The position numbers and the translations under genes were made by a program. DNA of 64,000 bases, taken from positions 123,680 through 187,679 of the forward strand of contig JBJLGF010000034.1 in assembly GCA_045564975.1 (NCBI GenBank). The letters are read 5' to 3'. Numbering within the stretch: the stretch's first letter is position 1; every line of letters starts with the position of its first letter. Below, piece by piece: positions 1 to 64,000 of this stretch. The notes under the pieces were generated by a model. That model searched no databases. It saw only the letters and a list, made by a program, of their open reading frames with translations, and was not told where the DNA came from. The DNA is from Paracoccaceae bacterium. Its GTDB lineage: Bacteria; Pseudomonadota; Alphaproteobacteria; Rhodobacterales; Rhodobacteraceae.

Positions 1-1
1 G

Positions 2-1560
<1,559 letters not shown>

Positions 1561-1561
<1 letters not shown>

Positions 1562-3651
1562 TGGGAACACGTCCTAAAGAATTATTTCATCTATTTGGTG
1601 ATTTAAACAATTTGTCTGGCATAGGTCCTAAAACTATCATTAATTTAAAAAATCTTTCGATAGAAAAACCTCGGGACTTTCTTTTTAATTTACCGTTTTC
1701 AGTTCTGGATCGTCTACCAGTAAAAAGTGTTCGTGGAGTTTTGTCGTCGCAAATAGTTACCGTCGAAGTATTGGTCAAAGCTCATAAAGTTGGTCGATCC
1801 CGCGCCTCTGCGTATAGGGTTAATGTTCAAGATGCCGAAGTTGGTTTTCAACTTGTGTTTTTTAATGCAAGAAAAGAATATCTTGAAGCTCTTTTACCTG
1901 TCGGAGAACGTAGAGTTATTTCCGGTAAGCTTGAATTTTATGAAGACGTCCCACAAATTGTGCATCCTCACCATATAAAGAAAATTAACGACGAAAAACC
2001 TATTTTTCGGTTTGAACCTGTTTATCCCCTTACTTCTGGTATTAGTCAAAAACTCATGTCTGGTACGATAAATGGCTTATTAGAAAATTTGCCTAAACTC
2101 GATGAGTGGATTGATGATGAATTATTAAAAATAAAAGGCTGGCCGTCTTGGCAGGATGCACTCAAGAGCACTCATTGTCCCATATCGGCTGAGGGTGCTT
2201 CTTTGACTGACCCGGCACGGCAGAGATTAGCTTTTGATGAATTATTTTCACACCAGTTATCCCTGTCCATTGCTAGAAATAAGATCAAGCGATCAAAGGG
2301 CAGAAAAAATATTGCTACAGGTATTATACAAGCTAAAGTTTTGAGTAACCTTCCATTCAATTTTACCGAAGATCAGAAACTTTCAATTAGAGATATACTA
2401 GATGATTTAAAAAAGCCTGAAAGGATGAACCGTCTTCTTCAAGGGGACGTTGGCTCCGGTAAAACTATAGTCGCCTTTATGGGTTTGGTTGCCGCAGTCG
2501 AGGCGGGAGGTCAAGGTGCAATAATGGCGCCTACTGAAATATTGGCAAGGCAACACTTTGAAACGTTGTTACCTTTTGCCGAGAAGGCTGGTGTGAATTT
2601 AAATCTCTTAACTGGCAGAGATAGAGGCAATTTAAGAAATAATAAACTTACCGATTTAAAAGAGGGCAAAACCAATGTTGTTGTCGGAACCCATGCGCTG
2701 TTCCAGTCGGATGTTATATTTAAGGATTTGCGATTTGCAGTTGTAGATGAGCAGCATAGGTTTGGTGTTAATCAACGACTTGAATTAGGTAAAAAGGGCA
2801 GTTTTGTTGATATTTTGATAATGACTGCGACGCCAATCCCAAGATCTTTAGCATTAGCCCAGTATGGCGATATGGACATTAGTATAATTAGGCAGAAACC
2901 TCCTGGTAGAAAACCAATTAATACTGCACTTATCTCAAGTTCGCGCATAGATGAGGTTGTAGATAAATTGAAAAAATCCATTGCTAAGGGAGCACAAGCC
3001 TATTGGGTTTGTCCGCTTATCGAAGAAAGTGAGGTTTTACACTATACGGCTGCTGAACGCAGATTTGAACAGCTTCGAGCCAAATTGGGCGAGGGGGTAG
3101 TGGAGTTAGTTCACGGAAAAATGTCTTCAGAAATCAAAGATAAAATTATGGATCGATTTATTTCTGGAAATACTAAGCTTCTCGTTGCAACAACTGTAAT
3201 AGAAGTTGGGGTAAATGTGCCTTCGGCAAATATTATGGTAGTCGAAAATGCTGAAAAATTTGGTTTGGCGCAGTTGCATCAATTGCGTGGAAGAGTGGGG
3301 AGAGGGGCTAATCAATCAACTTGTTTATTGCTGTATAAAGAACCATTAAACATTTCTAGTAAAAAGCGACTGTCTATTTTGAGAGAAACTGAAGACGGCT
3401 TTAAAATCTCAGAAGTCGATCTGAATTTGAGAGGCTCTGGTGATGCTATCGGAACAGCTCAATCTGGTCTGCCCAGATTTAGAATGGCCAATATTGATAT
3501 GATTGAGGAACTCATGGAGACAGCATATGAGCAGGCGAGATATTTACTTGCAAAAGATCCAAACCTTGAAACCCCTCAAGGTAAAGCCGTCAAAAATCTC
3601 CTTTGGTTAATGGATCAAGATAAGTCCATTCGACTAATTACCGTTGGTTAA
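1561..3651 (+). CDS. recG: ATP-dependent DNA helicase RecG
   Basis: MNRLLQGDVGSGKT, VVDEQHRFG, MTATPIPRSL, QLHQLRGRVGRG; TAATG overlap with ligA. Confidence 0.98.
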
Positions 3652-3683
3652 ACCAAGATATTCTTAATTTGTTCTCTTTTTTG

Positions 3684-3721
3684 TTGACAAACATAGAAAT
3701 AAATGAGAACAAAACAAAAAC
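3684..3721 (+). promoter_or_regulatory. Putative sigma70 -35 (TTGACA) followed by degenerate alphaproteobacterial LexA boxes GAAA-N7-GAAC-N7-AAAC
   Basis: TTGACA 3684-3689; gaaa 3696-3699, gaac 3707-3710, aaac 3718-3721 with 11-bp period, matching the GAAC-N7-GAAC pattern with one mismatch per outer half-site. Confidence 0.45.
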
Positions 3722-3750
3722 AAATTAAAAAAATAAAAAAGGTTGGTTAA

Positions 3751-3873
3751 ATGTTAGCTCAAATAAAGACTATATTCTCAAGACAAAAAGAAGCCATTTT
3801 TCTAGATATGATAGGCTGCGTCTCTTTATTCATAATTTTTGCAACCGCTTTGCATATTCCAGTACTTATTTAA
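3751..3873 (+). CDS. Small 40-aa predicted membrane peptide (MLAQIKTIFSRQKEAIFLDMIGCVSLFIIFATALHIPVLI), below ORF-track cutoff
   Basis: ATG 3751 to TAA 3873, AAGG upstream, fills the recG-scaffold intergenic gap, hydrophobic C-terminal helix; resembles small hypothetical proteins I recall after recG in Rhodobacteraceae. Confidence 0.65.
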   Translation: MLAQIKTIFSRQKEAIFLDMIGCVSLFIIFATALHIPVLI

Positions 3874-3894
3874 AAGTACCTACGAGCGTTGACA

Positions 3895-4350
3895 TTAAAA
3901 TAATTTATCGCCATCTGCGATTTGCTGGAATGCGGCTAAAGTAGCTTCGATAGCTAGAAGTATTGAGGCATGTCTATTTTTGTATTCTGATGCAGGTTGT
4001 AGCATATACAAATCGTCAAACGGTTTGCTGGGAGTGGGGCCGTTATTCGTAAGCATATCGCTTAACTCTTCGTAAGCTTTACTTACTTCTTTAAGTGAGC
4101 GACCAATAATAGCCTTTCCAATTATGGTAGAAGAAGCTTGTCCGAGAGCGCAGGCTCTAACGTCTTGCCCGTAATGTGTGATAATTCCATTTTTTACATT
4201 AATATCGACTGTAATTGCGGAACCGCACAGCGGCGATCTTTTTGTTACAGATGCATCAGGTTCAGATAGGCGTTCACGGTAGATAGGATCAGCGGCCATT
4301 TGAAGAATTTTGCCTGAATATAATTTTATTAAGTCAGTTTCAGACGGCAT
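3895..4350 (-). CDS. NifU/IscU N-terminal-like Fe-S scaffold family protein
   Basis: RSPLCGS, DVRACALGQAS, RHASILL motifs. Confidence 0.85.
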   Translation of the reverse strand: MPSETDLIKLYSGKILQMAADPIYRERLSEPDASVTKRSPLCGSAITVDINVKNGIITHYGQDVRACALGQASSTIIGKAIIGRSLKEVSKAYEELSDMLTNNGPTPSKPFDDLYMLQPASEYKNRHASILLAIEATLAAFQQIADGDKLF

Positions 4351-4419
4351 GCTCTTTTCCTTTTTGTTTATGATGAGTAAATAGGTTAACTAGCCCTAGT
4401 TGCAAATGGATTATTTAAT

Positions 4420-4782
4420 ATGAATGACTTTGAGCCTAATACACTCAGATACAATGAAGCAGGCCTTTTACCAGTAATTGCGCAAGATGAAAGTACTTTA
4501 GAAGTATTAATGCTTGCTTGGATGAATAAAGAGGCAATTGAAAGAACTCTTCAGACAGGTAAAGTTACATATTGGTCACGTTCTCGCAACAAATTTTGGA
4601 TTAAAGGAGAAACTTCGGGAAATACGCAAGATTTAGTTGAGTTAAGATTTGACTGTGACAGAGATACATTGCTTGTAATTGTCAGGCAAAAGGGAGCTGC
4701 ATGCCACACTCTGAGAAAAAGTTGTTTTTTCACAAGTGTTGTCGATGGATCTGAATCAGAAATAATGGATCCGATAGATTAA
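4420..4782 (+). CDS. hisI: Phosphoribosyl-AMP cyclohydrolase
   Basis: [37 protein letters not shown]. Confidence 0.96.
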
Positions 4783-4783
4783 A

Positions 4784-6133
4784 ATGGATAAGTCTTTAAA
4801 CATTATTGGCGGTGGAATGGCCGGATGCGAAGCTGCATGGCAAGCGGCTAACATGGGCGTAGATGTTACTCTATACGAAATGCGGCCAAAGGTTAAAACT
4901 TTTGCTCATCAAACTGAAAAATTGGGTGAAATGGTTTGCTCTAACTCTTTTCGCTCTAACGATGATGAGCAAAATGCGGTTGGTCTATTACATTGGGAAA
5001 TGATGCTTGCAAATGGACTGATCATCAACACGGCTTATCAAAATAAATTACCGGCGGGTGGCGCTCTTGCCGTTGATAGAGAAGAATTTGCCGAGGCCAT
5101 AACTAGAAAAATTAATGATCATCCAAAAATACGAATTTCGAACGAAGAAATCACAACACTTCCAACTGAGGGACGATGGATTGTAGCTACTGGCCCCCTT
5201 ACTTCTTCCAGGTTGGCAAATTCTATTGCCGAATTAAGTGGAACTGATGCTTTGGCGTTTTTTGATGCGATCGCGCCAATTATTTATTTTGATACGATAG
5301 ATATGTCAAAAGCTTGGATGCAATCGAGATATGATAAGGGGGAAACAGAAGAAGAGAGAACAGCGTATTTAAACTGCCCCATGTCCAAAGAACAGTATAT
5401 TAAATTTATTTATGCACTTTTGGCAGCCGATAAAACAGAGTTTAAGGATGGTGAAACTGCAACATATTTCGATGGATGCCTCCCCATAGAAGTGATGGCC
5501 GAAAGAGGATTGGAAACACTGAGATTTGGCCCCATGAAACCTGTAGGGTTGACTAATCCTCATTTAGAAGAAAAGCCTTATGCGGTTGTTCAACTTCGTC
5601 GTGATAATGCTCTGGGTACACTTTACAATATTGTTGGATTTCAAACTAAAATGAAATATGGAGCACAAAAAGAAATTTTAAGAATGATTCCAGGTCTGGA
5701 AGAGGCTAAGTTTGCTAGACTGGGAGGTATTCATAGAAACTCTTTTATAAATTCTCCGTTATTGTTGGATAAAAAACTACGTTTCAAACCGAGATCAAAT
5801 ATTCGTTTTGCTGGTCAAATCACTGGAGTTGAAGGTTATGTAGAAAGTGCTTCAATTGGATTGCTTTCTGGTCGATTAGCAGCCTTAGAAATTCTTGAAG
5901 AAGATATTCCCGACGTTCCAGTGGATACAGCAATCGGTTCACTAGTTAATCATATCACGGGTGGGGCTTATGCAAAAACTTTCCAGCCCATGAATGTAAA
6001 TTTTGGCTTATTTCCAATAATTGATGGGGTTAAAGGCGGTCGAAAAGCTCGTATTGAGCGCTATAAAGCCTATACTGAGCGTGCGAAGAGTTCCTGGTCG
6101 AACTGGTTGTCAAATTTTGATGGACGTAACTAA
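4784..6133 (+). CDS. trmFO: Folate-dependent tRNA (uracil-54) methyltransferase TrmFO
   Basis: [56 protein letters not shown]. Confidence 0.97.
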
Positions 6134-6157
6134 ATTTAATGCTTTAAAGTGCCCCTA

Positions 6158-6769
6158 ATGGCAAAGAATTATTTAAAAGACGTTTATGTTGGTGGCACGG
6201 ACGACAGTAGAGAATTATATGCTTCCTGGGCTTCAACGTACGATAAAGAAGTCCAAGAAAATGGATATGTGACTCCTCAAAGAGTTGCGAACGCTTTGAA
6301 AGAGGTGGTTAGAGATCAATCTGAACATATTCTAGATTATGGATGTGGAACAGGTTTGTCTGGTTCTGCGCTTCAGGCGGTTGGATTTGAGAATATTGAT
6401 GGTTTGGATGTTTCACACGAAATGGTAATTCTCGCAGAGAAAAAATCTATTTATAAAGACCTGAGGGTATTCGATCCTTCTAATGAAATCCCAGTTTATC
6501 CTGATCAATATAAAATTATAACAGCTATTGGTGTAATAGGGGCTGGAGCAGCACCTCTTAAAACTTTTGATCGCCTATTCGCTTTATTACCACCAGATGG
6601 TTTGTTTGCTTTTTCATTTAATGACCATACGCTTAATGATCCAAATTATGAAAAAAAAGTAAAGCAATGCCTCGACAGTGGGCATGCATCAATTCTGCAT
6701 AAAAGTTATGGAAGTCATCTTCCCAAGGCTAATTTAAATTCCAATATTTATATTCTTAAAAAACTTTGA
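6158..6769 (+). CDS. Class I SAM-dependent methyltransferase
   Basis: LYASWASTYD, ILDYGCGTGLSG, DGLDVS; ATG at 6158 chosen over GTG 6149. Confidence 0.88.
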   Translation: MAKNYLKDVYVGGTDDSRELYASWASTYDKEVQENGYVTPQRVANALKEVVRDQSEHILDYGCGTGLSGSALQAVGFENIDGLDVSHEMVILAEKKSIYKDLRVFDPSNEIPVYPDQYKIITAIGVIGAGAAPLKTFDRLFALLPPDGLFAFSFNDHTLNDPNYEKKVKQCLDSGHASILHKSYGSHLPKANLNSNIYILKKL

Positions 6770-7602
6770 CCATTATAACCCGTTTTGCTCCTTCTCCCAC
6801 TGGACCTTTACATCTTGGTCATGCTTATTCTGCTATTGTTTCACACAATATGGCTCGTAGCGAAGGAGGTAAGTTTTATATTCGAATAGAGAACTTGGAC
6901 CAGTCACGCTCAAAAAAGGAATGGGAAAATCAAATTTTTGATGATCTGGATTGGTTGGGTTTGTCCTGGGATGAGCCGGTAGTGCGCCAATCAGAAAGGA
7001 TTGACCGATATAAAAGTTATTTAATTAAATTCTCTGAAGAGCTAGGCCTTTTTGAATGTATTTGCAGCCGTAGAGACATAAAAAATGCTTTAAGCGCGCC
7101 TCATGAAAGTGAAACGTTATTGGGTCCGGATGGCATAATCTACCCAGGTACTTGTAGAGAAAATATGTTTTCATCCCAATCAAAATTTGAAAACGCCCTT
7201 AGAATGCATATTAAATCGGATAAAAATGGATTGTTCTCTTTTCGAGAGCTTGGTCCAAGAAAAGGAGAAATTTCATTTTCATCAGAAGAATTTTTCAAAA
7301 CAGTTGGTGATGTTGTTTTATGGCGTAAAGGATATCCTGCTTATCACTTGGCGTGCGTTGTTGACGATGCTGAGCAAAAAATAACGCATATTGTTCGAGG
7401 GTTGGATTTATTTGAAGCGACTAAAATACACACAGTTTTAAATTCACGCCTTGGGTTTAAAAAACCGTTATATTATCATCACAAATTAATTTGTGACGAA
7501 AATGGCAGGCGATTAGCCAAAAGGGATGATGCAAAATCAATATATAGATATAAACAAGAGGGTTTGAAGGCTAGTGATGTTAGGGCCTTAATAGGTTTTT
7601 AA
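6766..7602 (+). CDS. gluQ: Glutamyl-Q tRNA(Asp) synthetase
   Basis: RFAPSPTGPLHLGH, CICSRRD...YPGTCR Zn motif, AYHLACVVDD, RLAKR; short GluRS catalytic domain only. Confidence 0.93.
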   Translation: MTIITRFAPSPTGPLHLGHAYSAIVSHNMARSEGGKFYIRIENLDQSRSKKEWENQIFDDLDWLGLSWDEPVVRQSERIDRYKSYLIKFSEELGLFECICSRRDIKNALSAPHESETLLGPDGIIYPGTCRENMFSSQSKFENALRMHIKSDKNGLFSFRELGPRKGEISFSSEEFFKTVGDVVLWRKGYPAYHLACVVDDAEQKITHIVRGLDLFEATKIHTVLNSRLGFKKPLYYHHKLICDENGRRLAKRDDAKSIYRYKQEGLKASDVRALIGF

Positions 7603-7614
7603 AATATTAATTAA

Positions 7615-8403
7615 TCAATCTTGTTCCCAAACTGGTTCAAGTTTGTTTAAAAAAGCTTCAATACCTCTCTCCGTTTGCCGCAACATCATATTTTCTGCCA
7701 TTACTTGTCCGGTATATTCGTAGGCTTGAATTATTGGCATCTCCAATTGCTTATAAAAAGCTTCTTTTCCAATTTTGACGGCTGATCCTAATTTTGAAGC
7801 AATTTTCTCGGCGAGTTCTTCTGTCTGTGCTTCAAAACTCTCTATGCTTGCTACTTTATTGACTAACCCAAGTGTTTTTGCTTGATCTGCAGTAATGAAT
7901 TCTCCAGTTGTCAACATTTCAAACGATTGCTTTCTAGGTATATTTCTAGATAGTGCAACCATTGGAGTAGAGCAGAAAAGACCAATATTAACACCATTTA
8001 CTCCAAATTTAGTTGTCTCTTCGGCAACTGCCAAATCACAGGTTGCAACTAGTTGGCATCCGGCAGCAGTTGCTATTCCATGGACCTTAGCAATCACAGG
8101 TTGAGGTAAGTTTTGAATGAGCATCATCATTTTTGCGCATCGGTTAAAGAGATCTAAAAAGTAAGCTTTACCGCCATCTTCTAAATTTCGACCTTGTGTC
8201 ATTTCCTTGAGATTATGCCCTGCGCAAAAGGCTTTACCCGCACCTGAAAGAACCACAGCTCTGATTTGTGTTTCATTTTTTAAATTTTCAAACTCGCTAG
8301 TTAGCGCCGCAAGCATTTCATCCGACAAAGAATTTAAAGTTTCAGGTGAATTTAGAAGGATGTAAGCAACTGAGTTTTTATCGTTACGTTCTAAAATAGC
8401 CAT
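7615..8403 (-). CDS. Enoyl-CoA hydratase/crotonase family protein
   Basis: AFCAGHNLKEM, GIATAAGCQLVATCDL, GVNIGLFCSTP; start set to ATG 8403 behind GGAG. Confidence 0.9.
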   Translation of the reverse strand: MAILERNDKNSVAYILLNSPETLNSLSDEMLAALTSEFENLKNETQIRAVVLSGAGKAFCAGHNLKEMTQGRNLEDGGKAYFLDLFNRCAKMMMLIQNLPQPVIAKVHGIATAAGCQLVATCDLAVAEETTKFGVNGVNIGLFCSTPMVALSRNIPRKQSFEMLTTGEFITADQAKTLGLVNKVASIESFEAQTEELAEKIASKLGSAVKIGKEAFYKQLEMPIIQAYEYTGQVMAENMMLRQTERGIEAFLNKLEPVWEQD

Positions 8404-8459
8404 CTTGCTCTCCTCAAAAATTCCACTAAGCTTAAAGCATCTCAACTAGAGTTAAAAGA

Positions 8460-8882
8460 ATGTCGTTACGTTTTACTATTGAAGAGCTAAACGAGTATGT
8501 CGAGGAAATATTTCCCCAAATCAAAGATGATTTTGAAATTATCGAAATTTCTGAGCAGGGCTCACATGTTAAATTAAATGTGACATTTAAACATTTAAGA
8601 CCAGGCAATACTGTGTCTGGTCCATCAATATTCTATCTTGTTGATTGTTCTGCATATATGGCTGTTTGTGCGAATTTGGGAAAAGAGGCGCTGGCAGTAA
8701 CAATAAATTGCTCAATAGATTTTATGCGAAAACCGTCAGGAGAAAAAGATCTCATAGCTATTTGTGAACTACTTAAGGTGGGCAAAAGCCTAGTTGTTGC
8801 TGACTCTAAAGTTTACTCTGAAGGCGTTGAGAAGCCCGTAGCTCGGGCCACTATCACTTATTCCATACCACCCAAAAATTAG
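8460..8882 (+). CDS. PaaI-family hotdog thioesterase
   Basis: HLRPGNTVSGP, AVTINCSIDFMRKP, PVARATITYSIP. Confidence 0.88.
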   Translation: MSLRFTIEELNEYVEEIFPQIKDDFEIIEISEQGSHVKLNVTFKHLRPGNTVSGPSIFYLVDCSAYMAVCANLGKEALAVTINCSIDFMRKPSGEKDLIAICELLKVGKSLVVADSKVYSEGVEKPVARATITYSIPPKN

Positions 8883-9370
8883 ATTTCATTTTTAACTTCT
8901 GTTTCTTGTTTTTTTACAAATTCAGCTTTAGGCTTAACACCTGTTGCAAGAGGATCATCTTGACGTTGGACTGATCCTTCAAAATGTGCTCCAGACTCAA
9001 TTGCGATTGTTTTATGAATAATGTCACCTTCAACGCGAGCTGTTGATGTCAACCTAACTTTCAAACCTCTGACGCGTCCTATAATTCGACCATTGATAAC
9101 TACATCGTCTGCAACAACTTCGCCCTTTATGGTCGCTGTCTCACCGATAGTTAACAGGTGGGCTTTAATATCGCCTTCAACTGTTCCCTCAACTTGAATG
9201 TCACCAGTTGTTTTAATGTTCCCAACAATATTTAAATCTTGCGATAAAATAGAAGCTGGAGGTTTAGGCTTTGATACGGGAATCGATGAAGTTGTTTTTT
9301 CAGGCTCCATCGATTTAGAGGCCTCGGGAGTTTTTTGTGCTGGTTCGTTTATTTTACTCTTAGAAAACAT
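8879..9370 (-). CDS. Bactofilin (polymer-forming cytoskeletal protein)
   Basis: MFSK N-terminal membrane-targeting motif; beta-helix repeats GDIQVEGTVEGDI, ARVEGDIIHKTIAIESGAHFEG. Confidence 0.93.
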   Translation of the reverse strand: MFSKSKINEPAQKTPEASKSMEPEKTTSSIPVSKPKPPASILSQDLNIVGNIKTTGDIQVEGTVEGDIKAHLLTIGETATIKGEVVADDVVINGRIIGRVRGLKVRLTSTARVEGDIIHKTIAIESGAHFEGSVQRQDDPLATGVKPKAEFVKKQETEVKNEI

Positions 9371-10685
9371 TTTGTGCTGCCTTAATATACTTCATTGGGT
9401 TAATGGGTTTTCCACCTATTCTTATTTCATAGTGTAAATGGGTGCCAGTTGAGCGTCCAGTGTTTCCCATATCGCCTATGTGTTGACCGCGAGAAACTCT
9501 TTGGCCTTTTTTAACACGAAACTTTGAGAGATGTGCATAGCGTGTTTCGATCCCAAAGTCATGTTTTATTTTTATCAATCTTCCATAAGCGCTTTGCCAT
9601 CCAACATATGTTACAACGCCATCCGCGGTACTTCGAATAGGTGTTCCATGTGGAGCAGCAAAATCCGTACCATTATGCATTCTACCCCACCGAGGTCCAT
9701 ATCCGGATGTAAAGCGATTAGCGACCTGTATAGGATGGTAAAAAGGGTACTTTTCTATTGCTATTCGATAAAGATTTATTTCATCGAGGTTTTTCAAAAT
9801 CCTAGAGGCCCTCTCTAAATTTTTATCGTAAATTGCAAAAGCTGTTTCGCCATCACCATCCGCATAGGACAAATTGTGACCTCCATACCCCTTATATCCT
9901 TGCCTAATTGTTTTTATTACGCTTTCTGGGTTAACGCCGGCGGATCGAAACATTTTCTCCAAAGGGCCAACTGAAACCGACAAGGCTTCCTCTATAAGAC
10001 GAAAAATTTGCTCATTTCGCTGCTCCATTAGTTTCATTTCTCTTTCGATTTCTTTTACGCTCAGCCGCGCAGTGTATGCTTCATTTTCTAAAGCATCCCG
10101 CTGTTTTGCAGTCTCACTTAAAACTTTAGAAAGAAGAGCTTCTTTACCCGTTTCAATATTTTCTAGAAAATTCGGCGGAGTTTTTTGTTGAGACTCTAAA
10201 TTTGCCGCTTGCTTAAATTGGTCTAGACTATTTCTAGCTGTTTTTTCTTCTATTCTTGAGGTTTTTAGCTTATTTTTTAGCATAGTCAGAGCCGCAGTTA
10301 GTTCTTTTCGTTCAACTTCGCCTTCCATAAGCGCTTCTTGCAAGAAAGATATATGAACAAGGGCTTCCTCGAACTTAAATTGGGCTTTCCTTGATAAATC
10401 TAATTGAAAATCACGCTCTTCCGCGAGCGACATTAGTCGTGATTGATAATTCTCTTGGTCTCGTAAGGCTTGCTCTCTGAAATTTCCAGCTCCCAGGTTA
10501 TCCATTGCCACGATTGCTATTGAAATTATTGACCAAGCGACCACACAAAAAATTAGAGCAGAAAAACCCACTTGGGTGCTTGATTTCAAATTAACGAAAT
10601 GAGTTTTTCCATTTGTTTTGATAAGCAGCTGGCGCGGTGGTATTATTTTTTGAAAAAACCGCTCGGTTCGCTCAAAGAAGCTCAT
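9360..10685 (-). CDS. Membrane-anchored coiled-coil M23 peptidoglycan endopeptidase (LmdC-like)
   Basis: N-terminal TM, long coiled coil, HNGTD, YAHLS, GRSTGTHLHYE; overlaps bactofilin gene; start uncertain (ORF open to 10769). Confidence 0.9.
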   Translation of the reverse strand: MSFFERTERFFQKIIPPRQLLIKTNGKTHFVNLKSSTQVGFSALIFCVVAWSIISIAIVAMDNLGAGNFREQALRDQENYQSRLMSLAEERDFQLDLSRKAQFKFEEALVHISFLQEALMEGEVERKELTAALTMLKNKLKTSRIEEKTARNSLDQFKQAANLESQQKTPPNFLENIETGKEALLSKVLSETAKQRDALENEAYTARLSVKEIEREMKLMEQRNEQIFRLIEEALSVSVGPLEKMFRSAGVNPESVIKTIRQGYKGYGGHNLSYADGDGETAFAIYDKNLERASRILKNLDEINLYRIAIEKYPFYHPIQVANRFTSGYGPRWGRMHNGTDFAAPHGTPIRSTADGVVTYVGWQSAYGRLIKIKHDFGIETRYAHLSKFRVKKGQRVSRGQHIGDMGNTGRSTGTHLHYEIRIGGKPINPMKYIKAAQNVF

Positions 10686-10852
10686 TTTTTGTTGTTTGTT
10701 AGCCACTATTATGCCGTTGACAAATGAAAACCACTTAAATCTGTTAACGATATCATTATAAATTGGCAATAATTTTATTTTAAATAGGGATATTTTGAGA
10801 TTTTAAACTTTGCTAAAAATTTTATTTTTACTGTTAAAGTGCGTATCGATTT

Positions 10853-11314
10853 TTACAGTTTATCAATTACTTGTAAGACTTCTTTTACGTGCTCAGCAAC
10901 CTTTACTTTACGCCACTCTTTTATGACTAAGCCTTTTCCATCAATAATAAAAGTTGATCTTTCAATGCCCATATAGGTTTTGCCGTACATAGACTTTTCT
11001 TTCCACACCCCGAAATCTTCGCATACACTACCGTTTTCGTCGGAAAGCAGTGATATTGCTAGGTCTTGTTTTTTTACAAACTTTCCATGACTTTCAATAC
11101 TATCTTTCGAAACCCCAAACACACTCACCTTTGCGCTATTAAAGAGCTTAAGGTTTTCAGTGAAATCTTTGGCTTCTTTTGTACAACCAGATGTGTTGTC
11201 TCTTGGATAAAAAAATAAGACGATTAAGTTGGGCCTGTAGTTTTTTAGATCAATAATTTTTCCAAATTCATTTGGTAGAATTACATTAGGGGCTGGGTAG
11301 GGTGTGTTTGACAT
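10853..11314 (-). CDS. bcp: Peroxiredoxin, BCP/PrxQ type
   Basis: FFYPRDNTSGCTKEA, KSMYGKTYMGIERSTF. Confidence 0.93.
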   Translation of the reverse strand: MSNTPYPAPNVILPNEFGKIIDLKNYRPNLIVLFFYPRDNTSGCTKEAKDFTENLKLFNSAKVSVFGVSKDSIESHGKFVKKQDLAISLLSDENGSVCEDFGVWKEKSMYGKTYMGIERSTFIIDGKGLVIKEWRKVKVAEHVKEVLQVIDKL

Positions 11315-11366
11315 ATTTGTATCCTGTTATTACGCGTTATTGGGATATTAGGTCAGATAAGAATAT

Positions 11367-14300
11367 TTGAAAGAGAAGATAAAAATATTGAAAAAATTTT
11401 TTAAGAAATTTTTAATATCGAAAACCAACTCGTCCATTTTTCGTTGGACTGCTACAATTATTTTTTCATCATTATTATTTTTTACTGTTGTAACTATTGC
11501 GTTAGTTGCAGTTTTACGTGACCGCGAGGTGCAAATCCCACAGAGATTTGCTAGCAAAATACTATCTGAGGCTAACATTTTATCTTCTCCCTACTTAATT
11601 GAGGCTAGCGGTTTTTACTTATCCTTAGATGCGGGTTTCGTGCCAGAGATAAAAATAAGCGATGTTGATTTGCTATTCCCAGATAAAAAGCCGGTCTTGT
11701 TTTTTAATTCGTTAAAAACAAAATTTTCTTTACTTGATTTTATTTTGGGCAAATTCAGAGTAACCTCAGTAACTTTAGACAGTGTAAATTTTTCTATTAT
11801 TAGAAAAAATAATGGCTCTTTTAATTTGGAATTTGGAACTGAAAATGGGTCTGAGGCTAGCTATTTTGATATAGAAAGAATTTTAGGAAAATTAGATGAA
11901 TTTTTCATTCTCGATGAATTAGAAAAATTTAAAGATTTAAATTTGTTTGAGTTAACCGCACAGTTTGAGGATCAGCGCACAAATAAGAGATACACGATAG
12001 ATGGAGCCAGATTTCGTCTGAACCGAGAGGATCAAGCCCTGGTAATGGGTTTTGATTTAGCTTTCTTATCTGGTGGTGAAGGTGCTTCGACAGTTGAGGG
12101 AAATTTTAAAAGAACTTTGGGTCAGTTGGACGGTGAATTCGGTCTCCTATTTAATGACGTTTACGCGCAAGATATTGCTAATCTTTCCCCAGAGTTTGGA
12201 TGGCTAAGTGTTTTAGAAGCTCCAATTTCTGGTGCTTTGAGAGGATCATTAAACAAAAATGGTGAATTGAATCCCTTGAATGCAACTCTCAAAATGGGTT
12301 CAGGGTTGTTGAAGCCTTCGAGTGATGTCAAAGGGATCGCTTTTAATTTTGATGCGGCTTCCACGTATTTTTCCTATGCTCCAGGAAGCGGTGAGGTCAG
12401 CTTTGATGAAATTTCTATTGATAGTGCAGACTTAAAGGCTACCGCAGATGGTTTCTTAATCATTGAAGACGTGAAGGATCTTCCGGAAACATTTGTTGCA
12501 CAATTAAACTTTACTAACCTCCAAACTGGAGGATTTGGTTTATTGAATAATAGTATTTCTTCAAATTCTGCCAGCACAACGTTTAGGGTGCAACTTAATC
12601 CTTTTGATGTAGAAATTCCTCAACTGTTTATCCATGATCAGAACTCGACAGTAAGTGTGCAAACAAATGGTTCTATTTCAGTAAAAGACAATAATTGGAT
12701 TGTTTCATTAAACACATACAGTAACACAGCAGACCTGGATGATGTCTTTTATTTTTGGCCGGAAAACCATAAACCAAAAGTAAGGAAATGGGTGGCTGAT
12801 CATTTTGAACATAGTAAACTTTTTGATATTTCCATGCAAACGGAGCTGGAAAATGGATTAGCCCCAAAGCTATCGTGGAGTTTTGCATTTTCTGAAGCAA
12901 GCTTTGCTCCTTTGAAGGCTTTTCCCTTGATCGAACAAGCCGCTGGACACTTTGTTTCTAGAGATTATGCAACAACTGTCTTTTTGGAAGAAGGTGTTAT
13001 TTTTGATGATAAAGGTAAAGCTATAGATATTGCTGGAAGTAGCTTTTTTATAAAAGATAGTCGCATTAAACCTAGTCTAGCAAAAATACTGATTAACGCT
13101 GATGGTGCTTTAAGATCCATGTCCAACGTATTGAATCAGCCGCCTTTAAAGTTACTGGACAGAGTGCGGCAACCAGTTAACTTTGGAAATGCACAGATTT
13201 CAGGAAAAGGTCGAGTAGAAGTACTTTTGAAAAGTAATTTAACATCAGATGAAATTACTTATGAAGTTACGGGAACGGCTAAAAAGTTTTCGTCCCATGT
13301 GATTAATCCAGACTTCATTATTTCAAACGGCACCTTAGATTTTTTTGCCAATAAGCAAGGATTAGAAATAAAGGGGAATGCAAAAGTAAAAAATTTAACC
13401 GTTCAAGCAGAGTTTTCAGGCCCCATAGTAAAGGATGATGCTAAATTTTTGGAAATTGATTTTAGTTTATCAGAGAAAGCATTGGAAATGCTACCAGATG
13501 GTTTTTCTGACATTAAAATTTCTGGATCTGCTCCAGCTAAACTGTCCTTAAAATTTCTAGAAAGTAAAAAAGTGAAATTTGAGTTAACCAGCAGTTTAAT
13601 TGGGGTTGAGTTGAGTTACCCTCCAATTGGCTGGGTCAAAGAAATGAAAGATGAGGCTGAGCTAAGAGTTTCTGGGAGTTTAGGAGACGAAGTTGTCATT
13701 GAAGATATTTTTTTAAGTTCGCCTGATTTAGCTTTAGTTGGTTCGGCTTTGCGAAAAAAAGATGAGAAATTTTCGCTCAACTTTGAAAAGCTGGCATTAA
13801 AGGATGTATTTGACCTAAAGTTAATTATAAATAACGACGGTGCTCTTGATATAACTGGAGGTGAACTTAACCTACAAGAATTTTTGAAATTGCCTTTAGT
13901 TACAAGTCCGTCCGAAAAATCAGCTCCATTATCAATTTATTTAGATGAGTTAAAATTATATGAGAAACAGGGTATTACAAGGTTTACTGCAGCCTTGGAT
14001 TCTACTGGGAAAGGAGAATTTTCAGGTAGTTTAAACGACCTTGCTTCTTTTAGTGGAAAATTAGAAAGGGTTAGGAGTGGCTTCAATATGAGGGCAGTTT
14101 CTAATAACGCTGGGTCTTTTATTAGAGCATTAGGAGCTGCAAAAGCTGCTGACGGGGGTACAGCACAATTAAATCTTAGCCATCTAGAAAGTTCTCCAGG
14201 GATGGAAGGGAAATTAAAATTCAAAAATATTCGCCTTCGAAATATGCCTGCTCTGTTAGAACTTTTAGATGCCATCAGCGTTGTTGGGTTGATAGATCAA

Positions 14301-14651
14301 CTTCAAGGTCCTGGATTGGTTTTAAATGAAATTGAAGCTGATTTTATCAATTTGCCAGATCAAATAAAATTTGAACGAGCTTCAGCTTTTGGCCCATCTA
14401 TAGGCATTTCGTTAGAAGGTTATTATGATAAAACCAATAATAATTTAAATATGCAGGGAGTTTTGTCGCCCCTATACGTCGTTAATGCTATTGGATCTAT
14501 TTTTACTAGAAAAGGTGAGGGTCTTCTAGGTTTTAATTATAGATTAAAGGGAAACGCGAGAAAGCCAGAAGTGTTGGTTAATCCACTTTCTATTTTTACC
14601 CCTGCTATTTTCAGGGAAATTTTCCGTCGACCAGTTCCTAATTTGGAATAA
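11367..14651 (+). CDS. AsmA-like/YhdP-family intermembrane bridge protein
   Basis: N-terminal TM, 1094-aa beta-rich body, C-terminal GVLSPLY...RKGEGLLGFNY...VNPLSIFTP; precedes queA. Confidence 0.8.
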   Translation: MKEKIKILKKFFKKFLISKTNSSIFRWTATIIFSSLLFFTVVTIALVAVLRDREVQIPQRFASKILSEANILSSPYLIEASGFYLSLDAGFVPEIKISDVDLLFPDKKPVLFFNSLKTKFSLLDFILGKFRVTSVTLDSVNFSIIRKNNGSFNLEFGTENGSEASYFDIERILGKLDEFFILDELEKFKDLNLFELTAQFEDQRTNKRYTIDGARFRLNREDQALVMGFDLAFLSGGEGASTVEGNFKRTLGQLDGEFGLLFNDVYAQDIANLSPEFGWLSVLEAPISGALRGSLNKNGELNPLNATLKMGSGLLKPSSDVKGIAFNFDAASTYFSYAPGSGEVSFDEISIDSADLKATADGFLIIEDVKDLPETFVAQLNFTNLQTGGFGLLNNSISSNSASTTFRVQLNPFDVEIPQLFIHDQNSTVSVQTNGSISVKDNNWIVSLNTYSNTADLDDVFYFWPENHKPKVRKWVADHFEHSKLFDISMQTELENGLAPKLSWSFAFSEASFAPLKAFPLIEQAAGHFVSRDYATTVFLEEGVIFDDKGKAIDIAGSSFFIKDSRIKPSLAKILINADGALRSMSNVLNQPPLKLLDRVRQPVNFGNAQISGKGRVEVLLKSNLTSDEITYEVTGTAKKFSSHVINPDFIISNGTLDFFANKQGLEIKGNAKVKNLTVQAEFSGPIVKDDAKFLEIDFSLSEKALEMLPDGFSDIKISGSAPAKLSLKFLESKKVKFELTSSLIGVELSYPPIGWVKEMKDEAELRVSGSLGDEVVIEDIFLSSPDLALVGSALRKKDEKFSLNFEKLALKDVFDLKLIINNDGALDITGGELNLQEFLKLPLVTSPSEKSAPLSIYLDELKLYEKQGITRFTAALDSTGKGEFSGSLNDLASFSGKLERVRSGFNMRAVSNNAGSFIRALGAAKAADGGTAQLNLSHLESSPGMEGKLKFKNIRLRNMPALLELLDAISVVGLIDQLQGPGLVLNEIEADFINLPDQIKFERASAFGPSIGISLEGYYDKTNNNLNMQGVLSPLYVVNAIGSIFTRKGEGLLGFNYRLKGNARKPEVLVNPLSIFTPAIFREIFRRPVPNLE

Positions 14652-14654
14652 CCC

Positions 14655-15707
14655 ATGTTTTTGAGTGAATTTGATTTTGATCTTCCAGAAGAATTAGTTG
14701 CAACAAGACCGGCAAGCCCAAGATCTTCGTCCCGGTTGCTAGTAGCGAGGGGAAATAATATTGATGATAGCTTTGTTAATGATCTCCCAAAATTTCTGAA
14801 ATCTGGGGATAGAATAGTTCTTAATGATACAAAAGTAATTCCAGCAAGATTAAGTGGAATTAGAAATAGGTTAATTGAAGACAATAAAACAACATCTGCT
14901 AACATAGAGGTTACGTTGCTCGCTGCAAAAAAGGACCGAATATGGAGCGCATTGGTTAAACCATTGCGAAAGATAAAATTGAGTGAGGAGATTTTTTTTG
15001 ATAAAAATTTTCGAGCTAAACTTGTTGATAAAATTGATGGACAGGCATTGCTTCAATTTAATATCGAAGGCTCAGAATTCTTTGAATATTTGAATAGTTT
15101 AGGTGTGATGCCGCTTCCTCCATATATTGCTTCAAAACGCCAAGCGGATAATAATGATAAACTAGATTACCAAACTGTTTTTGCTCGAAAATTGGGTTCA
15201 GTAGCGGCACCGACCGCATCCTTACACTTTGATAATGCTTTGTTGGATGAAATTAGGGGTATTGGAGTGGAAATTTCGTTTGTAACACTGCATGTTGGGG
15301 CGGGAACATTTTTGCCGGTAAAAGATGAAGAAATTCGAAAGCATAAAATGCATGCTGAGTATGGAGAAATTAGTCAGCAGACAGCCGACGAGATAAATAA
15401 AACAAAAAAAAATGGTGGAAGAATAATACCGGTTGGGACAACTGCGTTAAGATTGTTGGAAAGTGCAGCTCAACCGACTGGAAAATTATGCGAGTGGCAT
15501 GGAGAGACGGATATTTTTATCTACCCAGGTTTTAAATTTAAAGTTGCGGATGGTTTAATGACAAATTTTCACCTGCCAAAATCTACTTTGATTATGCTTG
15601 TTTCGGCTATAATGGGAAAAGAAACTATTGAAACTATCTATAAACACGCCATAACGCGTCGGTATAGGTTTTTTTCTTATGGAGATTCGTCACTCCTGTT
15701 TCCATAG
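14655..15707 (+). CDS. queA: S-adenosylmethionine:tRNA ribosyltransferase-isomerase
   Basis: FDFDLPEELVA, NDTKVIPARL, GSVAAPTASLHF, TNFHLPKSTL, YRFFSYGD. Confidence 0.98.
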   Translation: MFLSEFDFDLPEELVATRPASPRSSSRLLVARGNNIDDSFVNDLPKFLKSGDRIVLNDTKVIPARLSGIRNRLIEDNKTTSANIEVTLLAAKKDRIWSALVKPLRKIKLSEEIFFDKNFRAKLVDKIDGQALLQFNIEGSEFFEYLNSLGVMPLPPYIASKRQADNNDKLDYQTVFARKLGSVAAPTASLHFDNALLDEIRGIGVEISFVTLHVGAGTFLPVKDEEIRKHKMHAEYGEISQQTADEINKTKKNGGRIIPVGTTALRLLESAAQPTGKLCEWHGETDIFIYPGFKFKVADGLMTNFHLPKSTLIMLVSAIMGKETIETIYKHAITRRYRFFSYGDSSLLFP

Positions 15708-15739
15708 AAAAACCATGTTAATTTTTTTGAGGTGTTAAT

Positions 15740-16993
15740 ATGTTGCTCGTAATGCAAGGGTCTTGGGCTCTCTTGTTGGGTATGCTATTCTTGCAGCTTG
15801 GAAATGGCCTTCAGGGCACGCTACTTAGTGTAAGAGGAGAATTAGAAAACTTTTCTACCTTTGAAATGTCACTTGTAATGTCGGCTTATTTTGTGGGTTT
15901 CTTAGGAGCCAGTAGGTTGGTCCCTGAGTTAATACGACGCGTCGGTCATGTTAGAGTCTTTGCAGCTCTGGCCTCGTTTATTTCTGCAGTTTTGATCTTG
16001 TACCCTCTCTTAGTAAATCCTTGGGTCTGGACTGGGGGAAGAGTGATCATCGGTTTTTGCTTTTGTGGCGTTTATATAACGGCCGAAAGTTGGTTGAATA
16101 ATGCTGCAACAAATGAAAACCGAGGTAAGCTTTTATCGTCTTACATGGTTGTACAAATGGCTGGCATTGTAGTGGCACAACTTTTGTTACTCATTGGTGA
16201 TCCGGGTGGATTTGAACTTTTTGTACTAATTTCGGTACTTGTATCAATTTCTTTTGCGCCAATTTTATTATCTATTACTCCCACGCCTGCTTTTGAGGCT
16301 ACTAAACCGATGAGTATCAAGGAGTTGTTTTCTACGTCACCATTAGGTTGTATTGGTATGTTTTTTTTGGGCGGTATATTCTCAGCTCAATTTGGTATGG
16401 CCCCTGTATTTGGAACTAAAGCAGGTTTGTCATTGTCTGAAATTTCATCCTTTGTCGCCGCATTTTATATAGGGGCAATGGTTTTTCAGTTCCCAATTGG
16501 TTGGCTCTCAGATCAGATGGATCGTAGAATATTGATTGTTGTAACGTCAGCAATTGGATTTATTGCGGCCTTATCCGCAATTTTGCTTGAAGGCTCCTTT
16601 TTAATTTTAGTTGGAAGTGCATTTTTTATCGGGGGTATGTCTAATCCTCTGTATTCACTGCTTATAGCGTATACAAATGACTTTCTAGAGCTTGATGATA
16701 TGGCTTCTGCTTCCGGTGGTTTGCTTTTTTTAAATGGTCTGGGTGCTATAAGTGGACCTTTATTCACTGGCTATTTAATGACCAAAATGGGACCTGAGGG
16801 ATTTTTTATAGTTTTAGCTACTTTGTTAGGCTTGCTTACAAGTTATGGTTTCTACAGAATGACACAGCGTGGAATTTCCGATATAGATACATCTAGCTAT
16901 ACAACCGTTCTTCCAACAACTTCTGTTGTTGCTATGGAAATTGCCCAAGAGTTAGCTATTGAAGCGGCTGGAGAAGCTGAAGAAACGGATTAA
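15740..16993 (+). CDS. MFS transporter (YcaD-like)
   Basis: About 12 TM segments; LIRRVGHVRVF, ESWLNN, GWLSDQMDRR. Confidence 0.9.
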   Translation: MLLVMQGSWALLLGMLFLQLGNGLQGTLLSVRGELENFSTFEMSLVMSAYFVGFLGASRLVPELIRRVGHVRVFAALASFISAVLILYPLLVNPWVWTGGRVIIGFCFCGVYITAESWLNNAATNENRGKLLSSYMVVQMAGIVVAQLLLLIGDPGGFELFVLISVLVSISFAPILLSITPTPAFEATKPMSIKELFSTSPLGCIGMFFLGGIFSAQFGMAPVFGTKAGLSLSEISSFVAAFYIGAMVFQFPIGWLSDQMDRRILIVVTSAIGFIAALSAILLEGSFLILVGSAFFIGGMSNPLYSLLIAYTNDFLELDDMASASGGLLFLNGLGAISGPLFTGYLMTKMGPEGFFIVLATLLGLLTSYGFYRMTQRGISDIDTSSYTTVLPTTSVVAMEIAQELAIEAAGEAEETD

Positions 16994-17072
16994 AGTTAGG
17001 CTCCGTTTAAGAAATTGCTTCACAAAAAATGAATCCCATGTCTTAATATACCAAAAAAGCAGGATAACAGGC

Positions 17073-17651
17073 ATGAATCCCGAATTTATTTTAAATTTCT
17101 GGCTCGACGAAGTTGGGCCTGATTGTTGGTTTAGTTCTAATGAGTCTTTAGATGGATTAATTGAGCAAAAATTTAAAGAAACCTTGCAACATATTCTTTC
17201 GGGTGGGCATAGTTTATGGCTAACTTATCCCTCTGGAGCATTGGCTTACATAATAGTTTTGGACCAGTTTTCTAGAAATATTTTCCGGAGGAATAAAGGT
17301 TCTTTTGCTGCTGATAGAATTGCGATAGCAGCTTCTAAGCAGTCAATCAAACATGAGTTTGATTTGAAAATTGATGAACCGGCACGTCAGTTTTTTTATA
17401 TGCCCTTAATGCACTCTGAAAATTTATATGATCAGGAAAGGTGTATACGTCAAATTTTAGAAAAACTCCCATCATCTGGTCATATTTTACTTAAGCATGC
17501 TCGGGCCCACCGTGAATTAATACGGAATTATGGACGTTTTCCAAGTAGAAACAGTCGGTTGGGTCGTTCTAACACCCTGTTTGAGCAAGAATATTTTGAT
17601 CATGGTGGATATCAAGCTGTGCTTTCAAGGTTAAACAATCATGCAGCCTAA
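17073..17651 (+). CDS. DUF924 family protein
   Basis: ILNFWLDE, IIVLDQFSRNIFR, FFYMPLMHSE, YGRFPSRN. Confidence 0.88.
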   Translation: MNPEFILNFWLDEVGPDCWFSSNESLDGLIEQKFKETLQHILSGGHSLWLTYPSGALAYIIVLDQFSRNIFRRNKGSFAADRIAIAASKQSIKHEFDLKIDEPARQFFYMPLMHSENLYDQERCIRQILEKLPSSGHILLKHARAHRELIRNYGRFPSRNSRLGRSNTLFEQEYFDHGGYQAVLSRLNNHAA

Positions 17652-17699
17652 TCTGCAGTATATTTTGCCAAAAGACACATTGAAAAATTAGTTTAAATA

Positions 17700-17713
17700 G
17701 TTTAACGTTAAAC
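17700..17713. promoter_or_regulatory. Perfect 14-bp palindrome GTTTAACGTTAAAC upstream of lpdA (candidate operator)
   Basis: Direct inspection; overlaps a TAGTTTAA direct repeat. Confidence 0.4.
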
Positions 17714-17736
17714 GATATGTTTTTTTGGAGCCAAAG

Positions 17737-19131
17737 ATGTCACAAAATGTTTTTGATGTAATCGTAATTGGTGCTGGTCCAGGGGGCTATGTAGCCGCAA
17801 TTCGGTGTGCGCAGCTTGGTCTCAAGACGGCAATTATTGAACGTGAACATATGGGAGGTATTTGTCTTAATTGGGGCTGCATTCCAACAAAGGCAATGCT
17901 GCGATCTGCTGAAATTTTTCATTTGATGCACAGGGCAAGTGAGTTCGGATTGAGCGCAGAAAAAATATCTTTTGATCTAGATACAGTCATTAAGCGCTCT
18001 CGTGGAATTTCAAAACAACTGAACCAAGGTGTTACTCACCTTTTGAAAAAAAATAAAGTCAAATCGTTTATTGGAGATGCGACTATTTTGGAAAAGGGTA
18101 AAGTTAAATTTGAGAAAAATGATAAATCTGAAGAATTTACGTGCGCAAACATAATTATCGCTTCAGGTGCGCGTGCGAGGGAATTGCCTGGTCTAGAGGC
18201 AGATGGTGAAATTGTTTGGACTTATAAGCATGCTTTGACACCTTCTCGTATGCCTAAAAAGCTTTTGGTTGTTGGGTCAGGTGCGATAGGAATAGAATTT
18301 GCGAGTTTTTATAATACTCTTGGCGCTGATACCACAGTTATCGAAGTGGTTGATCGGATTCTGCCGGCCGAAGATGCGGAAATCGCTGCTTTTGCACTTA
18401 AGCAATTCTCGAAACAAGGAATGAAAATTTTAACTCAGGCTTCAGTGAAGAAAGTAGAGAGAAAGAAAAATTCAGTTCATGTGGAGATTGAAAGTAATGG
18501 CAAAACAAAAACGGAACAATTTGATACAATTATTTCAGCTGTTGGAATTGTTGGAAACATAGAAGGGTTAGGGCTAGAAAATCTTTCAATTGAGACGGAA
18601 AAATCACATATAAAAACCGATAATAATTGTAGTGTTGGTATTGATGGTATTTATGCAATTGGGGATGTTACTGGTGCTCCTTGGTTAGCTCATAAAGCAA
18701 GCCATGAAGGCGTCATGGTGGCCGAAATCATTGCTGGAAAACACACGCATCCTGTTGATCCAAATTCTATTGCCGGTTGTACATACTGCCATCCTCAAAT
18801 AGCAAGTGTTGGATTGACTGAAGAAGAAGCAAATAAAAAGGGTCTTAAAATAAAAATTGGCCGTTTCCCATTTATTGGTAATGGAAAGGCTATTGCCTTG
18901 GGTGAGGAAGAAGGTCTTATTAAGACTATTTTTGATGCTGATACTGGAGAACTGTTGGGCGCGCATATGATAGGTGCGGAAGTTACAGAGCTAATTCAAG
19001 GATATGTTTTGGGCCAAAAACTTGAGACAACTGAGGAAGATTTAATCTCGACAGTCTTTCCTCATCCTACACTTTCAGAAATGATGCATGAAAGTGTATT
19101 GGACGCTTATGATCGGGCAATCCATATTTAA
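17737..19131 (+). CDS. lpdA: Dihydrolipoyl dehydrogenase
   Basis: IGAGPGGYVAA, GGICLNWGCIPTK redox disulfide, PHPTLSE. Confidence 0.96.
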   Translation: MSQNVFDVIVIGAGPGGYVAAIRCAQLGLKTAIIEREHMGGICLNWGCIPTKAMLRSAEIFHLMHRASEFGLSAEKISFDLDTVIKRSRGISKQLNQGVTHLLKKNKVKSFIGDATILEKGKVKFEKNDKSEEFTCANIIIASGARARELPGLEADGEIVWTYKHALTPSRMPKKLLVVGSGAIGIEFASFYNTLGADTTVIEVVDRILPAEDAEIAAFALKQFSKQGMKILTQASVKKVERKKNSVHVEIESNGKTKTEQFDTIISAVGIVGNIEGLGLENLSIETEKSHIKTDNNCSVGIDGIYAIGDVTGAPWLAHKASHEGVMVAEIIAGKHTHPVDPNSIAGCTYCHPQIASVGLTEEEANKKGLKIKIGRFPFIGNGKAIALGEEEGLIKTIFDADTGELLGAHMIGAEVTELIQGYVLGQKLETTEEDLISTVFPHPTLSEMMHESVLDAYDRAIHI

Positions 19132-19174
19132 TAAAATTTTTAGTTAGCGCGTTTCGTTTCAGAGGGTCGATTAA

Positions 19175-20239
19175 TTAACCTCTACGTCTACCTCCACGCC
19201 TCCGAGACCTGCCACCTTCACCAGAGCTGTCCGTTGAGGATCCAGAAGGCTTGTTGAATTTAATCCAAGCTCCGCCATGTGGGTCATTGTTTGTGAGTAA
19301 GTTTGCCGCTCTTATTGCTTCCATTTCTTTCCCTGGACGGGGCTTAGTAGATCCCATGCCAAATATAGAAACAAAGGTTTCATCGTCCATCGTTTCTGGA
19401 ATTATTATACCTGAAGATAACACTTCAGCTTTTTTCTCTGCTATTTTTTTCTGCGTTATAGGTAATGCAACAGGGTTCATTATGGCAGATGTCATACCAG
19501 CACCCATAGCCATAGGTAAAAAAGCATTGTTAATTCCATGGCGATTTGGCAATCCAAACGAAACATTAGAGGCTCCGCAAGTCGTATTTACTCCTAACTC
19601 TTCTCGCAATTTACGAACAAGCGTAAATACTTGCTTACCAGCAGTAGCCATTGCTCCGATGGGCATCACAAGGGGGTCTACGACGATATCGTTAGCAGGT
19701 ATCCCAAAATCAGAAGCGCGCTCCACGATTTTTTTAGCGACTGCAAAGCGAACATCGGGATCTTCTGAAATGCCCGTATCGTCATTACTTATCGCCACAA
19801 CAGGCACGTTATATTTTGCCACTAAAGGCAATACAAATTCCAGCCGGTCCTCTTCGCCGGTCACCGAATTTAGAAGTGGGCGCCCTTGAGCCGTTTCAAG
19901 ACCCATCTCCAACGCTTCAGGAACAGAGCTGTCGATACATAAAGGTACGTCGGTAAGCCCTTGAACCAATTCAATAATTTTTTTCATTAAAGGTGGTTCA
20001 GTCTCATTAGGATTAGGATTTGAATTATAAACCACACCTGCATTAATATCCAATATATTTGCCCCAGCATCGACCTGAGCTATTGCGTCTTTTTCTACTG
20101 TTGTGAAATCACCTGCCTCTAGTTCAGCTGCCAACTTTTTTCTGCCGGTCGGGTTTATTCTTTCCCCTATTACACAAAAAGGGTGGTCAAAACCTAAAAC
20201 AGCAGTTTTAGTTTTTGATTCAACAACAGTTTTTACCAT
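19175..20239 (-). CDS. Methyltetrahydrofolate:cobalamin methyltransferase (stand-alone pterin-binding domain of split methionine synthase)
   Basis: IGERINPTGRKKL, LDINAG, CIDSS, LNSV, DPLVMPIG, GASNVSFGLP. Confidence 0.9.
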   Translation of the reverse strand: MVKTVVESKTKTAVLGFDHPFCVIGERINPTGRKKLAAELEAGDFTTVEKDAIAQVDAGANILDINAGVVYNSNPNPNETEPPLMKKIIELVQGLTDVPLCIDSSVPEALEMGLETAQGRPLLNSVTGEEDRLEFVLPLVAKYNVPVVAISNDDTGISEDPDVRFAVAKKIVERASDFGIPANDIVVDPLVMPIGAMATAGKQVFTLVRKLREELGVNTTCGASNVSFGLPNRHGINNAFLPMAMGAGMTSAIMNPVALPITQKKIAEKKAEVLSSGIIIPETMDDETFVSIFGMGSTKPRPGKEMEAIRAANLLTNNDPHGGAWIKFNKPSGSSTDSSGEGGRSRRRGGRRRG

Positions 20240-20248
20240 TTTTTTTCC

Positions 20249-21175
20249 TTATATTTGATTTACTGGAACACCCGAAGTTCCACAGTTTTCTGTCACCCAC
20301 TTCGCGTTTGTTTTGATCCCACCAAGTGGAAAAAAATGAACACTGGCAATATTAAAATCAGAGTTATGTGCCCTATGATCCGCTAATTGGGATAGAACCT
20401 CGGTTGGTTCGTACGGCAAAAGAAGCTTTGTCACATCTGCTGCTCTTTTTTGTAGAACTTTCAAGGATGGTCCTACTCCGCAAGCTATAGCGAATTTAAT
20501 CAGTGTCTGTAGTTTAGCGGGTCCTGCGATTCCGATATGAATAGGTATATCAATTCCAGCATTTTTAATTGAATTGGCCCATTCAATGATAGGACCAGCT
20601 TCAAAGGCAAATTGAGTGGCTATTGCCATCTTCGCATCAGTTTTATTTTTATAATTTTGTTTCCATTGGAGGGCTGCATCTACGTTTATTGTAGTTCCGT
20701 CCGGATCAATATCTTTATTGCCCTCCGGATGACCTGCAATATGGATATTTTTAAAATTAGTTTTGTCAAATATTCCAGTTTCCAAAAGATCCATAGAACT
20801 TTCATATTCGCCGTGTGGTTTGCTCACACCGCCAGCCAACAATAGGGCTTGGTTCACCCCAGCCTCTCCTTGGTAGCGAGATATCCAATCACTCAGGGTA
20901 GCTTTATCTTTTATTATTCTGGCAGGAAAGTGAGGCATTGTGGGGAAGCCGTCTTCAGCAATTCTTTTTGCAGTTTTTACCATATCGTCAATTGGTGTTC
21001 CTTCGATATGAGCAATATAAACCCTTGTATTTTTGGGTAAAAGATCTCTAAAATTTTCAATTTTTTCTGCCGTCCTCGGCATGACTTCGATGGAAAAATC
21101 ACGCATAAAACGCTCAAGGTTTTCACTCACCTTTGGTTTTTGTGAAGCTTTAGTTTTTAATCCAAAAAGTGCCAT
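20249..21175 (-). CDS. metF: Methylenetetrahydrofolate reductase (MetF-like)
   Basis: SIEVMPR, PHFPAR, IAGHPEGNKD, ATQFAFE, HFFPLGG; adjacent to the methyl-THF methyltransferase. Confidence 0.82.
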   Translation of the reverse strand: MALFGLKTKASQKPKVSENLERFMRDFSIEVMPRTAEKIENFRDLLPKNTRVYIAHIEGTPIDDMVKTAKRIAEDGFPTMPHFPARIIKDKATLSDWISRYQGEAGVNQALLLAGGVSKPHGEYESSMDLLETGIFDKTNFKNIHIAGHPEGNKDIDPDGTTINVDAALQWKQNYKNKTDAKMAIATQFAFEAGPIIEWANSIKNAGIDIPIHIGIAGPAKLQTLIKFAIACGVGPSLKVLQKRAADVTKLLLPYEPTEVLSQLADHRAHNSDFNIASVHFFPLGGIKTNAKWVTENCGTSGVPVNQI

Positions 21176-21193
21176 GTCTATCCTCAATTTCGG

Positions 21194-21493
21194 TTAGCTA
21201 GCTCGACCATTATTGTTTACAAGCAATATTAATTTTTCTTTATCATATTTGTTTTCTAATTTTTCTGCTTGCTCTGTTGCAATGGTCTCGGGGTTGCCCT
21301 CCACTTTGAATGGTTTTGCTTTTCTCCATTCAGCAAGATAGTCATCAGTGGACTTTTGGTCCGACTTCATCGCGGCTCTATCGATAGCTTGTTCAAACCT
21401 TTCTGACAGTTGTATTTTTGTGGCACGACGGCCCTTGCCGACAATAACTTGTGCTGGGATATCCCTCCAGTAAACAATTACAACGTCATGCAT
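21194..21493 (-). CDS. Small 'virulence factor' (CvfA/B/C-like) domain protein
   Basis: VYWRDIPAQV, RFEQAIDRAAM, DDYLAEWRK. Confidence 0.8.
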   Translation of the reverse strand: MHDVVIVYWRDIPAQVIVGKGRRATKIQLSERFEQAIDRAAMKSDQKSTDDYLAEWRKAKPFKVEGNPETIATEQAEKLENKYDKEKLILLVNNNGRAS

Positions 21494-21694
21494 TCAACGA
21501 CTCCCCGACAAAACTCTTTTTTTGGTAAGATAATTAGTTGATTTTAAACGGCTAGATTTCGACAGAAAGCATTGCTGCTGCGACTTTTGACCTGGAGAAG
21601 TGGAATTAAATAAATCTACCGTGAATTAAAGTGTCTTGCACAGTGTCAATCTCCGACGTATCGTTAGATTAACTTATAATGGAGGGCGTAGGCT

Positions 21695-22807
21695 ATGGCG
21701 CCCAAGAAGCCTATAAAAAAAGCGGCTTTCCCTCATGTGGTTGAGAGCGCTATTGATAAAAATTCGGGGCCTGAGGCTTTATATGCAGCACTCGACTTAG
21801 GCACCAACAGCTGTCGTATGTTAATTGCACAGCCAAAAGGTGCACAGTTTCATGTGATCGATAGTTTTGCGAAATCTGTTCAATTAGGATTTGGCCTTGA
21901 AAAAACTGGAAGATTAAGCCGAGACTCTATTAAACGTACTATTCAAGCCCTTCAGGTCTGTAAACAAAAGTTAGATAAGTATAATGTGCAATACGCCAGA
22001 CTTATCGCAACCGAGGCTTGCAGGCGTGCAAAAAACTCAAAAGAATTCATTTCTAAAGTTTATGAACAAACAGGCTTAAAGCTTAATATTATAGATACGG
22101 AAGAAGAAGCACGCTTAGCTGTAATTTCTTGTGCTCCATTAGTTAGCTCAAAGTCTGAACAGTTACTTGTTGTTGATATTGGAGGAGGTTCAACTGAACT
22201 TGTTTGGATTGATTTGACTTCCGTGCCATCCCAAGAAAGACCAAAATCCATAATGCGTTTACATGCCGGTTTTCATTCAGTTGAAAGTCCATTTGCCGCA
22301 GCCAAAGTGGTTGATTGGATTTCAGTACCCTTAGGTGTCGCGACCTTGCGTGATCAATTTAACGATGTAGAGGACGACGCCGCTAGATTTGCTTTAATGA
22401 GCTGGTATTTTGAAGAAAATTTGGCTGATTTTGCGCCTTATAAGCATAATAAGGTAGACAGCAGTTTTCAAATCATAGGAACTTCTGGTACCGTAACCAC
22501 AGTAGCATCCTCACATCTTGGTTTGCGACGTTATGACCGCACTAAGGTAGACGGGTTGAGAATGACCACTGAACAAATTGATAAGGTTATCCGTTCATAT
22601 CTGGAAATGGGGCCGGAAGGTCGAAAAAAAGACGTTAGAATTGGGCGTGATAGGCAGGCATTAATAATGTCTGGTTCAGCTATTTTGCAAGCGATGTTGA
22701 GAAGTTGGCCAACGGATAAGTTAACAGTTGCTGATCGTGGCCTGCGTGAAGGACTTCTTTACGCTCAAATGTCTGCAAATGGAGTGTTGGAAGACGCTAT
22801 TCTTTAA
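21695..22807 (+). CDS. ppx: Ppx/GppA family phosphatase
   Basis: [31 protein letters not shown]. Confidence 0.9.
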
Positions 22808-22845
22808 GAAAAGGCATAATTATTTATTTTCAAATTGATAAATTG

Positions 22846-23562
22846 ATGAAAAAAACAACAAAGGCTAAAAATACATCTGGACGTGGGCAGCGGGATCTTA
22901 AGATAAAGGTGAAATCGGCTCGAGGAAAAACAGTTAGTCAGGTTAAGTGGCTACAGCGTCAGTTAAATGATCCTTATGTTAAGCGAGCTCAACTCGAAGG
23001 TTTTCGAGGGCGGGCAGCATTTAAAATTTTAGAGTTGAATGAAAAATATAATTTTTTGGTACCAGGATCGAAGGTGGTTGATTTGGGTTGTGCTCCAGGA
23101 GGCTGGAGCCAAGTTGCAGTTGATTTAGTGAATGCACTTGGTGTGAAAAAAAATGTTAAAATTGGTTCAGTTATTGGAGTAGATCTGCAGGAAGTGGAAG
23201 TTTTGCCCGGAGCTAGGTTTTATCAACTTGACTTTATGGCGAACGATGCAGATCTCGAGGTCAAAAATATTCTTGAAGGAAAAGCAAATGTTGTAATGTC
23301 TGATATGGCGGCATCTTCCTCTGGTCATAAAAAGACAGACCATCTTAGAATAATGGCACTGTGTGAGGCTGCAGCTTATTTTGCTTTTGATGTTTTGGAA
23401 GAGGGTGGAACTTTTGTTGCTAAAGTATTGGCAGGTGGAGCGGAAAGCGATCTGCAAACTTTACTGAAACAAAAATTTACAAAAGTTTATAACGTTAAGC
23501 CTCCGAGCAGCCGATCAGATAGTTCAGAGAAATTTGTGGTTGCTCTAGGTTTCAGGGGCTAA
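22846..23562 (+). CDS. rlmE: 23S rRNA Um2552 methyltransferase
   Basis: [45 protein letters not shown]. Confidence 0.96.
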
Positions 23563-23661
23563 TTTTCATTATTGTCGCGGTTGCGTTTTAAATTGGTAAA
23601 TATAGCAAAGTTTTTGTTTTCTCTAACTGACATTTTATAAATAGTTATTTTGGAGAAAGAG

Positions 23662-24573
23662 ATGCCACTAAACCTTAATCGTGAAGTTTTTATAACCTGC
23701 GCAGTGACAGGATCAGGTAGCACGCAGGACCGCAGCCAACTTGTTCCTCGAAGCCCAAAAGATATCGCTTATAGTGCGATCAATGCCGCGAAAGCAGGTG
23801 CGGCCATCGTTCATTGCCATGTCCGAGACCCGGAAACTGGAAAACCCAGTAGAAATTTAGCCTATTATCGTGAAGTTACGGACCGCATTAGAGATGCGGA
23901 TGTAGATGTCGTTCTTAATCTTACTGCTGGCATGGGCGGTGATATCGTATTTGGTGGTACTGAAAACCCTTTACCAGTTGCAGAAGGAACAGACATGATT
24001 GGTGCTGAAGAGAGGGTCGCGCATATTATTGAGTGTTTACCCGAAATATGCACATTGGATTGTGGAACTATGAACTTTGCCGAAGCAGATTATGTGATGA
24101 CCAATACTCCTGGAATGTTGCAGGCAATGGGTTCGATAATGACTGAGGCGGGCGTTAAGCCTGAAATAGAGGCCTTTGATACTGGACATCTGTGGTATGC
24201 AAAACAGTTGGTGGCAGATGGGATTATTGGAGAAGATGTTTTAGTCCAATTATGTATGGGAGTGCCATGGGGTGCGCCAGATGATTTAAATACTTTCATG
24301 GCCATGGTGAATAATGTTCCTGAGAACTGGACTTTTAGTGCATTTTCTCTTGGAAGAAATCAAATGCCTTATGTCGCTGCAGCAATTTTGGCTGGAGGAA
24401 ATGTAAGAGTTGGATTGGAAGATAATCTTTGGCTTAAAAAGGGAGTTTTGGCCAAGAATGAAGATTTAGTATTGCGTGCAAGGGAAATTATTGAAGCTAT
24501 GGGGGCTAAAGTGATTGGACCTCAAGAGGTGCGAGATAAGTTAAACCTAAATAAAAGAGCTCCAATTAACTAA
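23662..24573 (+). CDS. cdhC: Beta-keto acid cleavage enzyme (3-dehydrocarnitine cleavage, CdhC-like)
   Basis: ITCAVTG, HCHVRDP, CTLDCGTMNF, VRVGLEDN; first gene of carnitine cluster. Confidence 0.88.
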   Translation: MPLNLNREVFITCAVTGSGSTQDRSQLVPRSPKDIAYSAINAAKAGAAIVHCHVRDPETGKPSRNLAYYREVTDRIRDADVDVVLNLTAGMGGDIVFGGTENPLPVAEGTDMIGAEERVAHIIECLPEICTLDCGTMNFAEADYVMTNTPGMLQAMGSIMTEAGVKPEIEAFDTGHLWYAKQLVADGIIGEDVLVQLCMGVPWGAPDDLNTFMAMVNNVPENWTFSAFSLGRNQMPYVAAAILAGGNVRVGLEDNLWLKKGVLAKNEDLVLRAREIIEAMGAKVIGPQEVRDKLNLNKRAPIN

Positions 24574-24620
24574 CTTAAAGCGTGAATGTTTAATACGCTA
24601 TCTGATGCAAAGGGTGATTT

Positions 24621-26021
24621 ATGAAAAAAGTAGCTGCAATTATTGGTGGCGGTGTCATAGGAGCAGGTTGGCTTGCTCGGTTTTTGTTAAATGGATGGGA
24701 TGTAAGAGTATTTGATCCCGATCCAGAAGCAGAACGAAAAGTTGACGAAGTGCTTTTAAATGCAAAAAGGGCATTGCCCATGTTGTATGATTTTGCACTT
24801 CCCAAAGAGGGTAACCTATATTTTTGTTCTACAATCAAAGAAACAGTCGAAGACGCATCATGGATACAAGAAAGCGTGCCAGAGCGTTTAGATATAAAAC
24901 AAGCAACTCTATCAGAAATACAAATATACTGTAAAAAGACAGCAGTTATTGGCTCTTCAACATCAGGATTTATGCCTTCTCAATTACAAGAAAACTCACC
25001 ATTTCCAGACCAGATAATGGTGTGTCATCCATTTAACCCTGTCTATTTGCTGCCCTTGGTTGAAGTCGTTCCTGGGAGTCAAACAAGTGATGAGCATTTT
25101 AGATCGGCAAAAATGTTGCTACAAGAGGTGGGTTTTTTCCCTTTGCATGTTCGAAAAGAAATAGATGCTCATGTTGCTGACCGATTTCTTGAAGCAGTTT
25201 GGAGGGAAGCGCTTTGGTTAATAAAGGATGGGATTGCTACAACAGAAGAAATCGATAATGCTATTAGGTATGGATTTGGCCTTAGATGGGCTCAAATGGG
25301 ACTCTTTGAAACCTATAGAGTTGCTGGTGGAGAGGGCGGTATGGCCCACTTTATAGAGCAGTTTGGTCCTTGTTTAAAATGGCCTTGGACAAAACTTATG
25401 GATGTTCCAGAGCTTACAAAAGAACTTATACAGGATATTGCAGATCAATCTGACAGCCAGTCAGGAAAATATTCGATTAGAGAACTTGAACGAATTAGAG
25501 ATGATAATTTGATCGTAATTTTGCGTGCTTTGAAACAACAAGATCAAGCCGCTGGCAAAATTGTAAATAGTCATGAAGAGAAAATAATTAATTTGGCAGA
25601 TATTTCTCCTAAAATGAGAACAGTGTCACGAAAAGTTCCAGTGGATTGGACTGATTATAATGGGCATATGAATGAAGGTCGTTACGGGCAGGTGTACAGT
25701 GATGCAGCTGATGGATTTCTCTGGGCGGTTGGCGCTGATAAGGCCTATGTGGCAACTGGTTATAGCTATTTTACGGTCGAAACATCAGTTAAATTTTTAA
25801 CTGAAACGCATGCTGGAGAGGACATCATAGTAGATACCACAGTCAAACTTATTGATGGCAAAAAGCTTAAACTTTTTCACTCCATGCAGCGTGCTGAAGA
25901 CGGTTGCGTACTATCTACTTGTGAACAATTTTTACTGCATATTGATATGAAAAAGCGAAAATCATCTGTGCCAATTTCGCCTGTTGCTGAAAATTTGCAA
26001 AACTTATCTATTAAAATTTAG
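24621..26021 (+). CDS. lcdH: L-carnitine 3-dehydrogenase fused to C-terminal hotdog thioesterase (CdhA/B)
   Basis: GGGVIGAGW, QESVPERL, HPFNPVYLLPLVE, C-terminal WTDYNGHMNEGRY thioesterase motif. Confidence 0.92.
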   Translation: MKKVAAIIGGGVIGAGWLARFLLNGWDVRVFDPDPEAERKVDEVLLNAKRALPMLYDFALPKEGNLYFCSTIKETVEDASWIQESVPERLDIKQATLSEIQIYCKKTAVIGSSTSGFMPSQLQENSPFPDQIMVCHPFNPVYLLPLVEVVPGSQTSDEHFRSAKMLLQEVGFFPLHVRKEIDAHVADRFLEAVWREALWLIKDGIATTEEIDNAIRYGFGLRWAQMGLFETYRVAGGEGGMAHFIEQFGPCLKWPWTKLMDVPELTKELIQDIADQSDSQSGKYSIRELERIRDDNLIVILRALKQQDQAAGKIVNSHEEKIINLADISPKMRTVSRKVPVDWTDYNGHMNEGRYGQVYSDAADGFLWAVGADKAYVATGYSYFTVETSVKFLTETHAGEDIIVDTTVKLIDGKKLKLFHSMQRAEDGCVLSTCEQFLLHIDMKKRKSSVPISPVAENLQNLSIKI

Positions 26022-26034
26022 GATTGGGAAGAAT

Positions 26035-27195
26035 ATGTTTTTTGGATTAACAGAAGAACAAGAAATGATCGTAAAAACGGTTAGAAGTTTTGTTGAAAAC
26101 GAAATCTACCCTCATGAAAATTTAGTTGAAAGTAAAGGTTCTGTGCCAACAGAAATTGCACAAGATATAAAACAAAAATGCATAAATTTAGGCTTTTACG
26201 CCTGTAATTTCCCTGAAAATATAGGCGGTGCCGGCTTAAACCATCTGGATTTTGCCCTAGTGGAGAGAGAGCTAGGTCGTGGATCAATGGCTTTAACTCA
26301 TTTTTTTGGTCGTCCTCAAAATATCCTTATGGCGTGTAGGGATGAACAGATTGAAAAGTATTTACTACCCGCTGTTCGTGGAGAACTTATGGACGCTCTG
26401 GCCATGACAGAACCGGATGCAGGGTCTGATGTAAGAGGCATGAAATGTTTTGCAAAAAAAGAAGGTGCGGACTGGATTGTGAATGGTACTAAACACTTTA
26501 TTTCTGGAGCAGAACACGCTGATTTTGTTATCGTTTTTATTGCGACGGGTGAGGAAAAAACCGAAAAAGGACCTAAAAAAAAGATTACGGCCTTTCTTGT
26601 CGACAGAGGAACTCCAGGGTTTGTAATCAGAGATGGGTATAACTCGGTCAGTCACAAAGGATATAAAAATATGATTTTAGAGTTTGATGACTGTCGGTTG
26701 CCTAAAGAACAAGTACTTGGTGAAGTTGATGGTGGCTTTGAGGTTATGAATACGTGGTTATACGCTACTCGGCTGACAGTAGCAGCGATGTCAGTGGGAC
26801 GGGCAAGACGCTGTTTTGATTATGCTTTGAATTATAGTGCTGAAAGAAAACAATTTGGCCAACAAATTGGAAAGTTTCAAGGTGTTAGTTTTCAACTAGC
26901 AGATATGATCACTGAAATTGATGCCGCAGATTTTTTAACGCTCAATGGAGCTTGGCGTCTGGATCAAAATTTATCCTCAAATAGAGAGATCGCGAGCGCA
27001 AAATTGTATGCGACTGAAATGTTAGCCCGCGTTACTGACACAACTTTACAAATTCATGGGGGAATGGGTTTGATGGATGATTATCCTATAGAGCGATTTT
27101 GGCGTGACGCGCGTGTCGAACGTATTTGGGATGGAACTTCAGAAATTCAGCGGCATATTATCAGTAGAGATCTGCTTCGTCCTTTGGGCTCCTAA
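26035..27195 (+). CDS. Acyl-CoA dehydrogenase (probable gamma-butyrobetainyl-CoA dehydrogenase)
   Basis: AMTEPDAGSD, NGTKHFIS, RKQFGQQIGKFQ, RIWDGTSEIQR; specificity inferred from context. Confidence 0.88.
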   Translation: MFFGLTEEQEMIVKTVRSFVENEIYPHENLVESKGSVPTEIAQDIKQKCINLGFYACNFPENIGGAGLNHLDFALVERELGRGSMALTHFFGRPQNILMACRDEQIEKYLLPAVRGELMDALAMTEPDAGSDVRGMKCFAKKEGADWIVNGTKHFISGAEHADFVIVFIATGEEKTEKGPKKKITAFLVDRGTPGFVIRDGYNSVSHKGYKNMILEFDDCRLPKEQVLGEVDGGFEVMNTWLYATRLTVAAMSVGRARRCFDYALNYSAERKQFGQQIGKFQGVSFQLADMITEIDAADFLTLNGAWRLDQNLSSNREIASAKLYATEMLARVTDTTLQIHGGMGLMDDYPIERFWRDARVERIWDGTSEIQRHIISRDLLRPLGS

Positions 27196-27219
27196 TTTTC
27201 CGTGTAAAAAGTGTTAACA

Positions 27220-29256
27220 ATGAACTCTCAATCCCGTTTAAAACGTTTATTTTCTCCAGAAAATGTAGCTGTAGTTGGTGGTGGTGTGTGGTGCCGTTCG
27301 GTTATAGAACAGCTTTTCAAAATTGGTTATACGGGAGAAATTTTTCCAGTTCATCCTGTAAAAAAAGAAATATTTGGCCTAAAATCTTTCAAGAATTTAG
27401 AAGATATCCCGCACAGAATTGATGCAACTTTTGTTGGGGTAAATCGTACTGCGACAATTGAGATTGTTGAAAAGCTGAATAGCATTAATGCCGGTGGTGC
27501 TGTCTGCTTTGCGTCTGGATTTTTAGAGGCGGAAAATGATAAAAAAGGCTCTGGAGAATTGCAAAAATCTCTTATTAAAGCTGCCGGCGACATGCCAATA
27601 TTGGGGCCGAATTGTTATGGGTTTATAAATTACCTAGATCGTTCGGCACTTTGGCCGGATCAGCATGGAGGAAAGGCAGTAGAACGAGGCGTTGCGATAT
27701 TAACGCAGAGTTCAAATCTAGCAATTAATCTCACGATGCAGAACCGTGGATTACCCATTTCACATATAATGAGTGTAGGAAATCAAGCTTGTCTTGGATT
27801 TGCAGAGATCGGAAAATATCTTCTTTCTGACCCCCGTGTAACAGCTCTTGGTCTTCATATAGAGGGCATAGGCGATTTAAGAGCCTTTGAAGAGCTGGCA
27901 AATGAAGCTCAAAAATTGGAAAAGTCTATAGTTGTGCTTAAGGTTGGGAAAAGTATGCAAGCGCGCAAAGCTGCACAGTCTCATACGGCTTCACTGGCTG
28001 GCGATGCACAAGGTGCCAAAAGTCTATTTGAACGCTTGGGAATTGCTGAAGTTGATAGGTTAGATGTTTTAATTGATACCCTGAAAATTCTTCACTTATA
28101 CGGTCCGCTACCGTCAAAAAATATAAGATCTTTATCGTGCTCTGGTGGCGAGGCGTCACTTATAGCTGATTTGGCCGAAGAATATGGTGTCCAATTTCCA
28201 ATGCTTGGAAAAGAAAATATATCTGAGCTACGTTCTGTTTTGGGTGAAATGGTTGCTTTATCCAATCCTCTTGATTATCACACTTATATATGGGGTGATG
28301 TCGAAGCTATGGCTTCGACTTTCACTGCGATGATGCGCGGGCATGAAGGAATAACGACAATCATCGTAGATTTTCCTAGAAAAGACACTTGCGATCCTTC
28401 GGCTTGGAATTGCGTTATTACCGCCGCAAAAAAAGCAAAAATCGTTGAAGATAAACCTTTAGCCTTAGTCTCAACTTTGTCTGAAAATATTCCAGAGCAG
28501 ACATCTTTTGAGCTTTTGGAGAGCAATATCATTACATTACACGGATTAGATACAGCTTTAGCTTCAATTTGTGCAGCATCATCAAATCAAACGCTGGTAA
28601 ATCCAAAGCCCATATTTTTATCTAATCCGACCGGGGAAAGTACTCTAGTGGATGAGTATGTTGCAAAAAAAAGTTTGGAAAAATATGGCTTGAAGATACC
28701 AAAAACAGAAAAATGTTTATTGAGTGATGCGCTTTTGGTTTCAGATCAAATTGGTTATCCTGTTGTCTTAAAAGCACTTGGCTCAGCACATAAAAGCGAG
28801 CTGGGAGAAGTTTTTTTAAACCTAGAAAATCAAGAATCTGTCAAAAATGCACTAAAAAAAATATCTAAAAAACACGTTATCATTGAAAAAATGATTGGTA
28901 ATGCGATTGTTGAATTACTTGTCGGCATTGTTCATGATCCAGCTCACGGGATGCTGTTAACAATAGGTGCAGGAGGAATTCTTACAGAAATCGTTTCCGA
29001 CACTTCATCCCTTTTGCTTCCCAGCAGTGAGGATGAGATAATCAAGTGTTTTAACCAACTTAAGGTATCTAAGATAGCTAAAGGTTACAGAGGGTTTTCA
29101 GGCGTAGATGTAAATCAAATAGTCGATGCAATAATGAAGATCCAAGAATTTGTTTTAGATAATAGAGATAAAGTTTTTGAAATAGAAATTAATCCGCTTA
29201 TTGTTACAAGTTCGGAGGTAGTAGTGGCCGATGCGTTGATAAGAAAGGTAAAGTAA
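27220..29256 (+). CDS. ADP-forming acyl-CoA synthetase family protein (probable gamma-butyrobetainyl-CoA synthetase)
   Basis: ILGPNCYG, SHTASLAG phospho-His loop, NPLD, HKSE, EIEINPL ATP-grasp. Confidence 0.85.
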   Translation: MNSQSRLKRLFSPENVAVVGGGVWCRSVIEQLFKIGYTGEIFPVHPVKKEIFGLKSFKNLEDIPHRIDATFVGVNRTATIEIVEKLNSINAGGAVCFASGFLEAENDKKGSGELQKSLIKAAGDMPILGPNCYGFINYLDRSALWPDQHGGKAVERGVAILTQSSNLAINLTMQNRGLPISHIMSVGNQACLGFAEIGKYLLSDPRVTALGLHIEGIGDLRAFEELANEAQKLEKSIVVLKVGKSMQARKAAQSHTASLAGDAQGAKSLFERLGIAEVDRLDVLIDTLKILHLYGPLPSKNIRSLSCSGGEASLIADLAEEYGVQFPMLGKENISELRSVLGEMVALSNPLDYHTYIWGDVEAMASTFTAMMRGHEGITTIIVDFPRKDTCDPSAWNCVITAAKKAKIVEDKPLALVSTLSENIPEQTSFELLESNIITLHGLDTALASICAASSNQTLVNPKPIFLSNPTGESTLVDEYVAKKSLEKYGLKIPKTEKCLLSDALLVSDQIGYPVVLKALGSAHKSELGEVFLNLENQESVKNALKKISKKHVIIEKMIGNAIVELLVGIVHDPAHGMLLTIGAGGILTEIVSDTSSLLLPSSEDEIIKCFNQLKVSKIAKGYRGFSGVDVNQIVDAIMKIQEFVLDNRDKVFEIEINPLIVTSSEVVVADALIRKVK

Positions 29257-30044
29257 TGCAATCTGATAGCCCGATTAAAACGAGCGAACGCAAACATATT
29301 TTAGAAGTTAAATTAGATCGACCCAAAGCTAATGCCATCGATTTAAAAACAAGTCGTATTTTGGGTGAAATTTTTACAAAGTTTAGAGATGATCCAAAAC
29401 TGCGCGTAGCAATTATAACCGGAGAGGGAGAAAAGTTTTTTTGCCCGGGTTGGGACTTAAAAGCTGCTGCAGATGGTGATGCCGTGGATGGCGACTATGG
29501 TATTGGTGGTTTTGGAGGCCTGCAAGAGCTGAGGGGACTGAATAAACCCGTTATCGCAGCAGTTAACGGTATTTGCTGTGGAGGTGGTTTGGAATGGGCT
29601 TTGAGCGCTGATATTATTTTAGCGGCCGAACATGCCACGTTTGCTTTGCCTGAAATTCGATCTGGTACCGTCGCAGATGCAGCATCAATTAAACTACCAA
29701 AACGAATACCTTATCATATTGCTATGGATATGTTGTTAACTGGCCGTTGGTTGGATGCAGAAGAGGCGGCTAAATGGGGTCTAATAAATTATATTCACCC
29801 TGCACAAAATTTAATGGATGAGGCTTATAAATTGGGGGAGCTTTTGGCTTCAGGACCCCCCTTGGTCTACGCTGCAATAAAGGAAGTTGTTCGTGAAGCT
29901 GAAAATATGAAGTTTCAGGATGCACTTAATAAAATTACTAACAGTCAGTTCGAAAGTGTAGAAAAGCTTTATAGATCAGAGGATCAAATAGAAGGTGCGC
30001 GGGCATTTGCTGAAAAACGTGAGCCTGAATGGAAAGGTCGTTAG
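29256..30044 (+). CDS. caiD: Carnitinyl-CoA dehydratase / crotonobetainyl-CoA hydratase
   Basis: DRPKANAID, KFFCPGWDLKAAA, GGFGG, EGARAFAEKREPEWKGR. Confidence 0.9.
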   Translation: MQSDSPIKTSERKHILEVKLDRPKANAIDLKTSRILGEIFTKFRDDPKLRVAIITGEGEKFFCPGWDLKAAADGDAVDGDYGIGGFGGLQELRGLNKPVIAAVNGICCGGGLEWALSADIILAAEHATFALPEIRSGTVADAASIKLPKRIPYHIAMDMLLTGRWLDAEEAAKWGLINYIHPAQNLMDEAYKLGELLASGPPLVYAAIKEVVREAENMKFQDALNKITNSQFESVEKLYRSEDQIEGARAFAEKREPEWKGR

Positions 30045-30086
30045 TTAGCCTAATCAAATGAAGAAGTATAGTTACTCTTTATAAAG

Positions 30087-30623
30087 TTAGACGAACCGAA
30101 CTTTCCCGATAAAAGAAAGGTTTCTATTTCTTTGGGCGTAGTCTATCCCATACCCGACGACAAACTCATCTGGTATTTCAAAACCAGTCCAATCTGCTTT
30201 AATTTCTGTCTCACGTCGGCTTGGTTTATCAAGCAAAGCTATAGTCTTTAATTTAGCTGGGCCTCTTGATAAAAGTAAGTTGGTTACATGATGTAGTGTA
30301 AAACCCGTATCAACTATATCCTCAACGAGAAGGACATCTTTTCCTTCAATAGCAGCTCTCAGGTCTTTTAGAATTCTAACCTCCTTGGATGAAACCATTT
30401 CATCGCCGTAAGATGATGCTTCAAGAAAATCTACTTCAACAGGTAAGTTAAGTTCGCGAACTAAATCTGCTATAAAAACAAAGGATCCTCTTAAAAGCCC
30501 AACAACAATAAGCTTGTCTGTTTCTTTAAACTCCAATTCAATCTCTTTAGCTAAGTACTCTATCCGAGCTGCTATAGATTTTGCAGAAATAAGATTATCG
30601 ACAACATAGTTTGATTGAGACAT
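30087..30623 (-). CDS. hpt: Hypoxanthine phosphoribosyltransferase
   Basis: [31 protein letters not shown]. Confidence 0.96.
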
Positions 30624-30689
30624 TTGTTCCTCTTGAATTTAATTCATATTTGTTTGTAGTTAGAAAATAATTAAATGCAAAGGCTTGAA

Positions 30690-31133
30690 ATGACATCTCA
30701 CGCAGAAACAAAATATTTACCCTACACGGCTAAAGAGATGTTCGATCTAGTTGCTGATATTTCATCATATCCTGAATTTTTGCCATGGTGCGCTGCGGCT
30801 CGCGTAAGAAAAGAAGTGCAAAAAAAAGAGATTAAGCACATTGAGGCTGACTTAGTTATAAGTTTTAAAGTATTTAGAGAAAAATTTGGGAGCCGGGTAA
30901 TACTGGATACTTCGAAATTTACTATTGAAACAGATTACATAGATGGGCCGTTTAGGTACATGCATTCTGTTTGGGATTTTGAAAACTCGGAACAAGGCTG
31001 CGAGGTAAAGTTTAACGTTGATTTTGAGTTTAAAAATGCAGTGTTACAGAGTATTATTGGATTAGTTTTTAACGATGCAATGCAGCGAATAGTTAGGGCA
31101 TTTGAGAGAAGAGCTGCAGACCTTTATAACTAG
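30690..31133 (+). CDS. START-domain protein (RatA/PasT/Coq10 family)
   Basis: FDLVADISSYPEFLPWC, GPFRYM, AFERRA. Confidence 0.9.
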   Translation: MTSHAETKYLPYTAKEMFDLVADISSYPEFLPWCAAARVRKEVQKKEIKHIEADLVISFKVFREKFGSRVILDTSKFTIETDYIDGPFRYMHSVWDFENSEQGCEVKFNVDFEFKNAVLQSIIGLVFNDAMQRIVRAFERRAADLYN

Positions 31134-31147
31134 TTCGTTCGATGACT

Positions 31148-31174
31148 GGCGTCGAAGGGTTTAACTCCGACGCC
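31148..31174. terminator. GC-rich hairpin between convergent START-domain gene and amt
   Basis: ggcgtcg...cgacgcc inverted repeat; no long U-tract. Confidence 0.6.
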
Positions 31175-31180
31175 TAGAAA

Positions 31181-32362
31181 TTAGGAATTCACGTCATATG
31201 CACGTTCGCCATGAACGCTTAAATCAAGACCGTTCGTCTCTGTTTCTTCGTCAACACGTAGTGGCGCAATTAAAGATACAATTTTGATGAGAGCATAAGT
31301 TACAATAATGGTAAAAATTCCAACTGTAACAAGACCTGAAAGTTGGGTAATAACGGAGGTATAACCAAAAAATCCGATCATTAAAGTTCCAAAAATGCCT
31401 CCAATCCCATGAACAGCAAAGACATCCAAAGTATCATCGATATTAAACATATTTCGCACTAAGTTTACGACTTCTTGACAAAGAATACCTGCTATCGCAC
31501 CTATTAAGAGGGCTTGAAGCGGATCAACTGAACCAGCTGCAGGTGTAATTGAAGCCAGACCAGCGATTGTTCCAGTTACCATTCCAACCAATGAAGCTTT
31601 GCCAAATTTAAATCGCTCCCATACTGCCCAAGTTATTGAGGCCGCTGCTGCCGAAATATGTGTCACGGTAATTGCCATTGCAGCACCGCCGTCAGCAGCG
31701 AGTTGTGAGCCGCCGTTAAAGCCGAACCATCCTACCCAAAGCATCGCTGCGCCTATCATCACAAAGCCAGGGTTGTGGGGTGGAGTTGTTTTATGTCGGC
31801 GAGGACCAAGGAAAAATGCAATCATTAGAGCTGCAATTCCGGCTGTTTCATGTACTACGATACCCCCGGCAAAGTCGACCACTCCGATATCTCCTAAAAT
31901 CCCTCCGTTGGAAAGAATGCCGCCACCCCAGATCCAATGAACAACCGGTGCATAACACAAAAGCATCCAAAGGCTTGAGAAAATTAAAACAAAGGAAAAA
32001 CCAATACGTTCGACATAAGCTCCAACAATAAGAGCAGGGGTGATGATAGCGAATGTCATCTGGAATACGAAAAACAATACCTCAGGTAACGTTCCACTTA
32101 GTGAGCCTGAGTCAACACCTGAAAGGAAGGCTTTACCGAGACCACCCCAATAACCTGTAGAACCATCCCCAAAAGCGATTGAGTAGCCAAAAGCAAACCA
32201 CAACACGCTCATAAGGCAAGCAATTGCATAACAATGCATAAAAACGCTTAAAACGTTTCGAGCACGAACTAATCCTCCGTAAAACAATGAAAGCCCAGGA
32301 AGTGTCATAAACAAAACCAAGGCGGTAGCCACAATTATCCAAGCGGTGTCAGCACCAACCAT
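31181..32362 (-). CDS. amtB: Ammonium transporter
   Basis: FQMTFAIITPALIVGA, DFAGGIVVH, WVGWFGFNGGS, DDTLDVFAVHG. Confidence 0.95.
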   Translation of the reverse strand: MVGADTAWIIVATALVLFMTLPGLSLFYGGLVRARNVLSVFMHCYAIACLMSVLWFAFGYSIAFGDGSTGYWGGLGKAFLSGVDSGSLSGTLPEVLFFVFQMTFAIITPALIVGAYVERIGFSFVLIFSSLWMLLCYAPVVHWIWGGGILSNGGILGDIGVVDFAGGIVVHETAGIAALMIAFFLGPRRHKTTPPHNPGFVMIGAAMLWVGWFGFNGGSQLAADGGAAMAITVTHISAAAASITWAVWERFKFGKASLVGMVTGTIAGLASITPAAGSVDPLQALLIGAIAGILCQEVVNLVRNMFNIDDTLDVFAVHGIGGIFGTLMIGFFGYTSVITQLSGLVTVGIFTIIVTYALIKIVSLIAPLRVDEETETNGLDLSVHGERAYDVNS

Positions 32363-32471
32363 GATATAAATCCTTATTTTCTCCGTCCAACGCAGGTGAA
32401 ATCTTAAATTTCACATAAAACAAAGTGCAGGCTCGTCTAGAGTAGCCAATCTACAAAATATTTTTATTTTA

Positions 32472-32519
32472 TGATTAAAAAATAAGCGAAAATATAGTCT
32501 TATGACTAATTTTGCCGCA
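32472..32519. promoter_or_regulatory. Tandem putative NtrC binding sites upstream of amt
   Basis: 17-mers TGATTAAAAAATAAGCG (32472-32488) and TGACTAATTTTGCCGCA (32503-32519), resembling TGC-N11-GCA. Confidence 0.6.
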
Positions 32520-32521
32520 AT

Positions 32522-33016
32522 TTAGTTTTTTGTACTCAAGGTTCTGCTTAGTAGCTGCAATCCATGTAGAGTCGCTGTTTGTCTTATTCTATTGCGGCCA
32601 AGAGGTCCCCAGTTTTTGGTTTCCGTTAGCTTTATTTCATTTTTGATAGCAATTGAGAAGCAAACCATTCCCTCAGGTTTTTTAATTGAACCTCCAGGGC
32701 CGGCTATTCCAGTAATTGAAATAGCTAAACTCGCTTGTGAATTATTTAGAGCTCCAATTGCCATTTCGCCGGCGACTTCTTCCGAAACAGCGCCATGGTA
32801 ATTCAATGTATTTTGATTGACACTCAAAAGTTTCACTTTTGAAATATTTGAATAAGTAACAAACCCACATTCGAATATTGCGGAAGATCCTGGTATTTCT
32901 GTGATTGCGCTTGACAGCATCCCGCCGGTGCAACTTTCAGCGCTCGCAATCAACTCTTTGTGTATGCTTGCCAAATCAAAAACTTCTTTTGCAAGGTCAA
33001 AAATATCTTTTCTCAT
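32522..33016 (-). CDS. CinA C-terminal domain protein (NMN deamidase PncC-like)
   Basis: AESCTGGML, GFVTYSN, GAVSEEVA, SITGIAGPGG. Confidence 0.92.
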   Translation of the reverse strand: MRKDIFDLAKEVFDLASIHKELIASAESCTGGMLSSAITEIPGSSAIFECGFVTYSNISKVKLLSVNQNTLNYHGAVSEEVAGEMAIGALNNSQASLAISITGIAGPGGSIKKPEGMVCFSIAIKNEIKLTETKNWGPLGRNRIRQTATLHGLQLLSRTLSTKN

Positions 33017-33489
33017 ATCAACAAAATTAAAACTACCACTGTAAGCCCGGCGGCTATGCCTGCAATAATATCATCAAGAAGCACCCCTAGAGCTCCGTTT
33101 AAATTATCCGCCCAACCAATTAAACCCAGTTTAACAATATCAAAAAATCTAAAACTTACAAAGGACCAAAGCCAAATAAACCAAAGCCCTTCAGTGAGAA
33201 ATCCATCTATTTTCATTAAGTAACCTATAGGAAGAACAGCGATCCATTGGCCAATCACTTCATCTATTACAACCTCTGAAGGGTCAGATTTCTCAGAATT
33301 TTTTTTAATGTAATTTTTTATACTCCAAAACCCTATGGGAATAGTAATTATTAAAATAAGAAAAAAAGTAGAAAAGTTAATTGTAATCAATAATATATAA
33401 GCCAAAATAATTCCTACGAGTGACCCCCAGGTGCCGGGGGCGGGTCGCAAAAAACCAACATAAAAAAAAGTAGAAATAAATTTATTCAA
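33013..33489 (-). CDS. pgpA: Phosphatidylglycerophosphatase A
   Basis: [40 protein letters not shown]; start uncertain. Confidence 0.92.
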
Positions 33490-33967
33490 CTTTACTGACC
33501 GTAGCAGTTGCAAATGAAGCAATTCCTTCTTCTCTGCCAGTGAAACCTAGTTTCTCAGTTGTGGTGGCTTTCACGCTGATACGATGCTTATCTAGCCCCA
33601 TAATTTTAGATATTGAGATCCTCATTCTCTCGGATAATGGAGCAATTTTTGGTTGTTCACAGATTATTGTGCAGTCAATGTTGTTGATCTGATAGCCTAA
33701 CTTATCTGTTAGTTGAACAGCGTGCTTTAAAAATATATCACTTGAGGCATTTTTCCACTTCGGGTCACTCGGCGGAAAATGCGTGCCAATATCACCAGCC
33801 GCAATCGCTCCATAAATAGCATCAGTAATTGCATGTAAGCCAACATCAGCATCAGAATGGCCTAATAGTTTTTTCGAAAAAGGTATATTTACGCCACACA
33901 GCGTTATCTTATTTCCTTCAGTGAAAGCATGAACATCAAAACCATTTCCCAATCTAACATCGATCAT
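33482..33967 (-). CDS. ispF: 2-C-methyl-D-erythritol 2,4-cyclodiphosphate synthase
   Basis: [45 protein letters not shown]. Confidence 0.96.
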
Positions 33968-34648
33968 TTAATCCAATACTTTCTTTATTATTTTATATCC
34001 AATTTTTTTAACTAAGATCTTTGACATTTTAATAAAGTCCTCTGGCGTTGTTATTTTCATATTATCTCTATGACCAGTTTTAAGTATGACCTTTAATCCA
34101 AATTTATTGGCTAATTCAACATCATCAAACGCATGTTGATTAGATTGACTTTCATGTGCCTCAAGTATCTTAGAGTATGGAAATCCTTGAGGAGTTTGCG
34201 CTCTAAATATAAAATTTCTATCGATAGTTTTTTCAATTTCGCCATCTGATACTTTCCAGATAGCATCACTGATAGGTAAACCGGGAGCGGCGCCCGTTTC
34301 TTCGTTAATTGCCAAAATTATATCTGTAATAATATCTTCTGATACTGCTGGTCTTGCAACGTCGTGTATCAAAACTTTGTCAGGTGCTAAATTTTTTGCA
34401 GCTATTAATCCATTATATACAGAAACAGACCTAGAGTTTCCCCCAGTGCAAGTTATTACATCATTTCTATCGAGAGTTTTATTTGCGGGCAAAACAACAA
34501 CGACGAAGTCAACTAAATCATGATTTTTGAAAGCATCGATCGACCAATCAACTACAAGCTTTCCCGCTATTGTGCGCCATTGCTTTGGCACTTTACCACC
34601 GGCTCTAATTCCCTTACCAGCGGCGACTATAATTGCAACTGTCGACAT
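33968..34648 (-). CDS. ispD: 2-C-methyl-D-erythritol 4-phosphate cytidylyltransferase
   Basis: IVAAGKGIRAG..PKQW, VLIHDVARP, RAQTPQGF, NMKITTPED. Confidence 0.94.
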   Translation of the reverse strand: MSTVAIIVAAGKGIRAGGKVPKQWRTIAGKLVVDWSIDAFKNHDLVDFVVVVLPANKTLDRNDVITCTGGNSRSVSVYNGLIAAKNLAPDKVLIHDVARPAVSEDIITDIILAINEETGAAPGLPISDAIWKVSDGEIEKTIDRNFIFRAQTPQGFPYSKILEAHESQSNQHAFDDVELANKFGLKVILKTGHRDNMKITTPEDFIKMSKILVKKIGYKIIKKVLD

Positions 34649-34709
34649 TATCCCTCCACACTATCACTTGTAAATTTTTTATAGCTGACTCGCAATCTAT
34701 GCAGCATTG

Positions 34710-34755
34710 TGATTAAAAATTAAGCAACTTTTTTTTAATGACAAAAAAATATGCA
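34710..34755. promoter_or_regulatory. Tandem putative NtrC binding sites upstream of dusB-ntrBC
   Basis: 17-mers TGATTAAAAATTAAGCA (34710-34726) and TGACAAAAAAATATGCA (34739-34755); the first is near-identical to the first amt site. Confidence 0.65.
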
Positions 34756-34808
34756 AATACTTTCTGGATATGCTTGGAGTTTTAGTTAAAATAATACAAA
34801 TCAGTACA

Positions 34809-35786
34809 ATGTCGCTTTTTATCGGACAACATAAAATCAACCCACCTATTTTTCTGGCCCCTATGGCTGGAATTACCGATCTGCCATTTCGGCGTGTGGT
34901 TTCACACTATAAAACTGGTCATTTTATGTCTGAAATGATTGCAAGCCAAGAATTATTAAGTGGTAGGCCAGGTGTAAGGCAAAAAGCTGAACTAGGTGTC
35001 AATACAAGCAATAGTTCAGTCCAAATTTCGGGTAGGGATCCTTACGCTATCTCTGAAACTGCAAAATTAGTTGAAGGTTTAGGAGCAAAAATAATTGATA
35101 TAAATATGGGTTGTCCAGCAAAAAAAGTGGTGAGTGGCTACGCTGGATCGGCCTTATTAAAGGATTTGACTTTAGCAGCTAAGTTAATAGAAGCCGTAGT
35201 AACTTCTGTATCAGTTCCCATCACTCTCAAAACTCGACTGGGTTGGAATGAAAATAACTTAAATGCTCCAAGTTTAGCCAAAGTGGCTGAACAGTTAGGT
35301 ATCAAACTAATCACAATTCATGCAAGAACTCGGTGTCAGTTTTACAAAGGTTACGCCCGGTGGGAGCTTGTTAGGCGTGTTAAAGAAAACGTTTCAATCC
35401 CGGTGATTGTAAATGGCGATATTTTTGATGCTAATTCGGCAAGGAAGGCGCTCAACGACTCCAAAGCTGATGGTTTAATGGTTGGTAGAGCTATACGGGG
35501 TAGGCCTTGGTTGCTGAATGAGATAGCAGCTGAGTTATGGGGTTATAAGAATTATAATGTATCAAATTTTGCGTCTTTAGCTGAAATAATCATAAGTCAT
35601 TATGAAGATATATTAAGTTTTTATGGTAATGAGTTAGGCGTTAAAATAGCCAGAAAACACTTAGGTTGGTATTTGGTTTATGGCAAGGTCAGGAGTGAAG
35701 TTCGCCAATCCATATTGACTGAAAACTCTCCAAAAAAGGTTTTATGGAAGTTGAAAACTGTATTTGCCCATAGGGAGGCTGCATGA
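34809..35786 (+). CDS. dusB: tRNA-dihydrouridine synthase B (NifR3)
   Basis: [42 protein letters not shown]. Confidence 0.94.
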
Positions 35787-36874
35787 CAAAAGCTCCTATT
35801 GATTTTGTTTGGTCCTCCTTACCGGTTCCTGCGCTACTCATAAATCCAGAAGATATCATAACCGAAGCCAACCCTGCTGCGGAGAGTTTTTTTAATACTT
35901 CAGGTAAATCTTTATGTGGAAAATCTATTTGGCAGCGATTAGCGGTTGGTGCTCCTTTAGAAGAAAGTTTCGCTCGCGCGAAAGAATTCTCAACACCACT
36001 TTTTGTTAATGATGTTGAGGTTGGCTCTTTTGGACAGACACAGCTTCAGTGTAACTTAACTTTTGCTCCAATAGTACAAAGTCCCGGTCATATTATTTTA
36101 TTAATTGCGCCAAGAGAACTTGCCGGTAGAGTAAACCAAACGAATTCAGTTAAATCTGCCGCTAAATCTGCGATTGGGATGGCCGAAATGTTGGCTCATG
36201 AAATTAAAAACCCACTAGCAGGTATTTCTGGAGCTGCTCAACTTTTGTCGATGAATTTGCACAATAAAGATTTAGAGTTAACAGACTTAATTGTAGAGGA
36301 GACAAGACGAATTGTAAATTTACTGGAACAGGTTGAAGAGTTTGGTAATTCGCGTATGCCGGAAATGACTGCGGTTAATATTCATGATATATTGGACAAA
36401 GCTAAAAGGTCGGCTCAGTTAGGTTTTGGCGCTCATATTAGTTTTGAAGAGGAATATGATCCGTCACTGCCGGCTGCCAAAGCAGACTCTGATCAACTTC
36501 TACAAGTCGTTTTGAATTTAATTAAAAATGCCTCTGAGGCTTGCCAAAATAGTGGAAAAATAAAGCTAAAAACTTCCTTCGATCACTCTTTTCGATTGCG
36601 TCGCTCTGACGGAACTGGTCAAGCCTTACCGTTGCAGATCCAAATATGCGATAATGGCCCAGGCTTACCTCTTGATATAAAGCATGAGGTATTTGATCCT
36701 TTTGTGTCCGGTAAGGAAAATGGTACGGGACTTGGATTGGCTCTAGCTAGTAAAATCATCTCGGATCACGATGGTTGGATTTCTGTTGATAGCATTCCAG
36801 GAAATACAGTTTTTACGATTTCGTTAGCAGCAATCAATATTAAAAATAATTCTCTTTCAGGTAAGGTTTTTTAA
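35783..36874 (+). CDS. ntrB: Nitrogen regulation sensor kinase NtrB
   Basis: PAS domain, [22 protein letters not shown]; nifR3-ntrBC synteny. Confidence 0.93.
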
Positions 36875-38248
36875 ATGGATGGTACAGTTTTGGTTGCAGA
36901 TGATGATCGAACAATAAGAACCGTTTTAACACAGGCTTTGACAAGAGCGGGTTGTAGAGTTCATGCAACTTCAAGTCTTACAACTTTAATGAGGTGGGTT
37001 GTTGAAGGAAAGGGAGATGCAGTCATTACCGACGTAGTGATGCCAGACGGTAATGGTCTAGAAATGCTGCCCAAAATTTCTACTGATCGACCAGGTCTTC
37101 CTGTTATAGTTATTTCTGCACAAAATACGATTATGACAGCGATCCAAGCAGCGGATGCAAAAGCTTTTGATTATTTGCCAAAACCGTTTGATCTTCCTGA
37201 TTTAATGAAAAGAGTGGCAAAAGCTCTGGAACAAAAAAAACTTTCGCATCGTTCAAATACAGAAAAAGATGATGTTAGTGAAGAGGACAATGGATTGCCT
37301 CTCGTTGGAAAATCAATACCTATGCAAGGCGTTTATCGGATAGTTGCTAAGCTGATGAATACTGACTTACCTATTCTTGTTTCAGGTGAATCGGGAACAG
37401 GTAAGAGCCTGATCGCAAAGGTCTTACATAGCTTTTCTGATCGTCGTAACCTGCCTTTCGTATCCATTTCTCCGGCTGATTTGATTGAAATAGATGGGCC
37501 ATCAAAAATTTTATCTAAGGCGAGGGGAGGATCGGTTGTCGTAGAGGAGGTTTCTGATTTTTCGTTGGAAAGTCAGGCCAGATTAGTTCAGATGATCGAT
37601 AATCCTGGTGAGTATTCGCCTAGATTTGTAGCTACAATGCAAGGGAGTATGACTGAAGCGGTTGAAAAAGGTATTATACGAAGCGACGTATTTTATAGGC
37701 TGAATGGGGCAACGATTGAATTGCCCAATTTACGTGAATGTGTCGATGATATTTTGATTTTGTCAGAACATTTTCTTAAATCGCTTGAAAACGAGGGTGG
37801 TCCCATAAGACAATTAGGGGTTAAAGCACAAGATCTTTTTCGTGCTTATAGTTGGCCTGGAAATGTGAGGCAGCTTCAAAATGTAGTAAAGCGACTTGGT
37901 TTAACTTCTAGAGAGCATGAGATTTCACTTACTGAAGTGGAGCAATCCTTGGAAAACCAGCCCGAAGTTCATGGATCTTTTGCACAAGTGGGGGCAGAAA
38001 AAATGTCTGGCGATATAGAGAGACATTTGCGCCGATATTTTGACTTACATGGTAATATTTTACCTCCTGTTGGTTTGTACAATCGGATTTTGAAAGAGCT
38101 AGAAGTTCCCTTGATAGCCGTTTCGTTGGAGGCGACAGGCGGTAATCAAGCAAAATGTGCTAGTTTGTTAGGAATAAATCGAAATACTTTACGAAAAAAA
38201 ATAAGTGAGCTGGATATAAAAGTTCATCGACGCCGTAAATTGATGTAA
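36875..38248 (+). CDS. ntrC: Nitrogen regulation response regulator NtrC (no GAFTGA loop)
   Basis: Receiver ([20 protein letters not shown]), [15 protein letters not shown], Fis-type [23 protein letters not shown]. Confidence 0.93.
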
Positions 38249-38315
38249 AAAAGCAACATATATCTTGACATTGATCGCCAATGCTGTTGTGTGGTGATGT
38301 AAAATTACAACATAT
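38241..38315 (+). promoter_or_regulatory. Putative internal ntrYX promoter (TTGACA 38265-38270) flanked by two near-identical 21-bp operators
   Basis: TGATGTAAAAAAGCAACATAT (38241-38261) and TGATGTAAAATTACAACATAT (38295-38315), 18/21 identical. Confidence 0.6.
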
Positions 38316-38343
38316 TTTTTTCTTAGACTTTATTGAGGATTTG

Positions 38344-40596
38344 TTGGCAGTATTTAACAGAAATAAGTCCGTATCGAAATGGCTTTTGAAATATTCAAAT
38401 TCCAAACCCTTTCAATCTACTATTAATATAATTCTTATATTACTCGGTCCGTTATTGGCTGTTGCGACATATTTATTTTTAGGTCCATTTAATGCTGCTG
38501 GACAGTCCGTTTGGCTTCGTTTCTTTTTATTGCTTGATTTAGTCTATGTGCTTTTGATAATTGGCATTGTATTGGTTAGAATTCTATATGTTCTTTCTCA
38601 GCGTAGATCTAGATTAGCTGGTTCAAAACTTCATTTTCGATTAGCTGGTGTATTCACAACGATGTCTTTGCTTCCGACAATTACTGTCGCCGTTTTTGCT
38701 ACCGTTTCAATCAATTTGGGGCTGGAAGCATGGTTTTCTGAGCGTGTCCAAAGTGTTGTGGGAACGTCATTATCAGCGGCTCGAGCTTATGCTGACGAAC
38801 AGCAAAACGCTTTGGTAGAGGATGTTTATTCTCTTGCAGATGGTTTGCAGAATTTTCGTAAAAACAGACCTTTTTTTGAAAAAGATCAATTGAGAAATGA
38901 ACTTGCATCACGTCAGGTGAAATTACAGCGAGGTTTGAAAGAAGCTTTTATTTTGAATGGATCTGGAAATATCGAGCTTAGAGGAGAACGTTCTTACCTT
39001 TTCGATTTTGAAAAACCTGATGAGACAAAAATAATAAACTCAATTAAAGAAGTTGTTTTGATAAATGATTTTAATAACAACGAATTAAGAGCTTTAATCT
39101 ATCTTAATGGGTTTGGCGACAGATATTTGTACGTAACAAGAGAGATCGACGGTTCACTTTTTAACCTATTAGATGAGACACAGAAAACTGCGGTTTTGTA
39201 TCAGCAGATGGAAAATGACCGATCCGCGTATCTTTTAAATTTTGCAGTTCTTTATTTTGCTTTAGCTCTTTTACTAATTGTTTCCTCAGTATTATTCGCA
39301 CTTTGGTTTGCCGAAAGGTTATCTAAACCAATAGGAAGACTGGCCGCTGCAGCAAAGCGAGTTGGAGCAGGGGAGTTAACCACTCAAGTGATTGAAGATG
39401 AAGGCGATGATGAAATAGCCCAGCTTGGGCGTTATTTTAATCAAATGACAAAGCAACTTAAACATCAAAGGGATACATTAATTGATAACACTGAGCAAAT
39501 TGAAGAAAGAAGGCGGCTTTTTGATAGCGTGCTTTCCTCAGTCACTTCTGGAGTAATTGTACTAGATCCAAATGGAAAAGTAAGCTTTACCAATAATTCA
39601 GCAAATTATTTATTGGATTATAACAGAAAACAAGAAATTAAAAATCAGCTTTCTGATATATTTCCAGAATTAAATTCTCTTTTTCAACAATTGAAGAAAT
39701 CTGGGGCAGATAATTTGCAGTCTGAAATAAAATTAGTTCGAACAGGTCGGCTAGAAAATTTTTTAGTTCGTATGGCTCCCATGAATGAAGATAAAAAATT
39801 GAAGGGGTATGTTGTTGCTTTTGATGACATTACATCCCTTGTGTCTGCTCAGAGGTCAGCAGCTTGGGGTGATGTTGCCAGACGCATTGCCCATGAAATT
39901 AAAAATCCTCTTACTCCAATACAATTATCCGCAGAGAGGATTATTAAAAAATTTAGTCCATTTCTTGGAGAAAACTCAGATGGGCTAAAACAAATGGTTG
40001 ATGTCATTACCCGGCAAACCGATGATATTCGTCGTATTGTTGACGAATTTTCAAAGTTTGCAAGGATGCCAGAATTGAGACGCAAAAATGAGGAACTCAA
40101 TGCTTTAATTGAGGCTACTGTTTCCTTACAGCAGGCTGGTCAACCCGATGTTTTAATAAATTTTTCGAAAACTGAACAACCAGTGATAATATCAATTGAC
40201 GCAACTTTAATAAATCAAGCCCTAATAAATATTCTAAAAAACGCTGGGGAAGCAATTGAGGCAAGAAAACAAAAACTTCTTGATATAGACGAAAAAGGAA
40301 AAATTGATGTTAATTTGCAGGATCAATCCGACAGTATAATTTTGCATATTTCAGATAATGGCATTGGCTTGCCGCAAGATCGATCTCGATTATTTGAGCC
40401 TTATGTTACGACTCGTGAAAAAGGAACCGGACTTGGTTTAGCTATAGTTAAAAAAATTATAGAGGAGCACGGTGGTAATTTAAAATTAGAAGACGCTAGT
40501 TCTTTTCAAACAAACAATATAACTGGAGCAAAAGTATCTATCGAGCTTCCTAAGTCAAAAAACTATAAAGATCAGGTTAAAGCGGAATTAATATGA
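38344..40596 (+). CDS. ntrY: Sensor histidine kinase NtrY
   Basis: TM segments, [39 protein letters not shown]; start moved to TTG behind GAGG (ORF open from 38281). Confidence 0.92.
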   Translation: MAVFNRNKSVSKWLLKYSNSKPFQSTINIILILLGPLLAVATYLFLGPFNAAGQSVWLRFFLLLDLVYVLLIIGIVLVRILYVLSQRRSRLAGSKLHFRLAGVFTTMSLLPTITVAVFATVSINLGLEAWFSERVQSVVGTSLSAARAYADEQQNALVEDVYSLADGLQNFRKNRPFFEKDQLRNELASRQVKLQRGLKEAFILNGSGNIELRGERSYLFDFEKPDETKIINSIKEVVLINDFNNNELRALIYLNGFGDRYLYVTREIDGSLFNLLDETQKTAVLYQQMENDRSAYLLNFAVLYFALALLLIVSSVLFALWFAERLSKPIGRLAAAAKRVGAGELTTQVIEDEGDDEIAQLGRYFNQMTKQLKHQRDTLIDNTEQIEERRRLFDSVLSSVTSGVIVLDPNGKVSFTNNSANYLLDYNRKQEIKNQLSDIFPELNSLFQQLKKSGADNLQSEIKLVRTGRLENFLVRMAPMNEDKKLKGYVVAFDDITSLVSAQRSAAWGDVARRIAHEIKNPLTPIQLSAERIIKKFSPFLGENSDGLKQMVDVITRQTDDIRRIVDEFSKFARMPELRRKNEELNALIEATVSLQQAGQPDVLINFSKTEQPVIISIDATLINQALINILKNAGEAIEARKQKLLDIDEKGKIDVNLQDQSDSIILHISDNGIGLPQDRSRLFEPYVTTREKGTGLGLAIVKKIIEEHGGNLKLEDASSFQTNNITGAKVSIELPKSKNYKDQVKAELI

Positions 40597-41966
40597 ATGA
40601 TATTTTGATAGTTGATGATGAAAAAGACATTCGTGAATTGATATCAGAGATTTTAATTGATGAAGGTTTTTCAACTAGATTGTCTGGCTCTTCCAAAGAC
40701 TGTTTGAAACAAGTCCAGTCCGATCCACCACGATTATTGATCTTAGATATTTGGTTAAAAGATAGTCATATGGATGGAATTGATATTTTAAAAAACGTCA
40801 AATTGAATTATCCTCAAATGCCAGTTGTTATCATCTCAGGGCATGGAAATATCGAAATAGCTGTATCTGCTATCAAACAGGGCGCATACGATTTTATCGA
40901 GAAGCCTTTTAATATCGAGCAACTTTTAGTCGTAGTTAGGCGAGCTATGGAAATATCGTCTCTTCGGAAAGAAAATACAGAACTTAAACAAAAAAGTATA
41001 GTTGAATTAGAATTAAAGGGTACTAGCAGTATTTTTCGAAACTTTATAACTAATCTAGATAAAATTTCTAAAGCTAACAGTAGGGTTTTTATAACCGGTT
41101 CCTCAGGGTCAGGTAAAACGACCGCAGCAAGGTATATTCATCAAAACTCAAGGCAAGCAGGTGGAAATTTTATCTCAGTAGATTGCTCAACTTCTGATCA
41201 AAATGAGCTTGAACGATTATTATTTGGCTTTGAAGATAATACAGGGTTACAGGAAGTTGGAGCATTAGAAAAGGCAAATGGAGGTACTATTTATCTCGAT
41301 AAGGTATCTGAATTGCCTATGGATTTACAAAGTAAATTATTAAAAGTTTTATTAGAAAACTGTATTACTAGGCTTGGAAGTAGCAAAAAAGTGAGTGTAG
41401 TTGTGAGATTTATTAGTGCTACCAACTCAGAGCTATTAGAAAAAGTGAAAAACAAAAGTTTTAGAGAAGATTTGTTTCAAAGACTAAGCGTAGTTCCAAT
41501 AAAAGTTCCAAATTTGAGAGACAGGGTTGACGATATTCCTATATTAGCCAAATACTTTGTTGAGCAGTTATCTTTAGCTAACGATTTAGCTTGTCGTGAA
41601 TTTACTGATGAGGCCTTAACTTTCTTACAATCAATGAGTTGGCCAGGAAATATCAGACAACTCAGAAATATGATTGAACGAGTTTTAATTTTAGGAGAAT
41701 CCTCTGATAAAATAAAAGTTGAGGAGTTAATGTCGTCTGAAATAAAATCTCAAGACAAGGACGATAAGTTTAATTTAATAACATCTGAATTAGCCAATAT
41801 GTCTCTACGAGAGGCTCGTGAAATATTTGAGCGTGATTATCTTATTTTGCAAATAAATCGCTTTGGGGGGAATATTTCAAAAACTGCAGCTTTTGTTGAA
41901 ATGGAGAGAAGTGCATTACATCGAAAGCTCAAATCTCTAGGTATTAATTCGGGTCAAAAGAATTAA
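40593..41966 (+). CDS. ntrX: Response regulator NtrX
   Basis: LDIWLKDSHMDG, ISGHGNIEIAV, WPGNIRQLRN, GNISKTAAFVEMERSALHRKLK. Confidence 0.94.
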   Translation: MNDILIVDDEKDIRELISEILIDEGFSTRLSGSSKDCLKQVQSDPPRLLILDIWLKDSHMDGIDILKNVKLNYPQMPVVIISGHGNIEIAVSAIKQGAYDFIEKPFNIEQLLVVVRRAMEISSLRKENTELKQKSIVELELKGTSSIFRNFITNLDKISKANSRVFITGSSGSGKTTAARYIHQNSRQAGGNFISVDCSTSDQNELERLLFGFEDNTGLQEVGALEKANGGTIYLDKVSELPMDLQSKLLKVLLENCITRLGSSKKVSVVVRFISATNSELLEKVKNKSFREDLFQRLSVVPIKVPNLRDRVDDIPILAKYFVEQLSLANDLACREFTDEALTFLQSMSWPGNIRQLRNMIERVLILGESSDKIKVEELMSSEIKSQDKDDKFNLITSELANMSLREAREIFERDYLILQINRFGGNISKTAAFVEMERSALHRKLKSLGINSGQKN

Positions 41967-42045
41967 ATTGATTATATTAATATCATAATTGTTTGTTACT
42001 TAATTTAATTAGTTTATGCTTTTTTTGTAAGCGAGGTAGGTTTGG

Positions 42046-43422
42046 ATGAAAGTTATCATTTGTGGTGCGGGTCAAGTTGGTTGGCAGATTGCGCGTCATC
42101 TTGCCGGTGAAAAAAATGACGTAACAATCGTAGATAGCAATCAGGATTTAGTTACTAGGGCAACTGACACCCTAGATGTTAAGGGTGTTTGTGGCTTTGC
42201 TTCATACCCCAATGTACTTAGTAATGCTGGCGCTGAAGATGCTGATATGATTATTGCGGCTACTCACTCTGATGAAGTGAATATGGTAACTTGTCAGGTT
42301 GCACACTCAATTTTTGACATACCTAGAAAGATTGCTAGGCTCAGAAGCCAATCTTACCTTGATGCAATTTATGCCGATTTATATCGGCGTGACCATTTGC
42401 CAATAGATGTGGTAATAAGTCCTGAACTGGAGGTGGCCGAAGCAGCTTTAAAAAGATTATCTGCGCCCAATGCTTTTGAGTCGGAAAGTTTTTTAAATGA
42501 TAAAGCTCAGCTTTTGGGTCTGCATATCGGAGAAAATTGTCCGGTTATAAACACTCCATTAAGGCAATTGACAGATTTGTTTTCTACTTTAAGGGTAATT
42601 GTTGTAGGGGTCCGTAGGCAAGGTGTTCTTTTTGCTCCAAACGCTGGAGACCAAATATTCCCATCAGATGAGGTATATTTAATATGCCATTCGAAAGATT
42701 CGGAAAGAACCATGGATGTTTTTGGTAAATCTTACGGTGAGCAAAATAGAGTTATTTTGATTGGTGGTGGAAATGTGGGGCTCAAAATTGCAAAGTCGCT
42801 AGAAAACAGTGAAAACAGGCTGCGTGTTAAAATAATTGAAAAAAATAGATTAAGAGCTGAAATTGCAGCAGAAACTTTAGAGAGAACTATAGTTTTGCAT
42901 GGAGACGGCTTAGACTCTGGTTTGTTGGAGGAAGCAGGTATTTCAAAGGCGGACGCCATACTGGCCATCACAGACGATGACAAGACAAATATGCTTGCGG
43001 CTGTGCGGGCAAAATCAAGAGGGTGTAGAAAAGCTATTGCTTTAATAAATGACCCTACAATGTCACCGTTGACGACACCACTTGGAATAGATGCATATAT
43101 TAATCCGAGATCTACGACAGTAAGTTCCATTTTAAAACATATTCGTCATGGAAAAGTTAAGAATGTCTATTCAATTGGAGATGCGGAGGCGGAAATTATT
43201 GAAGCACAGGTAATGTCGACATCTCCCATCACGGGAAGTCGTATAGGTGATATAGACTTTCCCGAAGGCGCAATCGTTGGAGGTATATTGAAAAACGATG
43301 ATATGATAAAACCTGACAGTAATTCAAGGATTGAAGAAGGTGATGTTATTGCCGTATTTGCACTTTCTAAAGATATTCCAGAGGTTGAAAGACTTCTTCA
43401 AGTTACAATAGATTATTTTTAG
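42046..43422 (+). CDS. trkA: Trk system K+ uptake regulatory subunit
   Basis: Two RCK domains (CGAGQVG, GGGNVG), DEVNMVTCQVA. Confidence 0.95.
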   Translation: MKVIICGAGQVGWQIARHLAGEKNDVTIVDSNQDLVTRATDTLDVKGVCGFASYPNVLSNAGAEDADMIIAATHSDEVNMVTCQVAHSIFDIPRKIARLRSQSYLDAIYADLYRRDHLPIDVVISPELEVAEAALKRLSAPNAFESESFLNDKAQLLGLHIGENCPVINTPLRQLTDLFSTLRVIVVGVRRQGVLFAPNAGDQIFPSDEVYLICHSKDSERTMDVFGKSYGEQNRVILIGGGNVGLKIAKSLENSENRLRVKIIEKNRLRAEIAAETLERTIVLHGDGLDSGLLEEAGISKADAILAITDDDKTNMLAAVRAKSRGCRKAIALINDPTMSPLTTPLGIDAYINPRSTTVSSILKHIRHGKVKNVYSIGDAEAEIIEAQVMSTSPITGSRIGDIDFPEGAIVGGILKNDDMIKPDSNSRIEEGDVIAVFALSKDIPEVERLLQVTIDYF

Positions 43423-43445
43423 CTTAGAAAAGTTGCTATATTTAT

Positions 43446-44972
43446 ATGTTGTCGTTTCCGAAATTGGGTGTGAACTTCAAAAACTTACCTCTATTTTTCC
43501 AAGTTCTTGGGATATCTTGCAGTTTGATGATTATTGTTGCTGGGTATGCTCTCGTATCTGATCTTTTTAGAGAAGCGCGAATATTCTTATATACTGGTTT
43601 GACAGGATTTTTGATTTTATCTTTGGTGGTTTTAGCTACATCAAATAGAAATTTAAAAGAAACTGGCTTGTCGCAATTATTTTCGCTTGTTTTTTCTTTC
43701 TTAGTCTTGCCCTTATTTTTAGCTGTTCCTGGTTGGATTATATTACCTAATGTTAATTTTACAGACATATATCTTGATATGGTCAGCGCTTTTACCACTA
43801 CTGGCCTGCCCGTATTTGAAACCGAATTTTTGTCAAAACCCATTCATCTTTGGCGAGCATTAATTGCTTGGTTTGGAGGCGGTCTGATTTGGATTGCTGC
43901 TTTTGTAATTTTATTACCTGCCAACCTTGGAGGTTTTGAAGTTTTTTCAAATAAGCAAGAAGCATTAAATTCTAATAGAAAACTTACACTTGATGAACGT
44001 TCCATTACCTTAGTGAAGGTAAGTCAAAAGCTGGTGCCTTTATATTCGGTTTTGACTATCATTTTATGGGGATTACTCACTATTCTCGGTACAGATGGAT
44101 ATACAAGTTTAATCAGGGCGCTTTCTGTAGTTTCAACTTCTGGTATTTCGGGCCCCTCAAAGTTCGATTTGGATGGAGCTGGGTTGCTCGGTGAAATAGT
44201 GATTTTATTATTTTTATTTTTAGCGGTATCGCATCATATTATCAATTTTATATATCAAAGGATTAAATTTAATAGAATTATAGCTGATACGGAAATTCGT
44301 TTGGGCCTTCTGATGGTATTCATCGTGACGGTTTTGATTTCGTTTAAGCAACTAAGTCAGACAAATATATCTAGCAATTCAATTGACCCACTTGCTAGTA
44401 TATTTAAACTAATTTGGGGAAATTTTTTTACAGCATTTTCATTTATGACCACAAATGGTTATGTTAGTTCGTTCTGGAAAGGTTCTATATCTTCGGATGA
44501 AGTCACCCACATTTCCCTTATTCTAATTGGCCTGTGTTTGTTTGGCGGTGGAGTGGCTACTACAGCTGGAGGAATTAAATTACTTCGAATATCGATTTTA
44601 TTCTCGGCTTTTTCTAATGAAACTGGAAAGTTACTTCATCCATCATCAGTAGTTAATAATAATAAATTTACTAAAAGCTTAGATATTTCGGTTTATATGG
44701 CATGGGTTTTTTTCATGTTGTTTATAGTGTCTCTTGCTACACTAACAATAATTTTATCTATGTTTGGAATTTTGTTTGAAGATTCTTTGTTATTAGTGGT
44801 ATCTTGTTTAACAACAACAGGGCCACTTTTACAGATCGTTGGTCTTGAAAATTATTCGATAATTGAATTATCTCTTTCTTCAAAAATTATCCTTATTCTA
44901 ACCATGATATTAGGAAGGTTGGAGATTTTAGTTGCTTTATCTCTAATAACATTTGGAATTTGGAAAAATTGA
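43446..44972 (+). CDS. trkH: TrkH-family K+ channel subunit (divergent)
   Basis: VSAFTTTG, LWRALIAWFGG, ATTAGGIKLLR, MILGRLE. Confidence 0.88.
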   Translation: MLSFPKLGVNFKNLPLFFQVLGISCSLMIIVAGYALVSDLFREARIFLYTGLTGFLILSLVVLATSNRNLKETGLSQLFSLVFSFLVLPLFLAVPGWIILPNVNFTDIYLDMVSAFTTTGLPVFETEFLSKPIHLWRALIAWFGGGLIWIAAFVILLPANLGGFEVFSNKQEALNSNRKLTLDERSITLVKVSQKLVPLYSVLTIILWGLLTILGTDGYTSLIRALSVVSTSGISGPSKFDLDGAGLLGEIVILLFLFLAVSHHIINFIYQRIKFNRIIADTEIRLGLLMVFIVTVLISFKQLSQTNISSNSIDPLASIFKLIWGNFFTAFSFMTTNGYVSSFWKGSISSDEVTHISLILIGLCLFGGGVATTAGGIKLLRISILFSAFSNETGKLLHPSSVVNNNKFTKSLDISVYMAWVFFMLFIVSLATLTIILSMFGILFEDSLLLVVSCLTTTGPLLQIVGLENYSIIELSLSSKIILILTMILGRLEILVALSLITFGIWKN

Positions 44973-45063
44973 ATTCGATTATTCTCTCTTTTGGTTGATT
45001 TGATTTTTTTTTTGGTATTTATTGATAGTTAGTCAAATAATAATAAAAGGTAAGGCTCCGGAT

Positions 45064-45303
45064 ATGGCTTCTGATCGCCAAAATTTGCAAGATGCGTTTC
45101 TCAATCAAGTGCGTAAAACAAAAATACCTGTTACGGTCTTTTTAATAAATGGAGTAAAATTGCAGGGCGCAATAACGTGGTTCGATAATTTTTGTATTTT
45201 ATTAAGGCGAGATGGGCAATCTCAACTCGTTTATAAGCACGCTGTTTCAACTATTATGCCCACTCAAAGCATTTCTCTTTACGATGGTGAAGAGGAAGGT
45301 TGA
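45064..45303 (+). CDS. hfq: RNA chaperone Hfq
   Basis: [31 protein letters not shown]. Confidence 0.98.
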
Positions 45304-46580
45304 GAGCAGTCAAAAAAGACATAACCTCCGTTTGGGTTATTCAACCAAAATTAAAAATTAATTTACCGGATAATAATGCTGACCAGTCAATTGGTGAGGC
45401 TAGAGCCTTGGTCAATGCCTTGCCATTCGTGAAAATAATCGGATTAACTTTGGTACCTATTGAAAGAATTCGTCCAAAGGAATTTTTTGGTAGCGGCAAG
45501 GTGGTTGAATTAGCTGAAATATTCAAGTCTACAAAAATAAACTTGGTGATAATAAATGGTCAAATTTCTCCCATTCAGCAACGAAACTTAGAAAAAAAAT
45601 GGCACGTTAAGGTATTAGATAGAACAGCTTTAATTTTAGAAATTTTTTCTGATAGGGCTGTCACTAGAGAGGGCGTTTTACAGGTTGATATGGCAGCATT
45701 GACTTATCAAAGATCTCGACTTGTTCGAGCTTGGACACACTTAGAAAGGCAAAGGGGCGGTCTTGGTTTTGTAGGTGGGCCTGGAGAGACACAAATTGAA
45801 GCTGATAAAAGGGCAATAGATCATCAATTAGTTCGATTAAGACGTCAACTTGACAAAATAAAAAACACAAGGGAACTGCATAGAAAGTCTCGGGCTAAGG
45901 TTCCGTTTCCGATTGTCGCTTTAGTCGGATACACTAATGCAGGTAAATCCACTCTGTTTAATTTGTTAACTGGGGCCAGCGAGTTTTCTGAGGATATGTT
46001 GTTTGCGACTCTTGACCCAAAAATGAGAGCTATTAATTTGGACAATAGAATAAAAATCATACTGTCAGATACAGTTGGATTTATTTCTGATCTTCCAACG
46101 GAACTGATAGCAGCATTTAGAGCAACTCTGGAAGAAGTTTTAGCTGCTGATTTAATTCTCCACGTGCGAGACATATCTCATGATAATACAGAAAATCAGG
46201 CTGCGGAGGTGAAAAAAATTTTGAAAAATATTGGTATTTCTGAGTCAACTCCCGTTTTAGAATTATGGAATAAAATGGATAAAGTTGAACCTGAAAAACT
46301 AAAAGGTTTAAAAAATATTGCCGAAAGAAGGGTATCTGTGTGCTCTTTATCTGCTACGACTGGTGAGGGCGTTTCAGGCCTCGTTGAAGCCATAAAAAAT
46401 CAAGTGGAACCTCAAAAGTTTTCTGAAACAGTGTTAATTCCTTTCGAATTTGGCAAACAGAAAGCTTGGCTACATGAAAATGGTGTTGTAATTAATGAAG
46501 TCTATACTGACATTGGATTTAAATTTGATGTAATTTGGTCTGCTCGACAAAAAGAAAAGTTTTACTCTTTCAGTCATTAA
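45300..46580 (+). CDS. hflX: Ribosome-splitting GTPase HflX
   Basis: [40 protein letters not shown]. Confidence 0.96.
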
Positions 46581-49041
46581 GTATTTTTGGTGAAATGGTA
46601 GTGACACCCAAGGATGCGCCCCGCGCCAAATCGGGATCCAATGACATAGGAACGTATTCGCCCCGTCTCCATAAATTTCCCAAATCGTCATAATGCCGAG
46701 ATAAAAAATGCCCAGATTGCCCAGTAGAAATTATAAAAACTGAACTATCAGGATCTGCAAAATCATAAACCCCTCTATACACAGCGGCATGAATATTCCT
46801 AAAAGGTCTATTTTCGCTTCGTGCAGTTTTACCCCTCATCAGGGTATTGTCACCACCGGAAGTGGATTGATGAATATTAACAAGAAATTTAAGGATTGGT
46901 ATATTGCCTAGGGTTTCATGCCTATGAAAAGCTTCATGAGCGTCTCCCCATCTAAGAGCATCTAAATTTTTTCCGTATTGGTCCTGAAGCCACAACAGCG
47001 CTTCATCAAGCGATTTTAATGAAATTTCGGCGCAGGTTTCTTTATGAATACTGTGTTTTATATCGCACCAATTGGATGCGCCATCTATGTCGCGAAAAAC
47101 TTTTTCGATAAAAATAGGCTCTATATGATTGAATTTTTTTGATAATATTCCTAGTTCGTCATCAATTAAATTTTTTTGCAAAAATTTCATCCAGGTAGAA
47201 TAAATTAAAGGTTCAGGCAGATGTTCATTCATTTCGCCGTTCCAAGACGCCAGCATCGAAACAGCGTCGAAACGTAATCTTTCTTTACTTCCTTGGTCAC
47301 CCATGGGTTGAGTATACCATAGTTCTGATCCAATAATTGGTAAGAGTGATCTAGCCGTTGGCGAAACAATGTCTAATTGTGCTTCTATAAAGCTTTCTCT
47401 GGTGTGAACCTCTCTATTCTGCATAAGTTTTTGAAATCGCGATATTCTTTGTGTATCACCCCAAAAATATGAAACGTGTTTTGGAAATTTTTCTTCAGAT
47501 ATTTTGTTGTTAGTATTACCTAATATATCTCCTGGAGAACTAACCGTAATTGGATTGACCTCATAACTCCAATAACCTCGCCAAGTATTTTCAGGTTTCC
47601 AACCCAAAGACGGCATTCTACCTTTTGTTTGATTTAAAGGAGATCGCTTTGGCATTTTGCCGACTGTTTTGAGTATCATTTCTTTATCATCAATCAGTAA
47701 AAAGTTTAAAGATGGAGCGTAAAAGTTCTCCAAGGCACTTAAACCTGACTGAACGTCTTGGCTGAGCATTAAATTGATTGCCGATGAAACTGAAGTATCG
47801 TTAGCTTCTAAGGCCGTCCAAGATAATGAAGCAACATAATTCTTGGGAGTGATACTTGATAATCCAAAGGCATTATTGGGTAAAACAGGCCCATTCCTAG
47901 TCCATCTTCTTTCAATTTCAATATCAGATGAATTTTTAACTTTAATATATTGTCGATCAATTTTAAATTGTTTCCACCCATTTTCAGTTTTGTAAAGTTT
48001 TGGGTTTGAAGAATGTCGCTCTTCCATAAAAATATCCTGATCATCAAGATAAGATGCTGTAATGCCCCAGGCTAACTTTTTATTTCTGCCACTTAATATA
48101 ATTGGAGTGCCAGGAATACTTGCTCCAATAACCCCGCCTGTATCTAATTGTATTCTAGCCAAGTAAAATAACGACGGTGCTGATAGTTCGAAATGTGGAT
48201 CATTTGCCATCAGAGATCCATTGGAAGCCGATCTTTCCTTGGTTGCGCCAAAGACATTTGAGGCACCTGCCATTTCCCAACTTGGTAACTTAAACAAAGC
48301 TGCTAATTTTTCTTTTTTATCTGACGAGGGAAAAAAATTTGAAGATAGTTGTTCGAGGTCTTGAAGATTAGTGACTGGTTTGCCTGGTGAATCTGGTAGC
48401 AAAGCAGATACCATTTTATGATCATCAACTGCGAGTAGCGTTTTGGCATAGGTTACTTCAGCGTCAATATGGCCAGTCATTTTTAAAGAAAGTAACTTAA
48501 AGATAGCAATACTATCCGCAGGCCGCCACAAAGAGAATTCATTAGGGTATAAAAACATTTCAGGCGAACCTCGCCCAAGCGCTTCGGTATTAATTTCCTT
48601 AACTCTGGCGTTTATGCCATCTGAATAAGCTTTTAAAATTGACTTAGTTCGTTCCGATTGATGTTTTACAGAAGACCTCGCTAAGTTGTAAAGATCTAAC
48701 CTTCTAACAAATTCATCAAGTTCTAATGTTTTTTGACCAAATAATTCTGACAGGCGCCCTTGAGCTGACCTCCTTAAAATATTTAATTGCCAAAAGCGAT
48801 CTTGTGCATGGGCATAGCCTAAAGCAAAAAAAGCATCGTTATCGTTCATTGAGAATATGTGAGGAATATTCGCAGAGTCTCTTATAATTTTGACCCTTTC
48901 TGTTATATCTTCAGCGACTAAATTATTATTGTAATTTGGAAGAGAGCGTGACGCCAGATAATAGCTGGTCATAGCTATTATGGAAATTAAAATGCAAAAA
49001 CTAACTAAGGCTAGGCTTAACCATTTAATTAATATCGACAT
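46570..49041 (-). CDS. Penicillin acylase family Ntn hydrolase (membrane anchored)
   Basis: PHIFS, GYAHAQDR, autoprocessing AS(N) site, ANDPH, GQSGH. Confidence 0.9.
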   Translation of the reverse strand: MSILIKWLSLALVSFCILISIIAMTSYYLASRSLPNYNNNLVAEDITERVKIIRDSANIPHIFSMNDNDAFFALGYAHAQDRFWQLNILRRSAQGRLSELFGQKTLELDEFVRRLDLYNLARSSVKHQSERTKSILKAYSDGINARVKEINTEALGRGSPEMFLYPNEFSLWRPADSIAIFKLLSLKMTGHIDAEVTYAKTLLAVDDHKMVSALLPDSPGKPVTNLQDLEQLSSNFFPSSDKKEKLAALFKLPSWEMAGASNVFGATKERSASNGSLMANDPHFELSAPSLFYLARIQLDTGGVIGASIPGTPIILSGRNKKLAWGITASYLDDQDIFMEERHSSNPKLYKTENGWKQFKIDRQYIKVKNSSDIEIERRWTRNGPVLPNNAFGLSSITPKNYVASLSWTALEANDTSVSSAINLMLSQDVQSGLSALENFYAPSLNFLLIDDKEMILKTVGKMPKRSPLNQTKGRMPSLGWKPENTWRGYWSYEVNPITVSSPGDILGNTNNKISEEKFPKHVSYFWGDTQRISRFQKLMQNREVHTRESFIEAQLDIVSPTARSLLPIIGSELWYTQPMGDQGSKERLRFDAVSMLASWNGEMNEHLPEPLIYSTWMKFLQKNLIDDELGILSKKFNHIEPIFIEKVFRDIDGASNWCDIKHSIHKETCAEISLKSLDEALLWLQDQYGKNLDALRWGDAHEAFHRHETLGNIPILKFLVNIHQSTSGGDNTLMRGKTARSENRPFRNIHAAVYRGVYDFADPDSSVFIISTGQSGHFLSRHYDDLGNLWRRGEYVPMSLDPDLARGASLGVTTISPKILND

Positions 49042-49124
49042 GAATCATTCTGGACAAAAGTTATCTCCTTGCAACATCTGTACTTAAGAGACAGAATTAG
49101 GAAAGTAAAATGTTAGGTGTTAAT

Positions 49125-50000
49125 ATGAAAAATTTAGCTTTTATTGGTTTGGGCGTTATGGGTTTCCCAATGGCTGGTCATTTGGCGAAAGCTGGGCACC
49201 GCCTGAAAGTATATAATCGAAGCTCCCATAAATCCAAAAAATGGCACTTCGAATACGGTGGAGAGATTGCAGCAACTCCTGCCGAAGCCGCAGATGGTGC
49301 GGATTTTGTAATGTGTTGTGTTGGAAACGACGACGATTTACGTGAAGTTACCGTTGGGACGAATGGAGCATTTTCAAAAATTGGGAAAGGTTCAATTTTT
49401 GTGGACCATACCACTGTATCAACCCGTGTTACAAAAGAACTTTTTGATATAAGCACCGATAGTGGGTTCGATTTTATTGATGCACCTATATCCGGAGGGC
49501 AGGCTGGCGCAGAAAATGGATTACTGTCAATAATGTGCGGTGGTAATCAGCGTGCATTTACCAAAGTACAGCCTATTTTGAAAATATATTCGAAAATATG
49601 TAAGAGAATTGGTGAAAGCGGAACTGGTCAACAGACAAAGATGTGCAATCAGATTGCTATTGCAGGGTTAGTTCAGGGACTTTCTGAGGCACTTCATTTT
49701 GCAGAAAAGGCAGGTTTAGATGGTAGGGATGTTGTTGAAGTGATTTCCCAGGGGGCTGCGGGCAGTTGGCAGATGGAAAATAGATATGAGACAATGCTTG
49801 ATAATGACTTTGATCATGGTTTTGCAGTTGATTTGATGCGAAAAGATTTAAAAATTTGTTTAGAAACTTCCGATCAGATAGGCGCAAGCCTACCCGTTAC
49901 TGCATTGGTTAATGATTTTTATAAAGATGTACAAAAATTAGGGGGCGCTCGATGGGATACTTCGTCGTTGATAGCTAGACTTAGAGCTTTGGAAAAATGA
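49125..50000 (+). CDS. NAD(P)-dependent beta-hydroxyacid dehydrogenase (3-hydroxyisobutyrate dehydrogenase family)
   Basis: FIGLGVMG, DAPISGGQAGA, KMCNQI, FAVDLMRKDL. Confidence 0.92.
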   Translation: MKNLAFIGLGVMGFPMAGHLAKAGHRLKVYNRSSHKSKKWHFEYGGEIAATPAEAADGADFVMCCVGNDDDLREVTVGTNGAFSKIGKGSIFVDHTTVSTRVTKELFDISTDSGFDFIDAPISGGQAGAENGLLSIMCGGNQRAFTKVQPILKIYSKICKRIGESGTGQQTKMCNQIAIAGLVQGLSEALHFAEKAGLDGRDVVEVISQGAAGSWQMENRYETMLDNDFDHGFAVDLMRKDLKICLETSDQIGASLPVTALVNDFYKDVQKLGGARWDTSSLIARLRALEK

Positions 50001-50373
50001 GCAGATCAAAAATAATGGAATTTTATCTATTGTAATTGATAGCAGATCCTCGTTATTGTTAATTGGCAGAGTAATTGCTTTACTTTGACTGAAGAATTCA
50101 AGAGTTTTCCCAGGTTGCTTTCTTTTAAGAGGGCCCAGTTAAACTAGTTGATGGGGCCTTTAGGCCTTTATATCCCTTTTTTGTAAGGGAAGAAGTTGGC
50201 AGCTGAAGCTGCTGGAGAGAAATTGTGATGTCAAACACGTTAAAATCTAACGCTTGTGCAATTATAGAATTGAATAGTTTCAATTCTGGAATAGACATCG
50301 CCCAATCAGGACAGCTGAACATAACGGATTGGCAATCTATGACCTTTCCTATGTTTGTTGATATATGGAAGTT

Positions 50374-53115
50374 ATGGCAAAAAAAATGCTTATCGATGCG
50401 ACGCATGCCGAGGAAACTCGTATTGTGGTCGTTGAAGGAAATAAGGTCGAGGAGTTTGACTTTGAGTCAGATAACCGGCGGCAACTTGCGGGTAATATTT
50501 ACTTAGCAAAAGTTACACGAATTGAACCGTCATTGCAGGCGGCTTTTATCGATTATGGCGGAAACCGACATGGCTTTCTGGCTTTTTCGGAAATTCATCC
50601 TGACTATTATCAAATACCAATAGCTGATCGTGAAGCCTTAATGGAAGAAGAACGGGCTTTTTCTGAAGCTATGCGAAGAAAAGATGATGATGAGGCAGTT
50701 AGACAGATTGATGAAAATGATCTTTCGAAAGAAGAAAATGAAGAGAGTGCTTCAGAGAGTCCCAAAGCCTTAGATGCTTCAAGTTCAATAGAAGATAATA
50801 GTAATCAAGTTGATACTGGTGAGGGTGGAGAGGAAACTACAGAAGTAAAATCTAAACGGTTAGGCAGTAAACGAAAGGATATACCAAAAAAGAAGGCTGA
50901 AAAAAACAAAACCAATAAGGAAGATATTCAATCAGTCGAAACCAAAGAGGAAAAAAAGCCTCGTGGCAGGCCTAGAAAATCTATTAAGCCTATTGCTGCA
51001 AACATAGAAACTGAATCAAGTGATGAAGTGGTAAACTCAGATGATTTAGGAAGCCAAGTTAATGAGGAAAAATCTGGTAAAGAAGTAGCTGACAGTAATG
51101 AATCCGGCCGTAATAAGCGTCGTTACAACAGGCGTGCTCGTAAAAAAAGTGATGACATTATAGAGAAGGACCTAGGGTCTAGTGAAAAAGATACCAGTGC
51201 AGAGATAAAAGAAAAAGAAAAGGGTGGGGTAAGCGTTGACCCTAAAAAGGAAATAGAGCCAGTTTCAGAGTTTGACGATGATTTAGATATTAGGCGCATT
51301 AGAAAGCCACGGCAGCGTAGATATAAAATTCAGGAAGTAATTAAAGTTCGGCAAATAATGTTGGTTCAGGTTGTTAAAGAGGAGCGTGGAAACAAAGGTG
51401 CAGCACTTACTACTTATCTATCATTAGCAGGGCGTTATTGTGTTCTCATGCCAAATACAGCTCGTGGTGGAGGAATTAGCAGAAAAATTACAAACCTGTC
51501 CGACAGAAAAAAATTAAAAGAGATTGCTAATGAAATAGATGTTCCTGTAGGTGCTGGTCTTATCGTTAGAACTGCGGGAGCAAAGAGAACTAAAACAGAA
51601 ATTAAACGAGATTATGAATATTTACAGCGTCTCTGGGAACAAATCAGAGAATTGACCCTTAAATCAATAGCTCCAAACAAAATTTATGAGGAAGGAGATT
51701 TGATAAAAAGATCTATTAGAGATCTTTATAATCGCGATATAGACGAGGTTCTTGTAGAGGGTGAGCGCGGTTATAAAAATGCAAAAGACTTCATGAAAAT
51801 GATAATGCCTAGCCATGCGAAAAATGTTAAATATTATCATGATGGGCTTCCTCTTTTTGCAAGATACCAGGTCGAAAGTTTTCTCAGTGCAATGTTCAAT
51901 CCGGTAGTTCAGCTTAAATCGGGCGGATACATTGTGATTGGGATAACAGAAGCGCTCGTTGCAATTGATGTAAACTCGGGTCGTGCAACCAAGGAAGGTT
52001 CTATTGAAGATACCGCTTTAAAAACAAATCTAGAAGCAGCTGACGAAATATCTCGTCAGTTAAGATTAAGAGATTTGGCCGGATTAATTGTTATTGATTT
52101 TATCGATATGGATGAGCGAAGAAACAATGCCAGCGTTGAAAGAAGAATTAAGGATAGATTGAAATCTGACAGAGCACGTATTCAGTTGGGGCGCATCTCA
52201 GGATTTGGCTTGTTAGAAATGAGTAGGCAGAGATTAAGGCCTGGAATGTTAGAGGCAACAACACAAAGCTGCCCGTCATGTCACGGAACAGGTTTAATTC
52301 GATCAGATGACAATCTTGCTTTATCCATACTTCGGCAAATTGAAGAAGAGGGCGTTCGAAAGCGATCTCAAGAAGTGGTTGTTAAGTGTCCTGTTAGTGT
52401 TGCTAATTATATTATGAACCAGAAACGTGATTATATAGCATCGATTGAAAGGAATTATCTTCTATCCGTGCGAGTTGAAGGGGATATAAACTTAGTAAGC
52501 CCAGAATATTCTATCGAAAAGTTAAAGTCGGCAACTCGTATAGTGACTGAAGAGGAACCAGAGCTTGTAACAGCCGATGGTATAATGGGAGTCTCAGAAG
52601 AAGAAACAAACGAAAACCCAAAAGACGAGGACGAAAAACCAAAAAAAAATCGTCGAAGGCGTCGCCGTAGAAAAAAACATTTTGCGAATGAAGAAGATGC
52701 AAAGTTAAATCAGGAAGAGACTGAAGAGGTAAATTCTTTAGTTAATGATACGTCTGAAAATTCGTCACCATACAAAAAAAACATATCTAGCAAAAAAAGT
52801 GAAAATAAAAAGAGCACACAGGAGAGAAATAAGAGTAGAAAAAATACTAATACTGGAGAGTCTTTCCCAAGCTCAACCCAAGATATCGTAAGTCTTGAAG
52901 CTAGGGAGCCATCTGATTCAAAAGTTAACCAAAAAGCAACTCCCACCAAAATTATAGAAGAAAACAATTCGACAAATGATCGAAATGAATCATCAAAACA
53001 AGAAAGGAAATCATCTAAAAAAAGCGCAAATAATGAAGGTTTAGGCTTAAATGATGAAGGTAATGATGAAAATTCAAAACCGAAACGTCGTGGATGGTGG
53101 TCTTTGAAAACTTAA
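50374..53115 (+). CDS. rne: Ribonuclease E
   Basis: MLIDATHAEETR, GNIYLAKVTRIEPSLQAAF, AIDVNSG, IDFIDM, CPSCHGTG Zn-link, C-terminal RGWW. Confidence 0.96.
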   Translation: MAKKMLIDATHAEETRIVVVEGNKVEEFDFESDNRRQLAGNIYLAKVTRIEPSLQAAFIDYGGNRHGFLAFSEIHPDYYQIPIADREALMEEERAFSEAMRRKDDDEAVRQIDENDLSKEENEESASESPKALDASSSIEDNSNQVDTGEGGEETTEVKSKRLGSKRKDIPKKKAEKNKTNKEDIQSVETKEEKKPRGRPRKSIKPIAANIETESSDEVVNSDDLGSQVNEEKSGKEVADSNESGRNKRRYNRRARKKSDDIIEKDLGSSEKDTSAEIKEKEKGGVSVDPKKEIEPVSEFDDDLDIRRIRKPRQRRYKIQEVIKVRQIMLVQVVKEERGNKGAALTTYLSLAGRYCVLMPNTARGGGISRKITNLSDRKKLKEIANEIDVPVGAGLIVRTAGAKRTKTEIKRDYEYLQRLWEQIRELTLKSIAPNKIYEEGDLIKRSIRDLYNRDIDEVLVEGERGYKNAKDFMKMIMPSHAKNVKYYHDGLPLFARYQVESFLSAMFNPVVQLKSGGYIVIGITEALVAIDVNSGRATKEGSIEDTALKTNLEAADEISRQLRLRDLAGLIVIDFIDMDERRNNASVERRIKDRLKSDRARIQLGRISGFGLLEMSRQRLRPGMLEATTQSCPSCHGTGLIRSDDNLALSILRQIEEEGVRKRSQEVVVKCPVSVANYIMNQKRDYIASIERNYLLSVRVEGDINLVSPEYSIEKLKSATRIVTEEEPELVTADGIMGVSEEETNENPKDEDEKPKKNRRRRRRRKKHFANEEDAKLNQEETEEVNSLVNDTSENSSPYKKNISSKKSENKKSTQERNKSRKNTNTGESFPSSTQDIVSLEAREPSDSKVNQKATPTKIIEENNSTNDRNESSKQERKSSKKSANNEGLGLNDEGNDENSKPKRRGWWSLKT

Positions 53116-53121
53116 CTTTGT

Positions 53122-53385
53122 TCAACGCTCGATTATAAACAGGTAATAATTGGTTTCTTGAAGTCTTTGTATTATCTGGTGGCCCTGCTCACTACAAAAG
53201 TGAGGAATATCTACCAGAGCAGCAGGATCATCGGTAAGCAATTTAATTTTTTCGGTTTGTGAAATATTTTGGATTGCTTTTCTTAGTTTCAAAACTGGGA
53301 GAGGGCATAGCAGACCCCTTGTATCTAACTCAATCAACCTTGTACCCCATATTAACTGACCATCAATTAGAGTAATGCGGTTCAA
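53122..53385 (-). CDS. tusA: Sulfur carrier TusA family protein
   Basis: LDTRGLLCPLPVLK, DDPAALVDIPHFC; true start probably further downstream. Confidence 0.88.
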   Translation of the reverse strand: MNRITLIDGQLIWGTRLIELDTRGLLCPLPVLKLRKAIQNISQTEKIKLLTDDPAALVDIPHFCSEQGHQIIQRLQETNYYLFIIER

Positions 53386-53434
53386 TCAATATGTACAGCG
53401 TGACCTTTTACTAATTCTAAACTATTAAGACGCT

Positions 53435-54184
53435 ATGTTTGGAATCGAAATAATTGATGCAAACTTGCTGCCAGGGCTTATTGTGGCTTTTATTGCTGGG
53501 CTAATTTCTTTTTTAAGCCCCTGCGTTCTTCCTATTGTTCCTCCCTACATAGCCTATATGAGTGGCGTCGCTTTGACCAAAATTGAGAATAGAAAAGGGC
53601 GTCAAAAAATAGTTTTAACCGCATTATTTTTTGTTTTAGGTTTGTCAACGGTATTTATTTTTCTAGGATTTTCAGCATCAGCCATAGGAGCAATATTTTT
53701 TGAATATCAAGCATTATTAAATACGATTGCTGGTCTTGTTATAATGTTATTTGGGCTTCATTTTCTGGGTATTTATCGTTTGCAATTCTTGAATAGGGAG
53801 GCCAGATTTGAGGTTGAGAACTACCAAGGAACAGTTTTTGGTTCTTATGTGCTTGGCCTTGCTTTTGCTTTTGGTTGGACGCCTTGCATTGGTCCTCAGC
53901 TAGGGGCTATTTTGAGTTTGGCAGCTTCAAATGGTTCTATCGTAAAAGGCACTGTGTTATTGGCTTTTTATGCAATGGGTCTTGGAATACCTTTTTTAAT
54001 TTTTGCAATTTTTATTAATAGGTTGGAAGGGTTTCTTAAGTTCTTTAAGCAGTACTTCAAAATAATTGAACGAATAATGGGTCTATTGCTTTGGACGGTA
54101 GGTCTATTGATGTTAACCGGCGGCTTTTCTTCTATTTCATTCTGGCTATTAGAAACATTTCCGGTTCTTGGTATTCTTGGATGA
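53435..54184 (+). CDS. ccdA: Cytochrome c biogenesis protein CcdA
   Basis: SFLSPCVLP and GWTPCIGP. Confidence 0.93.
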   Translation: MFGIEIIDANLLPGLIVAFIAGLISFLSPCVLPIVPPYIAYMSGVALTKIENRKGRQKIVLTALFFVLGLSTVFIFLGFSASAIGAIFFEYQALLNTIAGLVIMLFGLHFLGIYRLQFLNREARFEVENYQGTVFGSYVLGLAFAFGWTPCIGPQLGAILSLAASNGSIVKGTVLLAFYAMGLGIPFLIFAIFINRLEGFLKFFKQYFKIIERIMGLLLWTVGLLMLTGGFSSISFWLLETFPVLGILG

Positions 54185-54186
54185 TG

Positions 54187-54420
54187 TTAGGTATTTTCAA
54201 GTCTTTTTAGTAAATCAACCAATACAAGGTTCCTTATCAAAGAAGCCAGGCTTACGGAGTTTAGTTCGCGGGCTGAGTCTAATTCTGAAACTAACGCGTT
54301 TACGCTAATCTTTTTTCTATAAGCTATTTTGCAAAACTCTTCCCAGAATTTATCCTCTATACTTACCGAGGTTCGATGGCCTTTAAGAGTTAGTGAACGT
54401 TTTTTTGGTATTGTAGACAT
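54187..54420 (-). CDS. Ribbon-helix-helix domain protein
   Basis: KRSLTLKGHRTSVSIE..FW, LASLIR. Confidence 0.85.
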   Translation of the reverse strand: MSTIPKKRSLTLKGHRTSVSIEDKFWEEFCKIAYRKKISVNALVSELDSARELNSVSLASLIRNLVLVDLLKRLENT

Positions 54421-54457
54421 TTATTCCGTTAGAAATTAATTAAAAATTTACAAGAAT

Positions 54458-54922
54458 TCACTTGCGAAAACTATCAAGACTTACGATTTCTCCAGTATCT
54501 TTCTTTATTTTGTCTCTATTGTCTTCATCTGAGTTTGAAATTGCTGGCTCTTCAGTATTATCTTCCTCGTCACTAGTTTCAAATCTCAAACCAAATTCAA
54601 CTGAGGGGTCCACAAAAGTAAGTATAGCTTCATAGGGTATAACTAAATGCTCTGGGGTATCTCCAAAGTTTAAGGTTACTGAGAAACCATCATCTCTGAC
54701 ATCTAGATCATCATACCAATGTTGCATCACAACTGTTATTTCTGTTGGATATCTTTCTTTTAGCCACGGAGCCATTTCGACTTCCGCATGATTAGTATCA
54801 AAGGTTATGAAAAAATGATGCTCGCCTGGTAAGCCATTATCTTTTACTTCTATCAGTACATCTTGGATTAGGGACCTCATGGCATTGTGCATTAAATTGC
54901 CATAATCGATTTCATCTACCAC
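54458..54922 (-). CDS. sspB: ClpXP adaptor SspB (alphaproteobacterial type)
   Basis: GLPGEHHFFITF, YPTEITVVMQHW, FVDPSVEFGLRF, C-terminal VSLDSFRK; directly downstream of ssrA. Confidence 0.93.
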   Translation of the reverse strand: MVDEIDYGNLMHNAMRSLIQDVLIEVKDNGLPGEHHFFITFDTNHAEVEMAPWLKERYPTEITVVMQHWYDDLDVRDDGFSVTLNFGDTPEHLVIPYEAILTFVDPSVEFGLRFETSDEEDNTEEPAISNSDEDNRDKIKKDTGEIVSLDSFRK

Positions 54923-54987
54923 GTTTCACTCCTCATACCCTTCAAAAAAACCAAAATCGTTAAAAGGGTTTACCGCGCTAATTATTT

Positions 54988-55292
54988 TAAGTGTAGGCTT
55001 CTGTTGCCAGGTGCCTACGAACCCCGCCAAACCAAGCTAGAGGTTTGGACTTAGATTTCAGTATCTCCGACTGCTTACGCAGCCATCGCTACTGGAGCAC
55101 GATTGTCATTTGCAATTGTACATTTTGCGCCGATAACGGTGGCTTCCCGCCGAAACAAAGCTAACCCTTTTAGACGTCCGTCGATCCTATTTCGGCCCCA
55201 AAGGTATATTTTGGTGGAGCCGCAGGGTACCGCCCCCTGGTCCGATCCGCTTATTATGAGCGCGTTTATGTCCATAGTTCAAAAGAACATCT
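54988..55292 (-). ncRNA. ssrA: tmRNA, circularly permuted two-piece form; tag peptide (A)NDNRAPVAMAA
   Basis: Minus strand: acceptor piece ends ...CGGCTCCACCA at 55212; 12-nt spacer; coding piece starts GGGGCCGAAATAGGATCGAC at 55199; tag ORF 55113-55075; terminal hairpin gtagg..cctac near 54990-55020; outer ends approximate. Confidence 0.95.
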
Positions 55293-55450
55293 GATGTTTA
55301 AGCAAAAAACTCCAAAATTTAAAGATTTAAATAAGAAAAGTTAAAAAATTTTTACGGTGCGTCATTTAAACGTTTTTTCTTGTGTGAAAAACAAAACAGT
55401 GTATCTCGAGAGCGGTTTAAGATTGGACTAATTGTTCGGAGTGAAATGTA

Positions 55451-56284
55451 ATGGCTATTTCGCGTAATATTTTTTGGATAGCGTTTTTTGCTTCTATATT
55501 AGCGTCTTGGTGGTGGCTTTACTCCATGAGCCTATCGATGAATATGGATTTGTTAGGACGCATGTCTATGAATACCGCAATGTCCAACATGGATATGTCC
55601 AAAGAGCCTATGTCCAACATGGATATGTCGAAAAGAATGACATCTATGGATCCTATGAAGGGTCACATGGCGATGGATAATTCCATGACCAGTTTTCTAC
55701 CACTTGCTGGAATGTGGGCAATAATGATGGCAGCGATGATGCTCCCAACAATGGTCCCGACTTTGAGAAGTTACGAAGATTTGATGACCAGTGCAAATGG
55801 AACAAGGGTAGGTTGGTTGGGCGTACTTATAGGTTATTCAATTGTCTGGGTGTTATTCTCTTTAATAATCAGCGGCACTCAATTAGCATTACTTTATTTG
55901 AATGTGGTTGATATGATGGGCAAAGCAAAGTCTTTATGGCTATCTGCTGCTCTTTTAATTGTTGCGGGAGCATTCCAATTTACCCGTGCCAAGGAAGTTT
56001 GTCATGGTGTCTGCCATAGTCCAATGTCATATTTTGTCGGTTATTGGCGAGTTGGTTTTAGCGGCGGTTTACGTATGGGGTTGAGCCTCGGCGCTTATTG
56101 CGTCGGGTGTTGTTGGCTGTTTATGGTTCTAGGCTTTGCAGGTGGCGTCATGAATTTTCTTTGGATGGGACTAGCCACGTTTATGATGGTACTAGAAAAA
56201 CTACCACAATTGGGCCACTTTCTTGTAAAACCGCTTGGCATACTGCTGATTCTCAGTGGGCCGAGCATAATTATATTATTTTAA
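55451..56284 (+). CDS. DUF2182 predicted metal-binding integral membrane protein with Met-rich loop
   Basis: MWAIMMAAMMLP, QFTRAKEVCHGVCHSP, YCVGCCW, GVMNFLWM...LEK. Confidence 0.88.
   Translation: MAISRNIFWIAFFASILASWWWLYSMSLSMNMDLLGRMSMNTAMSNMDMSKEPMSNMDMSKRMTSMDPMKGHMAMDNSMTSFLPLAGMWAIMMAAMMLPTMVPTLRSYEDLMTSANGTRVGWLGVLIGYSIVWVLFSLIISGTQLALLYLNVVDMMGKAKSLWLSAALLIVAGAFQFTRAKEVCHGVCHSPMSYFVGYWRVGFSGGLRMGLSLGAYCVGCCWLFMVLGFAGGVMNFLWMGLATFMMVLEKLPQLGHFLVKPLGILLILSGPSIIILF
55580..55633 (+). repeat. In-frame 30-bp-period tandem duplication encoding MSNMDMSK x2
   Basis: atgtccaacatggatatgtc at 55580 and 55610. Confidence 0.9.
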
Positions 56285-56300
56285 ATTAAGGAACGGTTTT

Positions 56301-57005
56301 ATGGCAATAAGCAGAAAACCTGAAGCGGATAAATTACCAGTTAGCCAGCGTATCAATCAACGAATGGAGAACCCAAAGAGACGTCAGGCTACTCCGACAG
56401 AGTGGGCTATAAAGGGAGAGCTATTTCTAAATTGTTCTTGTACGGTTTTTTGCCCTTGTGTTGTTAGTCTAGGCGCTCATCCACCTACCGAAGGCCACTG
56501 TCATGCATGGATGGCAATTGCGATTGATGAGGGCTACTATGAAGAAGAAAATTTGGCTGGAATAGATGTCGGTTTGTTAGTGGATATACCCGGCCGTATG
56601 GGTGAAGGTGATTGGAAGGTCGCGGCATATATAGACAGTGCTGCCAGTGGAAAGGCTTATAATGGTTTGCTTCGTATTTTAAGTGGTCAGGCAGGAGGAA
56701 CCACTGGTTTGTTCACGATGCTTGTGAGCGAGATTATTGGTGCTGAAAAAACAAAAGTTGATATTGTCAGAGAAGGTAAGAAACGTTCGATAATGATTGG
56801 GCGTAAAATACAGGGTGAAATTGAACTCATTGAAGGTAATGAAAAAGACCAACCCGTATTAATAAGTAATACAAAGTATTGGATGGGCCCTGATATAATA
56901 GCAGCCAAAGGTATTAAATCTAAGGTTCGTGATTATGGGCGAGTTTGGGATTTCGGCGGAAAATCTGCGGAAGTTTGCCCCATTGATTGGAAAGGTTCAG
57001 CCTAA
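56301..57005 (+). CDS. DUF1326 family Cys-rich protein
   Basis: WAIKGELFLNCSCTVFCPC...PTEGHC, PGRMGEGDW; usual partner of DUF2182. Confidence 0.88.
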   Translation: MAISRKPEADKLPVSQRINQRMENPKRRQATPTEWAIKGELFLNCSCTVFCPCVVSLGAHPPTEGHCHAWMAIAIDEGYYEEENLAGIDVGLLVDIPGRMGEGDWKVAAYIDSAASGKAYNGLLRILSGQAGGTTGLFTMLVSEIIGAEKTKVDIVREGKKRSIMIGRKIQGEIELIEGNEKDQPVLISNTKYWMGPDIIAAKGIKSKVRDYGRVWDFGGKSAEVCPIDWKGSA

Positions 57006-58106
57006 ATGGCTGGCATAGTTCCTTCAAGAAGAGTTCGCGGTACGCCATTTTCTGCTGGCGTCCAAGCTGCTGGAGCTAAGGCTTACACAGTGTATAACCA
57101 TATGCTGCTACCAAGCTATTTTGAAAGTTATCGAGACGATTATCATCATCTAAAAAAATACGTTCAAGTTTGGGACGTGTCTGTGGAAAGGCAGGTAAGC
57201 GTCAAAGGTCCTGATGCAGCTAAAATGATGACAATGGTTAGTCCTCGTGACATGAACAAAATGGCTGAAGATCAGTGTTACTACATGCCTATCTGTGATG
57301 ATAATGGCGGAATGTTAAATGATCCAGTTGCTATAAAATTAGCTGAAGATCACTACTGGTTATCAATCGCTGATGGTGATTTGCTTCAGTTTCTACTTGG
57401 TTTAGCAATTGGAAAAAATTTACAAGTCGAGATTGAAGAACCTGATGTTTCTCCGTTGGCTATTCAGGGGCCACTAGCAGAAGATCTAACCGCTAGGGTT
57501 TTTGGCGACGTTGTTCGTGAAATTAAATTTTTTCGTTACAAAAAGTTAAAATTCCTTGATACGGATTTTGTTGTGGCGCGTTCAGGTTGGTCTAAGCAGG
57601 GTGGTTTTGAAATTTATGTTGATGGTACAGAATATGGAAAGCCTCTTTGGGACGCCTTTTTTGAAGCTGGAAAAGATTTAAATGTCAGAGCCGGTTGTCC
57701 AAATTTGATTGAACGAATTGAAGGTGGATTATTATCATACGGGTCGGATATGACACGGCAAAACACACCTGTAGAGGCCGGGCTTGCAAGATTTTGTAAT
57801 TCGCCAGATGAGTATCTTGGAAAAGCAACAATTGAAAAACAAAAAAGAGATGGATCAGACCGTATAGTGTGTCCGATTTCTATTGGTGGCGGTGATGACT
57901 TGCCGCACAATGTAACTGGATGGAGGGTTCTTTCCAAAAATAATCAAGTGGGCTTAATTGCTTCAGCTGCATGGTCTCCTGATTTTCAGACTAATGTTGC
58001 AATTGGGATGATTGAGCGAGGCCACTGGGACGCAGGAACGGTTCTCAATGTAGATACTGGCGCTGATATTAGATCAGCGGAAGTAAAAGAAAAATTTTGG
58101 ATTTAA
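57006..58106 (+). CDS. dmdA: Dimethylsulfoniopropionate demethylase
   Basis: PSRRVRGTPFSAGV...YTVYNHMLLP, VQVWDV..ERQ, GGMLNDPV, ARSGWSKQGGFEIY, ERIEGGLLSYG; closely matches Roseobacter DmdA as recalled. Confidence 0.92.
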   Translation: MAGIVPSRRVRGTPFSAGVQAAGAKAYTVYNHMLLPSYFESYRDDYHHLKKYVQVWDVSVERQVSVKGPDAAKMMTMVSPRDMNKMAEDQCYYMPICDDNGGMLNDPVAIKLAEDHYWLSIADGDLLQFLLGLAIGKNLQVEIEEPDVSPLAIQGPLAEDLTARVFGDVVREIKFFRYKKLKFLDTDFVVARSGWSKQGGFEIYVDGTEYGKPLWDAFFEAGKDLNVRAGCPNLIERIEGGLLSYGSDMTRQNTPVEAGLARFCNSPDEYLGKATIEKQKRDGSDRIVCPISIGGGDDLPHNVTGWRVLSKNNQVGLIASAAWSPDFQTNVAIGMIERGHWDAGTVLNVDTGADIRSAEVKEKFWI

Positions 58107-58124
58107 ATCAAAGGAGAAGAAAAA

Positions 58125-59369
58125 ATGGCTACCAAACAGCTTTACGATCTCGGTGATATGCCACCTCTGGGGGAGGTTCCAGAAAAGATGCATGCTTTTT
58201 TAGTTCGACAGGACCGGTTTGGAGAGCCAAGTAAAGCATGGCAAAGAGAAGTCATCGATACGCCAACAATTGGGCCTAAAGACGTATTGGTTTATGTGAT
58301 GGCAACGGGTGTAAACTATAACAACGTTTGGGCGGCGCTTGGATTTCCAGTGGATGTTATTAAGGATCGACAGAAAAAGGGGGAATCAGAGGATTTTCAT
58401 GCTGGTGGCTCCGATGCTTCTGGTATCGTTTGGGCCGTTGGTGAGGAAGTCTCCGATGTGAAAATAGGAGATGAAGTTGTGGTTCATTCTGGCTGGTGGG
58501 AGCCTGATGATGCTTGGGTGCTATCGGGTAGAGACCCAATGCTTGCGCCTAGCGTTCGTATTTGGGGTTATCAAACGAACTATGGTTCCTATTGTCAATT
58601 TGCCAAAGCTCAATCCCATCAAATTAAGAAGAAGCCTAAACATCTTACTTGGGAAGAAGCTGGCTGTTATATGCTTTGTGCATCAACAGCATATCGCCAA
58701 TTAATGGGTTGGGCGCCACATACTGTTGAAAAAGACGATGTTGTTTTGGTCTGGGGTGCTGCCGGTGGCCTTGGTGCTATGGCGTTGCAAATTGTTTCTG
58801 CTTTAGGAGGTAAAGCTATTGCCGTAATTTCAGATGAAGACAAACGGCAGTTCTGCTTGGATAAAGGCGCTGTTGGGGTCATAAACCGTAATGACTTTGA
58901 TCATTGGGGGTCTATGCCGGATACTGCATCTCCAGAGTATGGTAATTTTATTAAAGGGGCACGCGCTTTTGGAAAAGCCATTTGGGATATACTCGGTGAA
59001 CGAAAAAATCCTAAAATTGTATTTGAGCATCCGGGCGAGGCGACATTGCCAACATCAGGTTTCATCTGTGATACAGGTGGTATGGTGGTAATTTGTGCTG
59101 GAACAACGGGATATAATATAACCATGGACCTGCGTTATCACTGGATGATGCAAAAACGTTTTCAAGGGTCACATTTGGCAAATGATGAACAGTCAGAAGC
59201 TGTGAATGAATTGCTTTTGGCAGGAAAAGTTGATCCATGTTTGTCAGGAACTTATAGTTTTGACGAAATAGGTCACGCTCATCAGCTCATGTATGAAAAC
59301 AAACACCCCTATGGAAATATGGCTTGCCTAGTGAATGCTAAAGAAACTGGACAGGGCGCAACAAAATAA
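58125..59369 (+). CDS. Crotonyl-CoA carboxylase/reductase family enzyme (divergent enoyl-CoA carboxylase/reductase)
   Basis: [58 protein letters not shown]. Confidence 0.9.
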
Positions 59370-59383
59370 ATTTAATGCTTTTA

Positions 59384-59411
59384 AATAAAGACCCTTATTA
59401 GGGTCTTTATT
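59384..59411 (+). terminator. Intrinsic terminator after the ccr-like gene
   Basis: Perfect 12-bp stem aataaagaccct-tatt-agggtctttatt. Confidence 0.8.
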
Positions 59412-59549
59412 CTTACAGCAAATTGTTATGTTTTAACAATTGGGTAATTTTATTTTGTTGATAAACTATCGGAGATTGAATTTTAAATTAAATACTACCT
59501 GTAAGATGTTGCTTATAAATAAAAAAAATAGTCATAATAGAGGCCAATT

Positions 59550-60764
59550 ATGGACTTAGATATAAATTTTGTTCGTAATCAGTTTCCGGCATTTTCGGAA
59601 AATAGCTTAATGAATAAAGCTTTTTTTGAAAATGCAGGAGGTTCTTATGCGTGTGGGCAAGTTATTAATCGCCTGAAGCGATTTTATAATGAGAGAAAAG
59701 TACAGCCTTATGGTGCTTTTGAAGCCAGTATTTCTGGTGGAAATGAAATGGATGAGGCTAGGGTAGGCCTTGCGCGCTATTTGGGTGTCAAAGAGAGTGA
59801 AGTGAGCTTTGGACCATCTACAACTCAAAATACATATGTTTTAGCTCAAGCTTTTGGAGAATGGTTGGTTCCAGGTAATGCGATTATTGTTACAAATCAG
59901 GATCATGAAGCAAATACTGGCTCTTGGCGAAGACTTTCTAATCAAGGAGTGCAGATTAAAGAGTGGAAAGTTAACAAAGAAACTGGCGAGCTAAATATAG
60001 AAGATTTGGAAAATTTGCTAAGTGAAGATGTAAAATTAGTGTGCTTTCCACACTGTTCAAATATCGTTGCACATATTAATCCAGTCAAGGAAATAGTATC
60101 ACGGGCACATTCTGCTGGCGCCTTTGTTTGTGTTGATGGAGTGAGTTACGCTCCACATGGCTTACCAAATGTAGATGAAATAGGAGCAGATATCTATCTG
60201 TTCTCAAGTTATAAGACTTATGGACCTCATCAAGGTATAATGGTTATCAGAGAGGTCCTTGCTGAATTGCTCCCTAACCAAGGGCATTATTTTAACGAAA
60301 AATTTTTGACTAAAAAATTTACTCCTGCTGGGCCAGACCATGCACAGATAGCGGCCTGTGCGGGTATTGTTGAATATTTTGATGCCTTAGCAGCTCACCA
60401 TAATATAAGTTTATCTGAGGCACCAATAATGGTGCATAAACTGCTGAGAGATTATGAGAAAAAACTTCTTCAGCCATTATTGGATTATGTAAAATCAAAG
60501 AACTCAACTCGATTGCTGGGTCCCTCTAATGCTTCAAAAAGAGCTCCAACTGTAGCGGTAGATCTGAAGTGCAATGCATTTGAAGTAGCTAAAAAGCTAT
60601 CAGATTTAAATATATTGGCCGGAGGCGATGATTTCTACGCAGTTAGACTTCTGGAAGCATTAGGTGTTGATATAGCTCATGGCGCTCTGCGGTTAAGTTT
60701 TGTACATTATACGAAAGAAGAAGAGGTAAAAGCTGTAATTCAAGCCTTAGATGAAGTTCTATAA
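59550..60764 (+). CDS. Class V PLP aminotransferase / cysteine-desulfurase-like protein
   Basis: FFENAGGS, DHEAN, VDGVSYAPH, FSSYKTYGPH, LRLSFVHY. Confidence 0.87.
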   Translation: MDLDINFVRNQFPAFSENSLMNKAFFENAGGSYACGQVINRLKRFYNERKVQPYGAFEASISGGNEMDEARVGLARYLGVKESEVSFGPSTTQNTYVLAQAFGEWLVPGNAIIVTNQDHEANTGSWRRLSNQGVQIKEWKVNKETGELNIEDLENLLSEDVKLVCFPHCSNIVAHINPVKEIVSRAHSAGAFVCVDGVSYAPHGLPNVDEIGADIYLFSSYKTYGPHQGIMVIREVLAELLPNQGHYFNEKFLTKKFTPAGPDHAQIAACAGIVEYFDALAAHHNISLSEAPIMVHKLLRDYEKKLLQPLLDYVKSKNSTRLLGPSNASKRAPTVAVDLKCNAFEVAKKLSDLNILAGGDDFYAVRLLEALGVDIAHGALRLSFVHYTKEEEVKAVIQALDEVL

Positions 60765-60814
60765 TTTCTTAAAAACTGGCTGAAACAGTTTGTTAGACTA
60801 TATCCACTGATACA

Positions 60815-62230
60815 ATGAAAAAACCTATAATTTACTGGATAAGACGCGACTTTCGGCTTGATAATAATCCTGCTCTAAAGTTCGTTATAGATTCCAAACA
60901 ACCGGTAATACCAGTTTTTATCAGAGATGAGTTTGTCGATAATCTTGGAAGTGCTCCTAAGTGGAGACTTGGTTTGGGTTTAGAATATCTCGCTGCGAAA
61001 TATAAAAAATATGGTGTGGATGTTATTTTCAGGACAGGTTCTGCAGAGAAAGTTTTAACTGATCTAATTAATGAAACTCAGGCAAACCAAGTAGTTTGGG
61101 CGCGCACCTACCTGCCTCCATTGAATGATAGAGATACCCACATTAAGTCCTTGTTAAAACAAAAGGGGCTTTTGGTTAAAAGTTTTCCTGGGCATCTTTT
61201 GTTTGAACCTTGGTCAGTTTCGCCAAAGTCTAGTGACTTTTTTAAGGTTTATACGCCATTTTGGAAAGCAACTCGACTTAAAGACACGCTTGGATTCGAG
61301 ACAAAAGTTTCTGAAATTATAGCAACTGACCAAAAGCTGATGACTGAAAGTTTAGACGGCTGGCGCTTTGGAAAAGGTATGTCACGTGGCTCATCGGTTG
61401 TTCGTCGCTTTGTGCGCTTAGGAGAAGACGCTGCTAGAGAGCGATTAGCTTATTTCATTTCGAGTAACGTGAAGCATTATTCTACTTTTCGAGATATTCC
61501 ATCACTGGATGGGACTTCTGGTTTGTCCGAAAACTTATCTTTAGGTGAAATTTCTCCAATTGAATGTTGGAATGCTGGTCTTAAGGCTTTGGAAGAGGGG
61601 CATGATGCTGCCGAAATATTTTTGAAAGAACTTGTCTGGAGGGAGTTCGCGTATCATTTAGCTCACCATACACCTCGCATTTTAAATAGTAACTGGCGTC
61701 AGGAATGGGATAGCTTTCCGTGGAATACAAATGAGAAAGATGAAAGAGTTACTCGATGGAAGCAGGGCCGTACTGGAATTCCTTTTGTTGATGCTGCAAT
61801 GCGAGAGTTATATGTAACCGGTCGAATGCATAATAGAGGTCGAATGATTGTTGCTTCCTTTTTAACCAAACATTTAATGACTCACTGGAAAATTGGGCTA
61901 AAATGGTTTGAAAATTGTTTGATCGATTGGGATCCAGCGAGTAATGCAATGGGTTGGCAATGGTCTGCGGGATCTGGACCCGACGCAACTCCATATTTCA
62001 GAGTTTTTAATCCGAATACACAATTAGAGAAGTTTGATAGCCAGTACGAATATAGAGATAGGTGGCTTGCTGAATTTAGTGGCAAAAATTCAAAAAATGC
62101 ACTTTCTTTCTTTGACGCGATCCCAAAAAACTGGAAATTATCAGTGCAAATGGAGTATCCTAAACCTATAGTTGATTTGTCTGAAGGAAGAAAAATAGCG
62201 CTAGACGCTTATAAGAATAGGAAGTTTTAA
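60815..62230 (+). CDS. phrB: CPD DNA photolyase
   Basis: WIRRDFRLDNNPAL, FKVYTPF, ELVWREF, GRMHNRGRMIVASFL, WQWSAG, YFRVFNP. Confidence 0.94.
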   Translation: MKKPIIYWIRRDFRLDNNPALKFVIDSKQPVIPVFIRDEFVDNLGSAPKWRLGLGLEYLAAKYKKYGVDVIFRTGSAEKVLTDLINETQANQVVWARTYLPPLNDRDTHIKSLLKQKGLLVKSFPGHLLFEPWSVSPKSSDFFKVYTPFWKATRLKDTLGFETKVSEIIATDQKLMTESLDGWRFGKGMSRGSSVVRRFVRLGEDAARERLAYFISSNVKHYSTFRDIPSLDGTSGLSENLSLGEISPIECWNAGLKALEEGHDAAEIFLKELVWREFAYHLAHHTPRILNSNWRQEWDSFPWNTNEKDERVTRWKQGRTGIPFVDAAMRELYVTGRMHNRGRMIVASFLTKHLMTHWKIGLKWFENCLIDWDPASNAMGWQWSAGSGPDATPYFRVFNPNTQLEKFDSQYEYRDRWLAEFSGKNSKNALSFFDAIPKNWKLSVQMEYPKPIVDLSEGRKIALDAYKNRKF

Positions 62231-62240
62231 GAGTTAGGTC

Positions 62241-63446
62241 ATGTTAGAAACAACAGTAGGACAGAAAAACTTGCCACGGTATTTTTCGCAAGTTTTTGAA
62301 ATGACAAAAAAAATGAATACTGGCAGGTTAGATTTTGAATTACCTGACGGTCGAGTTTTTCGTGCACATGGGAAAAAACCTGGGCCTGTAAGTAAGCTTA
62401 AAATCAACAATGAAGATGTTTTTGCAAGGCTTATCCGGGAAGGGGATCTTGGTTTTTGTGATGCTTATCTTGATGGTTGGTGGTCTACGCCTGATTTACA
62501 AGCGTTCTTAGACCTTGTGCACGCTGATAATGATGAGATGTATGATTCTTTTCCAGGTATGGGTATGGTAAGGGCCTGGGAAAAATTTCGATTTTGGCTA
62601 CAATCTAATTCCAAGTCTCAAGCAAGAAAGAATATAAGCTATCATTACGATCTAGGAAATGATTTTTACAAATTGTGGCTCGATGAAACTATGACATATT
62701 CATCTGCAATTTTCAAAACTGGGCAGGAAAGCACAGAAAGCGCTCAGATTGAAAAGTACTCTTCATTAATAAATCAAATGGGTGCAAAGAAAGGTGATCA
62801 TATTCTTGAAATAGGGTGTGGTTGGGGAGGCTTTGCTGAATATGCGGCAAAAGAACGGGGACTTAAAGTTACAGGGTTAACAATTAGCAAAGAGCAATTA
62901 AAATATGCTGAAAAGCGCATCAAAGATGCGGGTCTTTCAGATATGGTTAATTTCAAGCTTCAGGACTATAGGGATGAACGTGGGAAATATGACGGCATAG
63001 CGAGCATAGAAATGTTTGAAGCCGTAGGAGAAAAATATTGGCCAGCCTATTTTGATTGCGTTAAAAACTGCCTTTATCCTGGAAAACAGGCTACACTTCA
63101 GATTATTACCATCCAAGAGGCTAGGTGGGAAATATATCGACGTGGAGTGGATTTCATTCAAAAATATATTTTTCCAGGTGGGATGTTGCCTAGCCCAGCT
63201 GCGCTTAGGTCAGAAGTTGAACGTGCTGGCTTGAAAGTTGTAAATTCAATAGAGTTTGGAGAAAGTTATTCCAAAACCTTACGACGCTGGCATGAGACAT
63301 TTAATGCTAAATGGGATCAAATTTCTGAAATGGGTTTTGATGACAGGTTTCAAAGAATGTGGAACTTTTACTTAACCTCATGCGCGTCCACTTTTCATTA
63401 TGGCAATTGTGATGTCACACAAATTACAATTGAGAAACCGACCTAG
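62241..63446 (+). CDS. Cfa-family SAM-dependent fatty-acyl methyltransferase (cfaS/UfaM-like)
   Basis: NISYHYDLGN, MTYSSA, LEIGCGWG, SIEMFEAVG, FIQKYIFPGG. Confidence 0.9.
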   Translation: MLETTVGQKNLPRYFSQVFEMTKKMNTGRLDFELPDGRVFRAHGKKPGPVSKLKINNEDVFARLIREGDLGFCDAYLDGWWSTPDLQAFLDLVHADNDEMYDSFPGMGMVRAWEKFRFWLQSNSKSQARKNISYHYDLGNDFYKLWLDETMTYSSAIFKTGQESTESAQIEKYSSLINQMGAKKGDHILEIGCGWGGFAEYAAKERGLKVTGLTISKEQLKYAEKRIKDAGLSDMVNFKLQDYRDERGKYDGIASIEMFEAVGEKYWPAYFDCVKNCLYPGKQATLQIITIQEARWEIYRRGVDFIQKYIFPGGMLPSPAALRSEVERAGLKVVNSIEFGESYSKTLRRWHETFNAKWDQISEMGFDDRFQRMWNFYLTSCASTFHYGNCDVTQITIEKPT

Positions 63447-63473
63447 GGTTTAAAGGTCAGGTTTTAGCTTAAA

Positions 63474-63980
63474 ATGACTAATATTTTTCTATATGGAACA
63501 CTCTGCGACAGAGAACTCCTTGAGGTTTGTCTTGGCCGTTCGCTTGATAATGTCAACTTGGTAAGGGCAGAGCTTGAAAACCACTCGGTTTTTTGGGTTA
63601 AAAATAATAATTTTCCAGTTATAAAATTCAATCGGGGATCCTTTGCCAAGGGTCTTGCTGTTCTTGATCTGGAGGATCATGATTTAAATCGATTAGATTT
63701 TTATGAAGGTGGCTTTAATTATGAATTACGAAAGTCTTCTATTATATTGAATGATATAGATTATTTTTCAAAAAATAAAATAGAGGCTTACGTTTATTTT
63801 AATAATGATAAAGAAATCGAAATAGGGAAAGACTGGGATTTGGTCGAGTGGCAGCGTTGTTATGGCTTGATTTCAAGATTAGTGGCAAAAGAATATATGC
63901 CACTACGGCGTAGCTGCGGGGAAATTGATTTACTGGCTGAATATGAACAGATATATAACCGTTTATCTGAAAATTTATAA
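63474..63980 (+). CDS. Gamma-glutamylcyclotransferase-like protein (similar to TrgB N-terminal domain)
   Basis: IFLYGTL, RLDFYEGGFNY. Confidence 0.78.
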   Translation: MTNIFLYGTLCDRELLEVCLGRSLDNVNLVRAELENHSVFWVKNNNFPVIKFNRGSFAKGLAVLDLEDHDLNRLDFYEGGFNYELRKSSIILNDIDYFSKNKIEAYVYFNNDKEIEIGKDWDLVEWQRCYGLISRLVAKEYMPLRRSCGEIDLLAEYEQIYNRLSENL

Positions 63981-64000
63981 AACATATCTTTAAATTTTAG

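Follow-up and report, generated by a model that had tools for sequence, protein, structure and literature searches.

In the window, the 64,000-nucleotide stretch of DNA analyzed here from a marine bacterium with a small genome (assembly 85% complete), four genes are followed by a hairpin (Table 1). We observe gaps of 16, 0, and 18 bp between the plus-strand ORFs, and their coordinates bear out the compact, co-oriented set described in the initial annotation, just as matches to PF09948, PF07040, and NF009133 bear out its assignment of the first three genes to DUF2182, DUF1326, and dmdA. The DUF2182 family is presently named PpoB2, and the dmdE product has an N-terminal stretch rich in Met. These three genes form a published operon for the breakdown of DMSP, a sulfur compound from algae, dmdE-dmdF-dmdA (Fu 2026, PMC12992908), in which dmdE encodes a membrane protein that Ruegeria lacuscaerulensis requires for growth on DMSP and dmdF, according to the study of that species, a peroxidase. 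Here, dmdE is 40 to 60% identical to dmdE from acuI-type operons in other genera, and dmdF is 96% identical to that of G008, a sister species that bears acuI. The arrangement had been thought undescribed, which holds in part: both DUF genes are already known as dmdE and dmdF (PMC12992908), while in the literature searched we found no description of an enoyl-CoA carboxylase/reductase (ECR) family gene in the acuI slot beside dmdA.

Table 1. Features of the dmdA locus and the evidence for each
Feature	Position in window	Strand	Evidence
dmdE (DUF2182 / PF09948)	55451..56284	+	PF09948, 197 bits
dmdF (DUF1326 / PF07040)	56301..57005	+	PF07040, 157 bits
dmdA, DMSP demethylase	57006..58106	+	NF009133, 559.8 bits (cut-off 410)
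ECR-family paralogue, acuI slot	58125..59369	+	TIGR01751, 548 bits (cut-off 378.55)
Hairpin, likely intrinsic terminator	59384..59411	+	sequence; fold -16.0 kcal/mol

The hairpin combines a perfect 12-bp stem with a 4-nucleotide loop, its 5' arm being A-rich and its 3' arm T-rich. The perfect structure first reported is thus present, while its role as a terminator is only a likely one, since it is absent from the output of a consensus terminator scan. Contigs from seawater RNA runs span each of the three operon junctions, that between dmdA and the ECR gene by one contig (run X1), although such contigs cannot show a single transcript. In four runs, RNA contig cover is about zero in the bin past the hairpin; an uncovered part counts as no finding. 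Among 80 related loci, 12 (L039 to L050) repeat the order dmdF-dmdA-ECR, counting L043, whose dmdE is cut by a contig end. The arrangement is therefore neither chance nor an assembly artefact, and its adjacency is not unique to this assembly, as the initial annotation had allowed it might be.

Family and clade of the fourth gene

The fourth gene belongs to the ECR family, both by passing the TIGR01751 profile and by its fold. It is Ccr-like, as first proposed, and falls far under the cut-offs of the AcuI/YhdH profiles (TIGR02823, 59 bits, cut-off 297; NF051456, 33 bits, cut-off 440). An AlphaFold2 model of the protein (pLDDT 88.7; residues 327 to 348 of low confidence) matches 4Y0K (AntE), 9KVA, and 4GI2 (M. 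extorquens-type Ccr) with TM 0.91 to 0.93 and 52 to 54% identity, the top PDB match being AntE (516 bits, TM 0.91). In the tree, the paralogue lies in a clade that is separate from canonical Ccr (local support 100, long stem) and 53 to 62% identical to it; the sister clade keeps Glu171 (K. setae numbering) and adjoins ecm in Accumulibacter. A search for plasmid-borne members of the ECR clade found none above 60% identity. At 44.7% G+C, and 0.35 at third positions (versus 0.26 to 0.32 in neighbors and 0.44 in dmdE), the gene is only slightly richer than its neighbors, a difference too weak for dating a transfer.

Having passed the TIGR01751 cut-off, and with a sister clade that adjoins ecm, the gene could be taken for a surplus crotonyl-CoA carboxylase/reductase from the ethylmalonyl-CoA pathway, placed beside dmdA by chance. 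This explanation is already largely refuted, and we regard it as very improbable. The source genome carries a separate canonical ecm-ccr pair, its motif complete, on contig C68, so that the fourth gene is not its sole Ccr, and ecm is nearby at none of the 67 ECR-clade loci. In addition, canonical Ccr is missing from 27 of 51 clade genomes, 26 of which also lack an Ecm-type match (present in just one). Nor would chance explain the exclusion of acuI and the DmdR link described below.

Exchange with acuI and links to DmdR

Between G008 and the window, DNA homology (77%) stops at position 58115 and restarts at 59547, and acuI lies between these points in G008. The two genes nearly exclude each other in the genomes counted, which are related, so that the counts are not independent: among 22 genomes of the genus, nine have only the ECR gene, nine only acuI, none both, and four neither, and among 50 further ECR-clade genomes, 46 have no acuI match and four have one. 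An acuI match was obtained in 27 of 39 other relatives. For the source genome, at 85% completeness, no acuI profile match exceeded the cut-off (best, 93 bits versus 297). The swap and the near-exclusion agree with the initial view that a Ccr-like gene has taken acuI's place. When the flanking csd and photolyase proteins were placed in a quick tree of 22 rows, G008 and G010, the acuI-bearing pair, shared an open fork with species that bear ECR, and the ECR and acuI states were mixed across the family, a pattern that favors neither direction of the swap. The ECR gene follows dmdA in 13 genomes, the source genome included, and stands without dmdA at 55 of 67 clade loci. Many of the stand-alone loci have unrelated neighbors (50 neighbors scanned).

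DmdR is an acryloyl-CoA sensor that, in the published work, was always found with acuI (PMC12992908). We observe a DmdR-like gene in 19 of the 50 further ECR-clade genomes and no match in the other 31. Six of these 19 genes face dmdE-dmdF-dmdA-ECR and are 70 to 74% identical to DmdR from an acuI operon, eight directly face the ECR gene, and four lie elsewhere, yet with a TGTCWGACA dmd box upstream of ECR. A DmdR-like gene or a dmd-type box is thereby tied to ECR in 18 of the 19 clade genomes that have such a repressor, and the 250 bp upstream contain a dmd-type motif for 15 of 64 clade genes versus 8 of 757 other ORFs. At two loci (L073 and L081), a prpE-like ligase gene adjoins the repressor. 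There was no DmdR match in the source genome or in 17 other genus members, and no dmd box was seen upstream of dmdE in the source genome and genus members examined; the regulatory evidence therefore comes from other lineages.

Judged from this context, namely the swap in the acuI slot, the near-exclusion of acuI, and the link to DmdR and its box, acryloyl-CoA, a toxic intermediate, is very probably the substrate of the ECR paralogue, and the handling of acryloyl-CoA suggested at the outset is likely. It is improbable that its substrate is instead a different enoyl-CoA from the demethylation branch (e.g., methylthioacryloyl-CoA, MTA-CoA) or that the enzyme accepts short enoyl-CoAs broadly. The 13 genomes with ECR after dmdA would suit such a role, as would locus L071, where the genes after ECR encode a DUF1326 protein, an acyl-CoA ligase, and an MtoX-like protein. 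The nearest solved relative, AntE, accepts bulky substrates, and at two positions that we take to line the substrate pocket, canonical Ccr has Cys and Phe where the paralogue has Ser122 and Leu351. However, MTA-CoA, which the initial annotation had entertained, is made unlikely by how often the gene stands without dmdA, the eight loci directly facing a DmdR-like gene among them, and its reduction would reverse the DmdC step of the established pathway. Leu184 is the same as in canonical Ccr, unlike the Ala of AntE; the regulator senses acryloyl-CoA; and the loss of acuI would be left unexplained.

The CO2 pocket and the fate of acryloyl-CoA

Residues N66, Y149, Q150, and H350 of the paralogue correspond to N81, F170, E171, and H365 of K. 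setae Ccr. The CO2-anchoring position 81 is Asn in 66 of 67 clade loci (one not covered) and 120 of 120 clade proteins, the water-shielding position 170 is Tyr in 67 of 67 and 120 of 120, and position 365 is His in 65 of 67 (two not covered) and 120 of 120. Position 171 is Gln at all 67 loci and in 118 of the 120 proteins, with Glu in the other two, and is Glu or Asp in 88 of 100 more distant representatives. At the level of sequence, this change, which the initial annotation did not mention, lowers the case for a canonical four-residue pocket in the clade. The paralogue shares a conserved Thr with canonical Ccr and, with AntE, an Asn-Asn motif past the pocket Asn. The residue after that Asn is Asn; in propionyl-CoA synthase (Pcs), Bernhardsgruetter in 2019 is said to have found that an Asp there suppresses carboxylation.

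Among variants of K. setae Ccr, the carboxylated share of the product is 100% for F170Y and 97% for E171A, compared with 19% for N81L and 17% for F170A; E171A is also approximately 17-fold slower, with looser control of CO2, and the Km of the enzyme for CO2 is 90 uM (PMC6628652). We count these mutants, the retained Asn, Tyr, and His, and the sister clade with its Glu and ecm in favor of CO2 use, and the clade-wide Gln171 together with the slowing of E171A against it. The odds that the paralogue adds CO2, a predicted activity, appear evenly balanced; given acryloyl-CoA as the substrate, carboxylation is modestly favored as the predicted main outcome.

A possible though doubtful alternative is an ECR that mostly gave up carboxylation and reduces acryloyl-CoA to propionyl-CoA as a like-for-like substitute for AcuI, leaving the carboxylation to propionyl-CoA carboxylase. 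Such an enzyme fits all the context evidence equally well, and the substitution at Glu171 strikes the water network that holds CO2. Detoxification should be independent of CO2, and the 90 uM Km exceeds the CO2 levels usual in surface seawater. Most clade genomes (54 of 60) still encode PccB, and Pcs provides a precedent. Against this, the clade keeps Asn81 and the water-excluding aromatic, whose loss shifts the K. setae enzyme toward reduction, 97% carboxylation persists in E171A, and Glu occurs at position 171 in two clade proteins. The use of a 414-residue enzyme in place of the 325-residue AcuI in small genomes would also be easier to explain by a saving of ATP.

Under the carboxylating reading, DMSP would be converted to acryloyl-CoA through DddP and a CoA ligase, and the ECR paralogue would form (2S)-methylmalonyl-CoA from acryloyl-CoA, NADPH, and CO2 in one step. 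An epimerase and a mutase would then carry methylmalonyl-CoA to succinyl-CoA, saving the ATP otherwise spent by propionyl-CoA carboxylase, and at low CO2 propionyl-CoA would take part of the flux. The source genome encodes DddP and the epimerase; neither PrpE nor Mcm was found in this 85% complete assembly. Mcm, present in 54 of 60 clade genomes, was rejected as a discriminator, being near-universal and needed by both routes. Loss of propionyl-CoA carboxylase was likewise rejected as a sign of carboxylation: with PccB retained, the test does not discriminate, and plain reduction has an outlet. In the known route through AcuI and propionyl-CoA carboxylase, each acrylate already gains one inorganic carbon (PMC12632250, PMC10266731), and the novelty of carboxylation would be one ATP skipped and not a new carbon fixation; the initial proposal of a novel coupling between DMSP use and anaplerotic CO2 fixation was overstated.

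Taken together, we put at roughly 50% the probability that a distinct ECR branch in acuI's place removes acryloyl-CoA with NADPH and predicted addition of CO2. Slightly more tentatively, this ECR branch, widespread in marine bacteria, may be dedicated in nature to carboxylating acryloyl-CoA: recruited to the DmdR regulon instead of AcuI, it would turn the toxic DMSP product directly into methylmalonyl-CoA with CO2 and without ATP, and would be tuned by nature to micromolar acryloyl-CoA and seawater CO2.

Significance and relation to known systems

The clade is likely a new enzyme class that removes acryloyl-CoA in marine bacteria not yet cultured, and databases list its members simply as "crotonyl-CoA carboxylase/reductase." A survey based on acuI would overlook these cells, and one based on ccr would wrongly credit them with the ethylmalonyl-CoA pathway, including the 27 genomes without canonical Ccr. 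If the enzyme does carboxylate, cells would save one ATP in bringing DMSP-derived acrylate into metabolism, and a natural acryloyl-CoA carboxylase would become available for enzyme design. If the enzyme only reduces, it would be a natural carboxylase-to-reductase reversion with Glu171Gln as the candidate switch.

The locus has dmdE, dmdF, and dmdA in the same order and orientation as the dmdR-dmdEF-dmdA-acuI operon (PMC12992908; for dmdA-acuI, Todd et al. 2012, PMC3338564), but with an ECR-family gene instead of acuI, no dinB, and a dmdR match missing from source genome and genus; six other ECR genomes also have dmdR and dmd boxes. In Rhodobacterales, dmdEF are described as always near dmdR with acuI (PMC12992908), a rule that these uncultured lineages break. 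With canonical Ccr (4GI2; K. setae 6OWE; Accumulibacter ecm-meaB-ccr), the clade shares family, fold, Asn81, Tyr/Phe170, His365, and the Thr, whereas it differs in Gln for Glu171, Ser for Cys, and Leu for Phe, never adjoins ecm, and is often a second copy. Canonical Ccr can carboxylate acryloyl-CoA, with a Km of 0.78 mM and 40% of its crotonyl-CoA activity, and the M. extorquens enzyme does so, a point in favor of CO2 use by the paralogue (PMC10266731).

AcuI/YhdH (MDR012) shares the operon slot and regulator type, yet it is only a distant MDR relative, and its product is propionyl-CoA only. Asao and Alber in 2013 reportedly complemented an R. sphaeroides acuI mutant with Ccr. AntE (4Y0K), the antimycin extender-unit ECR that serves polyketide synthesis, keeps Glu and has Ala at the paralogue's Leu184. 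Pcs (6EQO) is a three-domain fusion that retains the CO2 motif and is a natural reducer that carboxylates once engineered, whereas the paralogue stands alone. Its acryloyl-CoA reductase domain has an ECR-type fold, and yet acryloyl-CoA is reduced (PMC10266731). Finally, the HOPAC cycle borrowed a crotonyl-CoA enzyme for its acryloyl-CoA step, and a carboxylating paralogue would be the natural counterpart of this step, which the cycle had to borrow or engineer.

An ECR gene in the place of acuI

The four open reading frames of the operon are separated by 16, 0, and 18 bp, as the initial annotation described. Profile searches assign the DUF2182 gene (dmdE) to PF09948, the DUF1326 gene (dmdF) to PF07040, and the third gene to DmdA (560 bits versus a cut-off of 410). 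The fourth was rightly read as a crotonyl-CoA carboxylase/reductase (Ccr)-type gene rather than AcuI/YhdH, scoring 548 for TIGR01751 (cut-off, 378.55) and 59 versus 297 for AcuI/YhdH; we refer to it as the enoyl-CoA carboxylase/reductase (ECR) gene. The closing hairpin is present (12 bp, -16.0 kcal/mol), but it is only a putative terminator, since it is missing from the list of a consensus terminator scan.

Coordinates of features in the window and in compared sequences
Feature	Sequence	Position	Strand	Remarks
Permuted tmRNA gene	Window	54984-55304	-	Two-piece; tag ANDNRAPVAMAA; divergent from dmdE
dmdE	Window	55451-56284	+	
Met-rich DmdE N terminus	Window	55580-55630		20-bp unit, two repeats, 30-bp spacing
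dmdF	Window	56301-57005	+	
dmdA	Window	57006-58106	+	
ECR gene	Window	58125-59369	+	
Hairpin	Window	59384-59411		
csd-like aminotransferase, photolyase, cyclopropane synthase	Window	59550-63446		After the operon
Second DmdA-like gene	Host genome G000, contig C40	3074-4153		Below cut-off; 39% identical
PF16867 DMSP-lyase-family cupin	Host genome G000, contig C12	39593-40012		Adjoins VOC-like gene
DmdR-like gene facing ECR, DUF1326, acyl-CoA ligase, selenium-binding/MtoX-like gene	Locus L071, Hyphomicrobiaceae	7095-13031		MtoX-like gene 162 bits, below cut-off

In acuI-bearing members of the genus the order is dmdE-dmdF-dmdA-acuI-csd-photolyase-cfa, from which the window differs in the fourth gene only. 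DNA homology to the acuI-bearing sister species G008 extends as far as position 58115 (77%) and picks up again at 59547 (75%), and the interval between is exactly the ECR gene and its hairpin, where G008 has acuI. Among 22 genus genomes, related and hence not independent, nine carry ECR (two partial, at contig ends), nine carry acuI, none carries both, and four, which are 53 to 75% complete, carry neither. Similarly related are 50 further genomes, from 61 candidates, with ECRs of the window protein's branch (hereafter, the clade), of which four have an acuI match, three of them over the cut-off (completeness not given for the 50; in the larger ones, only 34 acuI candidates scored), versus 27 of 39 other relatives. 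No acuI over the cut-off was found in the host genome (2.19 Mb, 85% complete, 39.7% G+C), whose nearest named relatives are uncultured Rhodobacteraceae. The window ECR takes the place of acuI.

The gene is under purifying selection, with 106 to 136 synonymous and 7 to 19 nonsynonymous codon differences from four close relatives. Part of the window occurs in 17 seawater RNA runs, and contigs from four of these span every operon junction (dmdA-ECR in one run), which shows presence rather than a single transcript. The csd-photolyase-cyclopropane synthase block follows ECR- and acuI-type loci alike across the family; it is a conserved neighborhood with no sign of membership in the pathway. Current Pfam naming of PF09948 as a copper chaperone suggests a copper link for DmdE/DmdF.

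A clade distinct from the ethylmalonyl-CoA pathway Ccr

The initial annotation had proposed checking for a canonical Ccr, and the host encodes one: a second ECR on contig C68, divergent from ecm, 54% identical to the window ECR and bearing the full Asn/Tyr-Glu/His motif. With this ecm-linked Ccr present, and ecm near none of the 67 clade loci, the window ECR was rejected as the pathway Ccr. A canonical Ccr accompanies the clade ECR in 24 of 51 clade genomes, and just one of the other 27 has an Ecm-type match. In a FastTree phylogeny built on a selection of 48 ECRs (leaving out, among others, 19 of the 80 loci's closest duplicates), the clade comprises 34 rows with local support of 100 and a long stem; its sister group consists of Glu-bearing Ccrs, such as Accumulibacter ones adjoining ecm-meaB. 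Members are mostly Alphaproteobacteria (Rhodobacteraceae, Rhodospirillales, and Hyphomicrobiales), with others in Woeseia, Arenicellales, SAR324, and singly in two other phyla. Among 300 other Rhodobacteraceae genomes, sampled at about one per genus, five contain the clade.

Predicted reaction and acryloyl-CoA supply

The CO2 pocket of Kitasatospora setae Ccr comprises Asn81, Phe170, Glu171, and His365 (Stoffel et al. 2019, PMC6628652). The carboxylated product falls to 19% in N81L and 17% in F170A and stays at 100% in F170Y, 93% in H365N, and 97% in E171A, the last of which slows the enzyme about 17-fold and raises its Km for crotonyl-CoA 25-fold (PMC6628652). Glu171 contributes to the water network as well, and to a carbonic-anhydrase-like side activity (PMC10966969). 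In the clade, pocket Asn, Tyr, and His are conserved at every covered site, and Glu is replaced by Gln in all 67 loci and 118 of 120 proteins, the two Glu-bearing ones being P0024 and P0111 (80 to 84% identical). Gln is rare among 100 representatives of <68% identity covering the site (Glu 77, Asp 11, Gln 3) and is thus a mark of the clade. Since both residues that decide between carboxylation and reduction in the K. setae enzyme are intact and the changed residue also positions the CoA ester, the Gln may reflect adaptation to acryloyl-CoA. A distant ECR, P0260 (36%), carries Gln at the Glu171 position and has Asp following the pocket Asn; it may have drifted independently towards plain reduction.

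In carboxylating acryloyl-CoA, Methylorubrum extorquens Ccr reaches 40% of its activity on crotonyl-CoA and has a Km of 0.78 mM (PMC10266731), compared with under 3 uM for AcuI (PMC4029986). Cereibacter sphaeroides has the ethylmalonyl-CoA pathway, yet its acuI mutants fail on 3-hydroxypropionate in light (PMC12632250). Native-level canonical Ccr thus does not cover for AcuI, which would explain a dedicated ECR paralogue. Asao and Alber (2013) reportedly found that Ccr can complement an acuI mutant under laboratory conditions. The ECR-type domain of propionyl-CoA synthase is a plain reductase, so such a state is possible, and we put the odds of carboxylation as the window ECR's main outcome at about even overall. 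The proposal that DMSP use is newly coupled to carbon fixation was overstated: the route from AcuI through propionyl-CoA carboxylase to succinyl-CoA already takes up one inorganic carbon per acrylate (PMC10266731, PMC12632250), and carboxylation by the window ECR would save one ATP with no extra carbon.

The host encodes DddP (887 bits; cut-off, 600), AcsA, a DmdB-like ligase below the cut-off, the epimerase, and PccB. Searches of this 85% complete genome recovered neither PrpE nor Mcm; 52 and 54 of 60 clade genomes, respectively, have PrpE-like genes and full-scoring Mcm. The host pccA is cut off by the end of contig C27; relatives carry mcm a few kilobases downstream of pccB.

Regulation and the known dmdR-dmdEF-dmdA-acuI operon

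DmdR-like genes occur in 19 of the 50 further clade genomes, with no match in the other 31. In six, the gene is divergent from dmdE-dmdF-dmdA-ECR with dmd boxes in between, and its product is 70 to 74% identical to DmdR of the G036 acuI operon (61 to 74% over three acuI operons). In eight, the protein is 44 to 52% identical and its gene faces ECR directly; in four, it heads dmdE, and ECR lies elsewhere with a TGTCWGACA box 58 to 59 bp upstream; in the last, it is located 3.3 kb downstream of an ECR truncated at a contig end. The three of those four that were examined have dmdE-dmdF-csd behind dmdR, without dmdA or acuI; in L201, L202, and L203 (genomes G073, G084, and G075), dmdR faces dmdE-dmdF-csd and the separate ECR gene has its own dmd box. 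A relaxed box, widened after inspection of the sequences so that the contrast is not blind, precedes 15 of 64 clade genes versus 8 of the 757 remaining ORFs at these loci, and the same variant precedes acuI adjoining a DmdR-like gene in L156. In lineages other than the host, ECR shares its predicted regulator with acuI. No DmdR match was found in the host or 17 other genus members, nor a dmd box in the window, and the window operon is likely outside DmdR control. The tmRNA gene occupies the spot immediately upstream of dmdE where dmdR stands in other genomes.

The L071 gene group is a possible organosulfur operon. In L073 and L081, from one Acidobacteriota and one Hydrogenedentota genome, a prpE-like ligase, a DmdR-like gene, and ECR are clustered, which suggests that an acrylate module has been transferred from one phylum to another.

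The initial annotation did not recognize the arrangement as described. Its first three genes are ordinary, and the real question lies in the fourth: Fu et al. 2026 (PMC12992908) named dmdE and dmdF and report that DmdR, released by acryloyl-CoA, co-regulates them with dmdA-acuI, that in Rhodobacterales dmdEF are always close to dmdR together with acuI, and that the clustering of dmdR with acuI holds whether dmdA is present or absent. Neither Ccr nor crotonyl is mentioned in its text and eight supplementary files (appendix figures aside), nor is Ccr in the accessible text of Curson 2014, and all Roseobacter genomes then listed carry acuI (Todd 2012, PMC3338564). No description of ECR in place of acuI was found in the open full-text literature, which takes in few subscription papers or theses. 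In five further clade loci ECR directly follows dmdF and dmdA is absent, which parallels the known operon in its "acuI only" form. We conclude that in this known operon a real, repeated nonorthologous swap has put an undescribed ECR branch in the place of acuI.

Follow-up and report, generated by a model that had tools for sequence, protein, structure and literature searches.

Directly 3' of the DMSP demethylase gene dmdA, where acuI is found in 24 of 26 Roseobacters according to the available text of PMC3338564, the 64,000-nucleotide stretch of Paracoccaceae DNA analysed here (the window) carries a gene of the crotonyl-CoA carboxylase/reductase (Ccr) family. Its product has glutamine in place of a conserved glutamate of the CO2 pocket. 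The locus therefore raises two questions: what does an enoyl-CoA carboxylase/reductase (ECR) do in the acuI slot, and what does the glutamine say about its product? The features of the window are collected in Table 1.

Table 1. Features of the window, with position, strand and basis of assignment
Feature	Position	Strand	Basis
tmRNA, at the place of dmdR in other genera	54984..55304	-	
dmdE	55451..56284	+	PF09948 membrane protein
dmdF (DUF1326)	56301..57005	+	PF07040
dmdA, DMSP demethylase	57006..58106	+	NF009133, 560 bits (cut-off 410)
Gln-type ECR homolog of 414 residues, occupying the acuI slot	58125..59369	+	TIGR01751 and structure match
Asn64-Tyr65-Asn66 motif; codon of Asn66 (58320..58322), equivalent to the CO2-anchoring Asn81	58314..58322	+	Asn66 in 120/120 homologs
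Ser122-Gly-Trp124-Trp125, clade signature	58488..58499	+	homolog alignment
Tyr149, equivalent to the water-shielding Phe170	58569..58571	+	Tyr in 120/120 homologs
Gln150 codon (CAA), motif RIWGYQTN, equivalent to KsCcr Glu171	58572..58574	+	alignment mapping
His350 (CAT, 59172-59174), equivalent to His365; Leu351, equivalent to Phe366	59172..59177	+	alignment
Cysteine-desulfurase-like (csd-like) gene, downstream flank common to both slot alleles	59550..60764	+	

Membership of the Ccr family was assessed by profile search and by structure. The window ECR scores 548 bits against TIGR01751 (cut-off 379), and its AlphaFold2 model (pLDDT 88.8) matches 4Y0K, 9KVA and 4GI2 with TM scores of 0.93-0.94, i.e. 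it has the ECR fold. By sequence it is not an AcuI, as the AcuI/YhdH models give 59 against 297 bits (TIGR02823) and 33 against 440 bits (NF051456). Contigs from two RNA libraries cover the gene, a coverage that is no evidence of transcription. The same genome has a second, ordinary ccr, which reads GYET, scores 615 bits and lies divergent from an ecm-like mutase gene on contig C68; this is the copy linked to ecm, and the window ECR belongs to a separate clade. The contrast with canonical Rhodobacteraceae Ccr drawn in the earlier note is borne out against this ordinary copy, with HSGWWEPDD standing against HCNQDNGDD and 414 against 431 residues.

Residues were mapped onto the Kitasatospora setae enzyme (KsCcr, 6OWE) through an actinobacterial Ccr (P0174), which aligns without gaps both to KsCcr and to the window ECR. 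The correspondence obtained is Asn81=N66, Thr82=N67, Ser119=S96, Cys145=S122, Ile167=I146, Phe170=Y149, Glu171=Q150, His365=H350 and Phe366=L351. Of the four CO2-pocket residues, Asn81, Phe/Tyr170 and His365 have their equivalents, including the asparagine of the NYN motif and the histidine of GSH that had first been read as retained. Because Gln150 replaces Glu171, also as first read, the window ECR was kept out of the canonical four-residue carboxylases. Asn67 matches AntE, and the residue equivalent to Leu351 is Val350 in AntE and again leucine in propionyl-CoA synthase (PCS).

Residue 171 was tabulated, as the earlier note had proposed. Of the 120 best homologs (80-94% identity), 118 have Gln at position 150. 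So do all 67 genome loci with at least 72% identity (CAG in 42, CAA in 25) and 79 of the 80 metagenome loci; the remaining one is a split hit that was left unscored. All 13 genome loci at 58-62% identity have Glu. Among the 89 scorable of 150 listed representatives of 50%-identity clusters, the residue is Glu in 67, Asp in 10, Gln in 9 and another in 3, and eight of the nine Gln-type representatives also bear the HSGWW signature. In the solved relatives aligned, Glu is found in AntE, 4GI2, three actinobacterial Ccrs and PCS, Asn in 9KVA, and Gln in none. N66, Y149 and H350 are each present in 120 of the 120 best homologs and, together with Ser96, are invariant in these homologs or in the 127-row alignment. 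In the two top homologs with Glu three further residues differ as well (Thr for Trp124, Val for both Ile146 and Leu351), so Gln150 varies within a set of nearby positions. The Glu-bearing members inside the clade (L225:1598-2833 of genome G317, P0025 and P0112) have the coupled Thr124, Val146 and Val351. A further ECR group has Asp at the Glu171 site (the 10 of 89 representatives; P0131, P0162, P0185, P0216 and others) and mostly reads RVWGYDTC with HAGQW; the 9KVA type has Asn.

A quick maximum-likelihood analysis of 84 rows (midpoint root, no bootstrap; AntE, 9KVA and KsCcr left out) groups the 42 clade rows together with an SH-aLRT of 100, apart from ordinary Rhodobacteraceae Ccr, and nests the Glu-bearing members within the Gln clade. 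The distinct subfamily supposed in the earlier note is thus supported. Judged by sequence, the glutamine is the mark of a separate Ccr-family clade, strongly conserved and mostly marine, which reaches Rhodospirillales, Woeseia, SAR324 and others.

The ECR gene and acuI are swapped gene for gene in one slot. The PF09948 protein at the head of the operon is, by its position, presumably the DUF2182 protein dmdE of PMC12992908, the equivalence of the two Pfam names being our assumption. The order rne-ccdA-sspB-dmdE-dmdF-dmdA-X-csd-phr-cfa is the same in the window and in G058 (L109), a genome of the same genus in which X is acuI. Flanking proteins of the two are 74-96% identical, and DNA similarity ends at window position 58115 and picks up again at 59547. 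No acuI above cut-off was found in the window genome (85% complete). All nine acuI genes of the genus precede the csd-like gene, with dmdA directly upstream in eight and a contig end in one. As far as the available text of PMC12992908 goes, dmdE, dmdF and dmdA always occur with acuI, under DmdR, and the dmdF product is a peroxidase. The window genome further carries a PccB-like gene and genes for a cupin of the DMSP-lyase type and for a DddP that scores above its cut-off. The search for prpE, in a genome 85% complete, stayed below cut-off, with an acetate-CoA ligase as the best match. As a separate observation, the window DmdA is 85% identical to that of G058 and only 53-57% identical to the same-slot DmdA of seven other genomes of the genus (about 635-655 bits for the six that are full-length), so that two DmdA types occupy one slot. 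Several genomes of the genus have a second dmdA-like gene over cut-off.

Across genomes the ECR clade and acuI are nearly mutually exclusive. Among 22 genomes of the genus seven have the ECR, nine acuI, none both and six neither; the last six are 53-90% complete and have no dmdA over cut-off. A family sample of 300 genomes, each at least 90% complete, has acuI in 282 and the clade ECR in 6, and acuI is absent from five of these six as against 13 of the other 294. Fisher tests give 2.5e-6 (family) and 8.7e-5 (genus), values that ignore kinship and are thus overstated; they carry no weight because the genome sets overlap and their members are kin. Carriers are mostly incomplete assemblies, and related genomes are not independent. 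In the 50 clade-bearing genomes behind 50 of the 67 loci acuI is found in four. The acuI genes retrieved from three clade-bearing genomes are unlinked to the ECR, and their products are 44-47% identical to the AcuI of the genus. Genomes keeping acuI as well as the clade ECR number five (four of the 50, and G172), plus one metagenome contig (L206). G406, a single contig without acuI, has dmdR, two dmd boxes and dmdE-dmdF-dmdA-ECR (ECR protein accession XAT61289.1), and G317 (91% complete, no acuI) has its Glu-type ECR (L225) after dmdE-dmdF, in the acuI slot. Thirteen near-complete family genomes have neither gene (G078, G082, G131, G134, G219, G227, G228, G234, G254, G270, G373, G386 and G402); they are candidates for further routes of acryloyl-CoA removal, or for having no need of one.

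The regulators found beside ECR genes also speak for a link to acryloyl-CoA. In the available text of PMC12992908, DmdR is a repressor released by acryloyl-CoA, which binds acryloyl-CoA and not propionyl-CoA. Loci L015-L020 have a divergent GntR/FCD gene and the exact published dmd box, TTAAATGTCAGAC. Three of these regulators were aligned; they are 70-74% identical to the acuI-linked DmdR and keep E136, D163, S171 and E179 (numbering inferred from the acuI-linked DmdR protein). With a further exact box at L222, the ECR-bearing relatives appear from sequence to belong to the DmdR regulon. In the window genome a tmRNA lies upstream instead, and dmdR was found in none of the 22 genomes of the genus. 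This holds for acuI and ECR carriers alike, sspB and the tmRNA lying at the place of dmdR, and the dmd operon of this genus may be unregulated or differently regulated.

Elsewhere, five lone ECR genes are preceded, at a distance of about 60 bp, by a dmd box with one or two mismatches (the background being 0.0075 per 300 bp), and in the four lone-gene genomes tested an unlinked dmdR faces dmdE (dmdF seen in three) and acuI is absent. Nine distant ECR loci (Rhodospirillales, Hyphomicrobiales, Arenicellales, others) have a directly divergent, more distant DmdR-like regulator, and the seven of these that were aligned keep three of the four effector-site positions. A prpE-like ligase adjoins the ECR gene or the regulator in three loci. 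On L206 (686-3616 of a 4.6 kb contig) there is a tight acuR-ECR-acuI operon with AcuR over cut-off, the only locus with ECR and acuI side by side. Altogether a DMSP or acrylate gene or regulator is linked to the ECR in 31 of the 67 genome loci, with none found in the flanks of the other 36, and the ECR gene directly follows dmdA in 12 of the 67. The gene upstream in the metagenome loci is dmdA in 11, dmdF in 11, a regulator in 12 and another gene in 35, with a contig edge in 11. At loci L021, L026, L057, L064 and L069 the ECR occurs with dmdF, in some also with dmdE, but dmdA is absent; the L021-type layout resembles the dmdEF-acuI operons described in the available text of PMC12992908.

Other motifs and neighbours were also recorded. 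A 12-of-13 match to the dmd box inside dmdA (window position 57678) was taken as chance, there being four such matches genome-wide, and the short FadR consensus has 8 matches against 11.5 by chance. A looser upstream motif with a -35-like TTGACA has 14 matches in 19 kb of upstream sequence and 3 in 718 kb elsewhere, and is found upstream in 15 of 80 metagenome loci; it was derived from its own matches, and the enrichment was not counted. At the Woeseia-type loci (L022, L025, L142-L147, L151, L153, L172-L180) the ECR gene borders peptide ABC transporter genes, and DMSP genes were not found nearby. The other neighbour there is an apparent rsmG-parA-parB, names which we assume from motifs. A conserved upstream protein of about 580-600 aa without an NCBIfam match (L033, L036, L038, L039, L076) adjoins an AphA-like regulator and accompanies the ECR in several Alphaproteobacteria.

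Horizontal acquisition, which had been suggested from the window alone, is favoured by the patchy spread and by the gene-sized swap with acuI, but a recent transfer is ruled out. Between genera the protein is 81-94% identical and fourfold sites only 24-34%, i.e. silent sites are saturated, which argues for strong purifying selection and no recent change. GC3 is 0.35 in the ECR gene and 0.36 in the ordinary ccr. Plasmid carriage was considered and rejected, as every one of the 34 plasmid records matched is below 60% identity. Since the deeper branches are mostly other marine Alphaproteobacteria, the ECR clade was probably acquired and then displaced acuI, which we infer to be the ancestral state in the family. 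At L009, fourfold identity to the window falls near position 58110 from 90-97% in dmdE-dmdF-dmdA to 67% in the ECR gene and 56% in csd, and a recombination break at the dmdA/ECR junction is likely. Accumulibacter loci L075-L083 have an AntE-like, Glu-type ECR (NYNN, 58-60% identical to the window ECR) clustered with meaB and with genes for an ecm-like mutase, MaoC hydratases and an acyl-CoA dehydrogenase.

Because of the acuI slot, the exclusion and the links to DmdR-like regulators and AcuR, we consider the window ECR to be likely a substitute for AcuI that acts on acryloyl-CoA, whatever its product. The altered substrate preference proposed earlier accordingly gains support from the genomic context (dmdE-dmdF-dmdA, acuI slot). 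Such a substitute would need a reshaped pocket, as ordinary Ccr has a KM of 0.78 mM for acrylyl-CoA, which it carboxylates 40% as fast as crotonyl-CoA (PMC10266731, available text), and AcuI has a KM below 3 uM (PMC4029986, available text). The fixed Ser122, Trp124, Gln150 and Leu351 would be compatible with this. Positions 145, 167 and 366 of Ccr set the chain length.

Our best explanation for the product, to which we give a probability of about 0.45, is detoxification of acryloyl-CoA with carboxylation to methylmalonyl-CoA when CO2 is available. Acrylate from DMSP cleavage would be ligated to CoA by some ligase, and a hydride from NADPH would be transferred onto acryloyl-CoA to form the enolate. 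With CO2 the enolate would give (2S)-methylmalonyl-CoA, and with a proton, when CO2 is wanting, propionyl-CoA. Gln150, Trp124, Ser122 and Leu351 would tune the pocket to the C3 substrate, CO2 binding not being switched off, and the toxic acryloyl-CoA would be removed with NADPH by the ECR in place of AcuI.

The earlier note had inferred an altered balance of carboxylation and reduction, and the evidence gives no support for a shift toward reduction by the glutamine. In the available text of PMC6628652, KsCcr E171A retains 97% carboxylation, with a kcat about 17-fold lower and a KM for crotonyl-CoA 25-fold higher; F170Y gives 100%, and carboxylation is lost only in N81L (19%) and F170A (17%). 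E171A thus leaves carboxylation nearly intact in KsCcr, and Asn66, Tyr149 and His350 do not vary among the best homologs; the change to Gln is therefore compatible with carboxylation and points as much to substrate positioning. As the Glu-bearing member of G317 also fills the same slot, Gln150 leaves the product undecided. The pocket motif likewise fails to predict the product, because PCS retains its Asn, Tyr, Glu and His in our alignment, yet PCS and the Nitrosopumilus reductase, natural relatives that reduce acryloyl-CoA, show almost no carboxylation (PMC7918591, available text). Against carboxylation stands the sequence itself, in which one of four pocket residues is altered.

A plain acryloyl-CoA reductase of Ccr descent, its carboxylation largely lost, with propionyl-CoA as product and Gln150 as part of the change, has an appreciable chance, though well short of even. 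The slot, the exclusion and the DmdR-like or AcuR context hold equally for it, and the enzyme whose place the ECR takes is a pure reductase. PCS, which also has Leu after His, and the archaeal enzyme are precedents; a detoxification enzyme should not stall at low CO2 (the KM of KsCcr for CO2 is 90 uM in the available text of PMC6628652); and the PccB-like gene could take propionyl-CoA onward. The invariance of Asn66, Tyr149, Ser96 and His350 argues against a plain reductase, as do the 97% carboxylation left after loss of Glu171 alone and the retention of acuI in the L206 operon, which fits a non-redundant product (one contig).

It is unlikely that the enzyme serves another short enoyl-CoA (the methylthioacryloyl-CoA of DMSP demethylation, or else methacrylyl- or crotonyl-CoA) and shares no more than its regulation with the DMSP genes. 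The position directly behind dmdA in 12 loci, the promiscuity of ECRs (PMC8252502) and the unrelated neighbours at many loci would suit such a role, but even at loci that lack dmdA the ECR is accompanied by dmdF, a DmdR-like regulator or acuR, the loss of acuI is left unexplained, and DmdR responds to acryloyl-CoA. Very unlikely is a second ordinary Ccr of the ethylmalonyl-CoA pathway, with the glutamine a tolerated variant and the position incidental. The TIGR01751 cut-off is passed, Glu-type relatives lie in the ecm/meaB clusters of Accumulibacter, and a second ccr was not seen in 26 of the 50 carriers, which are incomplete genomes. On the other side, ecm and meaB clusters occur at Glu-type loci only, three kinds of acrylate-linked context recur, and, judged by its ecm neighbour, an ordinary ccr would already cover the pathway here, as in the 24 of 50 carriers that have a second ccr. 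A sequencing or assembly error at the Gln150 codon can be dismissed, given the same residue in independent assemblies and with both Gln codons. Contigs of four runs all cover the bin with the codon, and none of the 40 variants listed, out of a larger number that includes 270 more, lies at 58572-58574; the dismissal does not rest on this coverage.

The best matches in sequence and fold are AntE (4Y0K) and the Mesorhizobium metallidurans ECR (9KVA; bioRxiv 10.1101/2025.10.17.683039), both 55-56% identical to the window ECR. Like it, they have the N(Y/F)NN motif, a Tyr where KsCcr has Phe170, and GSH; they differ in having Glu (AntE) or Asn (9KVA) for Gln150 and, in AntE, Val for Leu351; the available text of the 9KVA preprint contains neither 'carboxylation' nor 'E171'. 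Ethylmalonyl-CoA-pathway Ccr (M. extorquens 4GI2, K. setae 6OWE and the gene on C68) shares the family model, the fold and three of four CO2-pocket residues, but is 53-54% identical (35% for KsCcr) and differs in Gln/Glu171, HSGWW/HCNQD, Leu/Phe366 and the link to ecm. AcuI in the DmdR regulon (dmdR, dmdEF-dmdA-acuI; available text of PMC12992908 and PMC3338564) has the operon slot of the window ECR and the dmd box and regulators of its relatives, and also occurs in an acuR-acuI-dddL operon (PMC3017554, available text); unlike AcuI, the window ECR lies on the superfamily's carboxylating branch. The reductase domain of PCS (6EQO) is Ccr-like, has His-Leu at the His365 site and acts on acryloyl-CoA, the role proposed here, but it is part of a fused three-domain enzyme, keeps Glu and has Asp after Asn. 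In the synthetic HOPAC/CETCH cycles Ccr carboxylates acrylyl-CoA to methylmalonyl-CoA, saving one ATP over reduction plus propionyl-CoA carboxylase; these are engineered, in vitro systems, and the available text of PMC10266731 presents the cycle as new to nature.

Ccr, AcuI and the side activity of Ccr on acryloyl-CoA are already known. Literature searches, with most subscription journals outside their coverage, brought up neither a Ccr-family gene occupying the acuI slot nor a Gln clade of Ccr, and no paper joining dmdA, crotonyl-CoA carboxylase and acrylyl-CoA; 'ccr' and 'crotonyl' are absent from the main text and eight supplements of PMC12992908. Surveys of acuI or ccr would misplace the clade, because databases label its members plain crotonyl-CoA carboxylase/reductase. 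In the available text of PMC12992908 dmdR is nowhere described as facing dmdA where acuI is missing; the ECR-bearing dmdR-dmdA genomes without acuI are an exception to this and suggest what fills the place. Many bacteria are without any known acrylate-resistance enzyme (PMC4029986, available text), and the Gln-type ECR clade is a candidate for that gap.

That several marine lineages replaced AcuI with a dedicated acryloyl-CoA carboxylase/reductase, making methylmalonyl-CoA from acrylate and CO2 without ATP, is a tentative proposal, to which we give somewhat less than an even chance. The natural Gln and Glu versions in one slot make the carboxylase or reductase outcome directly testable. If the ECR only reduces, it would be a natural instance of a carboxylase reverting to a reductase. 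If it does carboxylate, the removal of acrylate would at the same time fix CO2, at a saving of one ATP per acrylate, and synthetic CO2-fixing cycles, in which the KM of ordinary Ccr for acrylyl-CoA is 0.78 mM, would have a ready candidate in this enzyme. Nature would then possess its own counterpart to the central reaction of HOPAC/CETCH, and marine sulfur cycling would be tied to anaplerotic CO2 fixation.
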